The notes beneath the pieces were generated by a model that worked only from the letters and a program-made list of their open reading frames with translations, searched no databases and had not been told where the DNA came from. A stretch of DNA of 64,000 nt from Octopus vulgaris (lineage: Eukaryota), in contig OX597815.1 in NCBI GenBank assembly GCA_951406725.2, forward strand, positions 15,872,001-15,936,000. The letters run 5' to 3'. Below, one piece after another: positions 1-64,000 of this stretch. How positions within the stretch are numbered: position 1 is the first letter of the stretch; each line of letters opens with the position of its first letter. The position numbers and the translations under genes are program-made.

Positions 1-69
1 TTTACATAGCTATTAACCTCCATACACATCAAACCCTTCTTGCAAAGCATATCTGTCCTAACCAATACC

Positions 70-300
70 TATTTCTTTATTACCCACAAGGGGCTAAACA
101 TAGAGGGGACGAACAAGGACAGACATAGGTACTAAGTCGATTACATCGACCCCAGTGTGTAACTGGTACTTAATTTATCGACCTCGATAGGATGAAAAGC
201 AAAGTCGACCTCGGCGGAATTTGAACTCACAACGTAACGGCAGACGAAATACCACTAAGCATCTCGCCTGGTGTGCTAACTTTTCTGCCAGCTCGCCGCC
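70..300 (-). mobile_element. tRNA-derived SINE, family A, inserted into the 5' part of a family B SINE
   Basis: Minus strand has a tRNA-like head GGCGGCGAGCTGGCAG...GAGTTCAAATTCC, a central GCTTTTCATCC..GAGGTCGATAAATTAAGTACC block resembling the Meta/Sauria SINE domain, and a TAATAAAGAAATAG end. Flanking direct repeat TGTCCTAACCAATACC at 54-69 and 315-330. Confidence 0.9.
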
Positions 301-330
301 TTAACCTAACCAATTGTCCTAACCAATACC

Positions 331-495
331 GCCTGACTGGTCCTCATGCCGGTGGTACATAAAAAGCACCCACTACACTCTTGGAGTGGTTGGCATCCAG
401 CTGTAGAAACTTTGCCAGATCAGATTGGAGCCTGGTGCAGCCTTCTGGCTTGCCAGCCCTCAGTCAAACCGTCCAACCCATACCAGTGATGTTAA
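331..495 (+). mobile_element. SINE family B, partial
   Basis: GGTGG.ACATAAAAAGCACCCACTACACTC..GAGTGGTTGGC..CATCCAGCTGTAGAAAC..GTCCAACCCAT block, which recurs more than 15 times in the window. Confidence 0.85.
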
Positions 496-984
496 AGACA
501 CTTGATATTTTGTTGTGAGCAAAAGTATTTTGAACTTTGTATTAACCAACTGACCTATCAAAATCCATTACAACTCAATTAAGAAAATTCTTCTCTCACT
601 CCATGATACGATACTCTGTAATCCTAGTTTTCAACATTACAAAAGCCAACCAAGCACATACACTTCCCACACACCCATTTGCCAATACAGGCCTACCCGA
701 AGCAAACTGAGGAGCAAACATGACCAATTACTTGTTAACTGATCTTTCATATACGCTTTCTCTGACATCAAAGAGACTTGGCAAAACTGAGGATATAGTT
801 ACTAGTATATGTTCAAGCCACACCCCAACCACATTCATAAACAAAAGCAGGAGTAGGTTCCCAAGAGAGAAAAAAACTTTCATCTGAAAAATTATAAGAT
901 TACATATACAATTTATCAACTGAAATACTACCAGCAGCAGTATCCACAGTCAACAACGATAATGATGCTTGAATAGAAAAAATA

Positions 985-1600
985 TCTCAGAATAGCCAAA
1001 AATTATAAAGAAGAACTGGGCCATTGAGAAAATCAGACATAACCCTAAAGTGTTCTCATTTGACAATAGACATAATGGATCATAAATATTCATTGGTCCA
1101 CTGCCTAAGAAATGTCAGACATTCTACAGAAACAATACTGCTGTCTTCTGTGGTCCTTCTGACATTGACTTAGGCAGTATAAATTGAGTCAATCCCTAAT
1201 ATATTGTCTCTGACATAATTTTCAACACATCAGACATCATTACAATAATAAATAAAATTAAACATTACTCTACAGTAAACCTCAATAAAATTCTCATGGG
1301 TGTTCCGAAGAAATGCCAACACCAATTTGTGTTTTCTGTAGCTAATCTCAAGAGACAATCACAGGACACATACTGTATGCCTAAATTTTTTCTATCCCAA
1401 TCAGTTATCCCAGTTTTTAAAATAGGAAATATGTTGTTTGCAGTTACTGCCAACTGATCGCATTAAAGTATTTGAAACTGTGATAAGGTGGTGACCTGGC
1501 ATTCTAGAGAACAATGGTCTCTTAAATTCCAGCTTTCATGGTTTTCAGTGATGCTGAGGTTGTTTAACACAGCTTCTACATTACTTTGATGGTATTTAAA
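985..1600 (+). mobile_element. Heavily decayed CR1/L2-like LINE reverse transcriptase fragment
   Basis: Broken frames give WAIEKIRHNPKVF, IPVFK, HGF and GCLTQLLHYFD, resembling the HGFxxxRSCLTQL motif. Many stops and frameshifts. Confidence 0.55.
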
Positions 1601-2129
1601 AACTTTTGGGAGGTGACTCCAGCAAAACCATTATTAGAATTCACAAGTCAACAAGAGAGGAAGGATATTGCCTCTGTATGCTAGATGGGAATGAAGGTAT
1701 GAGGGAAGAGGCTGGAATAGAGCAGCTACTAGTTGAGGACTACATGGTTGTTCACATTTATGAGGGGGTACTGAAAAATTCCTGGCTTTCGGTAAAAGAA
1801 AATACAGGAGGGTCAGGTAATTATGATTTTATTCAACATTTTCCTCTCTCAGATTCACACATTTATTGCAGTGGTCCTTCAGTTTTTCAAAGCCCTGTAA
1901 AAGAACTGGGAAGGTTGGGTCTCCAACCAGGCCTTTTGCAATACCCTTAAAACCAAGAACTTTCCAGCCCCCCCCCCCCCACACACACACACAGAAGAGA
2001 GAGTTAGAGTAAATTAGAGACAGACAGTAGTGATAAGGTATCCAGGTGACACCTTGGGTAGCAGGGGCAAAAGCTGGTGGGAGGAATGGGGTTTGCAAGA
2101 ATGTATAGGGGAAAAAGATGTATTGGTAT

Positions 2130-3376
2130 TTCTATATATAGTTGTCCTCATTCATATGTGTCATATGTCCATACAAGCACAGTCTTCTTTCTTGCACACT
2201 ACATCTGATTCCTCTTTTGCCCAGTCTTTCAGCACATTTATACTATGACATTCATGCACACTTACATTGCACATCCAACAGAGCATGCTAGCTTCATTTC
2301 TTTCCAGTCTTTTCATGTCCTCTGTATTTAAGGTCCACTATCATGCAGCACTGCATTTCTAACACAAGCACCATATAATCTGGCTTTCACTCTGAGGGAA
2401 AAGACCTTTGTTGCCAGCAGCAGCAGCAGTGGAGGCGCAATGGCCCAATGGTTAGGGCAGCAGACTCGCAATCGGAGGATCGCAGTTTCGATTCCCAGAC
2501 CGGGCGTTGTGTGTGTTTATTGAGCGAAAACACCTAAAGCTCCACAAGGCTCCGGCAGGGGGTGGTGGCGATCCCTGTTGTACTCTTTTGCCCCAACTTT
2601 CTCTCACTCTTTCTTCCTGTTTCTTGTCCCCGACTTCCTACACAACCGCTGAGCCTGGATGCACATTCATCCATCTGTCGAGGCTCTCGGTGTCGGAGGT
2701 TGACCTGCTTTCTCTTCTGCGGGTCTCACGAATAGCAAAGGACCACATTTCGAACTTCTCCCATCTTGCAAGCTCTGGGACGAAGACTGTTCTCTCAGCA
2801 GCAACAGCAGCAGTGTAACAACTTCCTGAACTTTTTCCAATCCATTCTTACTCTGGCTACTCTGCTTTTAGAGTGGCCACTTCACTTGCTAATTATACGT
2901 CCCAAGTAACAAAAGTCATCAACTACCTGTAGTGAGCTGCCTACGTATTTAAGAGACTCAACTTCCAGTGTGCTTGTACAAACTGCTCCAGTATATCTAC
3001 CACATATAAAGCCTACATTTTTGGATAGTCTACCAGAGATTCTGCTGCATCTCTTGTGTGTCCACTGCTTACATTAAGTACAGCATATGGAGTTTATATC
3101 TACTTCTGCATATTGAGTAAAGCCATTTCAATTGGGTACCAAGGTCCTGCCATCTTTCCAACTTACTGCAACCACCTTTACTAGGTTCACCTTAAAGCCT
3201 CTCCCTTCCAGATTTAGCTTCCATTCCTGGAATTTCTTCTCTAATTCCCTTATAGATTCAACTATAAAAACTAGGTCATCAGCATATAGGAGTTTCTAAG
3301 GACAGTCAGCCTTAAACTTCTGTATGCTGGCTTGTAAGTCTAAGATTAATTAGAGGGACTGAGAACTGAGCCTTGA
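2130..3376 (-). mobile_element. Decayed RTE-clade LINE (RT to C-terminus), interrupted by a SINE
   Basis: Minus strand gives QGSVLSP (about 3355-3376), LLYADDLV (about 3270-3295) and WKKFRKLL. The SINE at 2431-2795 splits it. Confidence 0.8.
2431..2795 (+). mobile_element. tRNA-derived SINE, family D, with TSD
   Basis: A-box TGGCCCAATGG and B-box-like GTTTCGATTCC. CAG-rich duplication at 2415-2431 and 2796-2815. Head shared with the copy at 35831. Confidence 0.85.
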
Positions 3377-3810
3377 TATACTCCAACCTTCACACTAAAT
3401 TCTTCACTTTCACTACTACTGTAAACACCTGCTTCTTTTCCTTGGTGTTAGCAGTTGCAGGACGTCCAGTTTTTGAGTCTTCTTCAAGACTCTCCATTCT
3501 CCTCCTAAATTCAACTTTCCACTTTTGTACCATTGACAAAGCTGGAGCATCATCCCCTAATGTAGCAACAATGTCAGTATGAATTTCCTTGGGGGCTAAA
3601 CTCCTTTTTCTGCAGGTACTTGATAACACAACAATGCTAATTTTGTCCATTTACAAGAGAAGTTGCTACTTTTGAAGACTTCTAGGTGTCAATTTAGCTG
3701 GAAAGAAACAATGCAGTTATTAATGAGTTGAAATTAATGCATGCAAGATTACACAGCTTTACCTTCACACCTTCATAATCAGCCTATGAACTTTACAAGC
3801 CACCCTCATA
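3377..3810 (-). mobile_element. Mariner transposon 5' fragment (TIR plus N-terminal HTH)
   Basis: ORF 3390-3650 LAPKEIHTDIVATLGDDAPALSMVQKWKVEFRRRMESLEEDSKTGRP is a mariner HTH followed by GRP. TIR-like TATGAGGGTGGCTTGTAAAGTTC at about 3788-3810. Confidence 0.8.
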
Positions 3811-4832
3811 TTTCTCCAAGGCATGGAGCCAAACTGTATTTCATTTTGGTTGATTTTCTTCCTTATCAATTGAACTTGTTAACTCTTTCTGTAACTGTCA
3901 TAACATGGTCCAACAATTTGACACCTGCAATTATTTCTCTCAGTCTCTTTGTAGCAGTTGATGATGATGATGATGATGCTATGCCAACCATTTGCTATTG
4001 GCACCTTCCTACAATACCTGATTGACTACGAGAGTGTCTAGCTCAACCAGATGGTGAGCTAGACATCTGGTTGTCCTACTCAACCAGATGGTGATTCCTG
4101 ATGGACCAGATGTCTTTCCTGTCTACGTATCTTTAATTGCTTCTGATGATAATGATGATGATAATGGTAGTGGTGGTGGTTGTGCGTGTGTGCAATCTGT
4201 AATTGCTCTTTTGCCTGTAAAGTAAAATCAGATTTTTCCTTAAACAAGTAAATTAATGTAAAATTAATTTTGAAAAAATTATTACTAGAATTTTGTTTTC
4301 TTCTCTTGACTCATAAACATGGCTAGTATTCCCAACCAAATTGTTATGGATTCAGTCCCACTGCTGACACCTTGGACAAGTATTTAATACCATAGCCCTG
4401 ATCTAACGAAATCCTTAGGAGTGAATTAATGCATGCAAGATTACACAGCTTTACCATCACACCTTCATAGTCAGCCTATGAACTTTACAAGCCACCCTCA
4501 TATTTCTCCAAGGCATGAAGCCAAACTGTATTTCATTTTGGTTGATTTTCTTCCTAATCAATTGAACTTGTTAACTCTTTCTGTAACTGTCACAACATGG
4601 TCCAACAATTTAACACCTCTGCAATTATTTCTCTCAGTCTCTTTGTAGCAGTTGATGATGATGATGATGTGTGCAACCATTTGCTATTGGCACCTTCCTA
4701 CAATACCTGATTGACTACGAGAGTGTCTAGCTCCACCAGATGGTGAGCTAGACATCTGGTTGTCCTACTCAACCAGATGGTGATTCCTGATGGACCAGAT
4801 GTCTTTCCTGTCTACGTATCTTTAATTGCTTC

Positions 4833-4867
<35 letters not shown>

Positions 4868-6115
4868 GGTGGTGGGGGTACTGATGACAATGATGCTGAT
4901 GGCATGTGGTGGTTGTGCGTGTGTGCAAGGGCTGGTGGTTGTTGTGTAAGATTGTTGTATGTGTATGTGTGTGCATGGAGGTGGTGAGGAAATACAAGAC
5001 ATGATGATAGAGGAGGAGAAAGGAAAATAAGGCAATGTTATAGATGAATCATCTAGACTGAAAGTTAAAATAATTACTTGTGTGTGTGTGTGTGTGCATA
5101 TACATACACCTACACACTGACACTTGCACACGCAAATGCATGGAGTTACGTATCTGTTTTCTTAAGGAATTAATCTGGGGTAGAAACTGGAATTCAACTA
5201 AACTTGGCATTTTTCCCTAGACTTAATACACCATAAGTTTGTAATGTGTGAAGGCTTTTCCATGTTTATGTCTGTTTGTATAACAGTGCTTCTGTGCGTT
5301 TGTGTGTGTACTTGTCTGCATACTTTCACTTCAGTATGTAAGGACTAAAACTTCGGTCTATGCCATGTTACTCTCTAAAGTCAGTTTTTATTCGCGTATT
5401 TAGAGAAGAAAACTGAAATAGCAAATAAGATTAGGAAAGAATCTCCCTCTGACCCACTCCTGCTACTGAACAATTTTTGCCATAGCTAAGGGTTCAAATT
5501 ACATTGGAATCTGAACTACTGGACTAATTTCAGTATCAATGAGGTAGCTCCTACATGGTCATTCAGCTAACTAGAAATAACAGCCAATTCACTCTCAAAC
5601 ATCACGCAATCATCTTTAAAAAAAAAAAGCAAGTTACATATAGTTTGGGATAAACTATCTTTGGAATATGACAGTATGATCATAGTTGGAATACCTTTGA
5701 TCATAGAAATTCTTAATCAACGTCAACCTGTGGATAAACAAATAAACTAATTTCAAACCAATGAGGAAGTATCTACATCAAAAATTGTCCTAAACCTTTT
5801 TGCATTATATAGAAACAACTGTCAACTGATCAAAAACAGGCTTGAGTAGACTAAGTTGACAAGATTTACTAAAACTGAAACAAATCTGTAATTGCTCCCT
5901 TGTCTGTAAAGTAAAATCAGATTTTTCCTTAAACAAGTAAATTAATGTAAAATTAATTTTGAAAAAATTATTACTAGAATTTTGTTTTCTTCTCTTGACT
6001 CATAAACATGACTAGTATTCCCAACCACATTGTTATGGATTCAGTCCCACTGCTGACACCTTGGGCAAGTATTTAATATCACAGCCCTGATCTAATGAAA
6101 TCCTTAGGAGTGAAT
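3732..6115 (+). repeat. Local tandem duplication with an internal deletion (A-B-A'-C-B')
   Basis: 3732-4193 matches 4424-4928, and 4194-4427 matches 5884-6115. Confidence 0.85.
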
Positions 6116-6300
6116 TTGGTAGACAGAAACTGAAAGAAGCCCTTTACAAGTGTGAGTGATAAGAAATTTTCTTCCCAACCACATGGTTGCAAATTCAGTC
6201 CCACAAAATGGCGCCTTGGTTGGCCTGAGGCTATGTTAGAAGTGAATTTGATAGATGAGAAACTGAAAGAAGCCCATCATATATATATATTTGCATTAAA

Positions 6301-6413
6301 ATCTCTGAAGAGGCCGTGAGATATTCTTGTTAATGTCTCATTTATACCTGCTTTATATGGCTAATAGGTTAAATGAGACATACCTGTCTTCACGGCCGAA
6401 ACAACTGTCAGCT
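6301..6413 (+). ncRNA. Type I hammerhead ribozyme motif with long stem II (Penelope/retrozyme-type)
   Basis: CTGAAGA at 6305-6311. Stem II is GGCCGTGA/TCACGGCC plus inner ATGTCTCATTTA/TAAATGAGACAT. GAAAC at 6398-6402 and GTC at 6407-6409. Confidence 0.65.
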
Positions 6414-6568
6414 ACAATGTAAATGTATTTCTATTTCTATGTCTTGATATATTTGTACTATATTAATGTATAATATCATTGCTATTGTGTAGTGGTTTAA
6501 TAAAGTATTGATTGGGTATTATCTGATAGTTGATGATTGATTTAGATATATTTCTCCATTTTCTCATT

Positions 6569-6597
<29 letters not shown>

Positions 6598-6599
<2 letters not shown>

Positions 6600-7070
6600 A
6601 TCATCATCATCATCATCATCATCGTTTAACGTCCGCTTTCCATGCTGGCATGGGTTGGACGATTTTGACTGAGGGCTGGCGAACCAGATGGCTGCACCAG
6701 GCTCCAATCTTGATCTGGCAGTGTTTCTACAGCTGGATGCCCTTCCTAACGCCAACCACTCCAAGAGTGTAGTGGGTGCTTTTTATGTGTCACTGGCACA
6801 GGGGCCAGTCAGATATATATATATCATCTTCATCATCATCATCATCATCATCATCGTTTAATGTCCATTTTCCATACTGGCATGTGTTGGGCAGTTTGGC
6901 AGGAGCTGTCCAGGCTCCAGTTGTCCGTTTTGATATGCTTTCTATGGCTGGATGCACTTCCTAACACCAACCACTTACAGGGTGTACTGGGTGCTTTCTA
7001 TGTGCCACTAGCATGGGTGCAGTCCACGTTGTACTGGCACAAGTGCATTTTATGTGGCACCAGCACTTAC
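6598..7070 (-). mobile_element. Two adjacent family B SINEs with (GAT)n tails
   Basis: (CAT)n-CGTTTAA.GTCC.TTTCCAT..CTGGATGC.CTTCCTAAC.CCAACCACT at 6598-6810 and, more diverged, at 6830-7070. Confidence 0.85.
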
Positions 7071-7149
7071 AAGACAAAACCTCTCAATTAAGGGAGAGAG
7101 TGGGGGCATGACCATAAAGGACATGGTTCTCTGTATGGATGGCCATAAT

Positions 7150-7283
7150 TTTACTTAGCTTGGCATGTCTTCTCGAATACAGTAAATTGCCACAAGTCCT
7201 GATCCCTTGTCATCCCAGTGAGGCCCAGCATCTGACAATCCCTTCTCACCACTTCATCCCACGCCTTCCTGGGTCTACCCTCT
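7150..7283 (-). mobile_element. RTE LINE 3' fragment
   Basis: GRPRKAWDEVVRRDCQMLGL..RDQDLW in ORF 7151-7585. Confidence 0.75.
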
Positions 7284-7285
7284 AA

Positions 7286-7321
<36 letters not shown>

Positions 7322-8064
7322 ATGTGCTTGCATGTATGTATGCACACAAGTGTGTGTGTGCAAGTGCACGTGTGTGTGTGTGTGCACATGTGCTTGCATG
7401 TATGTGTGTGCACATGTGCAAGTGCATGCATGTGTGTGTGAGTTTGTATCTGTGTTTGTCTCCCACCACTGCTTGACATTTGGTGTTTGTATGCTTACAT
7501 CCTCGTAACTTAGCAGTTTGGCAAAAAAGACCAACAGAATAAGTATCAGACTCAAAAAAAAAAGTATTGTAGTTGATTCATTCAACTAAAATTCCCCAAG
7601 AAATGTCCACAATCAAAATGACAGAAACAAGTAAAAGATAGAAGACATCAGATATAAACAATGGCTTCACCAGTGGTGTCATTTGCTTGCAGTCCACTAT
7701 GAAATAATATCCAGTTTTCTTGACATATTGCGCAATCTTGGTTAACAAAAGGCTCTTCCATACAATGTTGTTTGCTTCCAGCTCTTCATGTAAACATGTC
7801 TGGGCTGTTGGTTGTTCAACAGGCTGAGAGATTATTACCCCACTTGGAAACAAATGGGGTCAACAGCAGAAAGGGCATCCAGCTGTAGAATACTGTAACC
7901 CAGCATTCTGACTCGTGCAAGCATGGAAAAGAAGACGTTGAAATGATGATGATGGCAATGGCAGCAGTGGTGATGACGATGATGATGATGATGATATCAA
8001 GGATGATAGTCATATCCCCACTATCAACTCTGCAATTGTAGAAGCACTTATAATAGATATTAGA

Positions 8065-8520
8065 TCATCATCATCATCATCATTTAATGTCCGTTTTCCA
8101 TGCTAGCACAGGTTGGATGGTTCGACCGGGGTCTGAAAAGCCAGGAGGTTGCACCAGGCTCCAGTCTGATCTAGCAGTGTTTCTACAGCTGGATGCCCTT
8201 CCTAATGCCAACCACTCCTTGAGTGTAGTGGGTGCTTTTTACGTGCCACCAGCACAGGTGTCAGGGGAGGCTGGCAGCGGCCACGATCGGTTGGTGCTTT
8301 TTATGTGTCACCAGCACAGAAGCCAGTCAAGGCGGAGCTGGCACCGGCCACGTTCGGATGATGCTTTTTACGTGCCACCGGCACAGGTATCACAACTACA
8401 ATTTCCATTTGATATTTATTTTGATGTTAAAGTACTTGACTCAATAGGTCTCCTCAAGCACAGCAGGTCACGTGTCACCGGCACAGAAGCCAGACATGGC
8501 GGCACTGGCATCTACGTGCC
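8065..8520 (-). mobile_element. SINE family B with internal ~55-bp repeats
   Basis: (CAT)n tail, family B core and repeated GGTGCTTTTTA.GTG.CACC units. Confidence 0.85.
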
Positions 8521-8691
8521 ACAATATTGCTTAGGGGCTTGTCTGAACCTGTTGGACCACTCCCTTTACTAGGGCTATCAATGTGTTACTTGGAAGCAAA
8601 TATCAAACAAGAGAGAAGTTTTTGAGGATATCCTTCAGTACTTCACCTCTTAAGCAATTCATCACTATTTTTTCACTGTTTTATTCTCTGG

Positions 8692-8725
<34 letters not shown>

Positions 8726-9674
8726 ACCCAGGTCAGCTTCGATGAAGCCAACCTATACTTAAAGACATTCCAGCTATGACCATCCCATGTTTTTTGTACA
8801 TCATATGCAACCTTGTATGAATATCTTTTCATTTCGACTGAGTCAAGCTGAATAGCCCAGACATTAATGAAGCTAACATCTGAAACATCTGCTGCAGGGA
8901 GTTTTGATCGGAAAATAAATCGATAAAAATCAATGAATATATCTCATTCTTCAACAATTTTTCTATGAACCAGTTTCTCCATTACTTCATCTTGTTATGT
9001 TAAACTTTCTTTTTAGATTTATTTATATATATTTTGTGATTTTTTTTTACATCTTTTTTTTTTCCTTTTGTTCGTTCAGTGATTCATACTTTTATTTATA
9101 TTGTTACCTTTTCTCCCCCAACAACATCACACCCACACTGCACTAAACCACACTACACACACACGCACACACACATACATACATACATGCACATACACAA
9201 CACAGTACATCATGCTTCACCCCACTTCCACATACTACCAAAGGACTACTGCAAGCTAGCAGTGCAGCTTCTATACAGGTGCTTGACTTGCTATAAATAG
9301 AAACCGAATTTCCCTCAAATCAAACCCTAACTAAGGCTGTATTGGACAATGTTGTCCTAAATATAGAAAGAGATAGGATGATTGTAACTGGAAAGTCATC
9401 AAAGAATCTTTTCTGTCATAGGTTTTGTTGATCGGGACTGTCCAACATCTTACACAACTCCACTCCACATCTTCGGACTACTTCTCCCCCACCATTTCAC
9501 AAATCACTTCACACTTCCATACCATTCCATGCCACTACATCACTTCAGATGGCACCATTACACATCTCATCACTATATGCCACTATGTATACATATCACT
9601 CTCCACATATTCAGAGCACTTATCACACTTCTACACACCACTCCATACCACACGCAAACACACATGCACACACT

Positions 9675-9902
9675 TATTTCTTTACTACCCACAAGGGCTA
9701 AACACAGAGAGGACAAACAAGGACAGACAAATGGATTAAGTCGATTACATCGACCCCAGTGCGTAACTGGTACTTCATTTATCGACCCTGAAAGGATGAA
9801 AGGCAAAGTTGACCTCAGCGGAATTTGAACTCAGAACATAACGGCAGACGAAATACGGCTAAGCATTTCACCCAGCGTGCTAATGTTTCAGCCAGTTCGC
9901 CG
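9675..9902 (-). mobile_element. SINE family A
   Basis: Near full-length match to the 70-300 copy. Confidence 0.9.
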
Positions 9903-10746
9903 CACACACTATTTCACACACCACTCCACACCTCCATACACTACTTAAATATTTCTTAAGCTGAGAATTTATCCCTATTCTAGCAAAACTGCTATTCTAA
10001 CCATAACCATTCCTTCTTACTGACACTTTCAGTATTCATTTTCCCAGTTTCTTTGACCATTTTTCAAGACAGTAGGGTAGCATTTAAAGAAGATCTGGCT
10101 GAAATTTCTGGCCAGTTGTGTAATCACATAGAGACTTCCAAGGTGTACAAACAATACATAATGCCAAGTTCTATCTGGGATCTCAATCACTCTACAATCA
10201 AAGACCATAAACTATGAGAAGCATAAAACAACACACTGCCCATCACAACAGGTTATTCACAAACTAGTCCCACAGAAAACCTACACAACAAAACAAAAAT
10301 TCAAAAAATGAAAAGCCACCTGAACATGAGGGGCACAGTTTGTTGCTGTAGCAAGATCCAGTATCAGTCTTTGGCATCATCATCATCATCATCATTTAAC
10401 GGCCACGATCGGATGGTGCTTTTTATGTGCCACCGGCACGGGGGCCAGGCGAAGCTGGCAACGACCACGAACGGATGGTGCTTTTTACGTGTCACTGGCA
10501 CAGGGGCCAGGCGAGGTCACTACATGAAAACCCATCACCAGTTATCTAGGCACATATACCATACACCAGAGCAAACAATATCCTAAAAACATTGTTTTCT
10601 GCAACATTGATGGTTTCAGTGGTCCCAAACATTGCATTAGAAAGTACACAATCAATAATAACTACTGAGGAACAGCAACTGTCACACTCAACCATCTTCC
10701 CTGTGGCCACCACCAAAATCTAAAAGCATACAGAAATAGATTAGAC

Positions 10747-10965
10747 CAGTGCTTTTCAAACTTTTTGCTGGAGCGGAACCCCAAGGAAACACTCCACTGG
10801 CTCAAGGAACCCCTGTGCAATAATTTAATAGTCCTATGCACACATATCTGCACAGGAGAATTAAAAATTACTGCCGATTTTAGCAGTTTTGTAACTTCTT
10901 GCGGAACCCCTGGACTGTACTGGCGGAACCCTAAGGTTCCGCGGAACCCTGGTTGAAAACCACTG
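10747..10965. mobile_element. hAT (Charlie-like) MITE
   Basis: TIRs CAGTGCTTTTCAA / TTGAAAACCACTG, internal GGAACCC repeats, and 8-bp TSD GATTAGAC (10739-10746) / CATTAGAC (10966-10973). Confidence 0.9.
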
Positions 10966-11161
10966 CATTAGACAGTAGAAAGAATAATTATTACACTGCA
11001 CACCATGTGGTTCATCATCGTATGTGAGAGTGGTCAGAACCAAGCTCAGCTAGACAGAGTGACATGGTACAACTAGGAAGACAAAAGTCTGAGTTGTACC
11101 TTGTCATTTAGCCATTTACTTTCATATCATATGCTTGCTCCATCAGGTTTAGCCTGGTGCT

Positions 11162-11551
11162 GGCAGAAACGTTAGCACGCCGGGCAAAATGCTTAGCGGT
11201 ATTTCATCTGCTGCTACGTTCTGAGTTCAAATTCTGCCGAGGTTGATTTTGCCTTTCATCCTTTCGGGATCGATAAATTAAGTACCAGTTACGCACTGGG
11301 TTCGATATAATCAACTTGATCCGTTTGTCTGTCCTTGTTTGTCCCCTCTGTGTTTGGCCCCTTGTGGGTAGTAAAGAAATAGGTATTTCATCTGCTGCTT
11401 ACGTTCTGAGTTCAGATTCCACCGAGGTTGATTTTGCCTTTCATCCTTTCGGGATCGATAAATTAAGTACCAGTTATGCACTGGGGTTGATATAATCGAC
11501 TTGATCCGTTTGTCCTCTCTGTGTTTAGCCCCTTGTGGGTAGTAAAGAAAT
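11162..11551 (+). mobile_element. SINE family A with tandemly duplicated body and 17-bp TSD
   Basis: Body is repeated from TATTTCATCTGC. TSD AGGTTTAGCCTGGTGCT at 11145-11161 and 11552-11568. Confidence 0.9.
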
Positions 11552-11832
11552 AGGTTTAGCCTGGTGCTACACCACTATAACAAAAACTACTCAAAACACC
11601 CAACACACACACAGAAACACATATTCACACACACACATCATACAGTCTGGATGTTTTTATTTTTATTTTTTTAGCATGTATAATGGACACTATTGTCCAT
11701 GACCCTGTATCAGCTTCTGGTTAGAACCATCTCTTTTGCATTATTAATGTCCTTTAATAACAACTCAAATATCATCAAATTAAAAAAAAAACTCAGACTT
11801 CATATGCTAATTCAAATAATTTTTATGAATTT

Positions 11833-12218
11833 CATCATCATCATCATCATCATCATCGTTTAGTGTCCGCTTTCCATGCTAGCATGGGTTGGACGGTTCA
11901 ACTGGGGTCTGGGAAGCCCGAAGGCTGCACCAGGCCAGTCAGATCTGGCAGTGTTTCTACAGCTGGATGCCCTTCCTAACGCCAACCACTCCGTGAGTGT
12001 AGTGGGTGCTTTTTATGTGCCACCAACACAGGTGCCAGACGAGCTGGCGACGACGCCGGATGGTGTTTTTACGGCCACGCTCGGATGGTGTTTTTTTTTT
12101 TGTGCCACCGACACAGGTGCCAGACGAGGCTGGCGAACAGCCATGCTCAGATGGTGTTTTTTACGTGCCACCGGTACGGAGGCCAGGCGGGGCTGGCATG
12201 GCCACGCTCGGATGGTGT
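11833..12218 (-). mobile_element. SINE family B with about four internal repeats
   Basis: (CAT)n tail, core, and tandem GTGCCACC.ACACAGGTGCCAGACGAGGCTGGC units. Confidence 0.9.
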
Positions 12219-12849
12219 TTGTTATTTTAAATTTCATTATTCTCTCCCCAACATTTCTTAACCAGAATTACTCATTAGACTAATTAGCTGTACTCTTTAC
12301 TATGAGTGTAATTTGAATGAATTAAAATCTCTTAGTTCACCACCACATACTTTAGCACAAGCCTAAAAGAGGGATTTGTCTTCTTGTTGTTTATCCTCTT
12401 TTTTCTTCATTTAGGATAATCATAGTAAATCTAAATGGGTCTATGAATATTTTAACATCACAGAAGAAGAAAGACTTTATTATGACACTTCGAAAACATT
12501 CTATAACTTATAAAATGGCGTCACGTTGTCCTCATATTTCTTTTTTTTATAGTGTGTGTGTGTGTGTGTGTTGTGTGTGAGCATGTGTGTATGTTTATCT
12601 AAATGGGTATGTGGGAATCTGTGTATATGTGTATATATATATGTGTGTGTATGTTCAAGCTGGACATTGGCTATATCACTGACATTACTCCCACCCACAT
12701 CGCTCCTCTAACCAGCTCATAAAAAAATAGTACGCCATGCATGTGTGTGTGTGCATATGTATGTGTCAGAGAGAGTATATATGTATGTTTAAATGTATTA
12801 GATATATGTTTGAGGAAAGTATTTGCATATGCATGCATGTGTGTGTGCA

Positions 12850-12997
12850 TGCGTATGTATTAACATACATACATTCATACATACATACATACACACACAC
12901 ATACATACATACATTAATACATACATACACTCACACATACATACACACACACATACACACACACATACACACATACATACATACATACATACATACA

Positions 12998-13028
<31 letters not shown>

Positions 13029-13052
13029 TTATACATACATATATACATACAC
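12850..13052. repeat. (TACA)n/(CA)n microsatellite
   Basis: Direct inspection. Confidence 0.95.
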
Positions 13053-13699
13053 ACTTCAGCTTGAGAGAGTTAAAACACCCGATTAATTATACATTCGTTC
13101 CCTACTAATTGTGTCATTACTTATCTTCTCTTTAATGTCACATTCGTCAAACACATTCATCAATCCACCATTTGATTAAAAAAAAAAACAATCTAATTTT
13201 TTTTACTCTCTTTTATTTCATTTATTATTTATTTCACATTTTCTTTTCTCAATTGATATACACAAATGTTAATCAGGAAGTTAATCCAGCCTCATTTTTA
13301 GGTCACAGACAACAATACCAAGCTTCTCTATGCCACAAAAGCTGTCCATAAAATAACTCATTTTCTATGCTTTCTTTACTATTTTTTCTTCTTTACCAAG
13401 CCTTTCTTTTTGTAAGTATATTTACTATTCTTGACTTCTCAAGTATGCTGGTCCCCACTTTACTATTGAGCATTCATTCAGTAGGCATTCCTGGGTATTT
13501 TTTCCAAGTTATTCTTTTAATAAGACAGCCCAGAATGTACACCTCCTCCTTCTTCTTCTCATTAAGTGAGATGAAATTGGAGAATTGCCTTGAGAATAAT
13601 CAAGATGGAAAACTTTGAGGCCCTATTTAAATTTTAACATCCATTGAGGTAAGGTTATAAAAGATTCAGCAACTGACCTGACCTGAGCAGCAAAAGATA

Positions 13700-14340
13700 A
13701 TAATAATAATAATGAAATTATTGTACACAGTGCTCAGGTGCACCACAACTTGTCAAAAGTGCGTATAAAGTATATGCAGTAAAGTACAAATGTCTGGGAA
13801 GTGAACAGTGTATGAGTCAGATACATGCTTGCGTGTGTATGGAGGGGAGAAAATCAGGTGTAGTGTTGGCCAATCTCAGGAAGCATGGAAGTTTTGAAGG
13901 ATGACAGCATGTCACAAAATTGTGATGGTAGAAAAGAATTGCAACAGAGACCGAGGTCTAATTTTTTGATGTAAGTAGCATGATATGTCATATCAAGACC
14001 CACTGGAGCAGTATATTGGGCTGGTGATTTATTGATTTGAAACATCTGGGGGTACTTTCCCACTTGGCACTCATATTATGTGCGGTGGGGAGCCTGGTGG
14101 AGCGCAAATGAATATTTTAAAGATTTACTAAATGCGTACAGTGTAGAGCTGGATATAAGACAGGCAGTAAATGTGGAGTTTATTCTTTGGAATACTGCTC
14201 ACAAAACTGTTACAGTTCAGAAATGGAGGGAAAGCAGTTTCTAAAAAGCTGGTGGTAATTTTTTGGCAAGGACCCAAAAGGATCTGCTGTTATTTAGGAG
14301 GTAGGATTGTTTGTGGGCAGTGTGATGCACAATATATTGA
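13700..14340 (-). mobile_element. CR1/L2-like LINE 3' end with (TTA)n tail
   Basis: Degenerate C-terminal coding remnant on the minus strand, ending in an (ATT)n tail. Family assignment is tentative. Confidence 0.45.
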
Positions 14341-14354
14341 AACACTTATATACC

Positions 14355-14586
14355 TATTTCTTTACTACCCACAAGGGGCTAAACACAGAGGGGACAAACA
14401 AGGACAGACAAAGGGACTGAGTTGATTATATCGATCCCAGTGCGTAACTGGTACTTAATTTATCAACCCCGAAAGGATGAAAGGCAAAGTCGACCTTGGC
14501 AGAATTTGAACTCAGAACGTAACGGCAGACGAAATACAGCTACGCATTTCACCCGGAGTGCTAACGGTTCTGCCAACTCACCGCCT
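14355..14586 (-). mobile_element. SINE family A
   Basis: Matches the 70-300 copy. Confidence 0.9.
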
Positions 14587-14991
14587 TCCTTATATACCAG
14601 TAGTTTGCTTGATCAGGGACAACAAAGCATTTTGGCTTCCTTTTGCTTTTGCTTACACTCACCAGCTCAGTCATTCACACAACTTACTCACCTTCCGTCA
14701 TAAACACACACTCTCTTTCTGACACATGCATATGCACACACACACACACACACACACATGCATGGCGTACTATTTTTTTATGAGCTAGTTAGAGGAGCGA
14801 TGTGGGTGGGAGTAATGTCAGCGATACAGCCAATGTCCAGCTAGAACATTTGTAGGTTAAGTTATTTGTGGAAAATGTGGACAGAAAGAGAACCAGACAA
14901 ATCTGAATGAATACTTGTAACACACACACACATACTCAGATACCACACGTAAATTTACACACCAAAACACATACACACAAAATATACATAA

Positions 14992-15392
14992 CTCTTTTAC
15001 TTGTTTCAGTCATTTGACTGCGGCCATGCTGGAGCACCGCCTTTTAATCAAACAAATCGACCCCGGGACTTATTCTTTTGTAAGCCCAGTACTTATCCTA
15101 TCGGTCTCTTTTGCTGAACCGCTAAGTAACGGGGACATAAACACACCAGCATCGGTTGTCAAGCAATGCTAGGGGAACAAACACAGACACACAAACACAC
15201 GCACGCATAAATATATATGTACATATATACGACGGGCTTCTTTCAGTTTCCGTCTACCAAATCCACTCACAAGGCTTTGGTCGGCCCGAGGCTATAGCAG
15301 AAGACACTTGCCCAAGGTGCTACGCAGTGGGACTGAATCCGGAACCATGTGGTTGGTAAACAAGCTACTTACCACACAGCCACTCCTGCGCC
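14992..15392 (-). mobile_element. tRNA-derived CORE-type SINE, family C, full length
   Basis: Minus strand has GGCGCAGGAGTGGCTGTGTGGT (A-box), G.ATTCAGTCCC (B-box), CACCTTGGGCAAGT (CORE-like), an internal microsatellite and a GACTGAAACAAGTAAAAGAG tail. Confidence 0.9.
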
Positions 15393-15715
15393 TAAATACA
15401 CAATACACAGATCAATTTCTAGAGAAGCGGATACAACCAGCGTAATTTCCCACAATACGTTACAGGTACTTTGTTGAATAAGAGAAATGACAAAGTTGAA
15501 GTTAGCAGGGTGTTACCTGAAATATTGCTAATTAAGTGTTTGTAATAGTATACAATCAACAATAGTAGTAGTAGTAGTACCATCATGTCACTGAAAACTG
15601 GGTCTATGGATTCACTTTGTTGCATTTCTGTCTGTAGTATTTATTGTTTCTCTGAAACCCAGATCTTCATTCAACTGTGATAGAACTTCAGAGAGTAAAA
15701 TATGTCTTTCTACCA

Positions 15716-15969
15716 TCCTTTCTTTCTTTTTTCTTTTCTTTCTTTCCTTTCTTTCTTTCTCTTTCTTTCTTTCTCTCTTTCTTTTTTCTTTCTTTCTTTT
15801 TTACTTTCTTTCTTTCTCTCTTTCTTTTTTTTCTTTCTTTCTCTCTTTCTTTTTTCTTTCTTTCTTTCTCTCTTTCTTTTTTACTTTCTTTCTTTCTCTC
15901 TTTCTTTTTTTTCTTTCTTTCTCTCTTTCTGTCTCTTTCTTTATTTCTCTCCCACACATTTCTTTCTTC

Positions 15970-16015
<46 letters not shown>

Positions 16016-16102
16016 CTCTTTCTTTCTCTTTCTTTCTTTCTCTCCCACACATTTCTTTCTTCCTTCCTTTCTTTCTTTCTTTCTTTCTTTCTCTCTTTCT
16101 TT
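15716..16102. repeat. (TTTC)n polypyrimidine tract
   Basis: Direct inspection. Source of several spurious F/S/L and K/E/R ORFs. Confidence 0.95.
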
Positions 16103-16853
16103 TTAATGTTCAGATATGAAGAAAACATTGCAAATGAGAAGTGTCAACAGTCCTAAGCAAACAACCATGATTATTAACGATGCTACTGTTTAATCTTGTA
16201 CTTCAGTTGTTTCATTCATCACTTAGTCAATTGTCATTAGCAAAAGAAAAGGATATAGCAGACATCCTTGTCTCACCCACCTAACGCACATCAGGACAGA
16301 GATTAATTGCATTAAAGTTTCACTATGTACATGTTGACATGTTAATCAATCATAAGCAAATCTGACCAAAGTAATAATCTCCCAAAGTATGATGGCAGCG
16401 GTACCAAAATGTTGAAGCAATTTCCAGTGTCACCCTGTCCACATTATCAAATGCCTTCTCAGGAAAAGGTGAACCAGCAACCTATCAATGCCCAAATCAA
16501 GTAGAGGAAATATGGTTTGACTGGGACACACCCTATGGAAACTGTTTCCAATATTATAAAGTAATCCCTCCGATGGACACCCAAAGAAGGGACAAGTGTG
16601 ACAGATCAAAAAAAAAAAATACGTGGAGAATGTCTGCAAAAACTGAAGCACAGGCAAGCAACTACAATCTGAAGAATAACTGCAAGCCATTGCCTAAGTT
16701 CAAGACAGATGGCAATCTCTTGTTGGTGCCCTAGCTCCACATGGAATGAAAGCAATTAACAACAACTACTTAACTACAACTAGTGTGACTTCAAACATAG
16801 TAATAATTAAAAAGACTGGAGAACTTTGAAATATGAAATAATAATACTAATAA

Positions 16854-17041
16854 TGGTGGCACGTAAAAAGCACCCACTACACTCACGGAGTGGTTGGCGT
16901 TAGGAAGGGCATCCAGCCGTAGAAACACTGCCAGATTAGACTGGGCTTGATGCAGCCTTCTGGCTTCACAGACCCCAGTTGAACCGTGCAACCCATGCCA
17001 GCATGGAAAGCGGACGCTAAATGATGATGATGATGATGATG
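16854..17041 (+). mobile_element. SINE family B, 3' part with (GAT)n tail
   Basis: Family B core followed by GATGATGATG. Confidence 0.9.
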
Positions 17042-17202
17042 TTTCTGATTTAGGTACAATGTCAGCAATTTTGAGGGAAATGGTTTTCTCATAACATTGA
17101 TCTCAGTACTTAACTGGTACTTTTTTTTTCTCAACTCTGGAGAGATGAATGGCAAAGTTAACTTCAAAAGGGTTTTGAACACAGAATATACAGCCACATG
17201 TC

Positions 17203-18440
17203 AGTCTGAATGTTAAAGTCCAGCAAATCTTGCATTTCTTACTTTCTAGTACTTTACTCAGTTCATCTTCATACCATTTATCAGTATGTTCAAATCCTAG
17301 CTTTCTACATCACTCCCAGTGGATTGCTCTCCCTAGGTTGTCATGTCTTTTCTTGTATTCTTTCTGTGCCAACATGCTACATTCACTTATATATGTAATG
17401 CTTCCATCTTTTGATTTGAACAACCTATGACTGTGGGATCATGTCAGAGGCTTTCCTATAATCTATCCATGCCATTGTTAGATTTTTCTTTCAAGCTTTT
17501 ACTTCATTTAGAACTGCTTTGTCTTTGTATAATAGATCATTCATTCTTCTTGCATTCTTCCTGCATTTTTTGTTCTTCTGGCAGTAAATTCTGGTTCCTG
17601 AAAATGTTTTCTGAAAGCATTCCCATTAAAAGCTTCCCCACTAGTGGTAAGTAAGTGATTGGTCTATGGTTGCTAGCTGCATTACCCTTGCTCTTAGCTT
17701 TCATAACGAGTATTGTCCTCCCTCTAGTCATTCGATCTGGTATTATTCCACCATTAAGGCAATCCTAAAGTTGTTCCCTCAGTCTCCCATGTAAACTATT
17801 AACTTTCTTTTACCAGTACCCTTGAACTAAATCTGGTCCTGGACAAAAACCAAGTAGATTCCCAATGTAGGTTATGCAAATCGAAAGAAGAAAGCCTTAC
17901 TCATGGTATTCATATAGTAAGTGAATGTAGCATGTTGGCACAGAAAAAATACAAGAAAAGACATGACAACCTAGGGAGAGTAATCCACTGGGAGTGATGT
18001 AGAAAGCTAGGATTTGAACATACTGATAAATGGTGTGAAGATGAACTGAGTAAAGTACTAGAAAGTAAGAAATAGAAGATGTTGTGGGACTTTAACATTC
18101 AGACTGACAGAGTAATAGAAGCTAGAAGGTCTGATTTAGTAGTAGTAGATAAAAAGAATAGAAAGTGCCAGATAATTGATTTTACAGTCCCAAATGACGA
18201 AAAAAAAATCAATATGAGAAGTATATAAAAAATAGTCAAGTGCCAGGACCTAGCCATTGAATCACAGAGGCTATGGAAAGTGTGGGTAAAATGTATTCCA
18301 GTAGTTATAAGTGCATTGGGAACTATCCCTAAAGATCTGAACAGATGGATAGAGGAAATAGGCATAAAACCCAGTTTAGTACAGCTCCAGAAAACAGTGA
18401 TATTAGGGGACAGCTAGGATACTTAGGAGGGTTCTTGGCC
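17203..18440. mobile_element. Rearranged R4/Dong-type (restriction-like endonuclease) non-LTR retrotransposon remnant
   Basis: Plus strand 18040-18420 gives MLWDFNIQTDRVIEARRSDLVVVDKK..IIDFTVP..IPVVISALG (RLE). Minus strand 17560-17845 gives GPDLVQGYW..GRTILVMK..NHRPITYLP (RT N-terminus). 17203-17395 is an inverted copy of 17910-18105. Confidence 0.85.
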
Positions 18441-19067
18441 CAATGTCAGGATTTTTTCTTTTCCAAAAGTCTAATCTGTTGTGCGTATATGAAAATAATA
18501 AGGAAGCATTATTTGAAACGAACATGGGAAGCATTGCAAAGACAAAGATTACCTAAAAAGGATGAGGAGGAAAGAAAAAGGATGAGATAAAAGAATATAT
18601 TGTATATTAATTTATGAATACATAGGTGATAATGTCCTAATACTGGTGGACCTCCAGTTAAGGCCAACTTCACAGATCAAGGATCACCCTGACCTTCAAC
18701 TGTCTTCCACTTAAGATTACAGGGAGAGAGTCTGTAATGCTTATAGTTTCTTTGAGGTTGTACGAAAACAGAACTGAAATGATATACTGGAGAGGAGAAA
18801 AAAATGATCTTCCATTTTATGTATTTGAAATGGTGCACATGGTAAACCATGGTCTTCAGTTCATAGATCTCAAAGATGCAACATTGCATACAAAAATCTA
18901 GAGCTTTAACAAAAATATAAATTGCTCCATGCATGGAAGTTCAGACAATCTCTTTACATTCTGTTCTTGGATTACCTGGTGTCATTTTCACAAACATAAC
19001 TTATTCACATTATTTAGCACCTGCATTAGAGCTTACTATTGTATGTAATGCCAAATATCAACAAATA

Positions 19068-19634
19068 TTGGGTTGTCCGGAAAGTTCATGCCGATTTTTA
19101 AAGGAAAGAAAAAGGTCAATAAATACTTGCCATTAGATTTTTAATCAACCAAATGTGAACCATTTTGTTGCACAATGCATCTCCATCTTTCCTTTAACTT
19201 GAAAATACCCTCATCCCAGAATTGAGGTGGTTTCATGGCAAAGAATTCATAAAAGGTATCTTTTTACGTCATCCAAGGAATTGAAATTTTTACCATTAAG
19301 ACTATTCTGTAGAAACCTGAATAAGTGGAAATCCAAAGGAGCAATATCTGGTGAATATGGAGAGTGGAGTAACACATCCCAGCCGGACTGCAGCAATTTT
19401 TGTCTGGTTCCCAAAACATCAAGTGCTGAAAATGAAATTTCTTATCTTTCGTTTTAAAGGGTTACAGAATTAACACAGGTTATAGGAACACAAACCTTCT
19501 TCCATGAAAAGATAGCTTAAACTATGCTCTAAATGGAGGTATAGTCAAATCCTACTTTATGGACTAAACCATGTTCTAAAATAAGTTGAAAGGTAAGCTA
19601 CTATAAATCAACACAAACTTTCCGGACAACCCAA
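19068..19634 (-). mobile_element. Internally deleted mariner element with both TIRs
   Basis: TIRs TTGGGTTGTCCGGAAAGTT / AACTTTCCGGACAACCCAA, with TA on the left. Minus strand gives WDVLLHSPYSPDIAPLDFHLFR (mariner YSPDLAP motif). Confidence 0.9.
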
Positions 19635-20499
19635 CATAATTTTCTTACATTTTTATTCATTCCACTTCTTTACATTTTGTTGTTCACCATTTTATGTACA
19701 TAATACAAAAAATTGCCAAGAAAAAAGATCAAATTAAAGATGTATTTCAATGGTAAAAGAACAAAGAAAATTGATGGAAACAATCCAGTATGGCAACAAT
19801 AAAAATAAAGAGAAAAAAGAAGGAAATCCTTCGATTCTATCAAAGGCTACAATTCTATTAATAAAACCTGTTCCTCTAATACAAAGATAATGGTTTGGAT
19901 AAAAACATAAAAAAGATACACATGAAAGGTCCCAACAATCAGAAATGTTAAAATTCTACAAGTATATCAGCAATAGTCGTCTCAAACTGACATCTGGAGG
20001 TACAAAAGTGTGGAATACAAAAACCCAATATAATATTCATATGAATCAATAGTTTATACCTCTGATTTCCCTTTTGTCAATCTATAGTGAGTATGATTTC
20101 ATTTGGTGGTCAGTAAAGATGTTTTAAGTTTGTGTGTGTGTGTATGTGTGTGTGGTATTTCCATTTACAATGAAAATGTAGTGTTTAGAACACTCTTTTA
20201 GTTAAATTTTTACTTTTTGGCTACCTTTAAAAAAATATTTTGGCTTGTTCATTTAACACAAAAATTAACAACGATGACAACCACTTCTAAATGATCTGAT
20301 TCAGTCAGAGATTTCACACTGGAGCATTAAATGCTGGAATAAATGGGAAATTGGACTTAATCAATAGCAGAAAAAAAAAGCAACAACAACAAACCCTTTT
20401 TATACATACATACATACATACATACATACATACATACATACATACATACATACATACATACATACATACATAGATACATACTTACATACTTACATACTG

Positions 20500-21490
20500 T
20501 GGTGGAAGGGTAATTGACTGGATGGGAGCAGGTAAGATGGCACAGGAAGACTGGGCAAATCTGCCTCTTTGTCCAAATCACCTTAAAGACCTTCACAATG
20601 ATCTTCAGCACCAAACTCAGGCTAAAACCCAGTTGAGTCAGGCAGCATGTTCTGCCCCTGTACCTCACTAGTTGGTATTTCTACAACTTCTCTGTTATAT
20701 GGAGCAGCAGATAGGCAGACTTGAGGTTGACTATCATATCTATGGAGGCAGTCTTCTGGTACAACATGTCACCTGGGGTAGGACAACCTGAAGAGGTGGT
20801 CCTGCAAAGGGCCATATTCTGGTACAAATGGTGACACTTGAGTGTGGTGCCACAGCAGCCAGAGGTGAAAAGGGTTACATCTGTGCAAGATGGAGATGAA
20901 GTGTGGGTGAAGCCCCTGAATGCTCAGTGCACAACACAGTGAGAAAAAGGAAAGGTGATTACAACCAGTACTCCGAATAATGTATCAGGGGATGGAATGC
21001 TATGTCACATCCTGGATATTTGAAGGGTGATTAGCTCTCCTGATGATGAAGGGGAGGGAGAAGCCAGCCCTGTGACCAGGGTTGCCACTCATCAAATAAT
21101 AAAACACCCAGATTATTTGCTGCAAAAAACCCAGATCCTATTATATAAACCCAGATGTTAGAAAATTGGTATATAATTGGTAATTTAATAAAATATATGA
21201 CAAAATGAATACAGAATTTAATACTTACTTTATATCATATGGAAGCTAATTGTCAATTTCGTACACATCCACATCATCTTTCACTCCTTCAATGGTAATA
21301 CAATCATTTTCTTCGTTTCTGAATAATTATGAATCAGAACAAGGGGAGCAGAAATCTTTAGATCAAGGAGGCGTATGGTGGAAGGGTAATTGATCAGAAG
21401 GGAGAAGGAGAGACAGCACAGGAAGATCAGAAGGGGCCAGATGATGTCACATCGGCAAGTGACAGGGCAAGTCTGCCTCTTTTTATGCTG
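20500..21490 (+). mobile_element. Gypsy-like LTR retrotransposon relic (integrase C-terminus, possible LTR remnants)
   Basis: Frame from 20742 reads EAVFWYNMSP...DGDEVWVKPLNAQCTTQ*EKGKV...NNVSGDGMLCHILDI*, with in-frame TGA stops. GGTGGAAGGGTAATTGA..GCACAGGAAGA..GGGCAA.TCTGCCTCTTT is repeated at about 20501 and 21377. Confidence 0.65.
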
Positions 21491-22489
21491 TCTGCGGATG
21501 AGGCAAGTCATGCTGTTAGAAGTGGTGTCAAGGGATCTAAGTTGAAAAGATCGGTTGAATCAATATGTGATAACAACTGAATGATTTGGCTACGATACGT
21601 GATTGCAACTTGAGGAAAAAGTAACTTATTTTCATGCCTTTAAACTATACATACCTACATATATACATGCATACATATATGCATACTTACATACATACAT
21701 ACATATATATGTAGGGATCTAGCTTGACTTTGCTTGAGATTTGAAACCAAATCCACCCACTTGTTGCTAGTCAAAACAAGTGGGAAATCCTCTCCACACT
21801 AGATGACTGATGAGGAAACACTCGACCCTCTAGGACCTGTGCTGGTCAAGGAAAGGTCAGTCCTTTGTTTAATGTCCTTTGTTAATGTAGATTTGACCTA
21901 CGTTACTGACCATAGCCTATATAACAGAGAATTTCCTATCTCTTTCTCTTATGTGTCAGCTACTACCAAGGAGCATCACCCTGTCTTTTGTGCCAGCCAG
22001 ACCACTCTTTTATGTCAGCCAGACTGAGGAGCAGCACCAGCTTTTGCATCAGCCTTAACCAAGAGCAGCACTTCCCTTCACCCTTTTCTCAACATGCAGA
22101 GAGAAGCTTTCAGCCACCAGAAAGGCAATGCCACCTTTATCTTTTCTTCCTTTCTAGTCAGCACCGTGCATTCCTTACTCTTTCACTCTCTACTGACAGA
22201 CAACCTTTTTCTACACTACCAACAACTAACCAGCAAGCCAACTTTGTTGTGATTATCATTAGAATTGCTACTGTCTCTTTAACTACCTGTTGGGCAAATG
22301 AATAACATGTAAAAAATGATTTTTCTTCTTTTTGGTATTGATTCTTCGATGTTTACTAGTACTCCGATGCGAGAACCTTGAAGCGTTACATCTACATGCT
22401 ATATTCAGTAGTGGGCGACATCCTATCGACCTGATATCACATCTTTCATCCAGCCTGCTATACATTCATACATAATGTGGACCTTACAG

Positions 22490-22690
22490 CTCTTATACCC
22501 TGACTATATTTGTACCTGTCATCATAGGTGTATTAGGTTATGTATCTAAAAATTTACACAAAAACCTAGAAATACAAGGATTTTCAAAGAAAGAGCAAAA
22601 GAAACTAAGGCTGATTCTCCAAATCCAATCTATCAGTGGCACATTGAAGATTTGTAACCCATTCTAATGATTCTCCATCTGAGATTCTTT
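22490..22690 (+). mobile_element. R4/Dong-type LINE 3' fragment
   Basis: LYPDY..VPVIIGVLGYVSKNLHKNLEIQGF, homologous to the 42680-42860 copy. Confidence 0.7.
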
Positions 22691-22879
22691 AGATGGAAAG
22701 ATGCACATACTATTGCTTTGACAGCTCAATCAACTCACCAATGCAATCACATATTTTTAAACCTCAGGAATTCTCTTAACTCGGAAGGTTTTGTCACTTT
22801 GTTAGCAAGTGCTTTGAGCTCTTTTAAGAAGAACATAAATAAAACTCAAATAAAACACACACACACACATACACACATA

Positions 22880-23170
22880 CATCATCATCATCATCATCGT
22901 TTAACGTCCGCTTTCCATGCTAGCATGGGTTGGACGGTTCAACTGGGGTCTGGGAAGCCCAAAGGCTGCACCAGGCCAGTCAGATCTGGCAGTGTTTCTA
23001 CAGCTGGATGCCCTTCCTAACGCCAACCACTCCATGAGTGTAGTGGGTGCTTTTTATGTGCCACCGACACAGGTGCCAGATGAGGCTGGCAAACGGCCAC
23101 GCTAGGGTGGTGTTTTTATGTGCCACCGACACAGGTGCCAGACGAGGCTGGCGAATGGCCATGCTCGGAT
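22880..23170 (-). mobile_element. SINE family B
   Basis: (CAT)n tail, core and two to three internal repeats. Confidence 0.9.
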
Positions 23171-23386
23171 ACAGTAGAAATAATGAAAATTGTTTTTGGA
23201 ATAAGATAAATATATAAAAATTAGAATTAGGATAAAGTAAATCATGTTGAGAAAATATATACAGCGTGCGTAAGATATTTGAGGGCAGATTTATGTTTAT
23301 AAAAAACAGATACATAATAACAGATAATAACTTTATTTATCAAAAGATGCTATGAAGATAAAAATAAACCTTTTCTATAATGTTAT

Positions 23387-23660
23387 TCAATAAAGCCACC
23401 TTCAGCTTCAACAACTTCTTCTATATGAGATCTACATGCTCAGAATCAAGTGGTCCTGGTTCATCTTGGACATTACTCTGACTATAGCAGCTTTCAAAGA
23501 AACTTTGGTGTTATGGGCATGTTCATTGAGCTCTCAACAATGTTCCACATGTAAATAGTCCAATGGATTGGGATCTGAGGAATTAGGAGGCCAAATATCA
23601 GGGGTTGTGTAATCATGAAAATTTTCAGCCATTCATTCCTGTGTTACTAGAGCCATGTGT
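23387..23660 (-). mobile_element. maT (DD37D) transposase 3' fragment
   Basis: Minus strand gives ENFHDYTTPDIWPPNSSDPNPLDY...EAEGGFIE*, homologous to 52650-52922. Confidence 0.8.
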
Positions 23661-23917
23661 AATAAGTGCAAAGTAGTAGAGGAGTGGCGGAGAAGATGGA
23701 GTAAGTGAAAGTGAGAAGGCGGTCAAGGTTGCGTATTTTAGAGAGATTAGAACAGATGATCACATGCATAAGGTGACAGGAAGTGGTGCGAGGATGTGTA
23801 AGATCATGGAAGCAGAATGGAAGGTAGGGTGGAAATAGAGGTGGAAGCGTTTGGGGACAAGGTTGAAGTGAAGGCAGTGACTAAGGAAGGAAATAGGGTT
23901 AGAGAAATTATTTTTTA

Positions 23918-25083
23918 CCTATAATATAAATTGGACATGGGTGATCGTTGTATTCTTTCTTGTCGTGAGGTTCACAGTCAAACGGCTGGGTGGATTCGCG
24001 TGAAAGATGGCACACATGTGGAGACAGGTGCATAGATTAGAATACGGTTTGTATTTATTCATAGCCCCCATAGTTAGCGAAAAAATCAATTAAAACTATT
24101 TTTAATGGAATTCCCCCCGCCATTAAAACAACCAGTTGCTCACACAGGAGGCATATACCATTTCACAAGCAACAAGGGGAGTACAGGATGACAGTCAACC
24201 AAAGCCATTCATACATACATACATACATACATAACCTCTCTCTCCTTTTCTCTGTCAGTCACTCACATATTCATTCACTACAAAAAGTGAATAACAAAAT
24301 TTCAGTTAACTCTCTCTCGGCCATACATAGATACATACATACTTAACAACCAGCGCGTGCGCGCGTGTCACTGAAGCCAGTCATACATACAAACATACGT
24401 AACGTCTCTCTCTCTCTCTTTTTTTCTCTCTCTCTCTCTCGCTTTTTCATTGTCAATCACTCACACATTCCCTCACTACAAAAAGTGAATAAAAAATTTC
24501 AGTTATATCTTTCTTTCTTACTTTCTCTCTCTCTCTCTCTCGTACACACACCAGCAACATTACTCTCTCTGTCTCTTCACACACACTAACAAGAGCAATT
24601 CACATACACATAACACATTGTCTTGCACAACCCATCAAGCACACACACACACGTACACACGCACATCAATTCTTCTGCTTCATACCAACTTCAAAAGAAC
24701 TTCATTCTAAAAAAATTAAATTTTTTTACGGAAACCGACGATTATCTTCAAAAATGTAAATAAACACACGTGGTTTATAAGAGGTTTGTAAGTGACAGTC
24801 GTGTGTTCTCATATCGAAAGATCTCCCAATGTTTTAATTAGACAGAGGTCCAATAGAACAGCTCTCAGAAACAGACTACGTACAAATTCGTTCTTCACAA
24901 CTCCTGAAGCTGTTTTCTGACAAGGGGAAGGGGCAGGAAATTTTCATACAGCCGGAAGCTCCAATCGAAACAGGGGATCCGAAATGATAAGGTTGAGAAA
25001 CGCTGTTATAGATTATGCCTAACCGAAAACGATCACAACCACATTATCCAAACAGACCGGGTGAAGTCAGGCTTAGCTACTAG
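23918..25083 (+). mobile_element. Probable non-autonomous Helitron
   Basis: 5' A|CCTATAATATAAA (TC mutated to CC), 3' imperfect hairpin CCGGGTGAAGTCAGG followed by CTAG|T, and internal microsatellites. Confidence 0.5.
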
Positions 25084-25360
25084 TTAATGTATAAGAAAAG
25101 GTTGAGAGAGGGCTGCAGCTTGCAGAAAAACATGGTGAAGTAATGTTTGAGACGGTGGTATAAGCAGAAGAGGAAAGGTGTATGATCAGGTATGTTTGAA
25201 TAAGAAATAGAGGATAAAGAAAGATAGTAGCAAAGTAAGTAACATACGAAGTAACAAAGCACTCAAGAAGTTCAAAATGTTCAAATACATACATACATAC
25301 ATACATACATACATACATACATACATACATACATACATACATACATACATACATACATAC

Positions 25361-25913
25361 ATGGTGGCTGCCCCCTCGTTATCGAGTATGGCCATTGCAC
25401 GAAGCTTAATCAATGTTATTATCGTGCAATGCCTGTGCAAGAAGATTTTTTTTAAAGTGAGGAAAGGCTGTGCACTGAGTCAATCCCACTCACTAAGCAA
25501 CAGCAGCCATAATCCAAAAAGAAGAACAAGTCAACATCATCGGTAACCACTGAGCCGCAGGTTTTATCTCGGAGTTATCCCAGTTACCTGAGTTACCTTC
25601 TCCTAGAAGGATGCCCTAACAAAGGCTAGGAGTCCTTCACTCCCAATGGTTTAACCGCGCGATCGGGTATTCAGTCCGATTATTTCTATGTCCCCGCGCA
25701 TGATACAGCCTTAAGACATTTATTGGATGGCCGTTGACTCTCAAGTGTTCCTCCACCCTTTGACGGGTTTTGTTTTTCATTTCGCAGGGTGTCCAATAAA
25801 CACCCTCCTCACCAAGCAAGCTTGGTGGGGTTGCCGGTTTAGTCGCCGACGACCCGACCATGCAACAGGTTGTACTGGGTTACATGTTACCAGTAGCACT
25901 CGAAGGTGACCTG
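25361..25913 (-). mobile_element. Bipartite RTE-derived non-autonomous element embedded in (TACA)n
   Basis: Its 3' end (TTCGTGCAATGGCCATACTCGATAACGAGG.GGCAGCCA) is shared with the zinc-finger LINE fragment at 28121. The 5' part (GGCGACTAAACC..CCCCACCAAGCTTGCTTGGTGAGGAGGG) also occurs at 42215-42365. No ORF. Confidence 0.65.
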
Positions 25914-25968
25914 ACATACATACATACATACATACATACATACATACATACATACATACATACATACA

Positions 25969-25999
<31 letters not shown>

Positions 26000-26058
26000 G
26001 CATGTATGTATAACTATTGCATGTAGCAAATAAATGAAAGGGGAAAATATTATTTATT

Positions 26059-26275
26059 GAGTCATTTTCATTTTGTGCCTTATTATGTAACACACTTACC
26101 GGTAAAATTTCCACTTTTTTCTTATTTTTATTGTCCTAAAATTTTCGTTGTGTCTTCCAATCTTTTCAATAGCTTTGACTCAAAACTATTGAAAAGGTTG
26201 CAATAAAAATAAGAAAAACGTGGAAATTTTACGGTGAGTGTGTTACATAAATAAGGCACAAAAGGAAAATGACTC
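26059..26275. repeat. Fold-back palindrome with ~75-bp arms plus an inner hairpin
   Basis: GAGTCATTTTC.TTTTGTGCCTTATT.ATGTAACACAC.TACCG.TAAAATTTCCAC pairs with its reverse complement at about 26198-26275. Confidence 0.85.
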
Positions 26276-26679
26276 TCCCCAGACACAACAGAATATGCTT
26301 CAACACACGAACTCATATAAAGTATCTTGCAAACCAAATCCCAAAACGAAATATTATTTATTGAAATAGACCTTTATTTTCATCGATACAATGCAGGATA
26401 CAATATCTTCGAAAGACTGCGGGAGGACTGGTGAGAAAACGGGAGTAAGGGAGTTTACCTCTCTGGGATGACAAGTAGATAGAGGGGGAAAGTTGTATTG
26501 TCACGCGATGGCAATCCATAAGGGAGGGCAAGAAGATACTCTTTGACCAGGGCCCGAGTAATCAACAAGATGGAACCGAGTTTAAATTCCGTATTTATAT
26601 TTACTTCTAAGTAAATGAGGTCAGGCTAGACAAATGATTTTCTGTCTCTTATCTGCATAGACCCTATTTAACCTCAATT

Positions 26680-27162
26680 GTATGCATGCATGTATGTATG
26701 TATGTATGTATGTATGTATGTATGTATGTATGTATGTATGTATGTATGCATGTATGCATGCATGCATGCATGCATGTATGTATGTATGTATATATGCATG
26801 CATGCATGCATGTATGTATGTATGTATGTATGTATGCATGCATGCATGCATGTATGTATGTATGTATGTATGTATGTATGCATGCATGCATGCATGCGTG
26901 CATGTATGTATGTATGTATGTATATATGTATGTATGCATGCATGTATGCATGTATGTATGTATGTATGCATGCATACATGCATGTATGTATGTTTGTATG
27001 TGTGTGTGTATGTATGTATGTACGCATATACGTATGTATGTATGTATGTATGCATGTATGTATTAATGTATGTATGTGTGTATGTATGTATGAATGCATA
27101 TACGTATGTATGTATATATATATGTATTAATGTATGTATGTGTGTGTATGTATGTATGTATG

Positions 27163-27192
<30 letters not shown>
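26680..27192. repeat. Compound (TATG)n/(CATG)n microsatellite
   Basis: Direct inspection. Confidence 0.95.
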
Positions 27193-27194
<2 letters not shown>

Positions 27195-27624
27195 ACATAT
27201 CACAGTTTGGCCGAGTAATAAATTTACGTGAAGAACAAAAATTACATACGCTCAAATAAACGCAAAAATGCTCTATCCTACCAAGGAACTTCTGACCTCA
27301 GTCTCCCTCTCTTTCTTTCTCCTTCCCTCTCTTCTCTTCATCAGTCGGCGACTAAATACCATCACGATTTTGACACCTTCTGTCAATATTGTTCAATATG
27401 GAAATATCAGCAGCAGAAGCTGCTGGGGTATAAGATGAGCAGACAGGAAAAACGGACAGATATGGACGGGCTGAGACAAGAACAGCAATAGAGAAAATAT
27501 GATCTTTAGATAGAACTGTAAAAATACGTATACTTATGTATACACTACTGTTTTTCGACTTGGCGTTTAAGTCAAGACAAGTTGTATGAAATAAGGCTTG
27601 TGTAGCCAAGTTGTACGAAGCAAC

Positions 27625-27745
27625 ATTTAGATGTCAGCTGCCCTGCAGATATAAATATCTCTTTGAAAATCAAAGAAAAAGAGGATATCTATGGACAACT
27701 GCTTCGAAACCTTCAGCTTCTATATCCAGACTATGAATTCTGTAA
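27625..27745 (+). mobile_element. R4/Dong-type RLE fragment
   Basis: DVSCPADINISLKIKEKEDIYGQLLRNLQLLYPDYEF, homologous to 43100-43230 on the minus strand. Confidence 0.75.
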
Positions 27746-28120
27746 AAGCTTACAGAAAGAGAAATAGAGCAGCTAATTCGTACATTACAAGTGCAATCTT
27801 TGAGTCGAACAGAAAAAATATGCTACACTCCTCTCACGTTCCAAATGTGAATTTGTCTGTGTTAACTACATCCCAAAGATGAAGCCTTGTATCTTTGTTG
27901 GAAACCAGCTTCCTCCTCAGTGGAAGACTTATGATAATTAAAAAAATAGAAGAGACATAAATACATACATACATACATACATACATACATGCAAACATAC
28001 ATACATATATACATACATACATACATACATACATACATACATACATACATACATACATACATGCATGCATGCATGCATACATACATACATACATACATAC
28101 ATACATACAAACAAACATAC

Positions 28121-28555
28121 ATGATGGCTGCCACCTCGTTATCGAGTATGGCCATTGCACGAAGTTTAACTGTTATCGGTGCTGTGATCGAATGTAACTT
28201 TTTAGCCCAGCTAAAGATCTACAATGTCTTGTACAAAATTGGCAGCTAAAACCTTTACTGGTAATAGCCGGCTGTAGTTGTAACTGGGCTTCATGTACCT
28301 TTGCATGTCGTTTAAGTCCTCTTGCCAAATTACACTCTCTTCCACATGCCTGACAGATATGATTAGTATGGTGTGTTACACCACCACCAGTGGCCAGGCT
28401 ATCACTCATCTGTCTCGTTTTATGACTACGAAGATGACTCTTGAGTCCAGCTTTACTGAGGCAGGGTCTTGCACAGACATTGCATGTCAGCATCATAGGG
28501 AGACCCTTCCCATCTGGAAGTGTAACAGTGATGCCCTTCCTGACATCCCTCCTGA
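28121..28555 (-). mobile_element. 5'-truncated RTE-type LINE 3' end encoding three C2H2-like zinc fingers
   Basis: ORF 28173-28586 contains CNVCARPCLSKAGLKSHLRSH, CQACGRECNLARGLKRHAKVH and CQFCTRHCRSLAGLKSYIRSQH. A short 3' UTR is shared with 25361, and (TATG)n flanks both sides. Confidence 0.7.
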
Positions 28556-28847
28556 CATACATACATACATACATACATACATACATACATACGTATGTGC
28601 GTGTGTGTGCGCCTCTTTACCGACCACCAAACATAATTTAAGTAGCTGCTACGGACAAAGTGAATGCATCTAATCATGTCTGTCCACAAACGTATTTCCT
28701 ACATTTTTTTTTTTTTATTTCTTGAAACTGAATTTGTTTTCCTTTCAAAACACTATAGCAGAGAGCATACGCAAAGGAAATCATAATTCCAGTGATGTCA
28801 TAAAGAATTGCGTCAGAACTTGGAACGCTGGAACTTTCAAAGAACCC

Positions 28848-28898
<51 letters not shown>

Positions 28899-29038
28899 AC
28901 GTGTGTGTGTGTGTGAGCGTGTACATGTGTGTGTATACGAATGCGAAAGCGCGTACGAACGTGTGTCTGTATGGTGATCATGGTTTACCCCTGTGCCAGG
29001 TAAGTGCCTGGAAATGGGAATATCAATGTACCATTCCT

Positions 29039-29141
29039 GTCACGTGACCTTTCTTTTCAACCAATAATATCTTTGATCTGGCAGATCACGTGCTACATCT
29101 ACCTTATATAAAACACGACATTCGGCGAGTTACTTCATAGT
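29039..29141 (+). promoter_or_regulatory. Core promoter of the protamine gene (two E-boxes, CCAAT, TATA, Inr)
   Basis: GTCACGTGAC 29039-29048, CCAAT 29061-29065, CACGTG 29087-29092, TATAAAA 29107-29113, and Inr-like TCA(+1)TAGT with the A at 29137, 30 nt from the TATA T. Confidence 0.75.
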
Positions 29142-29236
29142 CGTACCGATTTTCAATCTTGCTCTAACTTTCGCTGCAATAGAGAGAGAGAGGGGTGAGA
29201 CACTTTCGGAAGCCTTGAGTGACGACAGACACAAGG

Positions 29237-29551
29237 ATGATTGTTAAAGAAAACGCATCGCGTTCGAGGACGCGTAGAGCAATACGCCCATCCATGAGCC
29301 GGCAGAGTCTGCTGGTCGGTGGCGGAAGACGAGAGCGCAGTTTATCCAGTGTGAGAAGTCATGGTAGTTTTAACGGAGGCAGATTAAGTCGTAGACGAGT
29401 GTATTCCATTGGTGGACGACGGCGACGACGACGGCGACGATCGAGAGGAAGAAGGGGGAGGAGGAGAGGACGAAGGAGGGGGCGAAGGAGGGGACGAAGG
29501 AGGGGGAGAAGGCGAAGACGAAGGAGGGGCGGCCGAAGGAGGCGACGATGA
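29237..29551 (+). CDS. Sperm protamine precursor (Octopus Po1/Po2-type), intronless, 104 aa
   Basis: MIVKENASRSRTRRAIRPSMSRQSLLVGGGRRERSLSSVRSHGSFNGG-RLSRRRVYSIGG-R8SRGRRG(RRRG)4R7GGR5*. Mixed Arg codons (CGA/CGG/AGA/AGG/CGT) argue against a microsatellite. TATA lies upstream and AATAAA downstream. The leader-GG-polyArg layout matches cuttlefish spermatid protein T, and the last 56/44 aa agree with my recollection of O. vulgaris Po1/Po2 (to be verified). The first ATG is 29237; the ORF track starts at an upstream GTG. Confidence 0.92.
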   Translation: MIVKENASRSRTRRAIRPSMSRQSLLVGGGRRERSLSSVRSHGSFNGGRLSRRRVYSIGGRRRRRRRRSRGRRGRRRGRRRGRRRGRRRGRRRRRRRGGRRRRR

Positions 29552-29711
29552 AGACGACAGAAGTGAATTAGAAACTATTTTCTATAAAAATAGTTCTCGG
29601 TTGGCTTTTGCGACTTCACAAAAATGAGACAATTTAACATCTCTAGGACTTTCGCTTCTTAAGTTGGCCATTATTGCTTACCGCACGTGGAATTAAGAAT
29701 ATAAGACGATT

Positions 29712-29750
29712 AATAAAAATGTTTCCGAAAATTTGTTTTGTCTTTATTGT
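29712..29750 (+). terminator. Polyadenylation signal of the protamine gene
   Basis: AATAAA at 29712-29717, followed by the T/GT-rich TTTGTTTTGTCTTT. Confidence 0.7.
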
Positions 29751-29994
29751 TTGGGCTGAACTGCGTGGGTCGCTTAATTCAAAGGTTGAAAATATTCAAA
29801 GGTTGAAAACAAAACTCCCATCAATGAAAAACTAAGTTGATTTAACAGCAAGGAAAGTTTGGAAGAATAAATCAACTCTCGACATAGCCACAAGTTCGTT
29901 CAAGTTCAACAAAATCGGAACTAAAGGAACTGGTAAGAGAAATGCAAGATTCAGTTTTGAATCCTGGCTTAGAATCAAGGAACTTCTGACCTCA

Positions 29995-30895
29995 GTCTCT
30001 CTCTCTTTCTCTCTCTCTTTCTTTCTCCTTCCCTCTCTTCTCTTCATCCGTCTTCTTTTTCTTCCCTCGCTCTCGCTCAAAGTTCTGACCCCTATCTCCT
30101 CTTTCTCTCCCTCTTTCTTTCTCCCTCTTTATTTCTCCTCCTTCTCTTCTTCCAGCTTTTCTTCCTCTCTTTCTGTTTCCCTCCCTCTCTCTCACTTCAG
30201 TCTCTCGCTATTTCTCTCGCTTCTCTCTTTTCTCTCTTCATCCATCTCTCTTCCTCCCTCTCTTTCTTTTACCCTTCTTCATTCGTTTCTCTTCCTTCCT
30301 CGCGCTCTCTCCCTCGCGCTCGCGCCCTCTCTCTCTAAAACGGTCATCTACATCCGTCTCTCTTCCTCCCTCTCTATCTCCCTCTTCCTCCCTCTCTATC
30401 TCCCTCTTCCTCCCTCTCTATCTCCCTCTTCCTCCCTCTCTATCTCCCTCTTCCTCCCTCTCTATCTCCCTCTTCCTCCCTCTCTATCTCCCTCTCTATC
30501 TCCCTCTTCCTCCCTCTCTATCTCCCTCTTCCTCCCTCTCTATCTCCCTCTTCCTCCCTCTCTATCTCCCTCTTCCTCCCTCTCTATCTCCCTCTTCCTC
30601 GCGCTCTCTCCCTCTCCCTCGCGCTCTCTCCCTCTCCCTCGCGCTCTCTCACTCTCCCTCGCGCTCTCTCACTCTCCCTCGCGCTCTCTCACTCTCCCTC
30701 GTGCTCTCTCCCTCTCACGATTTGAGAGTCTCCCCACTCTCTCATACCTATATACACAAGCATTAACTTTCTTTCTCTCTCTCTTTCTCTCTCTCTCTTT
30801 CTCTTTCTCTCTTTCTCTCTTGACACATATACGCGCGCACACACTTAGACCGACATGATATATTGAACAAATGGTTATTGGAAGGATCTTTTGTA

Positions 30896-30970
<75 letters not shown>
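29995..30970. repeat. CT-rich tract with 22-bp (CTCTCTATCTCCCTCTTCCTCC)n and 20-bp (GCGCTCTCTC.CTCTCCCTC)n minisatellites
   Basis: Direct inspection of 30360-30710. Also an ~80-bp unit duplicated at 30815-30895 and 30965-31045. Confidence 0.9.
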
Positions 30971-30973
<3 letters not shown>

Positions 30974-31299
30974 ACACATATACGCGCACACACTTAGACC
31001 GACATGATATATTGAACAAATGGTTATTGGAAGGGATCTTTTGTATAGTTTTCGTCTGTTCCAATTGTTTCCCCTCTAAATCCATAAAGTAAAGTTAGCC
31101 TTTAAAATTTGCAAAATTTGGCTTTTAGCCAGAACAGACATCACCATGGCGAAGAAGCATGTTTCCATAGTACCCAAAACAAAGAATCACGTGTTCCATA
31201 GCTGATTGTGAAGAACTGTTTCCATTGTAACCAAAGATGCTGAGCATGCGCACAAGGAGTATAGCCACTACATTGCCGGGAGCTGTCAAGCTTAATAAG

Positions 31300-31600
31300 T
31301 TACGTAGAACACGTGTTGTCGCATCTGGGACGAATACAGCTGTCGGCTGGTTCTATAATAAAGGTGATACCGCCAACTGGACTCTCAAAGGAAGGTAAGG
31401 CGTGTTTTCACTGTACGGTGGCAGTACTGAAAGAGTGTGTGGAGAACCAGAATGGAAGGTTTGGTGACAGGATCCTTTGTCTCTGGCTCGGGTCTGTTAA
31501 ACTGCTTCAGATATCATCTGAAGAGCAAGATGAAGTTGGTGAAGAGGAACCTGCCACAGAAAAAGGATGTGAATTGATGGAAGGATGTGATGAGAAAGGT
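31300..31600 (+). mobile_element. Diverged Tx1/L1-clade ORF2 C-terminal fragment
   Basis: VEHVLSHLGRIQLSAGSIIKVIPPTGLSKEGKACFHCTVAVLKECV aligns with VEQLLSCIGWIRLSAESIVKIAPPTSFNQEGKAVFLCLVAVAKEVV at 33423-33560. Confidence 0.75.
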
Positions 31601-31694
31601 GGGTGTGAGTAACCCGGCTTAGTCATCAATGAAAGGAGAAAATAGTTTCTGGGCCTTTAGGCTGCCGGGTAACAATCTATACTGTGCTTATATA

Positions 31695-34132
31695 TCCGGC
31701 TAATTGGCAAGGCGCAGACATGCGCCGGCGCCTTGCTGACCAGGTCGATACACGATAATCTCCATCTCATGCGCTACATCATAGAGAGGGTGGGTAACGA
31801 CGCTGGCGCGGATGGGGCTTTGATCAATTTAGATCAGAGTAAAGCCTTCGATAGGGTCGACCATCGATACTTGGCAGCTGTTCTCAAGGCAGCCGGTTTC
31901 GGTCCAGTCTCCCGCGGGTGGATCGCTGCTTTATACAGCAACGTCTGCTCAGTGATACGGGTGAACGGTCACCTTTCGGAGCCGTTTGACATCTCGCGTT
32001 CGGTCCGCCAAGGATGCCCTCTCTCCTCCTCCTTGTATGTATTGACTCTCGAGCCATCTTGGAGGCTTTGAGGGGTATCCCGCGCGATCTAGGAGGTGGA
32101 AACAGCGTGTCTGCCTATGCCGAGACGACGCCACCGTGATGGTGTCGAGCCACAGGCACATTGACCTGATCGGCGAGACGCTAAACGAGTACGAAGCGGT
32201 AACAGGGGCAAAAATTAATGCGGAAAAGTCCGTGGGCTTGCAACTGAGCACCTGGAGAGGCAAGTCCATGCCGTCAAACAGCCTCGTAGGCGCTGGACAG
32301 ACGGACCCGTTAAACTGCTCGGGGTCTGGTTCGGCCCAGACCTCCAGGTGGATAAAAACTGGGAAGAAGTGACAAGCAGGGTGGCCAATCTCACCCAGAA
32401 ATGGGCCGAGAGGAAGCTGTCCCTGAAAGGTCGAAGCGGTAACGGGGGCAAAAATTAATGCGGAAAAGTCCGTGGGCTTGCAACTGAGCACCTGGAGAGG
32501 CAAGTCCATGCCGTCAAACAGCGTCGTAAGGCGCTGGACAGACGGACCCGTTAAACTGCTCGGGGTCTGGTTCGGCCCAGACCTCCAGGTGGATAAAAAC
32601 TGGGAAGAAGTGACGAGCAGTGTGGATAAAAACTGGGAAGAAGTGACGAGCAATGTGGCCAATCTCACCCAGAAATGGACCGAGAGGAAGCTGTCCCTGA
32701 AAGGTCGAGCGGAGGTGGCGAATGCGTACATCGCATCCGTCATCTATTACCGATTGACCGTCGTCCCTTGTCCCGACCGCTGGTTGGCCAAGCTGGTGCG
32801 CCTGCTCTTTGACTTTTTGTGGAAGGGTCAGGTACCACTGGTCAGGTGATCCATCTGCTGTCAACGGCCGCTGAACGGAGGCCTTGGCATGCCGTCGTTA
32901 CTGATGCGCAAACATGCGCTCAGGCTACGGCATCTCAAGTGTTTCCTAGACGGTGAACAGGTGTGGTCGTCTTTTGTCAGACGCGACTTTCCGCAGCTTG
33001 TCTCTTTGACAGAGCTGCAAACCTGGATCAAACGCAGACCGAGAAAGGGCGCTTGGCACCTCGAGTACCGTCAAGCTCTCTCCGCCCTCCACCAAGCGGG
33101 CAATGCGATCGGTAGTAGTTCCACTCTTGCGTTCTATAGAGGGTTAGTGGAATAAAATTGCGACGACGTTCTCGGGGAAATTCTAGGCGTTGACGATATC
33201 GAGTTGAGCGGTCTGTTCTGAAGGACTTTCGGGCTGGGGCTAATGGATAATTTCCAGAGGCCGCTCACCTAGCAGTGCTACCGAGGGGCACTGCCTGTTC
33301 GGGATAAACTCTACCGACACGAAAGTGCCGTCAGCCGGACCTGCTCGAGGTGCTGCCAGGACGACGAAACCGTTCTGCACGCACTCGTCCAGTGTCCGAG
33401 TATTGCTGAACTATGGGTTTATGTCGAACAGCTACTGTCGTGTATAGGATGGATCCGGCTATCAGCTGAATCCATAGTGAAGATTGCTCCGCCGACCTCC
33501 TTTAACCAGGAGGGCAAGGCAGTTTTCCTTTGCCTAGTGGCTGTAGCGAAAGAGGTGGTATGGTGGACCCGTTTGAAAGGGCTAAGGCCAGACACTTTCC
33601 TCTTTGGCCCAGGCCTCATCAACTTTTTTAAGTTTCATTTGAAAAGGAAGGTGAGAGTAGAGAGGGAAGTGCTGTCTGATAGCAAGTTTACTGAAAGGTG
33701 GATAAATGTCGTAAGAATGGCCAGTATGAAAGGACCCATTCTGAGAATACACCTGTAAGAAAAAGGTATTACAAAAGGCGAAAGGGGCTCTCTACACGCC
33801 CCCCCCCCCTTTTGACCAGGCTCCCGTGGCTTTTATGGGTTTTTCTACTAGGAACCTAGGCGAAAGGGGCTCTCTACACCCCCCCCCCCTTTTGACCAGG
33901 CTCCCGTGGCTTTTATGGGTTTTTCTACTAGGAACCTTTCGAAGCACCTCCCCCTATTGGGAGTTTTTCATTGTTAAATATTTTCGTTGTTATACTGTTT
34001 TTTACACGGATTTTCAAACGGACAAAACCCTTTGTAACTTTCGTCCTGTGTTTTAGTCCCTTATGTTATAATTAATTTTGTCAGCCCTTGTGGCCAATAA
34101 AAGAATTAGTTATTATTATTATTATTGTTATT
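31695..34132 (+). mobile_element. 5'-truncated Tx1/L1-clade LINE (RT, zf-RVT, 3' UTR), pseudogenised
   Basis: LINLDQSKAFDRVDH, SVRQGCPLS, disrupted YADD at about 32116, KINAEKS, LSLKGRA, GGLGMP and CSRC..ETVLHALVQC. Stop at 33758, AATAAA at 34096 and a (TTA)n tail. Confidence 0.92.
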
Positions 34133-34607
34133 GACTGGATTTGTATTGTTCATTGGTCTAATATTTTTGCACCTTTCTTTAATTTGGGGGCTGAAATATT
34201 TCGTACTTTTCATTAGCAATTCTCGCCATTATATCATTTTTATATATATTGATAAATATAAGTTACGATAGATATTAATTCTTATATCTATTTATTTAGA
34301 TTTTTTTTAATTAGGTGGTATATTTATTATGTAGTATTAAATTTTAAGATAATTAGGTATTATATTAATTGATATTTAGTCGATTATATTATAGATTGAT
34401 ATACTAATCTATAGATACTACACATGTATATTAATTATATAGTTAGCTTATTTAATGCGTTTGTCTATATTTGAACCATTTCTTATTTTGATTACAATTT
34501 AATGACTTGTACTAGCATTGGGCATATTAATTAATTTTAAAGTATTTAATAATTTAAGTATTGTTTTAGTTTTCGCTTAATGTATATTTAGTATTATATA
34601 TATATAT

Positions 34608-34925
34608 ATGTATGCGTGTGTATATGTTTGTGTGTCTGTGTTTGTCCCCCAACATTGCTTGACAATCGATGCTGGTGTGTTTACGTCCCCGTTACCTAGC
34701 AGTTCGGCAAAAGAGAACGATTGAATAAGTACTAGGCTTACAAAGAATAAGTCCTGGGGTCGATTTGCTCGCCTAAAGGCGGTGCTCCAGCATATATACG
34801 ACGGGCTTCTTTTCAGTTTCCGTCTACCAAATCCACTCACAAGGCATTGGTCGGCCCGAGGCTATAGTAGAAGACACTTGCCCAAGGTGCCACGCAGTGG
34901 GACAGAACCCAGAACTATGTGGTTC
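34608..34925. mobile_element. SINE family C with inverted 3' half
   Basis: 34608-34793 is the 3' half on the plus strand; 34794-34925 is the head on the minus strand. Confidence 0.85.
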
Positions 34926-35072
34926 GGATTATATACGTTTTTATTATTTTTTTTGGAATTTACAATTATTGGTATTTTATTGTTATTTTAATTTTAATAT
35001 TTCTATTATATGTAATTTTCTAGATTGTGTAATTTAATTGTTCATTTTGAATTGATAAAAGGTGGTTCTTTC

Positions 35073-35126
<54 letters not shown>

Positions 35127-35187
35127 GAAAGAACCACCTTTTATCAATTCAAAATGAACAATTGAATTGATAAAAGGTGGTTCTTTC

Positions 35188-35229
<42 letters not shown>

Positions 35230-35231
<2 letters not shown>

Positions 35232-35633
35232 TCCGGCACCAGTTCCACATAGCCCCTGCCCATTCAAAGTACCTTGGATCCCGGAACATCTCGCTGTGCT
35301 TGAGGAGACCTGTTGAGTCAAGTGCATGTACATGAACATCGAAACAAATATCAATGGAAACAGTAGTTGTGATACCTGTGCCGGTGGCACATAAAAAGCA
35401 CCAACCGATCGTGGCCGATGCCAGACCCGTCTGGCACCTGTGCAGGTGGCACGTAAATGGCACACACTACACTCGCGAAGTGGTTGGCGTTAGGAAGGGC
35501 ATCCAGCTGTAGAAACACTGCCAGATCAGACTGGAGCCTGGTGCAGCCCCTGGCTCCCCAGACCCCGGTCAAACTGTCCAACCCGTGCTAGCGCGGAAAA
35601 CGGACGTTAAACGATGATGATGATGATGATGAT
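35230..35633 (+). mobile_element. SINE family B, long copy with (GAT)n tail
   Basis: Family B core plus 5' portion, with (TA)n on both sides. Confidence 0.9.
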
Positions 35634-35830
35634 ATATATATATATATATAAAATTAGAAAGAACCACCTTTTATTATTCAAAATGAACAATTAAATTACA
35701 CCATCTAGAAAATTACATATAATAGAAATATATATATATATATTATATTGTGTGAATTTTTCCCCTGTAAGTTAGGATTAATATTCCCTCAAATAATAAT
35801 TATTATATATATGTGTGTGTGTGTGTGTGT

Positions 35831-36127
35831 GGAGGCGCAATGGCCGGTTAGGGCAGCAGACTCGTGGTCGTAGGATCACAGTTTCAATTTCCAGACCGGG
35901 TGTTGTGAGTGTTTATTAAGCGAAAACACATCAAGCTCCACGAGGCTCCAGCAAGGGGTGGTGGCAATCCCTGCTGTACTCTTTCGCCACAACTTTCTCT
36001 CACTCTTTCTTCTGTTGGCCTGCTCGCTTAGCCAGTGGGGTGGTGTCATTTGAAGGCTAAAACAATGCGAAGTGCTTTGTGACCAGCGATATGTACCAAC
36101 ATCTGATAGCCTGGTCAGTCACAGTGG
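35831..36127 (+). mobile_element. SINE family D head with a different 3' tail
   Basis: First ~185 bp match 2431-2615; the sequence then diverges completely. Confidence 0.8.
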
Positions 36128-36132
36128 TCACA

Positions 36133-36184
<52 letters not shown>

Positions 36185-36282
36185 TCCACCCTCCAATTCA
36201 CTCAGAAAGCATTGATTACCCAGGGCTATAGTGTACATGTATGTTTTTTTTTTTTTGTGTGTGTGTGTATATATATAATTGT

Positions 36283-36598
36283 AAAAAATTGGAGTCAACA
36301 AGGAGGAGTACAGGACATTTATTTTCAATCACTGCAATTGTTTCTACACAACACAGTTCTCCAGACTACTGCTAACTCCAGGCCATGACAGACAGAGAGG
36401 ATGCTCTTGGAGCCAAGAATTTGAACTTACGGAGATAGTATTTACATATTGCCTGAGAAAGCATAGCTAGATCTCATAATGGAGGGAAACCATTGCATAA
36501 TGAAGTATTTGCATGCCTGGAGAACTACATTGTGCAGAAACAATTGTAGTGATTGAAAATAAATGTGCAACCATACACCTTGTTGACTCCAAATTTTT
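36283..36598. repeat. Inverted-repeat element with ~85-bp arms containing a degenerate hammerhead-like motif
   Basis: AAAAAATTGGAGTCAACAAGG..ACATTTATTTTCAATCACT..GTTCTCCAG pairs with 36517-36598. ATTGC-CTGAGAA..GAAAC-AATT-GTA-GTGAT at 36448-36553. Confidence 0.65.
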
Positions 36599-36725
36599 TC
36601 ACTTATCTATTCACACACAAGCACAAATCTGAAAGTATGCATAGTACACTGGATAGGACAGGGTGAAATCTGAAGGTGACTAAGCTTTATGCTGTACACT
36701 ACTATGTTCTTGACAGAATATACCA

Positions 36726-36771
<46 letters not shown>

Positions 36772-37079
36772 ACGGGAAGGTTTACGAAAATAAACAAAAG
36801 ACGAAGGCAGGTTTACGAAAATAAACAAAAGACAAAGGCAGGTGGAGTACAAACAAACAATGTATTAGTATGGCGCTCAGGAATATAAATAAAACAAGTC
36901 TTTTACATTTCGAGCCTACGCTCTTCGACGGAAAGATACACAGAAAAGAAACAAGGAGAGAAAAAAAAATTGCGTGTAGGGGCTAACGATCCAACATGGC
37001 ATACATATATATATATATATACACAAACACACACACACACATGCATGCATGTTTTTACATGTATGTATATATATATATG

Positions 37080-37130
<51 letters not shown>

Positions 37131-37370
37131 TTAATGTCAGCTTTCCATACTAGCATGGGTTGGACATATGAGTGAGGGCTGGTGAACCAGATGGCTGCAC
37201 CAGGCTCCAATCTTGATCTGGCAGAGTTTCTACAGCTGGATGCCCTTCCTAACGCCAACCACTCCGAGAGTGTAGTGGGTGATTTTTACGTGCCACCAGC
37301 ACGGGGGCCAGTCATTCGGTACTGGCAACGACTTCGGTCAAATCTTTTTGTCAACGACCTGGCTCGAATC
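37080..37370 (-). mobile_element. SINE family B
   Basis: Long (CAT)n tail and core. Confidence 0.85.
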
Positions 37371-39745
37371 TTTTTTTTTTTTTTTTATGTATTACATATG
37401 TGCATGTCTTTGCTTTTGTGCTTGTCCCTACCACACCACCAGACAATCAGTTTTGGTTTGTTTACATCCCGGTAACTTAGCAGTTTGGCAAAAGAGACCA
37501 ATAGAATAAGTACTACACTTTTAAAAAAATACTGGTCTCGATTTGTTTGACTAAACCCTAATGTAGGCTTTTCATTGTAAAGCCTGCAAAGCATGGCTAC
37601 ATTCCAGTGATGTTACAAGTAAAAGAATTAATTTCATAGAAAATTTAATTTCATGCTTCAGGTAATAATTTTATTTTTGTCCATAGGAAAGCAGAGCATT
37701 GTTTATAGTGTATATATGGTTAATAATATTTATAAAAATGTATATATGGTTAATAATATTTATGAAAATATATTTTCTCTTTTGAAATAATGACATTATC
37801 TCTTCACAGAGATATTTAAATTTGATTTTGATGCTGTTGTCGTTGGTAGTGTTGTTGTTGTAGTAAGCATTTTAATATTACATGAAATATGGATGCCTGA
37901 TAGCATTACAGTATTGTGGTCGAGCCAGCGAGGAAGCCTCTATGTAGTCATTTAACCTGTTAGAAATAGCAGCCAAATACCCTCAAATTACAAATAAACA
38001 TGTTGGATAATGTGATATTGTGTTCCCTGCACATAGGAAAATTATAGGAAGGTCACGGAGTGCCTTTCATCATAAGTCTGATTGGTCAGGGTTGACCTCA
38101 CTATACAACATTATCAACAACATTGTGGAATAATGTAGTTGTAAGGTTTGATGTAGTGAAAGTGGTGGTGTGATATAACGTAATGTGATGTGTTGTAGTG
38201 TGATGTGGTATAATGTATATGGGTATGATGTGGTGACGTGAAGTATAGTGCATTATGGTGTGATGTAGTGTGTGTATAGTGAGATTGTGTGGTACACCAT
38301 GATGTTATGTTGTGTAGTGTATTGAAGAATATAGTGTGATGTGGTATAGCATGATCCAATAAAGTGTAATTGCATGGTGTGTGCTAGCATGGGTTGGACG
38401 AATGACTGAGGACTGGTGAACCAGATGGCTGCACCAGGCTTCAATCAAGGCAAAAAAGCATACCAGGTAACAGGCTGAGATAAAGAGCTGTATCAAGATT
38501 GCATGGCAAAAGACCAGTGCATGTAGCAAGACAAAAAGGCCATGATGTGTGGTGTTGCAGTGGAGGATATAATCCTTTGTACCATAGGCACAAGGCCTGA
38601 AATTTTGGGGAGGGAAATAGTTGATTACATTGATCCCAGTACTCAGCTGGTACTTATTTTATTAACTCTAAAAGGATGAAAGCAAAGTTGACTCTAGTGG
38701 AATTTGAACTCAGAATGTGAAGACAGATAAAATACACCTCAGCATTTCACCTGGGGTGTTAATGATTCTGTCAGCTTGTTGCTTCAGTGGAAGATATAAT
38801 GAGATGAAATATTGTAGCAAATGGTGTAAACTAAGAGTCCAGTAGCTCCAATTAGAACCGATACAGAGTTGAGGGTGGCTCTCTAATTCTGACTACATAG
38901 GACAACCTTTTTTTGTCCAATTCTGATTACATAGGACAACCTTTTTTGGAGGTTAGTGCCATGATAAAATGCATTCTGTACACTCTGTGAAGTTATTGGT
39001 GATTGGAATGGCATCCAGCTAGAGAAAATATGCCAAAAGTAGAATTTAGAAACAAGATGTAGGCTCTACAAGCTACGTTACAAACTACTCAGCAGTTTAG
39101 GAAGTGTCTCACTACAGCAGTTGCTTTGAATAGAATCTGATATAGAGTACAAGGTATTCTATTAATGCCTATTGAATGGGTCAACCAGCACTCTAGTGAT
39201 GGAGACACAATAAAATACAAGCAGTATTCCCTTCACTATGCTTAAGTGTTCCACTCTGTATGTTTTGCACATGCATATGTCGGTGTGCAGAGAAAGAGAA
39301 AGAGAGAGAGAGAGAGAGAGTGTTGATTGATTTTACTCTGCTAGTTTGTGTGCAAGATAATGTGGACTGTAAAAATAGTCCACTTATTTCAGTGTGGAAG
39401 AACAGAAGAACAAGTAAAATGAAGCTGCTGTTACTGAAAATGATATTGCCAAGATAGACTTATTTACATCCACAAACACACATATGCATACCCACCTACC
39501 TATATACTTATATAAATATGTATATGCATGTGCATACTAGATAAGAGGCCTCTCCAAGTGAAAGGTAGATTGTAGATTGCATGTGTGTAGAATGCAAATT
39601 GTGATGTCGCAATGTAGTGAGGCATGACCATTGAACAAAGAGGATGTAAGAAGGGTGTGACAGGATGCTATGTTAGAAAGATCTCATCCAACCCATGCAA
39701 GCATGGAAAAATGGATGTAAAAATAATGCTGCCACCGCTGTTGCT

Positions 39746-39778
<33 letters not shown>

Positions 39779-39904
39779 ATTTACATATGTTTAACACACA
39801 AGCATAGATGTACATACATAGAATATATATACATAAAAGTTGGCAATGACACATATGTACACACTGATACAAACTCTCTCCCTTCTCTTCTTTCCTCTTT
39901 CTAC

Positions 39905-40310
39905 TTCTCTCTCTCTCTCCCTCTCTCTCTCCCTCTCTCTCCCTCTCTGTCTCCCTCTCTCTCCCTCTCTCTGTCTCCCTCTCTCTCTCCCTCTGTCTCC
40001 CTCTCTCTCTCCCTCTCTCTCCCTCTCTCTCTCCCTCTCTCTCTCCCTCTGTCTCCCTCTGTCTCTCCCTCTCTCTCTCCCTCTGTCTCCCTCTCTGTCT
40101 CCCTCTCTCTCTCCCTCCCTCTCCCTCTCTCTCTCCCTCTGTCTCCCTCTCTCTCTCCCTCTGTCTCCCTCTCTCTCCCTCTGTCTCTCTCTGTCTCTCT
40201 CTCCCTCTCTCTCTCCCTCTGTCTCTCTCTGTCTCTCTCTCCCTCTGTCTCCCTCTCTCTCCCTCTGTCTCTTTCTGTCTCTCTCTCCCTCTCTCTCTCC
40301 CTTTCTCTCA
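39905..40310. repeat. (CT)n-derived compound repeat
   Basis: Direct inspection. Source of 200+ aa spurious ORFs. Confidence 0.95.
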
Positions 40311-40715
40311 CACTCATGTATGCACATCCAAAACATATGCATAGTGAAGGAAACAATTTTTCTATCCTTCATGAGATTTTCAATATTCATGTTTGACCTA
40401 ATAAACAATATTGTTCGAATGTTACAGAAAAACAAGAAGAAAGATAGAGATGTTATTGAGGTTGGCTAAAGGTAATGCTGCCAAAAATTGATTCAGTTTA
40501 AGCAATGAAATTTAAGAATAAATCATTTCAGTAATTATGTAATTAGGTGCTTCTCTGGTGGAAAATACTTTCTTCTCTTTGTAATTTTTCAGCATTAAAA
40601 GGGAAATTGAAAGAAATCATAGCTGTTGTTTGTAATATGAAAAAATGTTCAAAACTCAGGAATTCTGAGTTTATTTATTTTTTCTTTTCATTGCTTAGTC
40701 ATAGCTGAAGAGGTG

Positions 40716-40830
40716 ACACCGATGACCTTAGGTTGACCCTTAAAAAGCAGACCACACCGATGACCTTAGGTTGACCCTTAAAAAGCAGACCACACCGATG
40801 ACCTTAGGTTGACCCTTAAAAAGCAGACCT
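40716..40830 (+). repeat. Three perfect tandem copies of a ~38-bp unit
   Basis: ACACCGATGACCTTAGGTTGACCCTTAAAAAGCAGACC x3. Confidence 0.95.
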
Positions 40831-40974
40831 TTGATTAAAGTCATTTCAAGCAAAACCATTCAGACTAAATAGTCCAACATGTCCTTTAACAACAAACTTT
40901 AATTAAATATCTTCTATTCTAGTATGCACATGAATATACATATTTATATAAGTATGTATGTAGGTAAGGATACA

Positions 40975-42085
40975 TATAAATGTCCAACATGGAAGATTCG
41001 AATTTAATGCAGATGATGAGAAGGCATGCTGTTCTCATCATCTTATCCACCAACCACGGTGATTCTGCGATTGCATTTAAAATCAGAAGAGAGCTCCTGA
41101 CCTCTTGTGAGAATGTGCCTTCTCCAAGAAAGGAGAAAAATCTATTCTCAATAATAGTCACACATCATCATCATCATCATCATCGTTTAACATCCGCTTT
41201 CCATGCTAGCATGGGTTGGACGGTTCAACTGGGGTCTGGCAAGCCCGAAGGCTGCACCAGGCCAGTCAGATCTGGCAGTGTTTCTACAGCTGGATGCCCT
41301 TCCTAACGCCAACCACTCCGAGAGTGTAGTGGGTGATTTTATGTGCCACCGACACAGGTGCCAGACGAGGCTGGCAGACGGTCATGCTCGAATGGTGTTT
41401 TTTATGTGCCACTGACACAGGTGCCAGACGAGGCTGGCAGACTCCACGTTCGGATGGTGTTTTTTATGTGCCACCAACACAGGTGCCAGACGAGGCTGGC
41501 GAACGGATACGATCGGATGGTGTTTGTTACCTGCCCACAGCACGGGGCCAGTCGATGCGGTACTGGCTACGGTCCCGTTCGGATGGTTTTCTTATGTGCC
41601 ACCGGCACTGGTACCACAAGGATACAAATTCCATTGATGTTCATCTATTTGATTTGATACGATTTGACTTGACTTGACATAGTCAGAAAAGTTGAGTAGT
41701 TTGTTCATCAAGACCAGGAAATCTTCACCGAGATGCCAATCATCTCCATGTGTTGGAGTCAACAGTTAGATGCGTGGTGTGCGAAGACATCAGGCACAGA
41801 TCCTATGCTATAAGAAGAGGGCAGTCTGATAAGACCCAGGAGAATCGTGTGATCTGGTTGAAGTGCTTTCTGAACTAACACAAGTATCCTGAGGAAATGT
41901 GAACTTTGTCATGATCAAAAGTGAACTGGAGGAATGACAGATGGCTTTGTGCCAGCAGCCAGCCCAACTGAAATCTCCACAGTTATGTACACCAAGTTCC
42001 TATTGTCTTGGGGGATCATGAACAATAAGGGCCATGTCATGCTTCCTTGCTTTTTCCCACAAAGTCTTAGGATTAAATTTGATGG
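40975..42085 (+). mobile_element. Decayed maT transposon interrupted by a family B SINE
   Basis: N-terminus MRRHAVLI resembles KQHAVLL at 52318. After the SINE come TVRCVVCEDIRHRSY, NWRNDRWLC and GHVMLPCFFPQSLRI. ATAGTCA is duplicated on either side of the SINE. Confidence 0.7.
41163..41678 (-). mobile_element. SINE family B with about five internal repeats
   Basis: (CAT)n tail, core and tandem units. Confidence 0.9.
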
Positions 42086-42609
42086 TCCACATTGAGACTG
42101 GTGGTGGTGGTGGTGGTTTCCCTTTCCTAGATGGGATGCCTTCACAACAATTAAGGAGCCCCATCTTTCCCCACTAATGCATCAAATTTAATTAAAAAAA
42201 TAAGTATATACACATATAGTTGGGTGGCTGTTGACTACTCGTGAATTCCTCCGCCCTTCATGATAGGTTATACTTTTCATCGGTCTCCAACAATCACCCT
42301 CCTCACCAAGCAAGCTTGGTGGGGTTGCCAGTTTAGTCACCACCAAACCAACCATGTAACAGGTATATGTATACACACACATAAATGTAATATGTATGTA
42401 AGTATGTATGTCATTATTCAGTTTTATTTCAAGATTTCTTGCCAATAAAAAAAAAGTCAGATCCAAGGCACCTTCATTGGAATTTCAACATCAACAGCAG
42501 GGTATTTTTGTTTGTATGTATGTATGTATGTATGTATGTATTTATGTATGTATGTTTTATGTATATATTCTCATGTATATAGTTGCATATCTCGACATGA
42601 TTATATATA

Positions 42610-43497
42610 TTTAAATGATAAACTTCTGGAAAGTTTTATAGATTTTTACAGTTCCAGTGATGGATTGAATCTGTAGTCTTCAAATTAGCTTTCTCCTTTC
42701 TGGTTTTGAGAAGCCTAATTTCTCAAGATTGGTATTTAGGCAGCGTGTTACATATCTCAGAACCCCAATAATTACAGGTATAAACCTGAACTTGTAATCT
42801 GGATAGAGTAACTGCAGATTTCTCAATAGTTCAGTATAGGTGTTCTCTTTTTCACTGATGTATGTATGTATGTATGTATGTATGTATGTTTTGTTTTCTG
42901 TATGTCTTCTCAAGGATATACTTGCATGTCTAGACATGCTCATATATACTTAAATGATCAACTTCTGGAAAGTTTTACAGATTTTTACAGTTCCAGTGAT
43001 GGCTTGGATCTGTAGTCCTTGAACCAGCTTTCTCCATTCCTAATTTCTCAAGATTAGTATTTAGGCAGTGTGTTACATATCCCAGTATCCCAATAATTAC
43101 AGGTACAAACCTGAACTTGTAATCTGGATAGTAACAGCAAATTTCTCAATAGTTCAGCAAAGGTATTTTCTTTTCCACTGATCTTCAGCTTTATGATAAC
43201 ATCTGCTGGGCAGCTGATTTCCACAACTGTACTCAGTTTCTCTTCTCTATCCCAAATCATTATGTCAGGTCTATTGTGTTTACATTTTACTGAGGTTTTC
43301 GCTAAGACATTCCATGAGTACTCCTTTTTATTATGAGTGGCTATGGCTTCCACCATACTGTGGGTTCTTATTTCTTTGTCCTTGGGGTTATCCTTCTGAC
43401 AAATTTCATTATATAGTATCCTAGCTACGACATCGTGTCTCATCTGTAGATTACCATGATGACATTTTTGGGCAACTGTTTGTGATGCAGATGATAT
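42610..43497 (-). mobile_element. Two tandem 3' ends of an R4/Dong-type LINE
   Basis: RHDVVARILY..KHNRPDIMIWDREEK..VEISCPAD..KENTFAELLRNL (RHD motif and PD..E RLE) at 42955-43497. A second copy KENTYTELLRNLQLLYPDYKF lies at 42610-42860. Confidence 0.85.
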
Positions 43498-44130
43498 ATG
43501 TATGTATGTGTGTATGTGTGTATGTATGCATGCATGTATGCATGTATGCATGTGTATGTATGTATGTATGAACGTATGTATGTGTGTATGTATGTGTGTG
43601 TGTGCTTGTCTGTATATATATATATATATGATGCAGATGATGTATGTATGTATGTGCGTATGTATGCATGCATGTATGCATGTATGTATGTATGTATGTA
43701 TGTATGAACATATGTATGTATGTGTGTATGTATGTGTGTGTGCTTGTATGTATATATATATATATATATGATGCAGATGATGTATGTATGTATGTGCGTA
43801 TGTATGCATGCATGTATGTATGAATGTATGTATGTATGTGTGTATGTGTGTGTGCTTGTATATATATATATATTTATATATATATATGATGCAGATGATG
43901 TATGTATGTATGTGTGTATGTATGCATGCATGTATGCATGTATGTATGTATGTATGTGTATATGTATGCATGCATGTATGCATGTATGTATGTATGTATG
44001 TATGAATGTATGTATGTATGTATGTGTGTATGTATGTGTGTGTGTGTGTGCTTGTATGTATATATATATATATATTTATATGTGCATGTATGCATGTATA
44101 TATATATATATATATGTGTGTGTGTCTGTA
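43484..44130. repeat. Higher-order repeat built from microsatellite blocks (~120-145 bp, about 4 copies)
   Basis: Units begin GATGCAGATGAT at about 43484, 43630, 43770 and 43888. Confidence 0.85.
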
Positions 44131-44504
44131 TGAATACAAACACACATTATCCTGCTTTTCGTGCATATGATACTTTGCTTTTTCTAATCCTCTACTTGAC
44201 TTGTAAATAAGTAAGCAGTCACATGAAACCATATCTGTTTGATACTCAACATTTTTCAAATTTCCAAAAGCTTTGGATTCTTTTGTATTTTTTTTTTTTT
44301 GTTTTTGTTTCATAGAAAAGAAAGAAAACATTGTTATGCATTACATTCTTAATGCAAAAAATCATGTAGAGAAGAGCAAGGAAAAATACATATAATTTCA
44401 GTTATTCACTTAACTTCTTTGCTAACTGAGGAAAATTTAGGCTTATGCTCAATTCCAATATGAATTGTATTATACTTGTATGAAAGCATGCACATGTGTA
44501 TGTA

Positions 44505-44549
<45 letters not shown>

Positions 44550-44589
44550 CTACATACATACATACATACATACAGCCTGCTCTGGTTCC

Positions 44590-44748
44590 TCTGCCGGTGG
44601 CACGTAAAAAAACACCCACTACACTCACGGAGTAGAAACACTGCCAAATCAAACTAGGGCCTGGTGCAGCCTCCATGGTTTACCAGACCCCAGTCGAACT
44701 GTCCAACCCATGCTAGCATGGAAAACGGACGTTAAGTGATGATGACGA
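44590..44748 (+). mobile_element. SINE family B, partial
   Basis: Core with an internal deletion and a GAT tail. Confidence 0.8.
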
Positions 44749-44781
44749 TACTTACATACAACTGTATGTACATACACACAT

Positions 44782-45196
44782 ACTCTTTTACTCTTTTACT
44801 CTTTTACTTGTTTCAGTCATTTGACTGCAGCCATGCTGGAGCACCACCTTTAATCGAGCAACTCAACCCCGGGACTTATTCTTTGTAAGCCCAGTACTTA
44901 TTCTATCGGTCTCTTTTGCTGAACCGCTAAGTAATATAAACACACCAGCATCAGTTGTCAAGCAATGCTTGGGGGACAAACACAGACACACAATCACACA
45001 CCCGCATATATATATATATATATAAACATATATACGACAGGCTTCTTTCAGTTTCCGTCTACCAAATCCACTCACAAGGCTTTGGTCAGCCCGAGGCTAT
45101 AGCAGAAGACACTTGCCCAAGGTGCCACGCAGTGGGACTGTACCCAGAACCATGTGGTTGATAAACAAGCTACTTACCACACAGCCGCTCCTGAGC
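44782..45196 (-). mobile_element. SINE family C, full length
   Basis: Matches 14992-15392, with an (AGTAAAAG)n tail. Confidence 0.9.
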
Positions 45197-45964
45197 ATAC
45201 ATACACACAAACATACATATATACTTACATCCTGTATGTATCTAATAAATTAGGATTTGTGTTCAGTAATTTATTAAAGGTAGGTGTTGGGTCTAAAAAT
45301 AAATAGAAATATGATGTGAATATTGAGTAGTTATTGTTGCAAATAAAGTTAATGTTTATGAGAATATTAAAGTACAAGATGGGACTATCAATAGGTGGAG
45401 CATGTTTCATATGAATACAATGGTTATAGATATGATATCTGGGTCAGATAGGTGTCATATAAAAAATAGACAAGTAGAAACAGTGAATTTCTTTATTTCA
45501 CTTTGTTTTCTGTTTTGATGTTCTATCAATATTCAAAACCTACCAATGAAATTAAAGCTGAATATGTAGCTTTTAACTTTAATCCGCTAATACTATACAC
45601 TTCCCTCAAAAGATAAAATGATCACTTAAGTTGTGTTAGCTCTTTTTTGAACTCTGAAGAAGTCCTACCACAATATAGATTTGAATATGAGAACTTCCCT
45701 GGCATTAAACAATATACTAGGAGATTCCCATCATCTAGATAGTTCAACTGAAACATATACATAGGTTCTTTTTTCTATTTTTAAACTTAATTTTTTGAGC
45801 TTCCAACTTCCAATCAATCCATTTATTTGTAATGTCCTTTTTAAAAAAAGTCATCTTTTTTATAACATGCAAATAAATCAATAATTACATTCTTTTTATT
45901 CTCCATTTTCTCTTTGTCCTTCACTATATATATACATATATATATATATATACACACATATATA

Positions 45965-46120
45965 TACACTCACTGAGTGGTTGGCATTAGGAAGGGCATC
46001 CAGCTGTAGAAACACTGCCAGATCAGACTGGGCCTGGTGCAGCCTCCTGGCTTCCCAGACCCCAGTCGAACTACCCAACCCATGTTAGCATGGAAAGCAG
46101 ACGTTAAACGATGATGATGA

Positions 46121-46160
<40 letters not shown>

Positions 46161-46390
46161 CATGCTGGCATGGATGGGACAGATTAACAAGAGCCAGCCA
46201 GGCAGAATTTATAGCTAAAAGCTCTTCCTAACACCAACCACTCTGCTGAGTGGTTGGTGTTAAGACAGGCAAGGTCATTTTTGGCAAGATCTTTACAGCT
46301 GGATGCCCTTCCAAATGCCAACCACTTTACAACATAGACTGGGTGCTTTTAAGTGGCACCTGCACTTACAGGGTCACCAAGTATTTGCAA
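45965..46390. mobile_element. Tail-to-tail pair of family B SINE pieces around (TA)n
   Basis: Plus-strand copy at 45965-46123 and a diverged minus-strand copy at 46158-46390. Confidence 0.75.
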
Positions 46391-47289
46391 GACTTTTGAG
46401 AGGGGAGGGGACATTGGAGGAGGGGATCTGTCAGATGATGGAAGGTCATAGCGAGGCAGAGAGACAGAAACAAGTAACTTGTTGTAGAGGAGGTACAAGG
46501 TTACCCAGCCAGAGAGAGAGAGAGAGAGATTAGGAATGAAGACAGAAACAGGTGCGCTGCTGCAAAAGAAATACATGGTTACCCGACCTGAGGGAAATGC
46601 AGGAGAAGGAGAGAGAGTGTGGGATACAGCAGGATAGAATTGGTGGCAAAGTGCTGGGCATACTCACAAGGATGAGGATCAGAATATAAATGGGATGGTT
46701 GAGTAAAGGAAGAGAGAGATAAAGATGGTGGCAAGTGCCAGGGCATACTCTTGAGATTTGAACTCCATAATATAAGTGGCAAGATATTGCAAAGGAAGTG
46801 GAGTGAGGGTGAAAACCTGGGTATATAAAGAATCAGTGGGGTTACTGAATACCAATGATACAGAGGAACAGGACCATAAGGACAGCATTGAGGAGTGAAA
46901 GGTAGGCATAGTGTATGAAGGAGGAAATGTGAGGAAGAGAAATGTAGAGATGTCGATTGGTTTGTTAAGGTAGGGTGTTTGAAAAGTTTTCTTGTTACAT
47001 ATGGGTGGAACAAACAACAAGTCAGGGGTTAGCAGATAGCAATGGTGCAGTGAGACAGGGCATGGGTGGAACACACATGCTGGAAGCTAGTGGAAAACAA
47101 TGATATAATGGCATAGGACCAAGAGGACAGGATTGGAGAGTGAGAGGTAAGCCTAGAGCATGAAGTGGAAATGTGAGGAAGAGAAGAGATGTAGAGATGT
47201 AGTTTGGTTTGTTGTGGTATAGTGTGTGAGAAATTTCCTTAAGTGTGGAAGGGACACATAGCACTTCTAGAACTCAGTTTCACTGACGT

Positions 47290-47685
47290 GGGCAGGTCTT
47301 CTCAAGAACTTCACATTACCTGACATCTCAATCCATTGTCATTTCCTCCATGAGGCCCAGTATCCTGAGATCAGTCCTTACCACTTCATCCCACATCTTC
47401 TTGGATCTCCCTCTTCCACAGGTACCATCTACTTTCAGTGAGTGACACTTCTTTAAGCAGCTGTCCTCATTCATATGCATCACATGTCCAAACAACTGTA
47501 GTCTTCTCTCTTGCATGCTACATTTGATTCCTCTTATGCCCAACTTTTCCCTCAATACATTTGTTGCATGTCCAACAGAGCATACTACCTTCATTTCTCT
47601 CCAGTCTACGCATGTCTTCTACATTCAGAGCCAATGTCTCATAACCATGGAGTATAGCCATTCACACACAAGCATCATTGGTACC
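47290..47685 (-). mobile_element. RTE LINE C-terminal fragment
   Basis: LREKLGIRGI..RRLQLFGHVMHM..GRGRSKKMWDEVVRTDL. Confidence 0.85.
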
Positions 47686-47689
47686 ACCA

Positions 47690-48030
47690 ATGCTGCCTTC
47701 AAAGTATTCTCAACATCAAGCTGGGAAGAAAGAAGGACAAACATTAGTGTGTTGAAAGAAGCCAACATGACCTCTATTCAAGGTATAACCGTCCAGAAAC
47801 AGCTGACATGGACTGATCACGTTGTCCGGATGAATAACAACCTTGTACCAGAGCAATTTCTCTATCCATAACTAAAAGAAGGAAAATGAAGAGGAGGGCA
47901 AAAGAAAAGATTGAAAGATATCCTGAAAGTTAACTTCAAGAAATGTTATATTGACACTGAGAACTGGGAGAGAAATGTTCAGGATTGAAAACGCTGGAGA
48001 TCCATCATCAAAGAGTGACTAACTTTTGAG
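47690..48030 (+). mobile_element. RTE (BovB-like) LINE C-terminal fragment
   Basis: WEERRTNISVLKEA..QLTWTDHVVRM..GGQKKRLKDILK. Confidence 0.8.
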
Positions 48031-48089
48031 ATTAGTAGGACTGCTAAGCAAGAAGAAAACTATAACAAAGACAGACGACTCAGATGCAA

Positions 48090-48842
48090 TAAAGGAGATG
48101 CCTCACAGGAAACTATAGAAGATTCAAACTACTAGATCAGGTTATGAGGGTCATGGGGAGAGTCCTTGCACAACTGATTCATGACAGGATACATTTAGAC
48201 AAGATTAAGGGCGTATTTCGTCTGCCGTTACGTTCTGAGTTCAAATTCCGCCGAGGTCAACTTTGCCTTTCATCCTTTCGGGATCGATAAATTAAGTACC
48301 AGTTATGCACTGGGGTCGATATAATCGACTTAATCCGTCTGTCTGTCCTTGTTTGTCTCCTCTGTGTTTAGCTCCTTGTGGGTAGTAAAGAAATAGATAT
48401 TTCGTCTGCCACTACGTTCTGAGTTCAAATTCCATTGATGTCAACTTTGCTGTTCATCCTTTCAGAGTCGATAAATTAAGTACCAGTTACACACTATATA
48501 GTCGATGTAATCGACTTAATCCATCTGTCTGTCCTTATTTGTCTCCTCTGTGTTTAGCCCCTTGTGGGTAGTAAAGAAATAGATACATTTAGACAAGATG
48601 CTATTTGGTTTCATGCCCAGAAGATGTACCATGGATGCAATAGTTCAAGTGAGGCAATTTCAGGGAAAATACTTGGTTAAGAGTAAACCACTGTTCCTGA
48701 CATTCATTGGCTTGGAGAAGGTATTTGACAGTATACTATTCTCAGCAATTTGGTGGTCACTAAAGAAATTAGGTGTACAAGAATGGCTTGTGAAGGCTAT
48801 ACAAGCTATGTACAAGGACACAGCAAGTAAAGTGAGAGTAAC
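48090..48842 (+). mobile_element. RTE LINE RT fragment interrupted by a SINE dimer
   Basis: KGDA..KLLDQVMRVMGRVL..IHLDK|insertion|FGFMPRRCTMDAI..FIGLEKVFDSI..WLVKAIQAMY. Confidence 0.85.
48206..48581 (+). mobile_element. 5'-truncated SINE family A with tandem duplicated body and 18-bp TSD
   Basis: TSD GATACATTTAGACAAGAT at 48188-48205 and 48582-48599. Confidence 0.9.
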
Positions 48843-49095
48843 TTCACATTGCCCCAGTGCATTCAACTGTAGATATGTAGCCCTGGAATGAAATGGACTG
48901 GCATCTTGTTCAGGGAGAACGTTGGCCTGCCCATCTGGCCAGTGGGGCAGCATCATTTGAAAATGCAAGGAACAGCATTGTAACTAGTAGTGTATAACAA
49001 TATTTGATCATCTGGTTGATACCATGATATTGTGGTGTGTGCGTGTGTGTGTGTGCGTGCATGTGTGCATGTGTGTGTGTGTGCGTGTATGTGTG

Positions 49096-49156
<61 letters not shown>

Positions 49157-49498
49157 ATGTGTGTGTATTTCTGCTTATAAGACATCCCTCATAAATATTT
49201 AACTACAAGTGATATCTATTCATTGTATATTCTAAAGAAATGGTGTCAGAAACTAGAAATGTGCTGTTTTTAAACTGGCAAGAGTTGTATTTCATTTAAC
49301 TGAACTTAAGTTCTGACTTTCATTGACTGGCACCAGAGCTGATAATTGTTTCCAGTTGTAGTCGATTATTGGCAACAGTTAACACAATTATCGAAGCTAT
49401 TTTGGCAACACAGAACCAGTAACTATTTTTAGTTGAAATAATTTGTAACAAAGGGCAGCTAAAAATAAAACAGAAAACCTGGTTAGTTAATGGTCTGA

Positions 49499-50177
49499 TT
49501 TTTTTCTCTTCCCTTATATCAGAGAAATTTCCCAAGTTGCAAACACTTTATCCTATCACAATTATTTTTTTCATTAGTTTTGCATGAAGAAAAGTTGAAA
49601 TGTCATTTTGAGGCATTTTTCTTACAATACTTAATGGTCTAAATTTTGTTGACTAACATTGCCCCTAAGTTTGAAGGTGTTATGCTAGTTAAATGTGTGC
49701 ATTCATGTGGAACAGCAAATATAAGGGATGATGAAGCTACAATCCAAACTTTGTGAGATTTAACAATGCTTACTACGAATGATGTAGAACATTGCAGGGT
49801 TTTAAAAGACAAGCAGAATATTTGCAATGACAAAATAAAAAATATTTATTAAACAGGCTTTTAAAACAGTATTTAAATGTGTTAGTATGCAGGAAAGATT
49901 AAGGCACATTTTTAATATATTGTGAATCTGTAAATTACTAACACACATTTTTACATCTTTTTCATTTAATTTTTTCCAGTTACTTGTTTCGGCCATACTG
50001 GGACACCTTGAAGTGGTTAGTTGAGCAAATCAACCCCCAGTGCTTATTTTCAGGTCTGGTACTTATTCTATTGATCTCTTTTACTGGACTACTAAGTTAT
50101 AGGGATGTAAACAAGCTGAGCCAGTAGTCAAGCAATGGTGGGGACAAGCACAAGCGCATGCACACACATCATCATTC

Positions 50178-50215
<38 letters not shown>

Positions 50216-50868
50216 TTCATAATCATCATTATCTTTTAAAGTTCTGCTTTCCATGGTAGGACTGTTTGCCAGGGAACCGGTGAGCTGCAGGACTGTGTCA
50301 AGTTCCAATGTCATTTTTGGCATGGTTTCTATGGCTGGATGCCTTTCCTAATGTAAACCACTTTACAAAGTGTACTAAGTGCATTTTTGTGCCACCAGTA
50401 CTAAGTCAGGTTGCAATGCAACTAACAAAACATAAAAGAACAGAGAAAGAAAAGGAGGACAAAGCTCCCACTATTAAGAAGTATTTGGGAAAGAAAGGTG
50501 GAAATGAGTGACTGTATGCCCGGTGTTGAAAGGCTAAAGTATGATAGGAGGACAAGCCTTGCTATAGAGGAGGTATATAGCTGAAGATAAGAGGAAGGTG
50601 AGCATAAGAGAGGGTGAGAAATGGTGGTCATGGGATGGGATGAGAGTGGATGCTTTCATAAGAGTGTGAGGAGGGAATAAACAGGTGGAGGTAGAGGTTA
50701 GTGTAGTGAGTGAAAAACAAGAGTGGGGGGGAATTTTCTCTTCCCTTATATCAGGGAAATTTCCCAAGTTGCAAACACTTTATCCTATCACAATTATTTT
50801 TTTATTAGTTTTGCATGAAGAAAAGTTGAAATGTCATTTTTAGGCATTTTTCTTAAAATACTTAATGG
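49499..50868 (+). repeat. ~140-bp direct repeat pair about 1.2 kb apart
   Basis: TTTTCTCTTCCCTTATATCAG.GAAATTTCCCAAGTTGCAAACAC..AATACTTAATGG at 49499-49638 and 50733-50868. Confidence 0.85.
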
Positions 50869-51379
50869 GGGGATGATGGGAAATTCAAGGATGCAAAAGG
50901 GTGAGGTTGGAGATATGGGAGTGGCTCAGGAAGAATGGAATAGAAAGTTGTATATGAGGTGTGGGAGAAGAAGAGGGAGAGATAGGGATACATAAGAGGC
51001 TACAGTTGGTGGCTTATGATAGTAGATATGTGAGGGAATTGAGAATGATAGCAAATAAAAGAGGTTTTTAGAATTGGCTGTAGCAGAGAGAAATAAGGGG
51101 ACAGTGGCAGAAGGCACAGAGTAGAAGTGATTGGTGTAAATGATGTGAGTATAGATGATGAGAAATGGAAGTAGATCTGGCATGAAGAGTATTTGGGAGA
51201 GTATGGGATGTAATATATGTGATATTACTCATAGATGAGTACAGCAGCTACATAGAACCATAGATGGGGAGGGGGGAATACTTGACATCTCAGGGAGGGA
51301 GGAGAGGAGGGACACAGCTTTGCACATATCTGAGTGGTTATAGGATATCCTTTTTGCTGTAATCAATGGCTCTTCTTGA

Positions 51380-51960
51380 GCACAGCATGATGCCAGCCTT
51401 CTCAGTCCTTTGTCATCTCTGTAAGGCTGTTAAGCATCTTGAAATCAGCCGTCAACACCTTGTTCCATAGCTTCCTGGGTTTACCTCTTCTATGAGTTTC
51501 ATCCACTTTAAGCAATCAACACTTCTTTCTGCAACTGTCCTCATCCATTCGCTTCACATGACAGAACTAACAAAGTCTTCTCTCTTTCATGCTATATCTG
51601 ATACCTCTTATGCCTAACTTTTCTCTCAATATATCTGTACTTTGTCATACATGAACACTTATACTAAAACTGCACATCAAGTAGAACATGCTAGTTTTGT
51701 TCCTCTGTAGTCTTTGCATATCCTCTATCACTACCATGTAGCATTGTTGTATGTATGCAATCTGCCTTTCACTCAGAGAGAGAGAGAGAGAGAGAGAAAA
51801 AGAAAGGAAGACACTTTCTTGCCAACAGAGGTAATAGCTCTCTGAACTTACTCCAGCCTACTTTTATTCTAGTAACTACACTTTCAGAACTTTCATCTCC
51901 ACTGGTAATTAGGTCACCTAGGTAACAGAAACTATCTATTACCTGTAGGAAGCCTGTATG
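51380..51960 (-). mobile_element. RTE LINE 3' half, decayed
   Basis: QVIDSFCYLGDLI..SESVVTRIKVGWSKFRELLPLL in ORF 51769-51993, plus downstream RGKPRKLW. Confidence 0.85.
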
Positions 51961-52169
51961 GTACTTGAGAAAATCAATTTCCCATGCAACCACAGACTTT
52001 ATGGCACCTCTGTGTCTTCCACAAATGAAAACTACACCTCTTGTGTATGTATGTATGTATGTATGTATGTATGTATGTATGTATGTATGTATGTATGTAT
52101 GTATGTATGTATGTATGTATGTATGTATGTGTGTGTGTGTATGTATGTATGTATGTATTTACGTATGTA

Positions 52170-53170
<1,001 letters not shown>

Positions 53171-54043
53171 AGTATGTATGTATATGCACACACATAACAG
53201 GCTTCTACAAGTTTCCATCAACCAAATTCACTTATAAGCATTGGTCAGTCTGGGGCTGAAGTAGAAGACACCTACCCAATGTGACATGCAGTGGGATTGA
53301 ACTTGAAACCACATTGTTACAAAGTGAGCTTCGTAATCACACAACCATGCCTGTACCTACAAAGAAGACTGTTTGTCAAATGTTAATACTTAAAAAGCCA
53401 GGAAAAATTGTTCATCATTTAGTTTAAGTATAATTCGTGTGTTTGAAATGTATAGTCATGTATTTGTTACTTGTGAGAGTGCACACGTTTTGAGTGGGCT
53501 CTACATTTCATAGCACAATTTTAAATTATCTAAATTTGTGTTAAGAGATTCAGTGAGAAATACATGCATTTGTTGATTATGTTTTATGTATGAAGTGGAT
53601 TACAATAGTTAACAGCATTTGTGTTGTTGTTCTGCATGAGATTCAAATGACAATTTGTCCTATAAACTATTCTCACTGAATCTGCTATCAATATTGAGCA
53701 CTAAGGTTTTATAATAGCTACAAAGCTTCAGAAGGCAATTGATGAGATGTCACTATAATTTTGGTAATCTGTAGCAACTTAAAGTGATTTCCAAAGATAT
53801 TAATTAAGAAATGTTTATGTAACAATTTTATGTTTATGTAAAAAGCAATTTAATGCCAAGAAATAGTTACAGGACCAATAACATTTTAGCACAAACAGAA
53901 CAAAATTAATTGACTACTGATAAATATCAATTTATCTATGTGTGCATATGTGTCTTAGACACATGCACATGCACTAGAAAAAGTATGGAAAAACCATAAG
54001 GTGAATAATGTTTCCTAACACCCAATTCTACAAACTTACATAA

Positions 54044-54350
54044 TCTATATATATAAACAGCAAAATGTCTCTGTGCGTGTCCTTTATACAAATCCACAAT
54101 TTTTCAGTTAGAGGGCTCACACTTTCTATGGTCATTCAAAACCGTTCAAGGGTGCTTGTGCACATCTTTACATTTCCCCAGCCACCCCGCAAAGCCATTA
54201 AAAAATCAATAGAAGTGACTTATTTGTGAATTTTCTATCCAAAACCCAATCAATATGCCCGAAACTTGACACACCAATTGAATGCCAGCTAACTGCATGT
54301 GATTGGTCAGAGATTTGGACAGTACTCGCGTTGCCGGGTCATAGTGCTAG
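54044..54350 (+). mobile_element. Non-autonomous Helitron
   Basis: Inserted between A and T, with 5' TCTATATATATAAA and 3' GC-rich CTCGCGTTGCCGGG then CTAG. No TSD. Confidence 0.8.
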
Positions 54351-54989
54351 TTAAGATTATTTTTTGATAATTTACAAGTGTCTGCCATAGCTGTCCATGG
54401 AAGTTACATTATGGATGTGACTTAAGTTTAATGTGCTTTGAAAGTTCATAAATATTGTCACATTGTCCAATACATATGAATGTACTTAAAATGGCTAACT
54501 ACTTGTTGGTTGTAACTAGACGAGAGAATTTTGTCTATTATTGTCACACGTAATAAGCTTGTTGTCTTGTGGCCAGATAAAACTGTTGATGGATATAAAC
54601 AGAGAATGTTATGGCTACATAAATAAGCTTTATTTAATCTGGTTTAACTTTTATTTACCTTGGTTTGGACACCCCATGAACCAAGGAATTGTAAAATGAA
54701 ATGTTATACCTAGACATAAAATTCGTAAATTGGAAATAATAGTGAATATCTTACGTCGTATTCACAGCATGTTGGTGAGATGACTCTAAAATTGTCATTT
54801 CGCAGTTTGCATTTGTCCACACTTATACAACATCCCAAGATTAACATCAACAGTATTGCTTAAATCCTCAAGTTTCGGACAATGCAATAATTGTTCATTT
54901 GTCTAGATGCACTGGCATTAACAGATGTTTCTGCCATTACCTTTTAAATCAATCACTGACTTAGACCAGTGTTATGTAACAGACAGAGA

Positions 54990-55310
54990 AGGTGCATGGC
55001 TCAGTGGTTAGGGTGTCGGGCTTACAATTGTAAGGTTGTGAGTTCAATTCCTGGAGTGAGGTGTGTGTGGTGTTCTTGAGCAAGACACTTATTTCATGTT
55101 GCTTCAGCTCACTCAGTTGTAGAAATGAGTCGCAACGTCACTGGTCTTTGCCTCTTCTTTGGACAACATCAGTGGCATGGAGAGGGTAGACTGGTATGCA
55201 TGGGTGAATGCTGGTCACCAGAATCAACCTTGCTTGTACTTGTGGCTAGGAGGGGAACTTTCTAGGTGTAATCCCGTGGTCATTCATGACCAAAAGGGAT
55301 CTTTACTTTT
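54990..55310 (+). mobile_element. tRNA-derived SINE, family E
   Basis: TGGCTCAGTGGTTAG A-box, GAGTTCAATTCC B-box, and CTTGAGCAAGACACTT..CACTCAG.TG..AAATGAGT. Confidence 0.8.
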
Positions 55311-56537
55311 GTAAAACAGACAGCTCTTGTAACATAGAAGAGATAGGTGATTTGCAATCATCGTTAACAATAGTTGTTTAGAATGCAATCAAGCCAGAGA
55401 TGGTGAGCCAGTAGATGTAACTCAGAGATGAGGCATCCCAGCCTTTCCTTGTAGTCTTTATGGCAGTGGTAGTCACTGTAGACAAAGCATTAATGGGCAG
55501 CAGAACAGCTATGAAGTATCAAGACAACAGATTCACTAACTAGGACAATTATGAAATCATCAATTCAAAAACAGCTTTTACTGGTAACCCAAGCAATGTC
55601 ATACAAAACATTGGCCAGATGAACAATAATAACTCCAGCATGCAGAGCTGTGTACAAGCTCAGACAAGAACAACTATGAGCTCATTAGATTTCCTTACAA
55701 CTTAGATACCGATCTTTTCATATCCAACTACTTCCATCAATACTGTTTAACTTTTCTTACAATGTCTTTATTTTCTTCTCCACACTCTACAGATGCTCTA
55801 CATACACAGACAAAGTCATTCCACATGACACTATAGTCAGATATAACAACTTGCAGTCACAGCTATTACGGCTTATGTAACTTCTACAATCCAGCTTTTC
55901 AGCTATAACAAGTCACTCACTTTTTGACAGATTGCATGCACAGGGCCTTCTACATTTGTATGAAGTAATAAATACATTTTGCAGATTTACTCACAACACA
56001 CATCATATAAATCCATGGTATGTTCTTCACATAGATATATATGTGTGCATGTATTGATTTCAATAATTTATATTATGATTTTTATAATTTGTATTCTTAT
56101 CTTATATGTATTGAATTATAAGGTATATTCCCTCTCTCTCTTTCGGAGAGGCACTGAGCAGCTATACGCACATATACACACACAGCAGTAACTTCCACCT
56201 ACCGAATTCAATCACAAAGCTCCAGTCGGCTCGGGGCTATAGTGGAAGACACCTACCCATGCTATTAAGGTTTTCATTTTGTTAAATGAATAAATAATTC
56301 AACATTCTAGTATCCGAAAGTCGATGAACAAACTAAATTGTTTCTCTATTTTCTTTTTAATTGTATTATGAATTAACGGTAAAATACTTCTTTACCTTCA
56401 CTCGTTTAATACAATAAATAAGTTAATTGCATTGCAATTAAAAACATTTATGTATTAAGAATTTGGGTACTTTACCAACAGTATATTGGATAAATACTAT
56501 CCCTTAGTGGGTTACACCCATAACCCCTAACTTACTT

Positions 56538-56585
<48 letters not shown>

Positions 56586-56780
56586 TATAGATATACAAAT
56601 GCACACAACAGGTTTCTTTCAGATTCCATCTACCAAATTCACTCATGAAGCTTTGGTCTGCCCAGGGCTGTAATCGAAGACATTTGTCCCCAGTGTTTTG
56701 CTGTGAAACCCAAAACGAAGTAACTAGGAAGCAAATTTCTGAACCATACAGTCATATCCATGCCTGTAGACATGCTTGCA

Positions 56781-56811
<31 letters not shown>

Positions 56812-56891
56812 CTGTGTGTGTGTGTGTGTCTATCTGTCTGTCTGTCTGTCTGTCTATATGTCTGTAGACAAACACCCGGACAGACAAACAG

Positions 56892-56981
<90 letters not shown>

Positions 56982-57264
56982 CAGACAGATAGAGCAATGA
57001 CAACATAGGGATAGGAGACGAGAGGATGAAGGTATTTTATTCTGCAAGGAACTTTTGATTTTGTAGACATATTTTTTTTCTAACGGAATGAGTATAATTA
57101 GAACAAGAATAAATAAGCAGAGTAGTGGAAAAAAGATGAGTATTATTCATCTTATAGTAAGTTGCTTGAGATAAGAGTTGGATAGAGTTACACGATCAGA
57201 GGTAGGTTAAGTGTAAGGAAATGCAGGATGGGAGAATAACTGGCATAAAATCATACCACTAATC

Positions 57265-57470
57265 TCTCTCTCTTTCGGAGAGGCACTGAGCAGCTATACG
57301 CACACATACACACACGACAGTAACTTCTACCTACCGAATTCAATCACAAAGCTCCGGTCGGCTCGGGGCTATAGCAGAAGACACCTACCCAAAGTGCCAC
57401 GCAGTGGGACTGAACCCGAAACCATATAGCTAGGAAGCAAGCTCCCTAACCACACAGCCATGCCCGCGCC
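57265..57470 (-). mobile_element. SINE with a family C-like head and a short alternative tail (second copy 56132-56260)
   Basis: TCTCTCTTTCGGAGAGGCACTGAGCAGCTATACGCAC tail is shared by both copies; the head resembles family C. Confidence 0.8.
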
Positions 57471-57687
57471 TGTTGGTGAATAATTGATTATAGTTCAGTG
57501 TTAAATTAAATGTGAGGGTACACAGATAAATGAATAAAAATTAAAAAGGATTATTATTATAACGATGAAAAAATAAGTAAAGAATTAAGGCAGACATTTA
57601 AAAGGAAAGCAGTGTGGGTGGGGAAAGGTGGGGTTATGTACTTTCCTCTAATTTCTGGTATTGAATCTTACTAAAGATACATTAACG

Positions 57688-57719
<32 letters not shown>

Positions 57720-58058
57720 TGCACTCATGTTGTAGTGGGCAAGAAGGAAAGCTGTGCTGATATGATCAAGTAATGTAAGTGGATGACTAGAGCTGTAAAA
57801 AGATGTGCCCTCTGACACCCTGTCACCAATATCATTATCTTCTTTCCAACTACTCCCATCACTCTTATATAATTCAAAACAGTTATATGGATAGAGCGGT
57901 TGTATACTGTCAACCTAACGTGACAGTCCCATAGAGGGAATTACACCACTGCTATTTAGCCCTGGGAAGCATCAACGCTTCCTGTCGGCCTTGACACATT
58001 TCCTGTGTCCTTATGTTTACGAAGGGGAGACAAGCACCCCCAACAGCTAGGCCTGCAT

Positions 58059-58102
58059 CCAGAGACATGACATGTTTCTGAGTCTGCTTGTCATCAGTCT
58101 GG
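58059..58102 (-). ncRNA. Minimal type I hammerhead motif with stem III extended by a 5-nt duplication
   Basis: Minus strand CCAGA-CTGATGA-CAAGCAGACTCA-GAAAC-ATGTC-ATGTC-TCTGG. Confidence 0.6.
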
Positions 58103-58147
58103 AGTAGCAGAGCCTGCTAGCTGAAGATACCTGTCTAGGCTTTGTAA

Positions 58148-58203
<56 letters not shown>

Positions 58204-58289
58204 CAGTGAGGCTTATTCACTGATCACCAAAATTAGAAATATTAAATTTAGTATTTCTAATATAATATTTCTATATATATATATTTAAA

Positions 58290-58610
58290 GACTCCGCCGA
58301 TTACGACGACGAGGGTCCCAGCTGATACGATCAACGGAACAGCTTGCTCGTGAAATTAACGTGCAAATGGCTGAGCATTCCACAGACACGTGTACCCTTA
58401 ACGTAGTTCTCGGGGAAAATCAGCGTGACACAGAGAGTGACAAGGCTGACCCTTTGAAATACAAGTACAACTCATTTTTGCCAGCTGAGTGGACTGGAGC
58501 AACGTGAAATAAAGTGTCTTGCTCAGGGACACAACGCGTCGCTGGGAATCGAACTCACAACCTTACGATCATGAGCCGAATGCCCTAACCACTATCCACG
58601 CGCCCTCACC
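58290..58610 (-). mobile_element. SINE family E head with a different tail
   Basis: Minus strand GGGCGCGTGG.TAGTGGTTAGG..GAGTTCGATTCCC..CTGAGCAAGACACTTT..CACTCAGCTG..AAATGAGT. The 3' part is unrelated to the 54990 copy. Confidence 0.85.
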
Positions 58611-58746
58611 TTATATATATATATACTTTATTTAAAAGCAGCAGAAATATAACAAAAGCTGTTACTCAGCTTTTACTCTACCTCTGGTATTTGAGTACTC
58701 TTTTATCCACCTTGTTTCACATTTATGTGCTTACTCTGGTATATCT

Positions 58747-59126
58747 CTCTTTTACTCTCTTTTACTTGTTTCAGTCATTTGACTGCGGCCATGCTGGAGC
58801 ACCGCCTTTAATCGGGACTTATTCTTTTGTAAGCCCAGTACTTATTCTATCGGTCTCTTTTGCCGAACCGCTAAGTAATGAGGACATAAGCACACCAGCA
58901 TCGGTTGTCAAGCAATGCTAGGGGGACAAATACAGACACACAAACACACACACGCACATATATATATATACATATATACGACGGGCTTCTTTCAGTTTCC
59001 GTCTACCAAATCCACTCACAAGGCTTTGGTCGGCCCGAGGCTATAGTAGAAGACACTTGCCCAAGGTGCCATGCAGTGGGACTGAACCTGGAACCATGTG
59101 GTTGGTAAACAAGCTACTTACCACAC

Positions 59127-59127
<1 letters not shown>
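58747..59127 (-). mobile_element. SINE family C
   Basis: Matches 14992-15392. Confidence 0.9.
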
Positions 59128-59182
<55 letters not shown>

Positions 59183-59615
59183 TTGTATGCTTGTTTATTA
59201 GTCAGATCCTGTGAACATTCTGCCCTGTGTCCTAAATACCTTTGTCTTTTCTTACAGCCAATACTGATAAATCGTCTCATCTATCTGCTAGATGAATTAG
59301 CCTTATTTCCCCTTTACTTTCACACCACTGCTTCACAGATCTATATATAAAAACATTTTATTCCCCGTCTAATACTGAGCAAATAAACGTATATTAAAAT
59401 ATTTTTGATACCATGGATACAAACAACGTTTTTACATATGAAAAAGTATAAATATTTAAATGGCTGGTACATTTAGAGCATTTCTTTTGTGAGTGTTGTT
59501 ACTCAATGTTTTCAGAAAATATATGCATGTTCTTTTATGCTTTTACTTATGTCAGACATTCAAGGGTTTTGGTTGATTGCTCACACACACATGCACACTC
59601 ACACACACACACACA

Positions 59616-59930
59616 CAGTGGCGGACTTGGTCTAAAAATAATTGGTTGACAGGAGACTAAGGGGGCCCACCCGCAGCTACAAGGAGAGCCACCCACAACT
59701 ACAATGCTATCATTTAATTTATTTTTTTTGTTAAAAGTATTCTTTTCAACTGTCTACAAACACAGCCAGGCTGAAATAATTAATGCATCCTTCCAGGAGT
59801 GAATAAAAAATTCTCAAACTTGAGGGGACGGGCCCCTTAGATACTAACATGGGCTCCCATATATGGATTCTAATGGCGCAGGGGCCCACTTGCCATCGAG
59901 CAAGCTGGCTACCTGGCCAGTCTGCCACTG
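59616..59930. mobile_element. hAT-like MITE
   Basis: TIRs CAGTGGCGGACT / AGTCTGCCACTG and internal GGGCCC motifs. TSD not evident. Confidence 0.7.
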
Positions 59931-59944
59931 TCTATATGTGTACA

Positions 59945-59959
59945 TATATCTATCTATCA

Positions 59960-60003
<44 letters not shown>

Positions 60004-60085
60004 GTCAATCTATCTATCTATCTATGTATCTATCTATCAATCTATCTATCTGTGTATCTATGTATCTATCTATCTATCTATCTGT

Positions 60086-60123
<38 letters not shown>

Positions 60124-60178
60124 CTCTATCTATCTATCTCTCTATCTATCTATCTCTCTATCTATCTATCTATCTATA
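59945..60178. repeat. (CTAT)n microsatellite
   Basis: Direct inspection. Confidence 0.95.
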
Positions 60179-61157
60179 TGTGTGTATCCTTATGTTTTTG
60201 TTTTTTTTGTGAATTAGTTTTCTTGTAAACATACATTTATAAGGGACTCTATATGTAAAAAAGTTTCCTAGGGTCCCCTATCTAAATATTTTCTTCCCAC
60301 TTTTCTTCAGTCTAGCATTAACATTTTTCAGCCACCATCTGTTGAACCTGACCTTTTTAATATTCCATCTGTAGGCCAAACAAGGATAAATTTGACCTTT
60401 CTTCTTCAATTTATTCGAAATCCCTCACTTCTACCTACTCCTACCTTTTTATCCCACATTACCAGCTGACATCTCGTGTCATTGTTTCCCATTCTATGTC
60501 TATATTAGTTATGTCGCTGCCAAATTACATAAAACAATTACAACACGAGTATTGTATTTTGAATTAAGCTTTGTGTACCAGTTAAAATTGTTTGAAAGTC
60601 AGTACAAACAATTTTGAAACAACGGAGAGAAAAGAGAAGGAAGACAAAACAACAGTTTACATTTATTAGATAAAGTATAAGCAGTTATTTCATCTTCCTT
60701 ACTTCTGTTTCCTTTTATTTCAAATTTGTATTGTACTAACTTCCTTTCAAACAATTTTTATCTACATCAAATATATATTTTGATAGCTGTCATATGAAAA
60801 AAAAAAATAGCATATGGCACTATAATTAAGAGGATTCCATTGTGTGAGATATTTTAATACAAGTTGTGAACAACTGGCTTTAATGACTACTATTTAAGAA
60901 CACCTGAGTAGTATAGACACTGTGTACATTGTAATATGATTGATGTGACGAATAAATTTTTTTTATCATACTCCAGTTTAAATATTGAAGTTGTTCTAGG
61001 ATTCACAAGGAAATATTAAATATTAAATTTAATTGGAAATATTAGATTTAATATTTCTAATTTTGGTGATCAGTCAATAAACCTCACTGAAAATATATAT
61101 ATATATATATGTTTACAAAGCCTAGAGAGGTATCTTCAGCTAGTAGGCCATGCTACT

Positions 61158-61196
61158 CCAGACTGATGACAAGCAGACTCAGAAACATGTCTCTGG
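61158..61196 (+). ncRNA. Minimal type I hammerhead ribozyme motif (Penelope pLTR-type)
   Basis: Stem I CCAGA/TCTGG, CTGATGA, weak stem II, GAAAC-AT-GTC with palindromic ACATGT. Predicted cut after C61191. Confidence 0.65.
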
Positions 61197-61637
61197 GTGC
61201 AGGCCTTGCTGTTGGGGGTGCTTGTCTCCCCTTTGTAAACATAAGGACACAGGAAATGTGTCAAGGCCTACAGGAAATATTGCATACTTGGTTAGTAAAA
61301 AGTAGCATTAGTAATCTTTATATCCAACTAAACATGGATGCCTTGTTAGGACACTGAATACTGTGTCGTTAGCTTTGAGAGATCCACTTTTACACACTCA
61401 TAGAGGCACTTGGGGCATAAAATGACACACGTAGATTGTAGGAGACAAATTTTACGATTATTTGTCTGCTTCTATGTATCAAGCACCTATACGAGAGGAT
61501 CTCTCGAGGCTAATAAAGCAGTATTCGGTGTTCTAACAAGGCATCCATGTTTAGTTAGATATAACGATAACCTTTTGTTATTAATACTATCTCTGTTGCT
61601 AATAATTAATTAATAATAAATTTTTCATCGAAAACCG

Positions 61638-61696
61638 GTGATTGTCGTACGCTGATGACAGGTCAATACCTAGAAACTGCAGTCCGTGCGTATCAC
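61638..61696 (+). ncRNA. Type I hammerhead ribozyme motif, best preserved in the window
   Basis: Stem I CGTACG/CGTGCG plus GTGAT/ATCAC, CTGATGA at 61652-61658, stem II AGGT/ACCT closed by C.A, GAAAC-TGCA-GTC (palindrome ACTGCAGT). Predicted cut after C61684. Confidence 0.8.
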
Positions 61697-63280
61697 TTAG
61701 GTTGACGAGGGAAGGATGACCTCCCTTTGCAAATACCATAAGGGCACAGAAAGTGTGCCTAAAGCCAGCTGGAGACGATGATCTCCTGGGGCTACAAGCT
61801 ACAGTAACACCCACCCTTAGTGGTTAGCCATGTTGAGATGGCAAATATACCTCACATTGTCGTGCAGTTACTATTTATACCTCGTTCAGAGATTTATTAT
61901 TAATTTTAAAATTACATTAGTTAATTTGTGTTGGAGTACTCTTACATGAGTTGAGAACAAGTATAACAAACTTATGTACTATTAGTAAATAAAGTTGAGG
62001 TCTCTAGTCAGCTGGTGCTGGGGTAATCTGACATGAGCTGAGAACTCAGGAAACAAATAAATGAACTGTTGATGAACAGAATTAGTGTAGACTAAAATCA
62101 GATGAAGACTAACTGGAAGTAGTTGGGTATACTGTTCTTAATTAGATTCACTCATCTCTTGTTGACCAGTAACATAAAGATAATTAAATGCTCATTCAAC
62201 AGGAACTTCTAGTTATGACTCAGATGTAGTATAGAGACAAGTTGTCTAAAAGATTAGGACATAAAATATATGGTTCCTAGTTTAAAGTCAGTCCAAAGTA
62301 GTTAAAAAAGATTTAGTGTTTTTCATTAAGTGGGTCAAGTTACAAAAAGCAGTTTTCTCTTTGACTCAAGTTTTGCTGCTGGTTAACAGTTAAATTATAT
62401 AGCTGCAGTTGCAAAATTTGCACTTTTGAGATATGTTTGGCACATATGAATGCAGGGTAAATTTAGAGTACAGTTGTAGAGTTGCTACGCTGCCAATGTT
62501 TTAAAGGGAAAAATTTCCCTTTCCATTAAATTTAAAGAAATGTAGAACAAACCTCAAACAAGATGTGTGTAGCAGAATAGAAAACAGTAGCCAAGAGAAT
62601 ACAAACACGACCAGCAATCAAAAAGATTAAGTGGAAGCTGAAGAGGATGGAAATGGTGATAATAATAACAATGATAGTGAAAATGATTGTTGATATGAGA
62701 GCACTTGATATTTGTTTACATGTTAAATGCCCCACGCATGCATGTGTGTGTGTGTGTGTGTGTGTGTGCACGCACACAGGCATGCACACGTATGCATATG
62801 TGTGTGTGTGTGAGGCATAGAAATGCATCCTTTTTTTTCTCTACAGACACCAACCCAAGATAAATATCAACCAAATCATTCTTACCAATCTCAAAGGACC
62901 AGAAAATGTGATGGGCTCTGTCCCTCCTTCTGGAGGAGGAGGAGGAGGAGGAGGAGGGGTGGGGGAAGAGGGGGAGGATGTGGTGGTGGTGGAGGGGGGA
63001 TGGGGAGGAGGAGGAGGAGGTGGTGGTGGTGGTGGAGGAGGAGGTGGTAGTGGAGGAGGAGGATTGCAATGACATTGTTGATGTTGGTGGTGATTATAAT
63101 GATGTATTTTCCTGAACCAGTATGAAAATGTCATCGGAATTTTATGTATTTACTTGTTTATTTATACAGTTATCAGCTTAATTATTCCTCCTAGAAGTTT
63201 CTTTTTTATCAGTTATCATTGTTTGAATGAAAGCAGTTGAAGAAGTTGCTTTATTTAATTAATTTCAATTTGTTATTTTA

Positions 63281-63321
<41 letters not shown>

Positions 63322-63814
63322 GTTATCAAAGTCTCTGACATATCTTATTCAGCTCCAGACACCAGCAACAATGCAAGAAGGAAGTAAATCGACTGAGAAC
63401 CGAGGGTAATGAAGCAGCTAGCAACTGAGCGGCAAACATAGAAAATATTCAACAAGATATTCCAACTTCAAATTGGAAGAAAATGATATCAGATAATAAA
63501 CTTGATGTCACATTAAATTGTATGCAACTTGCATTTTTTCATTTCATTAGGATGAAAGAGATATACTCATTTCAAACTTAATGAATAGATTCCAATTACA
63601 TTTGTTATTAATGATATCTTGAATCTTATTGCTACTGCTATTATGGCTTTAATTTTTATTAAAACTTACCATTATTTTTTTAAAAATTTATATGTGATTA
63701 TTTCCTTTCTCTTTTACAAGACAATATGCCAAAGACTAGTGCTTCCAGAAGACGATTACAACTACTAGTTTGGCTACAATGCATTCCATACAAATTTTCT
63801 TTTATCTCTAATAC

Positions 63815-64000
63815 ATCATCATCATCATCATCATCGTTTAACATCCGTTTTCCATGCTAGCATGGGTTGGACAGTTCAACTGGGGTCTGGGAAGCCAGGA
63901 GGCTGCGCCAGGCTCCAGTCTGATCTGGCAGTGTTTCTACAGCTGGATGCCCTTCCTAATGCCAACCACTCCAAGAGTGTAGTGGGGGCTTTTTATGCGC
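63815..64000 (-). mobile_element. SINE family B, cut by the window edge
   Basis: (CAT)n tail and core. Confidence 0.9.

Follow-up and report, generated by a model that had tools for sequence, protein, structure and literature searches.

Cuttlefish protein T carries one short leader, which is removed by a single cut after Gly-Gly (GG). The mammalian protamine 2 precursor is Cys/His-rich; we know of no repeated GG motif in it and of no GG rule for the trimming of the mouse protein, and to our knowledge a protamine-processing enzyme has never been named. The sperm protamines of Octopus vulgaris, Po1 and Po2, were reportedly described by Gimenez-Bonafe et al. in 2004 as chains of 56 and 44 residues.

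Excerpts of PMC12216123, PMC3073880 and PMC11607694 describe precursors of cuttlefish T1/T2 and squid Sp1/Sp2 from which an N-terminal leader is removed, leaving 79-80% Arg. Passages of PMC12216123 present N-terminal processing of protamine precursors as widespread among vertebrates and among invertebrates such as squid, and parts of PMC9273070 report trimming in mammals, insects and molluscs. In the mouse, the N-terminal domain of protamine 2 is removed in sequence once the protein is on DNA (sections of PMC9273070 and PMC9258737), and mice that lack the cleaved domain are infertile (section of PMC9273070). Sequential protamine cleavage in several groups is mentioned in an excerpt of PMC13251019. 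Because multi-step trimming is already known (PMC9273070, PMC13251019), serial processing is not in itself novel. The word "protease" is absent from the two mammalian papers (PMC9273070, PMC9258737). Our literature search, whose reach took in few of the cephalopod papers of 1991-2011 and few older journals, returned no proposal of GG-directed processing of a cephalopod protamine and no link between Gly-Gly proteases and protamine maturation.

A probable octopus protamine precursor and its glycine joints

We analysed a 64,000-nucleotide stretch of O. vulgaris DNA (the window), in which a 104-codon open reading frame almost certainly belongs to a protamine precursor gene (Table 1). The sequence-only reading of this DNA had described such a frame, segmented at three GG|R joints, and had predicted products of 56 and 44 residues with rising Arg richness; both descriptions were reproduced by our translation. 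Arg makes up 47.1% of the full chain and would make up 58.1, 69.6 and 79.5% of predicted products of 74, 56 and 44 residues, respectively. Po1 and Po2, at 56 and 44 residues, have the lengths expected of products cut at sites 2 and 3, and each would begin after GG; the gene described here adds 48 residues before the 56-mer. The 44-mer and the 56-mer have masses of 6.0 and 7.4 kDa and clustered Arg, and excerpts of PMC11607694 give 3-10 kDa, very high Arg content and clustered Arg as protamine criteria. The calculated average masses, without modifications, are 12,698 Da for residues 1-104, 9,458 or 9,401 Da for a chain beginning at residue 30 or 31, 7,430 Da for the 56-mer and 6,028 Da for the 44-mer; cleavage at the GG inside the 44-mer would give 5,247 Da.

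Residues 30, 48 and 60 each close a Gly run, and Arg is the next residue every time. The first run closes the motif LLVGGG (residues 25-30, positions 29309-29326), and the P1' codons after the second and third begin at 29381 and 29417. Seven of the eight Gly in residues 1-60 lie inside GG or GGG runs, every one of which is followed by Arg. When residues 1-61 were shuffled 200,000 times, at least three GGR appeared in 0.024% of the shuffles (p=2.4e-4) and at least three GG in 1.3%, figures that are optimistic in that the motif was picked post hoc. These counts support the view that GG|R segments the leader in a non-random way; to call a joint a "cut" is our interpretation of the letters. Comparison of P4-P3 gave no consensus beyond GG|R, these positions being VG or LV at site 1, FN at site 2 and SI at site 3. 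Sites 1 and 3 read G|RR, and site 2 reads G|RL. The 60-residue leader also holds 14 Ser/Thr/Tyr and seven RS/SR dipeptides, and the 44-mer contains a fourth GG|R that was absent from the earlier list.

Table 1. Coordinates of features at the protamine locus (window positions) and of protease and element sequences elsewhere in the genome (contig positions).
Feature	Position	Strand	Basis or remark
CRE-like site TGATGTCA	28793..28800	+	pattern match; possible spermatid promoter element
Two CACGTG E-boxes (29041, 29087) and CCAAT box (29061)	29041..29092	+	pattern match only
TATA box TATATAA	29105..29111	+	pattern match; upstream of contig starts
Likely single-exon transcript	29150..29731	+	contigs of X1, X9, X10, X13
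104-codon protamine precursor ORF	29237..29551	+	standard-code translation
Leader segment 1, aa 1-30	29237..29326	+	composition: 20% Arg, 5 Ser
Met20, sole other in-frame ATG	29294..29296	+	Glu in X9 orthologue
Candidate site 1, GGG	29318..29326	+	P1' ambiguous, Gly30 or Arg31
Leader segment 2, aa 31-48	29327..29380	+	composition: 22% Arg, 5 Ser
Candidate site 2, GG	29375..29380	+	would yield 56-mer
Segment 3, aa 49-60	29381..29416	+	composition: 33% Arg
Candidate site 3, GG	29411..29416	+	would yield 44-mer
44-aa arginine domain, R/G/S only	29417..29548	+	79.5% Arg; likely mature protamine
Fourth GG, aa 98-99, RRRR before	29528..29533	+	within 44-aa domain
AATAAA poly(A) signal	29712..29717	+	pattern match; near contig ends
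Single degraded Polinton/Maverick-like element	C2:139508800-139517300		
SENP1/2 paralogue, two coding exons	C5:128162159-128163316 and 128180705-128183242		
Ordinary intron-containing SENP1/2 gene	C9:47847307-47854295	-	likely parent of paralogue

Relatives of the precursor were sought in several collections. Exact protein look-ups returned none of six forms (the 104-residue chain and its 85-, 75-, 74-, 56- and 44-residue versions), Pfam gave no match, and word-seeded homology searches confirmed 0 of 42 candidates and 0 of 8000 scored. Neither phmmer over 1.84 billion representatives (0 matches) nor metagenome contigs (0 of 603 pattern matches confirmed) yielded a relative. The absence of the 56- and 44-mers from the exact look-up and the homology search concerns low-complexity queries, and these blank protein searches are uninformative because the protamine is short and of low complexity. 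Two look-alikes by composition in the ESM Atlas (0.79 each, CotG/ExsB) were dismissed as low-complexity noise. Supplements on O. maya testis held no match for the protamine or for SENP. Within the genome, the 56-mer matched only itself and, at E=0.8, a single further stretch that contains a stop, no other Arg-rich frame was found in the window or 10 kb to either side, and a GG-RRRRR codon pattern gave 1112 matches, swamped by microsatellites.

On the minus strand of the window, a frame at 28173-28586, which lies about 650 bases before the protamine start codon, encodes three C2H2-like Cys/His motifs and resembles the end of a LINE-type ORF. A 264-codon stop-free frame with an internal duplication (31949-32743, minus strand) is probably a retroelement fragment; GC content is 0.51-0.56 over 32001-34000, the GC-rich stretch of this frame. 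A further frame ends at 43054-43300 (minus strand) in a sequence that resembles the nuclease region found in non-LTR retroelements of the R2/R4 type.

Transcript, start codon and orthologues

The protamine stretch or part of it is present in 20 of the 24 listed runs, four of which were mapped (X1, X9, X10 and X13, representing four organisms, their RNA status being a guess). Four runs of the same label without protamine words are uninformative. Contigs begin at 29150-29181 in all four mapped runs, 45-76 bases past the first base of the TATA box, and end at 29731 in X1, 29709 in X9 and 29720 in X10. In X9, a single contig covers 29156-29709 with no intron-type joint. Bounded by a TATA box and an AATAAA signal and free of introns, the contigs therefore have the shape of a single-exon mRNA. 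A single copy of the leader sequence is present in the genome (2.8 Gb in 227 contigs). The gene is single-copy, has no introns and, going by the contig bounds and the guessed RNA status of the runs, is apparently transcribed. Depth reaches 25,000 in X13, whose contigs also include an unrelated repeat piece at 29876-29957; expression was not ranked by depth. CRE sites occur in protamine promoters, and one CRE-like site lies upstream of this gene.

A scan of the sequence between the TATA box and 29237 found no ATG, and the only in-frame ATGs of the frame are codons 1 and 20, both upstream of all three sites. Met20 is replaced by Glu in X9, where codon 1 is untouched by the listed differences; this replacement was seen in one contig, with a 3-base gap nearby that could distort the alignment. 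The loss of Met20 favours Met1 as the start, and we consider it very probable that translation begins there. A start at Met20 was judged unlikely on the same substitution, and one near residue 49 was rejected since no in-frame ATG occurs there. The sequence-only reading had proposed that Po1 is itself an intermediate of a longer precursor with an extra leader. Its upstream translation start holds up, probably at Met1, but its use of site 1 and its cuts after GG do not gain from these data. That the mature ends follow GG at sites 2 and 3 we regard as likely, and use of site 1 is slightly favoured.

The orthologues that we compared are from close relatives. The differences listed comprise all 31 substitutions in X9 and all differences over the three joints in X13; 5 of 12 substitutions in X10 and 23 gap rows across the runs fall outside them. 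The joint Gly codons are unchanged at all three joints in X9 and X13, while among the listed differences 9 of the 53 other leader residues are changed across runs. The contrast between 0 of 7 Gly and 9 of 53 other residues is not significant (p=0.30), and the leader has a pN/pS of about 0.6, on 11 changes. Conservation of the GG joints, which had been anticipated, is thus seen as unchanged Gly (0 of 7 in X9 and X13) but not as special constraint (p=0.30). Site 2 has Phe at P4 in this species; X10 and X13 have Leu at that position, and there the site reads L-N-G-G; R49 and L50 show no change among the listed differences. The arginine domain varies in length: X10 has 36 bases in place of 84 (29437-29522), an in-frame loss of 16 codons. 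A reading of this X10 joint as an intron was rejected, as its ends are CG..GA and 36 letters are substituted.

An acidic SENP1/2 paralogue

The sequence-only reading had named a SENP/ULP protease of the testis as one possible enzyme. Contig C5 gave the sole match of a genome-wide search for the C48 family. This open frame of 877 codons scores 134 bits against Pfam Peptidase_C48 (cut-off 20.7) and 213 bits against human SENP1; human SENP1/2 are also its closest relatives among solved structures. Annotations list the gene as uncharacterised, under LOC115212363 for O. sinensis and LOC106871249 for O. bimaculoides, and the O. sinensis protein, 1232 residues long, is 99% identical. Its whole C48 domain lies in the second coding exon, which holds the 877-codon frame, whereas the domain of the ordinary C9 gene, 42-51% identical to it, is spread over at least five blocks; the C5 domain therefore looks retroposed. 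Some Logan proteins are only 45-47% identical to it over their whole length but 88% identical within the C48 domain, and we infer that these proteins come from more distant cephalopods. In a tree of 21 rows, the seven paralogue rows form one clade (100/100) on a stem of 0.96. This pattern would fit a burst of change followed by strong constraint.

The alignment shows that the His, Asp and Cys of the triad, the oxyanion Gln and both tunnel Trp are intact in the paralogue. According to excerpts of PMC4281951, the Trp tunnel of SENP proteases takes Gly-Gly, so that GG|X is read, and in SENP2 the leaving tail contacts a hydrophobic surface made up of Trp410, Val477, Met497 and Gly545 (excerpts of PMC11587528). 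The spacing of these SENP2 positions (67/20/48) was reproduced on bird SENP2. The positions of Val477, Met497 and Gly545 carry Asn, Tyr and Met/Leu in all nine paralogue sequences; of 112 other SENP1/2 that could be parsed, none has even one of these residues. The comparison set consisted of the 117 best-scoring of 446 matches, 481-1532 residues long and not a random sample, and the 112 are those parsed among these 117.

The paralogue is also set apart by its charge. Its three leaving-side loops have a net of five acids, against at most three in the 112 parsed others (of the best 117 of 446), and its domain has a net charge of -7 to -10, against +5.6 +/- 3.9 in the best 117 of 446 SENP1/2, none of which falls below -3. 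In full-length paralogues, Asp and Glu fill 27-28 of 30 residues in one tract, a count that peaks at 23 in the best 117 of 446 others. The C48 domain of the paralogue is followed by a tail of 434-456 residues (at most five in the same 117). Two residues are inserted ahead of the catalytic His, and the C5 protein has a Lys-rich N-terminus; the first Glu of the His loop is common to the ordinary C9 gene. The tail has no known family and no match in the ESM Atlas, and an accession search of the literature found no paper citing the paralogue. A complex prediction for the paralogue domain with protamine residues 20-66 scored 0.00, which we count neither way.

An acidic protease of this kind is what a releaser of an Arg-rich product might look like. 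The tie to the protamine is circumstantial, consisting of charge complementarity and lineage. The paralogue keeps the stretches FR, WLNDE and RRWTK, which we take to be SUMO contacts, and SENP1/2 normally require a folded SUMO domain; the paralogue is therefore also compatible with being a SUMO isopeptidase for basic substrates. The suggestion of a SENP/ULP has acquired a concrete but circumstantial candidate, an acidic paralogue with an intact triad; that it is the protamine-trimming enzyme we consider less likely than not.

Candidate enzymes and known systems

Our preferred reading, which we put forward tentatively, is that the protamine precursor is made from Met1 and that a di-glycine cysteine protease of the host trims it after GG, the paralogue being the leading candidate. 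Its broader element, that a host enzyme specific for GG cuts the precursor, comes close to being evenly balanced. Under the preferred reading, the precursor would enter spermatid nuclei, where its arginine domain would bind DNA while a phosphorylated Ser-rich leader might damp charge and packing. Cleavage near residues 30, 48 and 60 would tighten the chromatin stepwise as the Arg content climbs from 47 to 80%. The Trp tunnel of the paralogue would take Gly-Gly and its acidic leaving-side loops would accept the Arg-rich product. The fourth GG, we propose, would escape cleavage by being bound to DNA and by having Arg at P3-P6. The weakest points are the presumed mature N-termini, P4-P3 positions that share no consensus and a fourth GG that must be skipped.

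The common Arg at P1' invites another explanation, in which an enzyme of the nardilysin type (N-arginine dibasic convertase) cleaves before Arg and GG is a flexible spacer. Nardilysin is abundant in spermatids, and two G|RR joints with no P4-P3 consensus are what such an enzyme would leave. Site 2, however, is not dibasic, its R49 and L50 carry no listed change, the leader has dibasic pairs without GG (residues 13-14 and 52-54), and an enzyme of this kind should attack the arginine domain too; we think it unlikely. To a similar degree we doubt that general nuclear proteolysis erodes the DNA-free leader and pauses at DNA-protected Arg clusters behind GG hinges. Every GG does stand directly before a more basic block, the conservation of GG falls short of significance, and mouse protamine 2 is trimmed via several intermediates (excerpts of PMC9273070). 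Against this, three GG|R joints are improbable by chance, and a basic block in the leader (residues 9-17) has no preceding GG.

A rival that partly overlaps the preferred reading assigns the cuts to some other host di-glycine protease (USP, UCH, OTU or an ordinary SENP), with the paralogue acting on an unrelated SUMO substrate. Ubiquitin and SUMO proteases all read GG|X, and the SUMO contacts that the paralogue probably retains would suit a role elsewhere. For SENP, the GG|X reading is described in excerpts of PMC4281951. These proteases, however, likewise need a folded ubiquitin-like domain, and the net basic domains of ordinary SENP1/2 fit an Arg-rich product poorly, so we rate this rival somewhat below the previous two.

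The adenain motif is (M/I/L)xGG|X. The sequence-only reading had also offered a domesticated Polinton/Maverick protease of the adenain type, which would mature the protamine as adenain does pVII. Adenain removes the propeptide of pVII (excerpts of PMC3829898) and is related to SENP (excerpts of PMC4281951), a Polinton-like relic exists in the genome, and site 2 reads L-N-G-G in two orthologues. Yet in this species the motif is matched by site 1 alone, provided that the cut precedes Gly30; at site 2 it is matched in X10 and X13 only, and at site 3 (S-I-G-G) it is not matched. Genome searches returned 0 of 12 candidates for adenain (PF00770) and 0 of 1 for the protein-primed polymerase, both weak blanks since the controls were silent, and 0 of 22 for the A32 ATPase. 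The sole double-jelly-roll capsid match (C2, 139.5 Mb) has four stops. Beside it lies a stretch that we take to be protease-like by its motifs, with Pfam and PDB giving no match; it is broken up among three reading frames, and two pieces of it each match only themselves in the genome; other short frames of the relic presumably derive from the element. With no intact adenain found, one broken relic and one of three sites fitting, we set the domesticated protease aside as very improbable, and the parallel with adenain and pVII may be taken as an analogy.

Our boldest reading, which we consider rather unlikely, is that coleoids evolved a dedicated protamine maturase from a retroposed SUMO protease. 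The paralogue would have traded a hydrophobic leaving-side surface for an acidic one, and would now cut a linear substrate unlike ubiquitin after GG and so condense sperm chromatin stepwise. One substrate with three candidate bonds and one candidate enzyme place the question within reach of a single in vitro assay. If the boldest reading is true, a protamine-processing enzyme would have a name, and a cellular SENP would have arrived by convergence at the role of adenain in adenovirus cores. Cleavage in the assay would also show a cellular SENP at work on a substrate without a ubiquitin-like fold, which is rare. A negative outcome would still leave an octopus protamine gene with its whole precursor, and an unusual, uncharacterised SENP paralogue.

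Set beside the known systems, what may be new here is the pairing of defined candidate GG bonds with a named candidate enzyme, a retroposed-type acidic SENP1/2 paralogue. Cuttlefish and squid remove a short leader by one cut, whereas the octopus leader has 60 residues and three GG joints. Stepwise N-terminal trimming is shared between protamine 2 and the octopus model, although no search indicated homology. The paralogue resembles SENP1 and SENP2, of clan CE and family C48, in its triad, oxyanion Gln and Trp tunnel but differs in its internal acidic domain, its long tail and three swapped leaving-side residues. Adenovirus pVII is also a basic DNA-condensing protein matured by removal of a propeptide (excerpts of PMC3829898), and adenain, its protease, belongs to the same clan as SENP (excerpts of PMC4281951).
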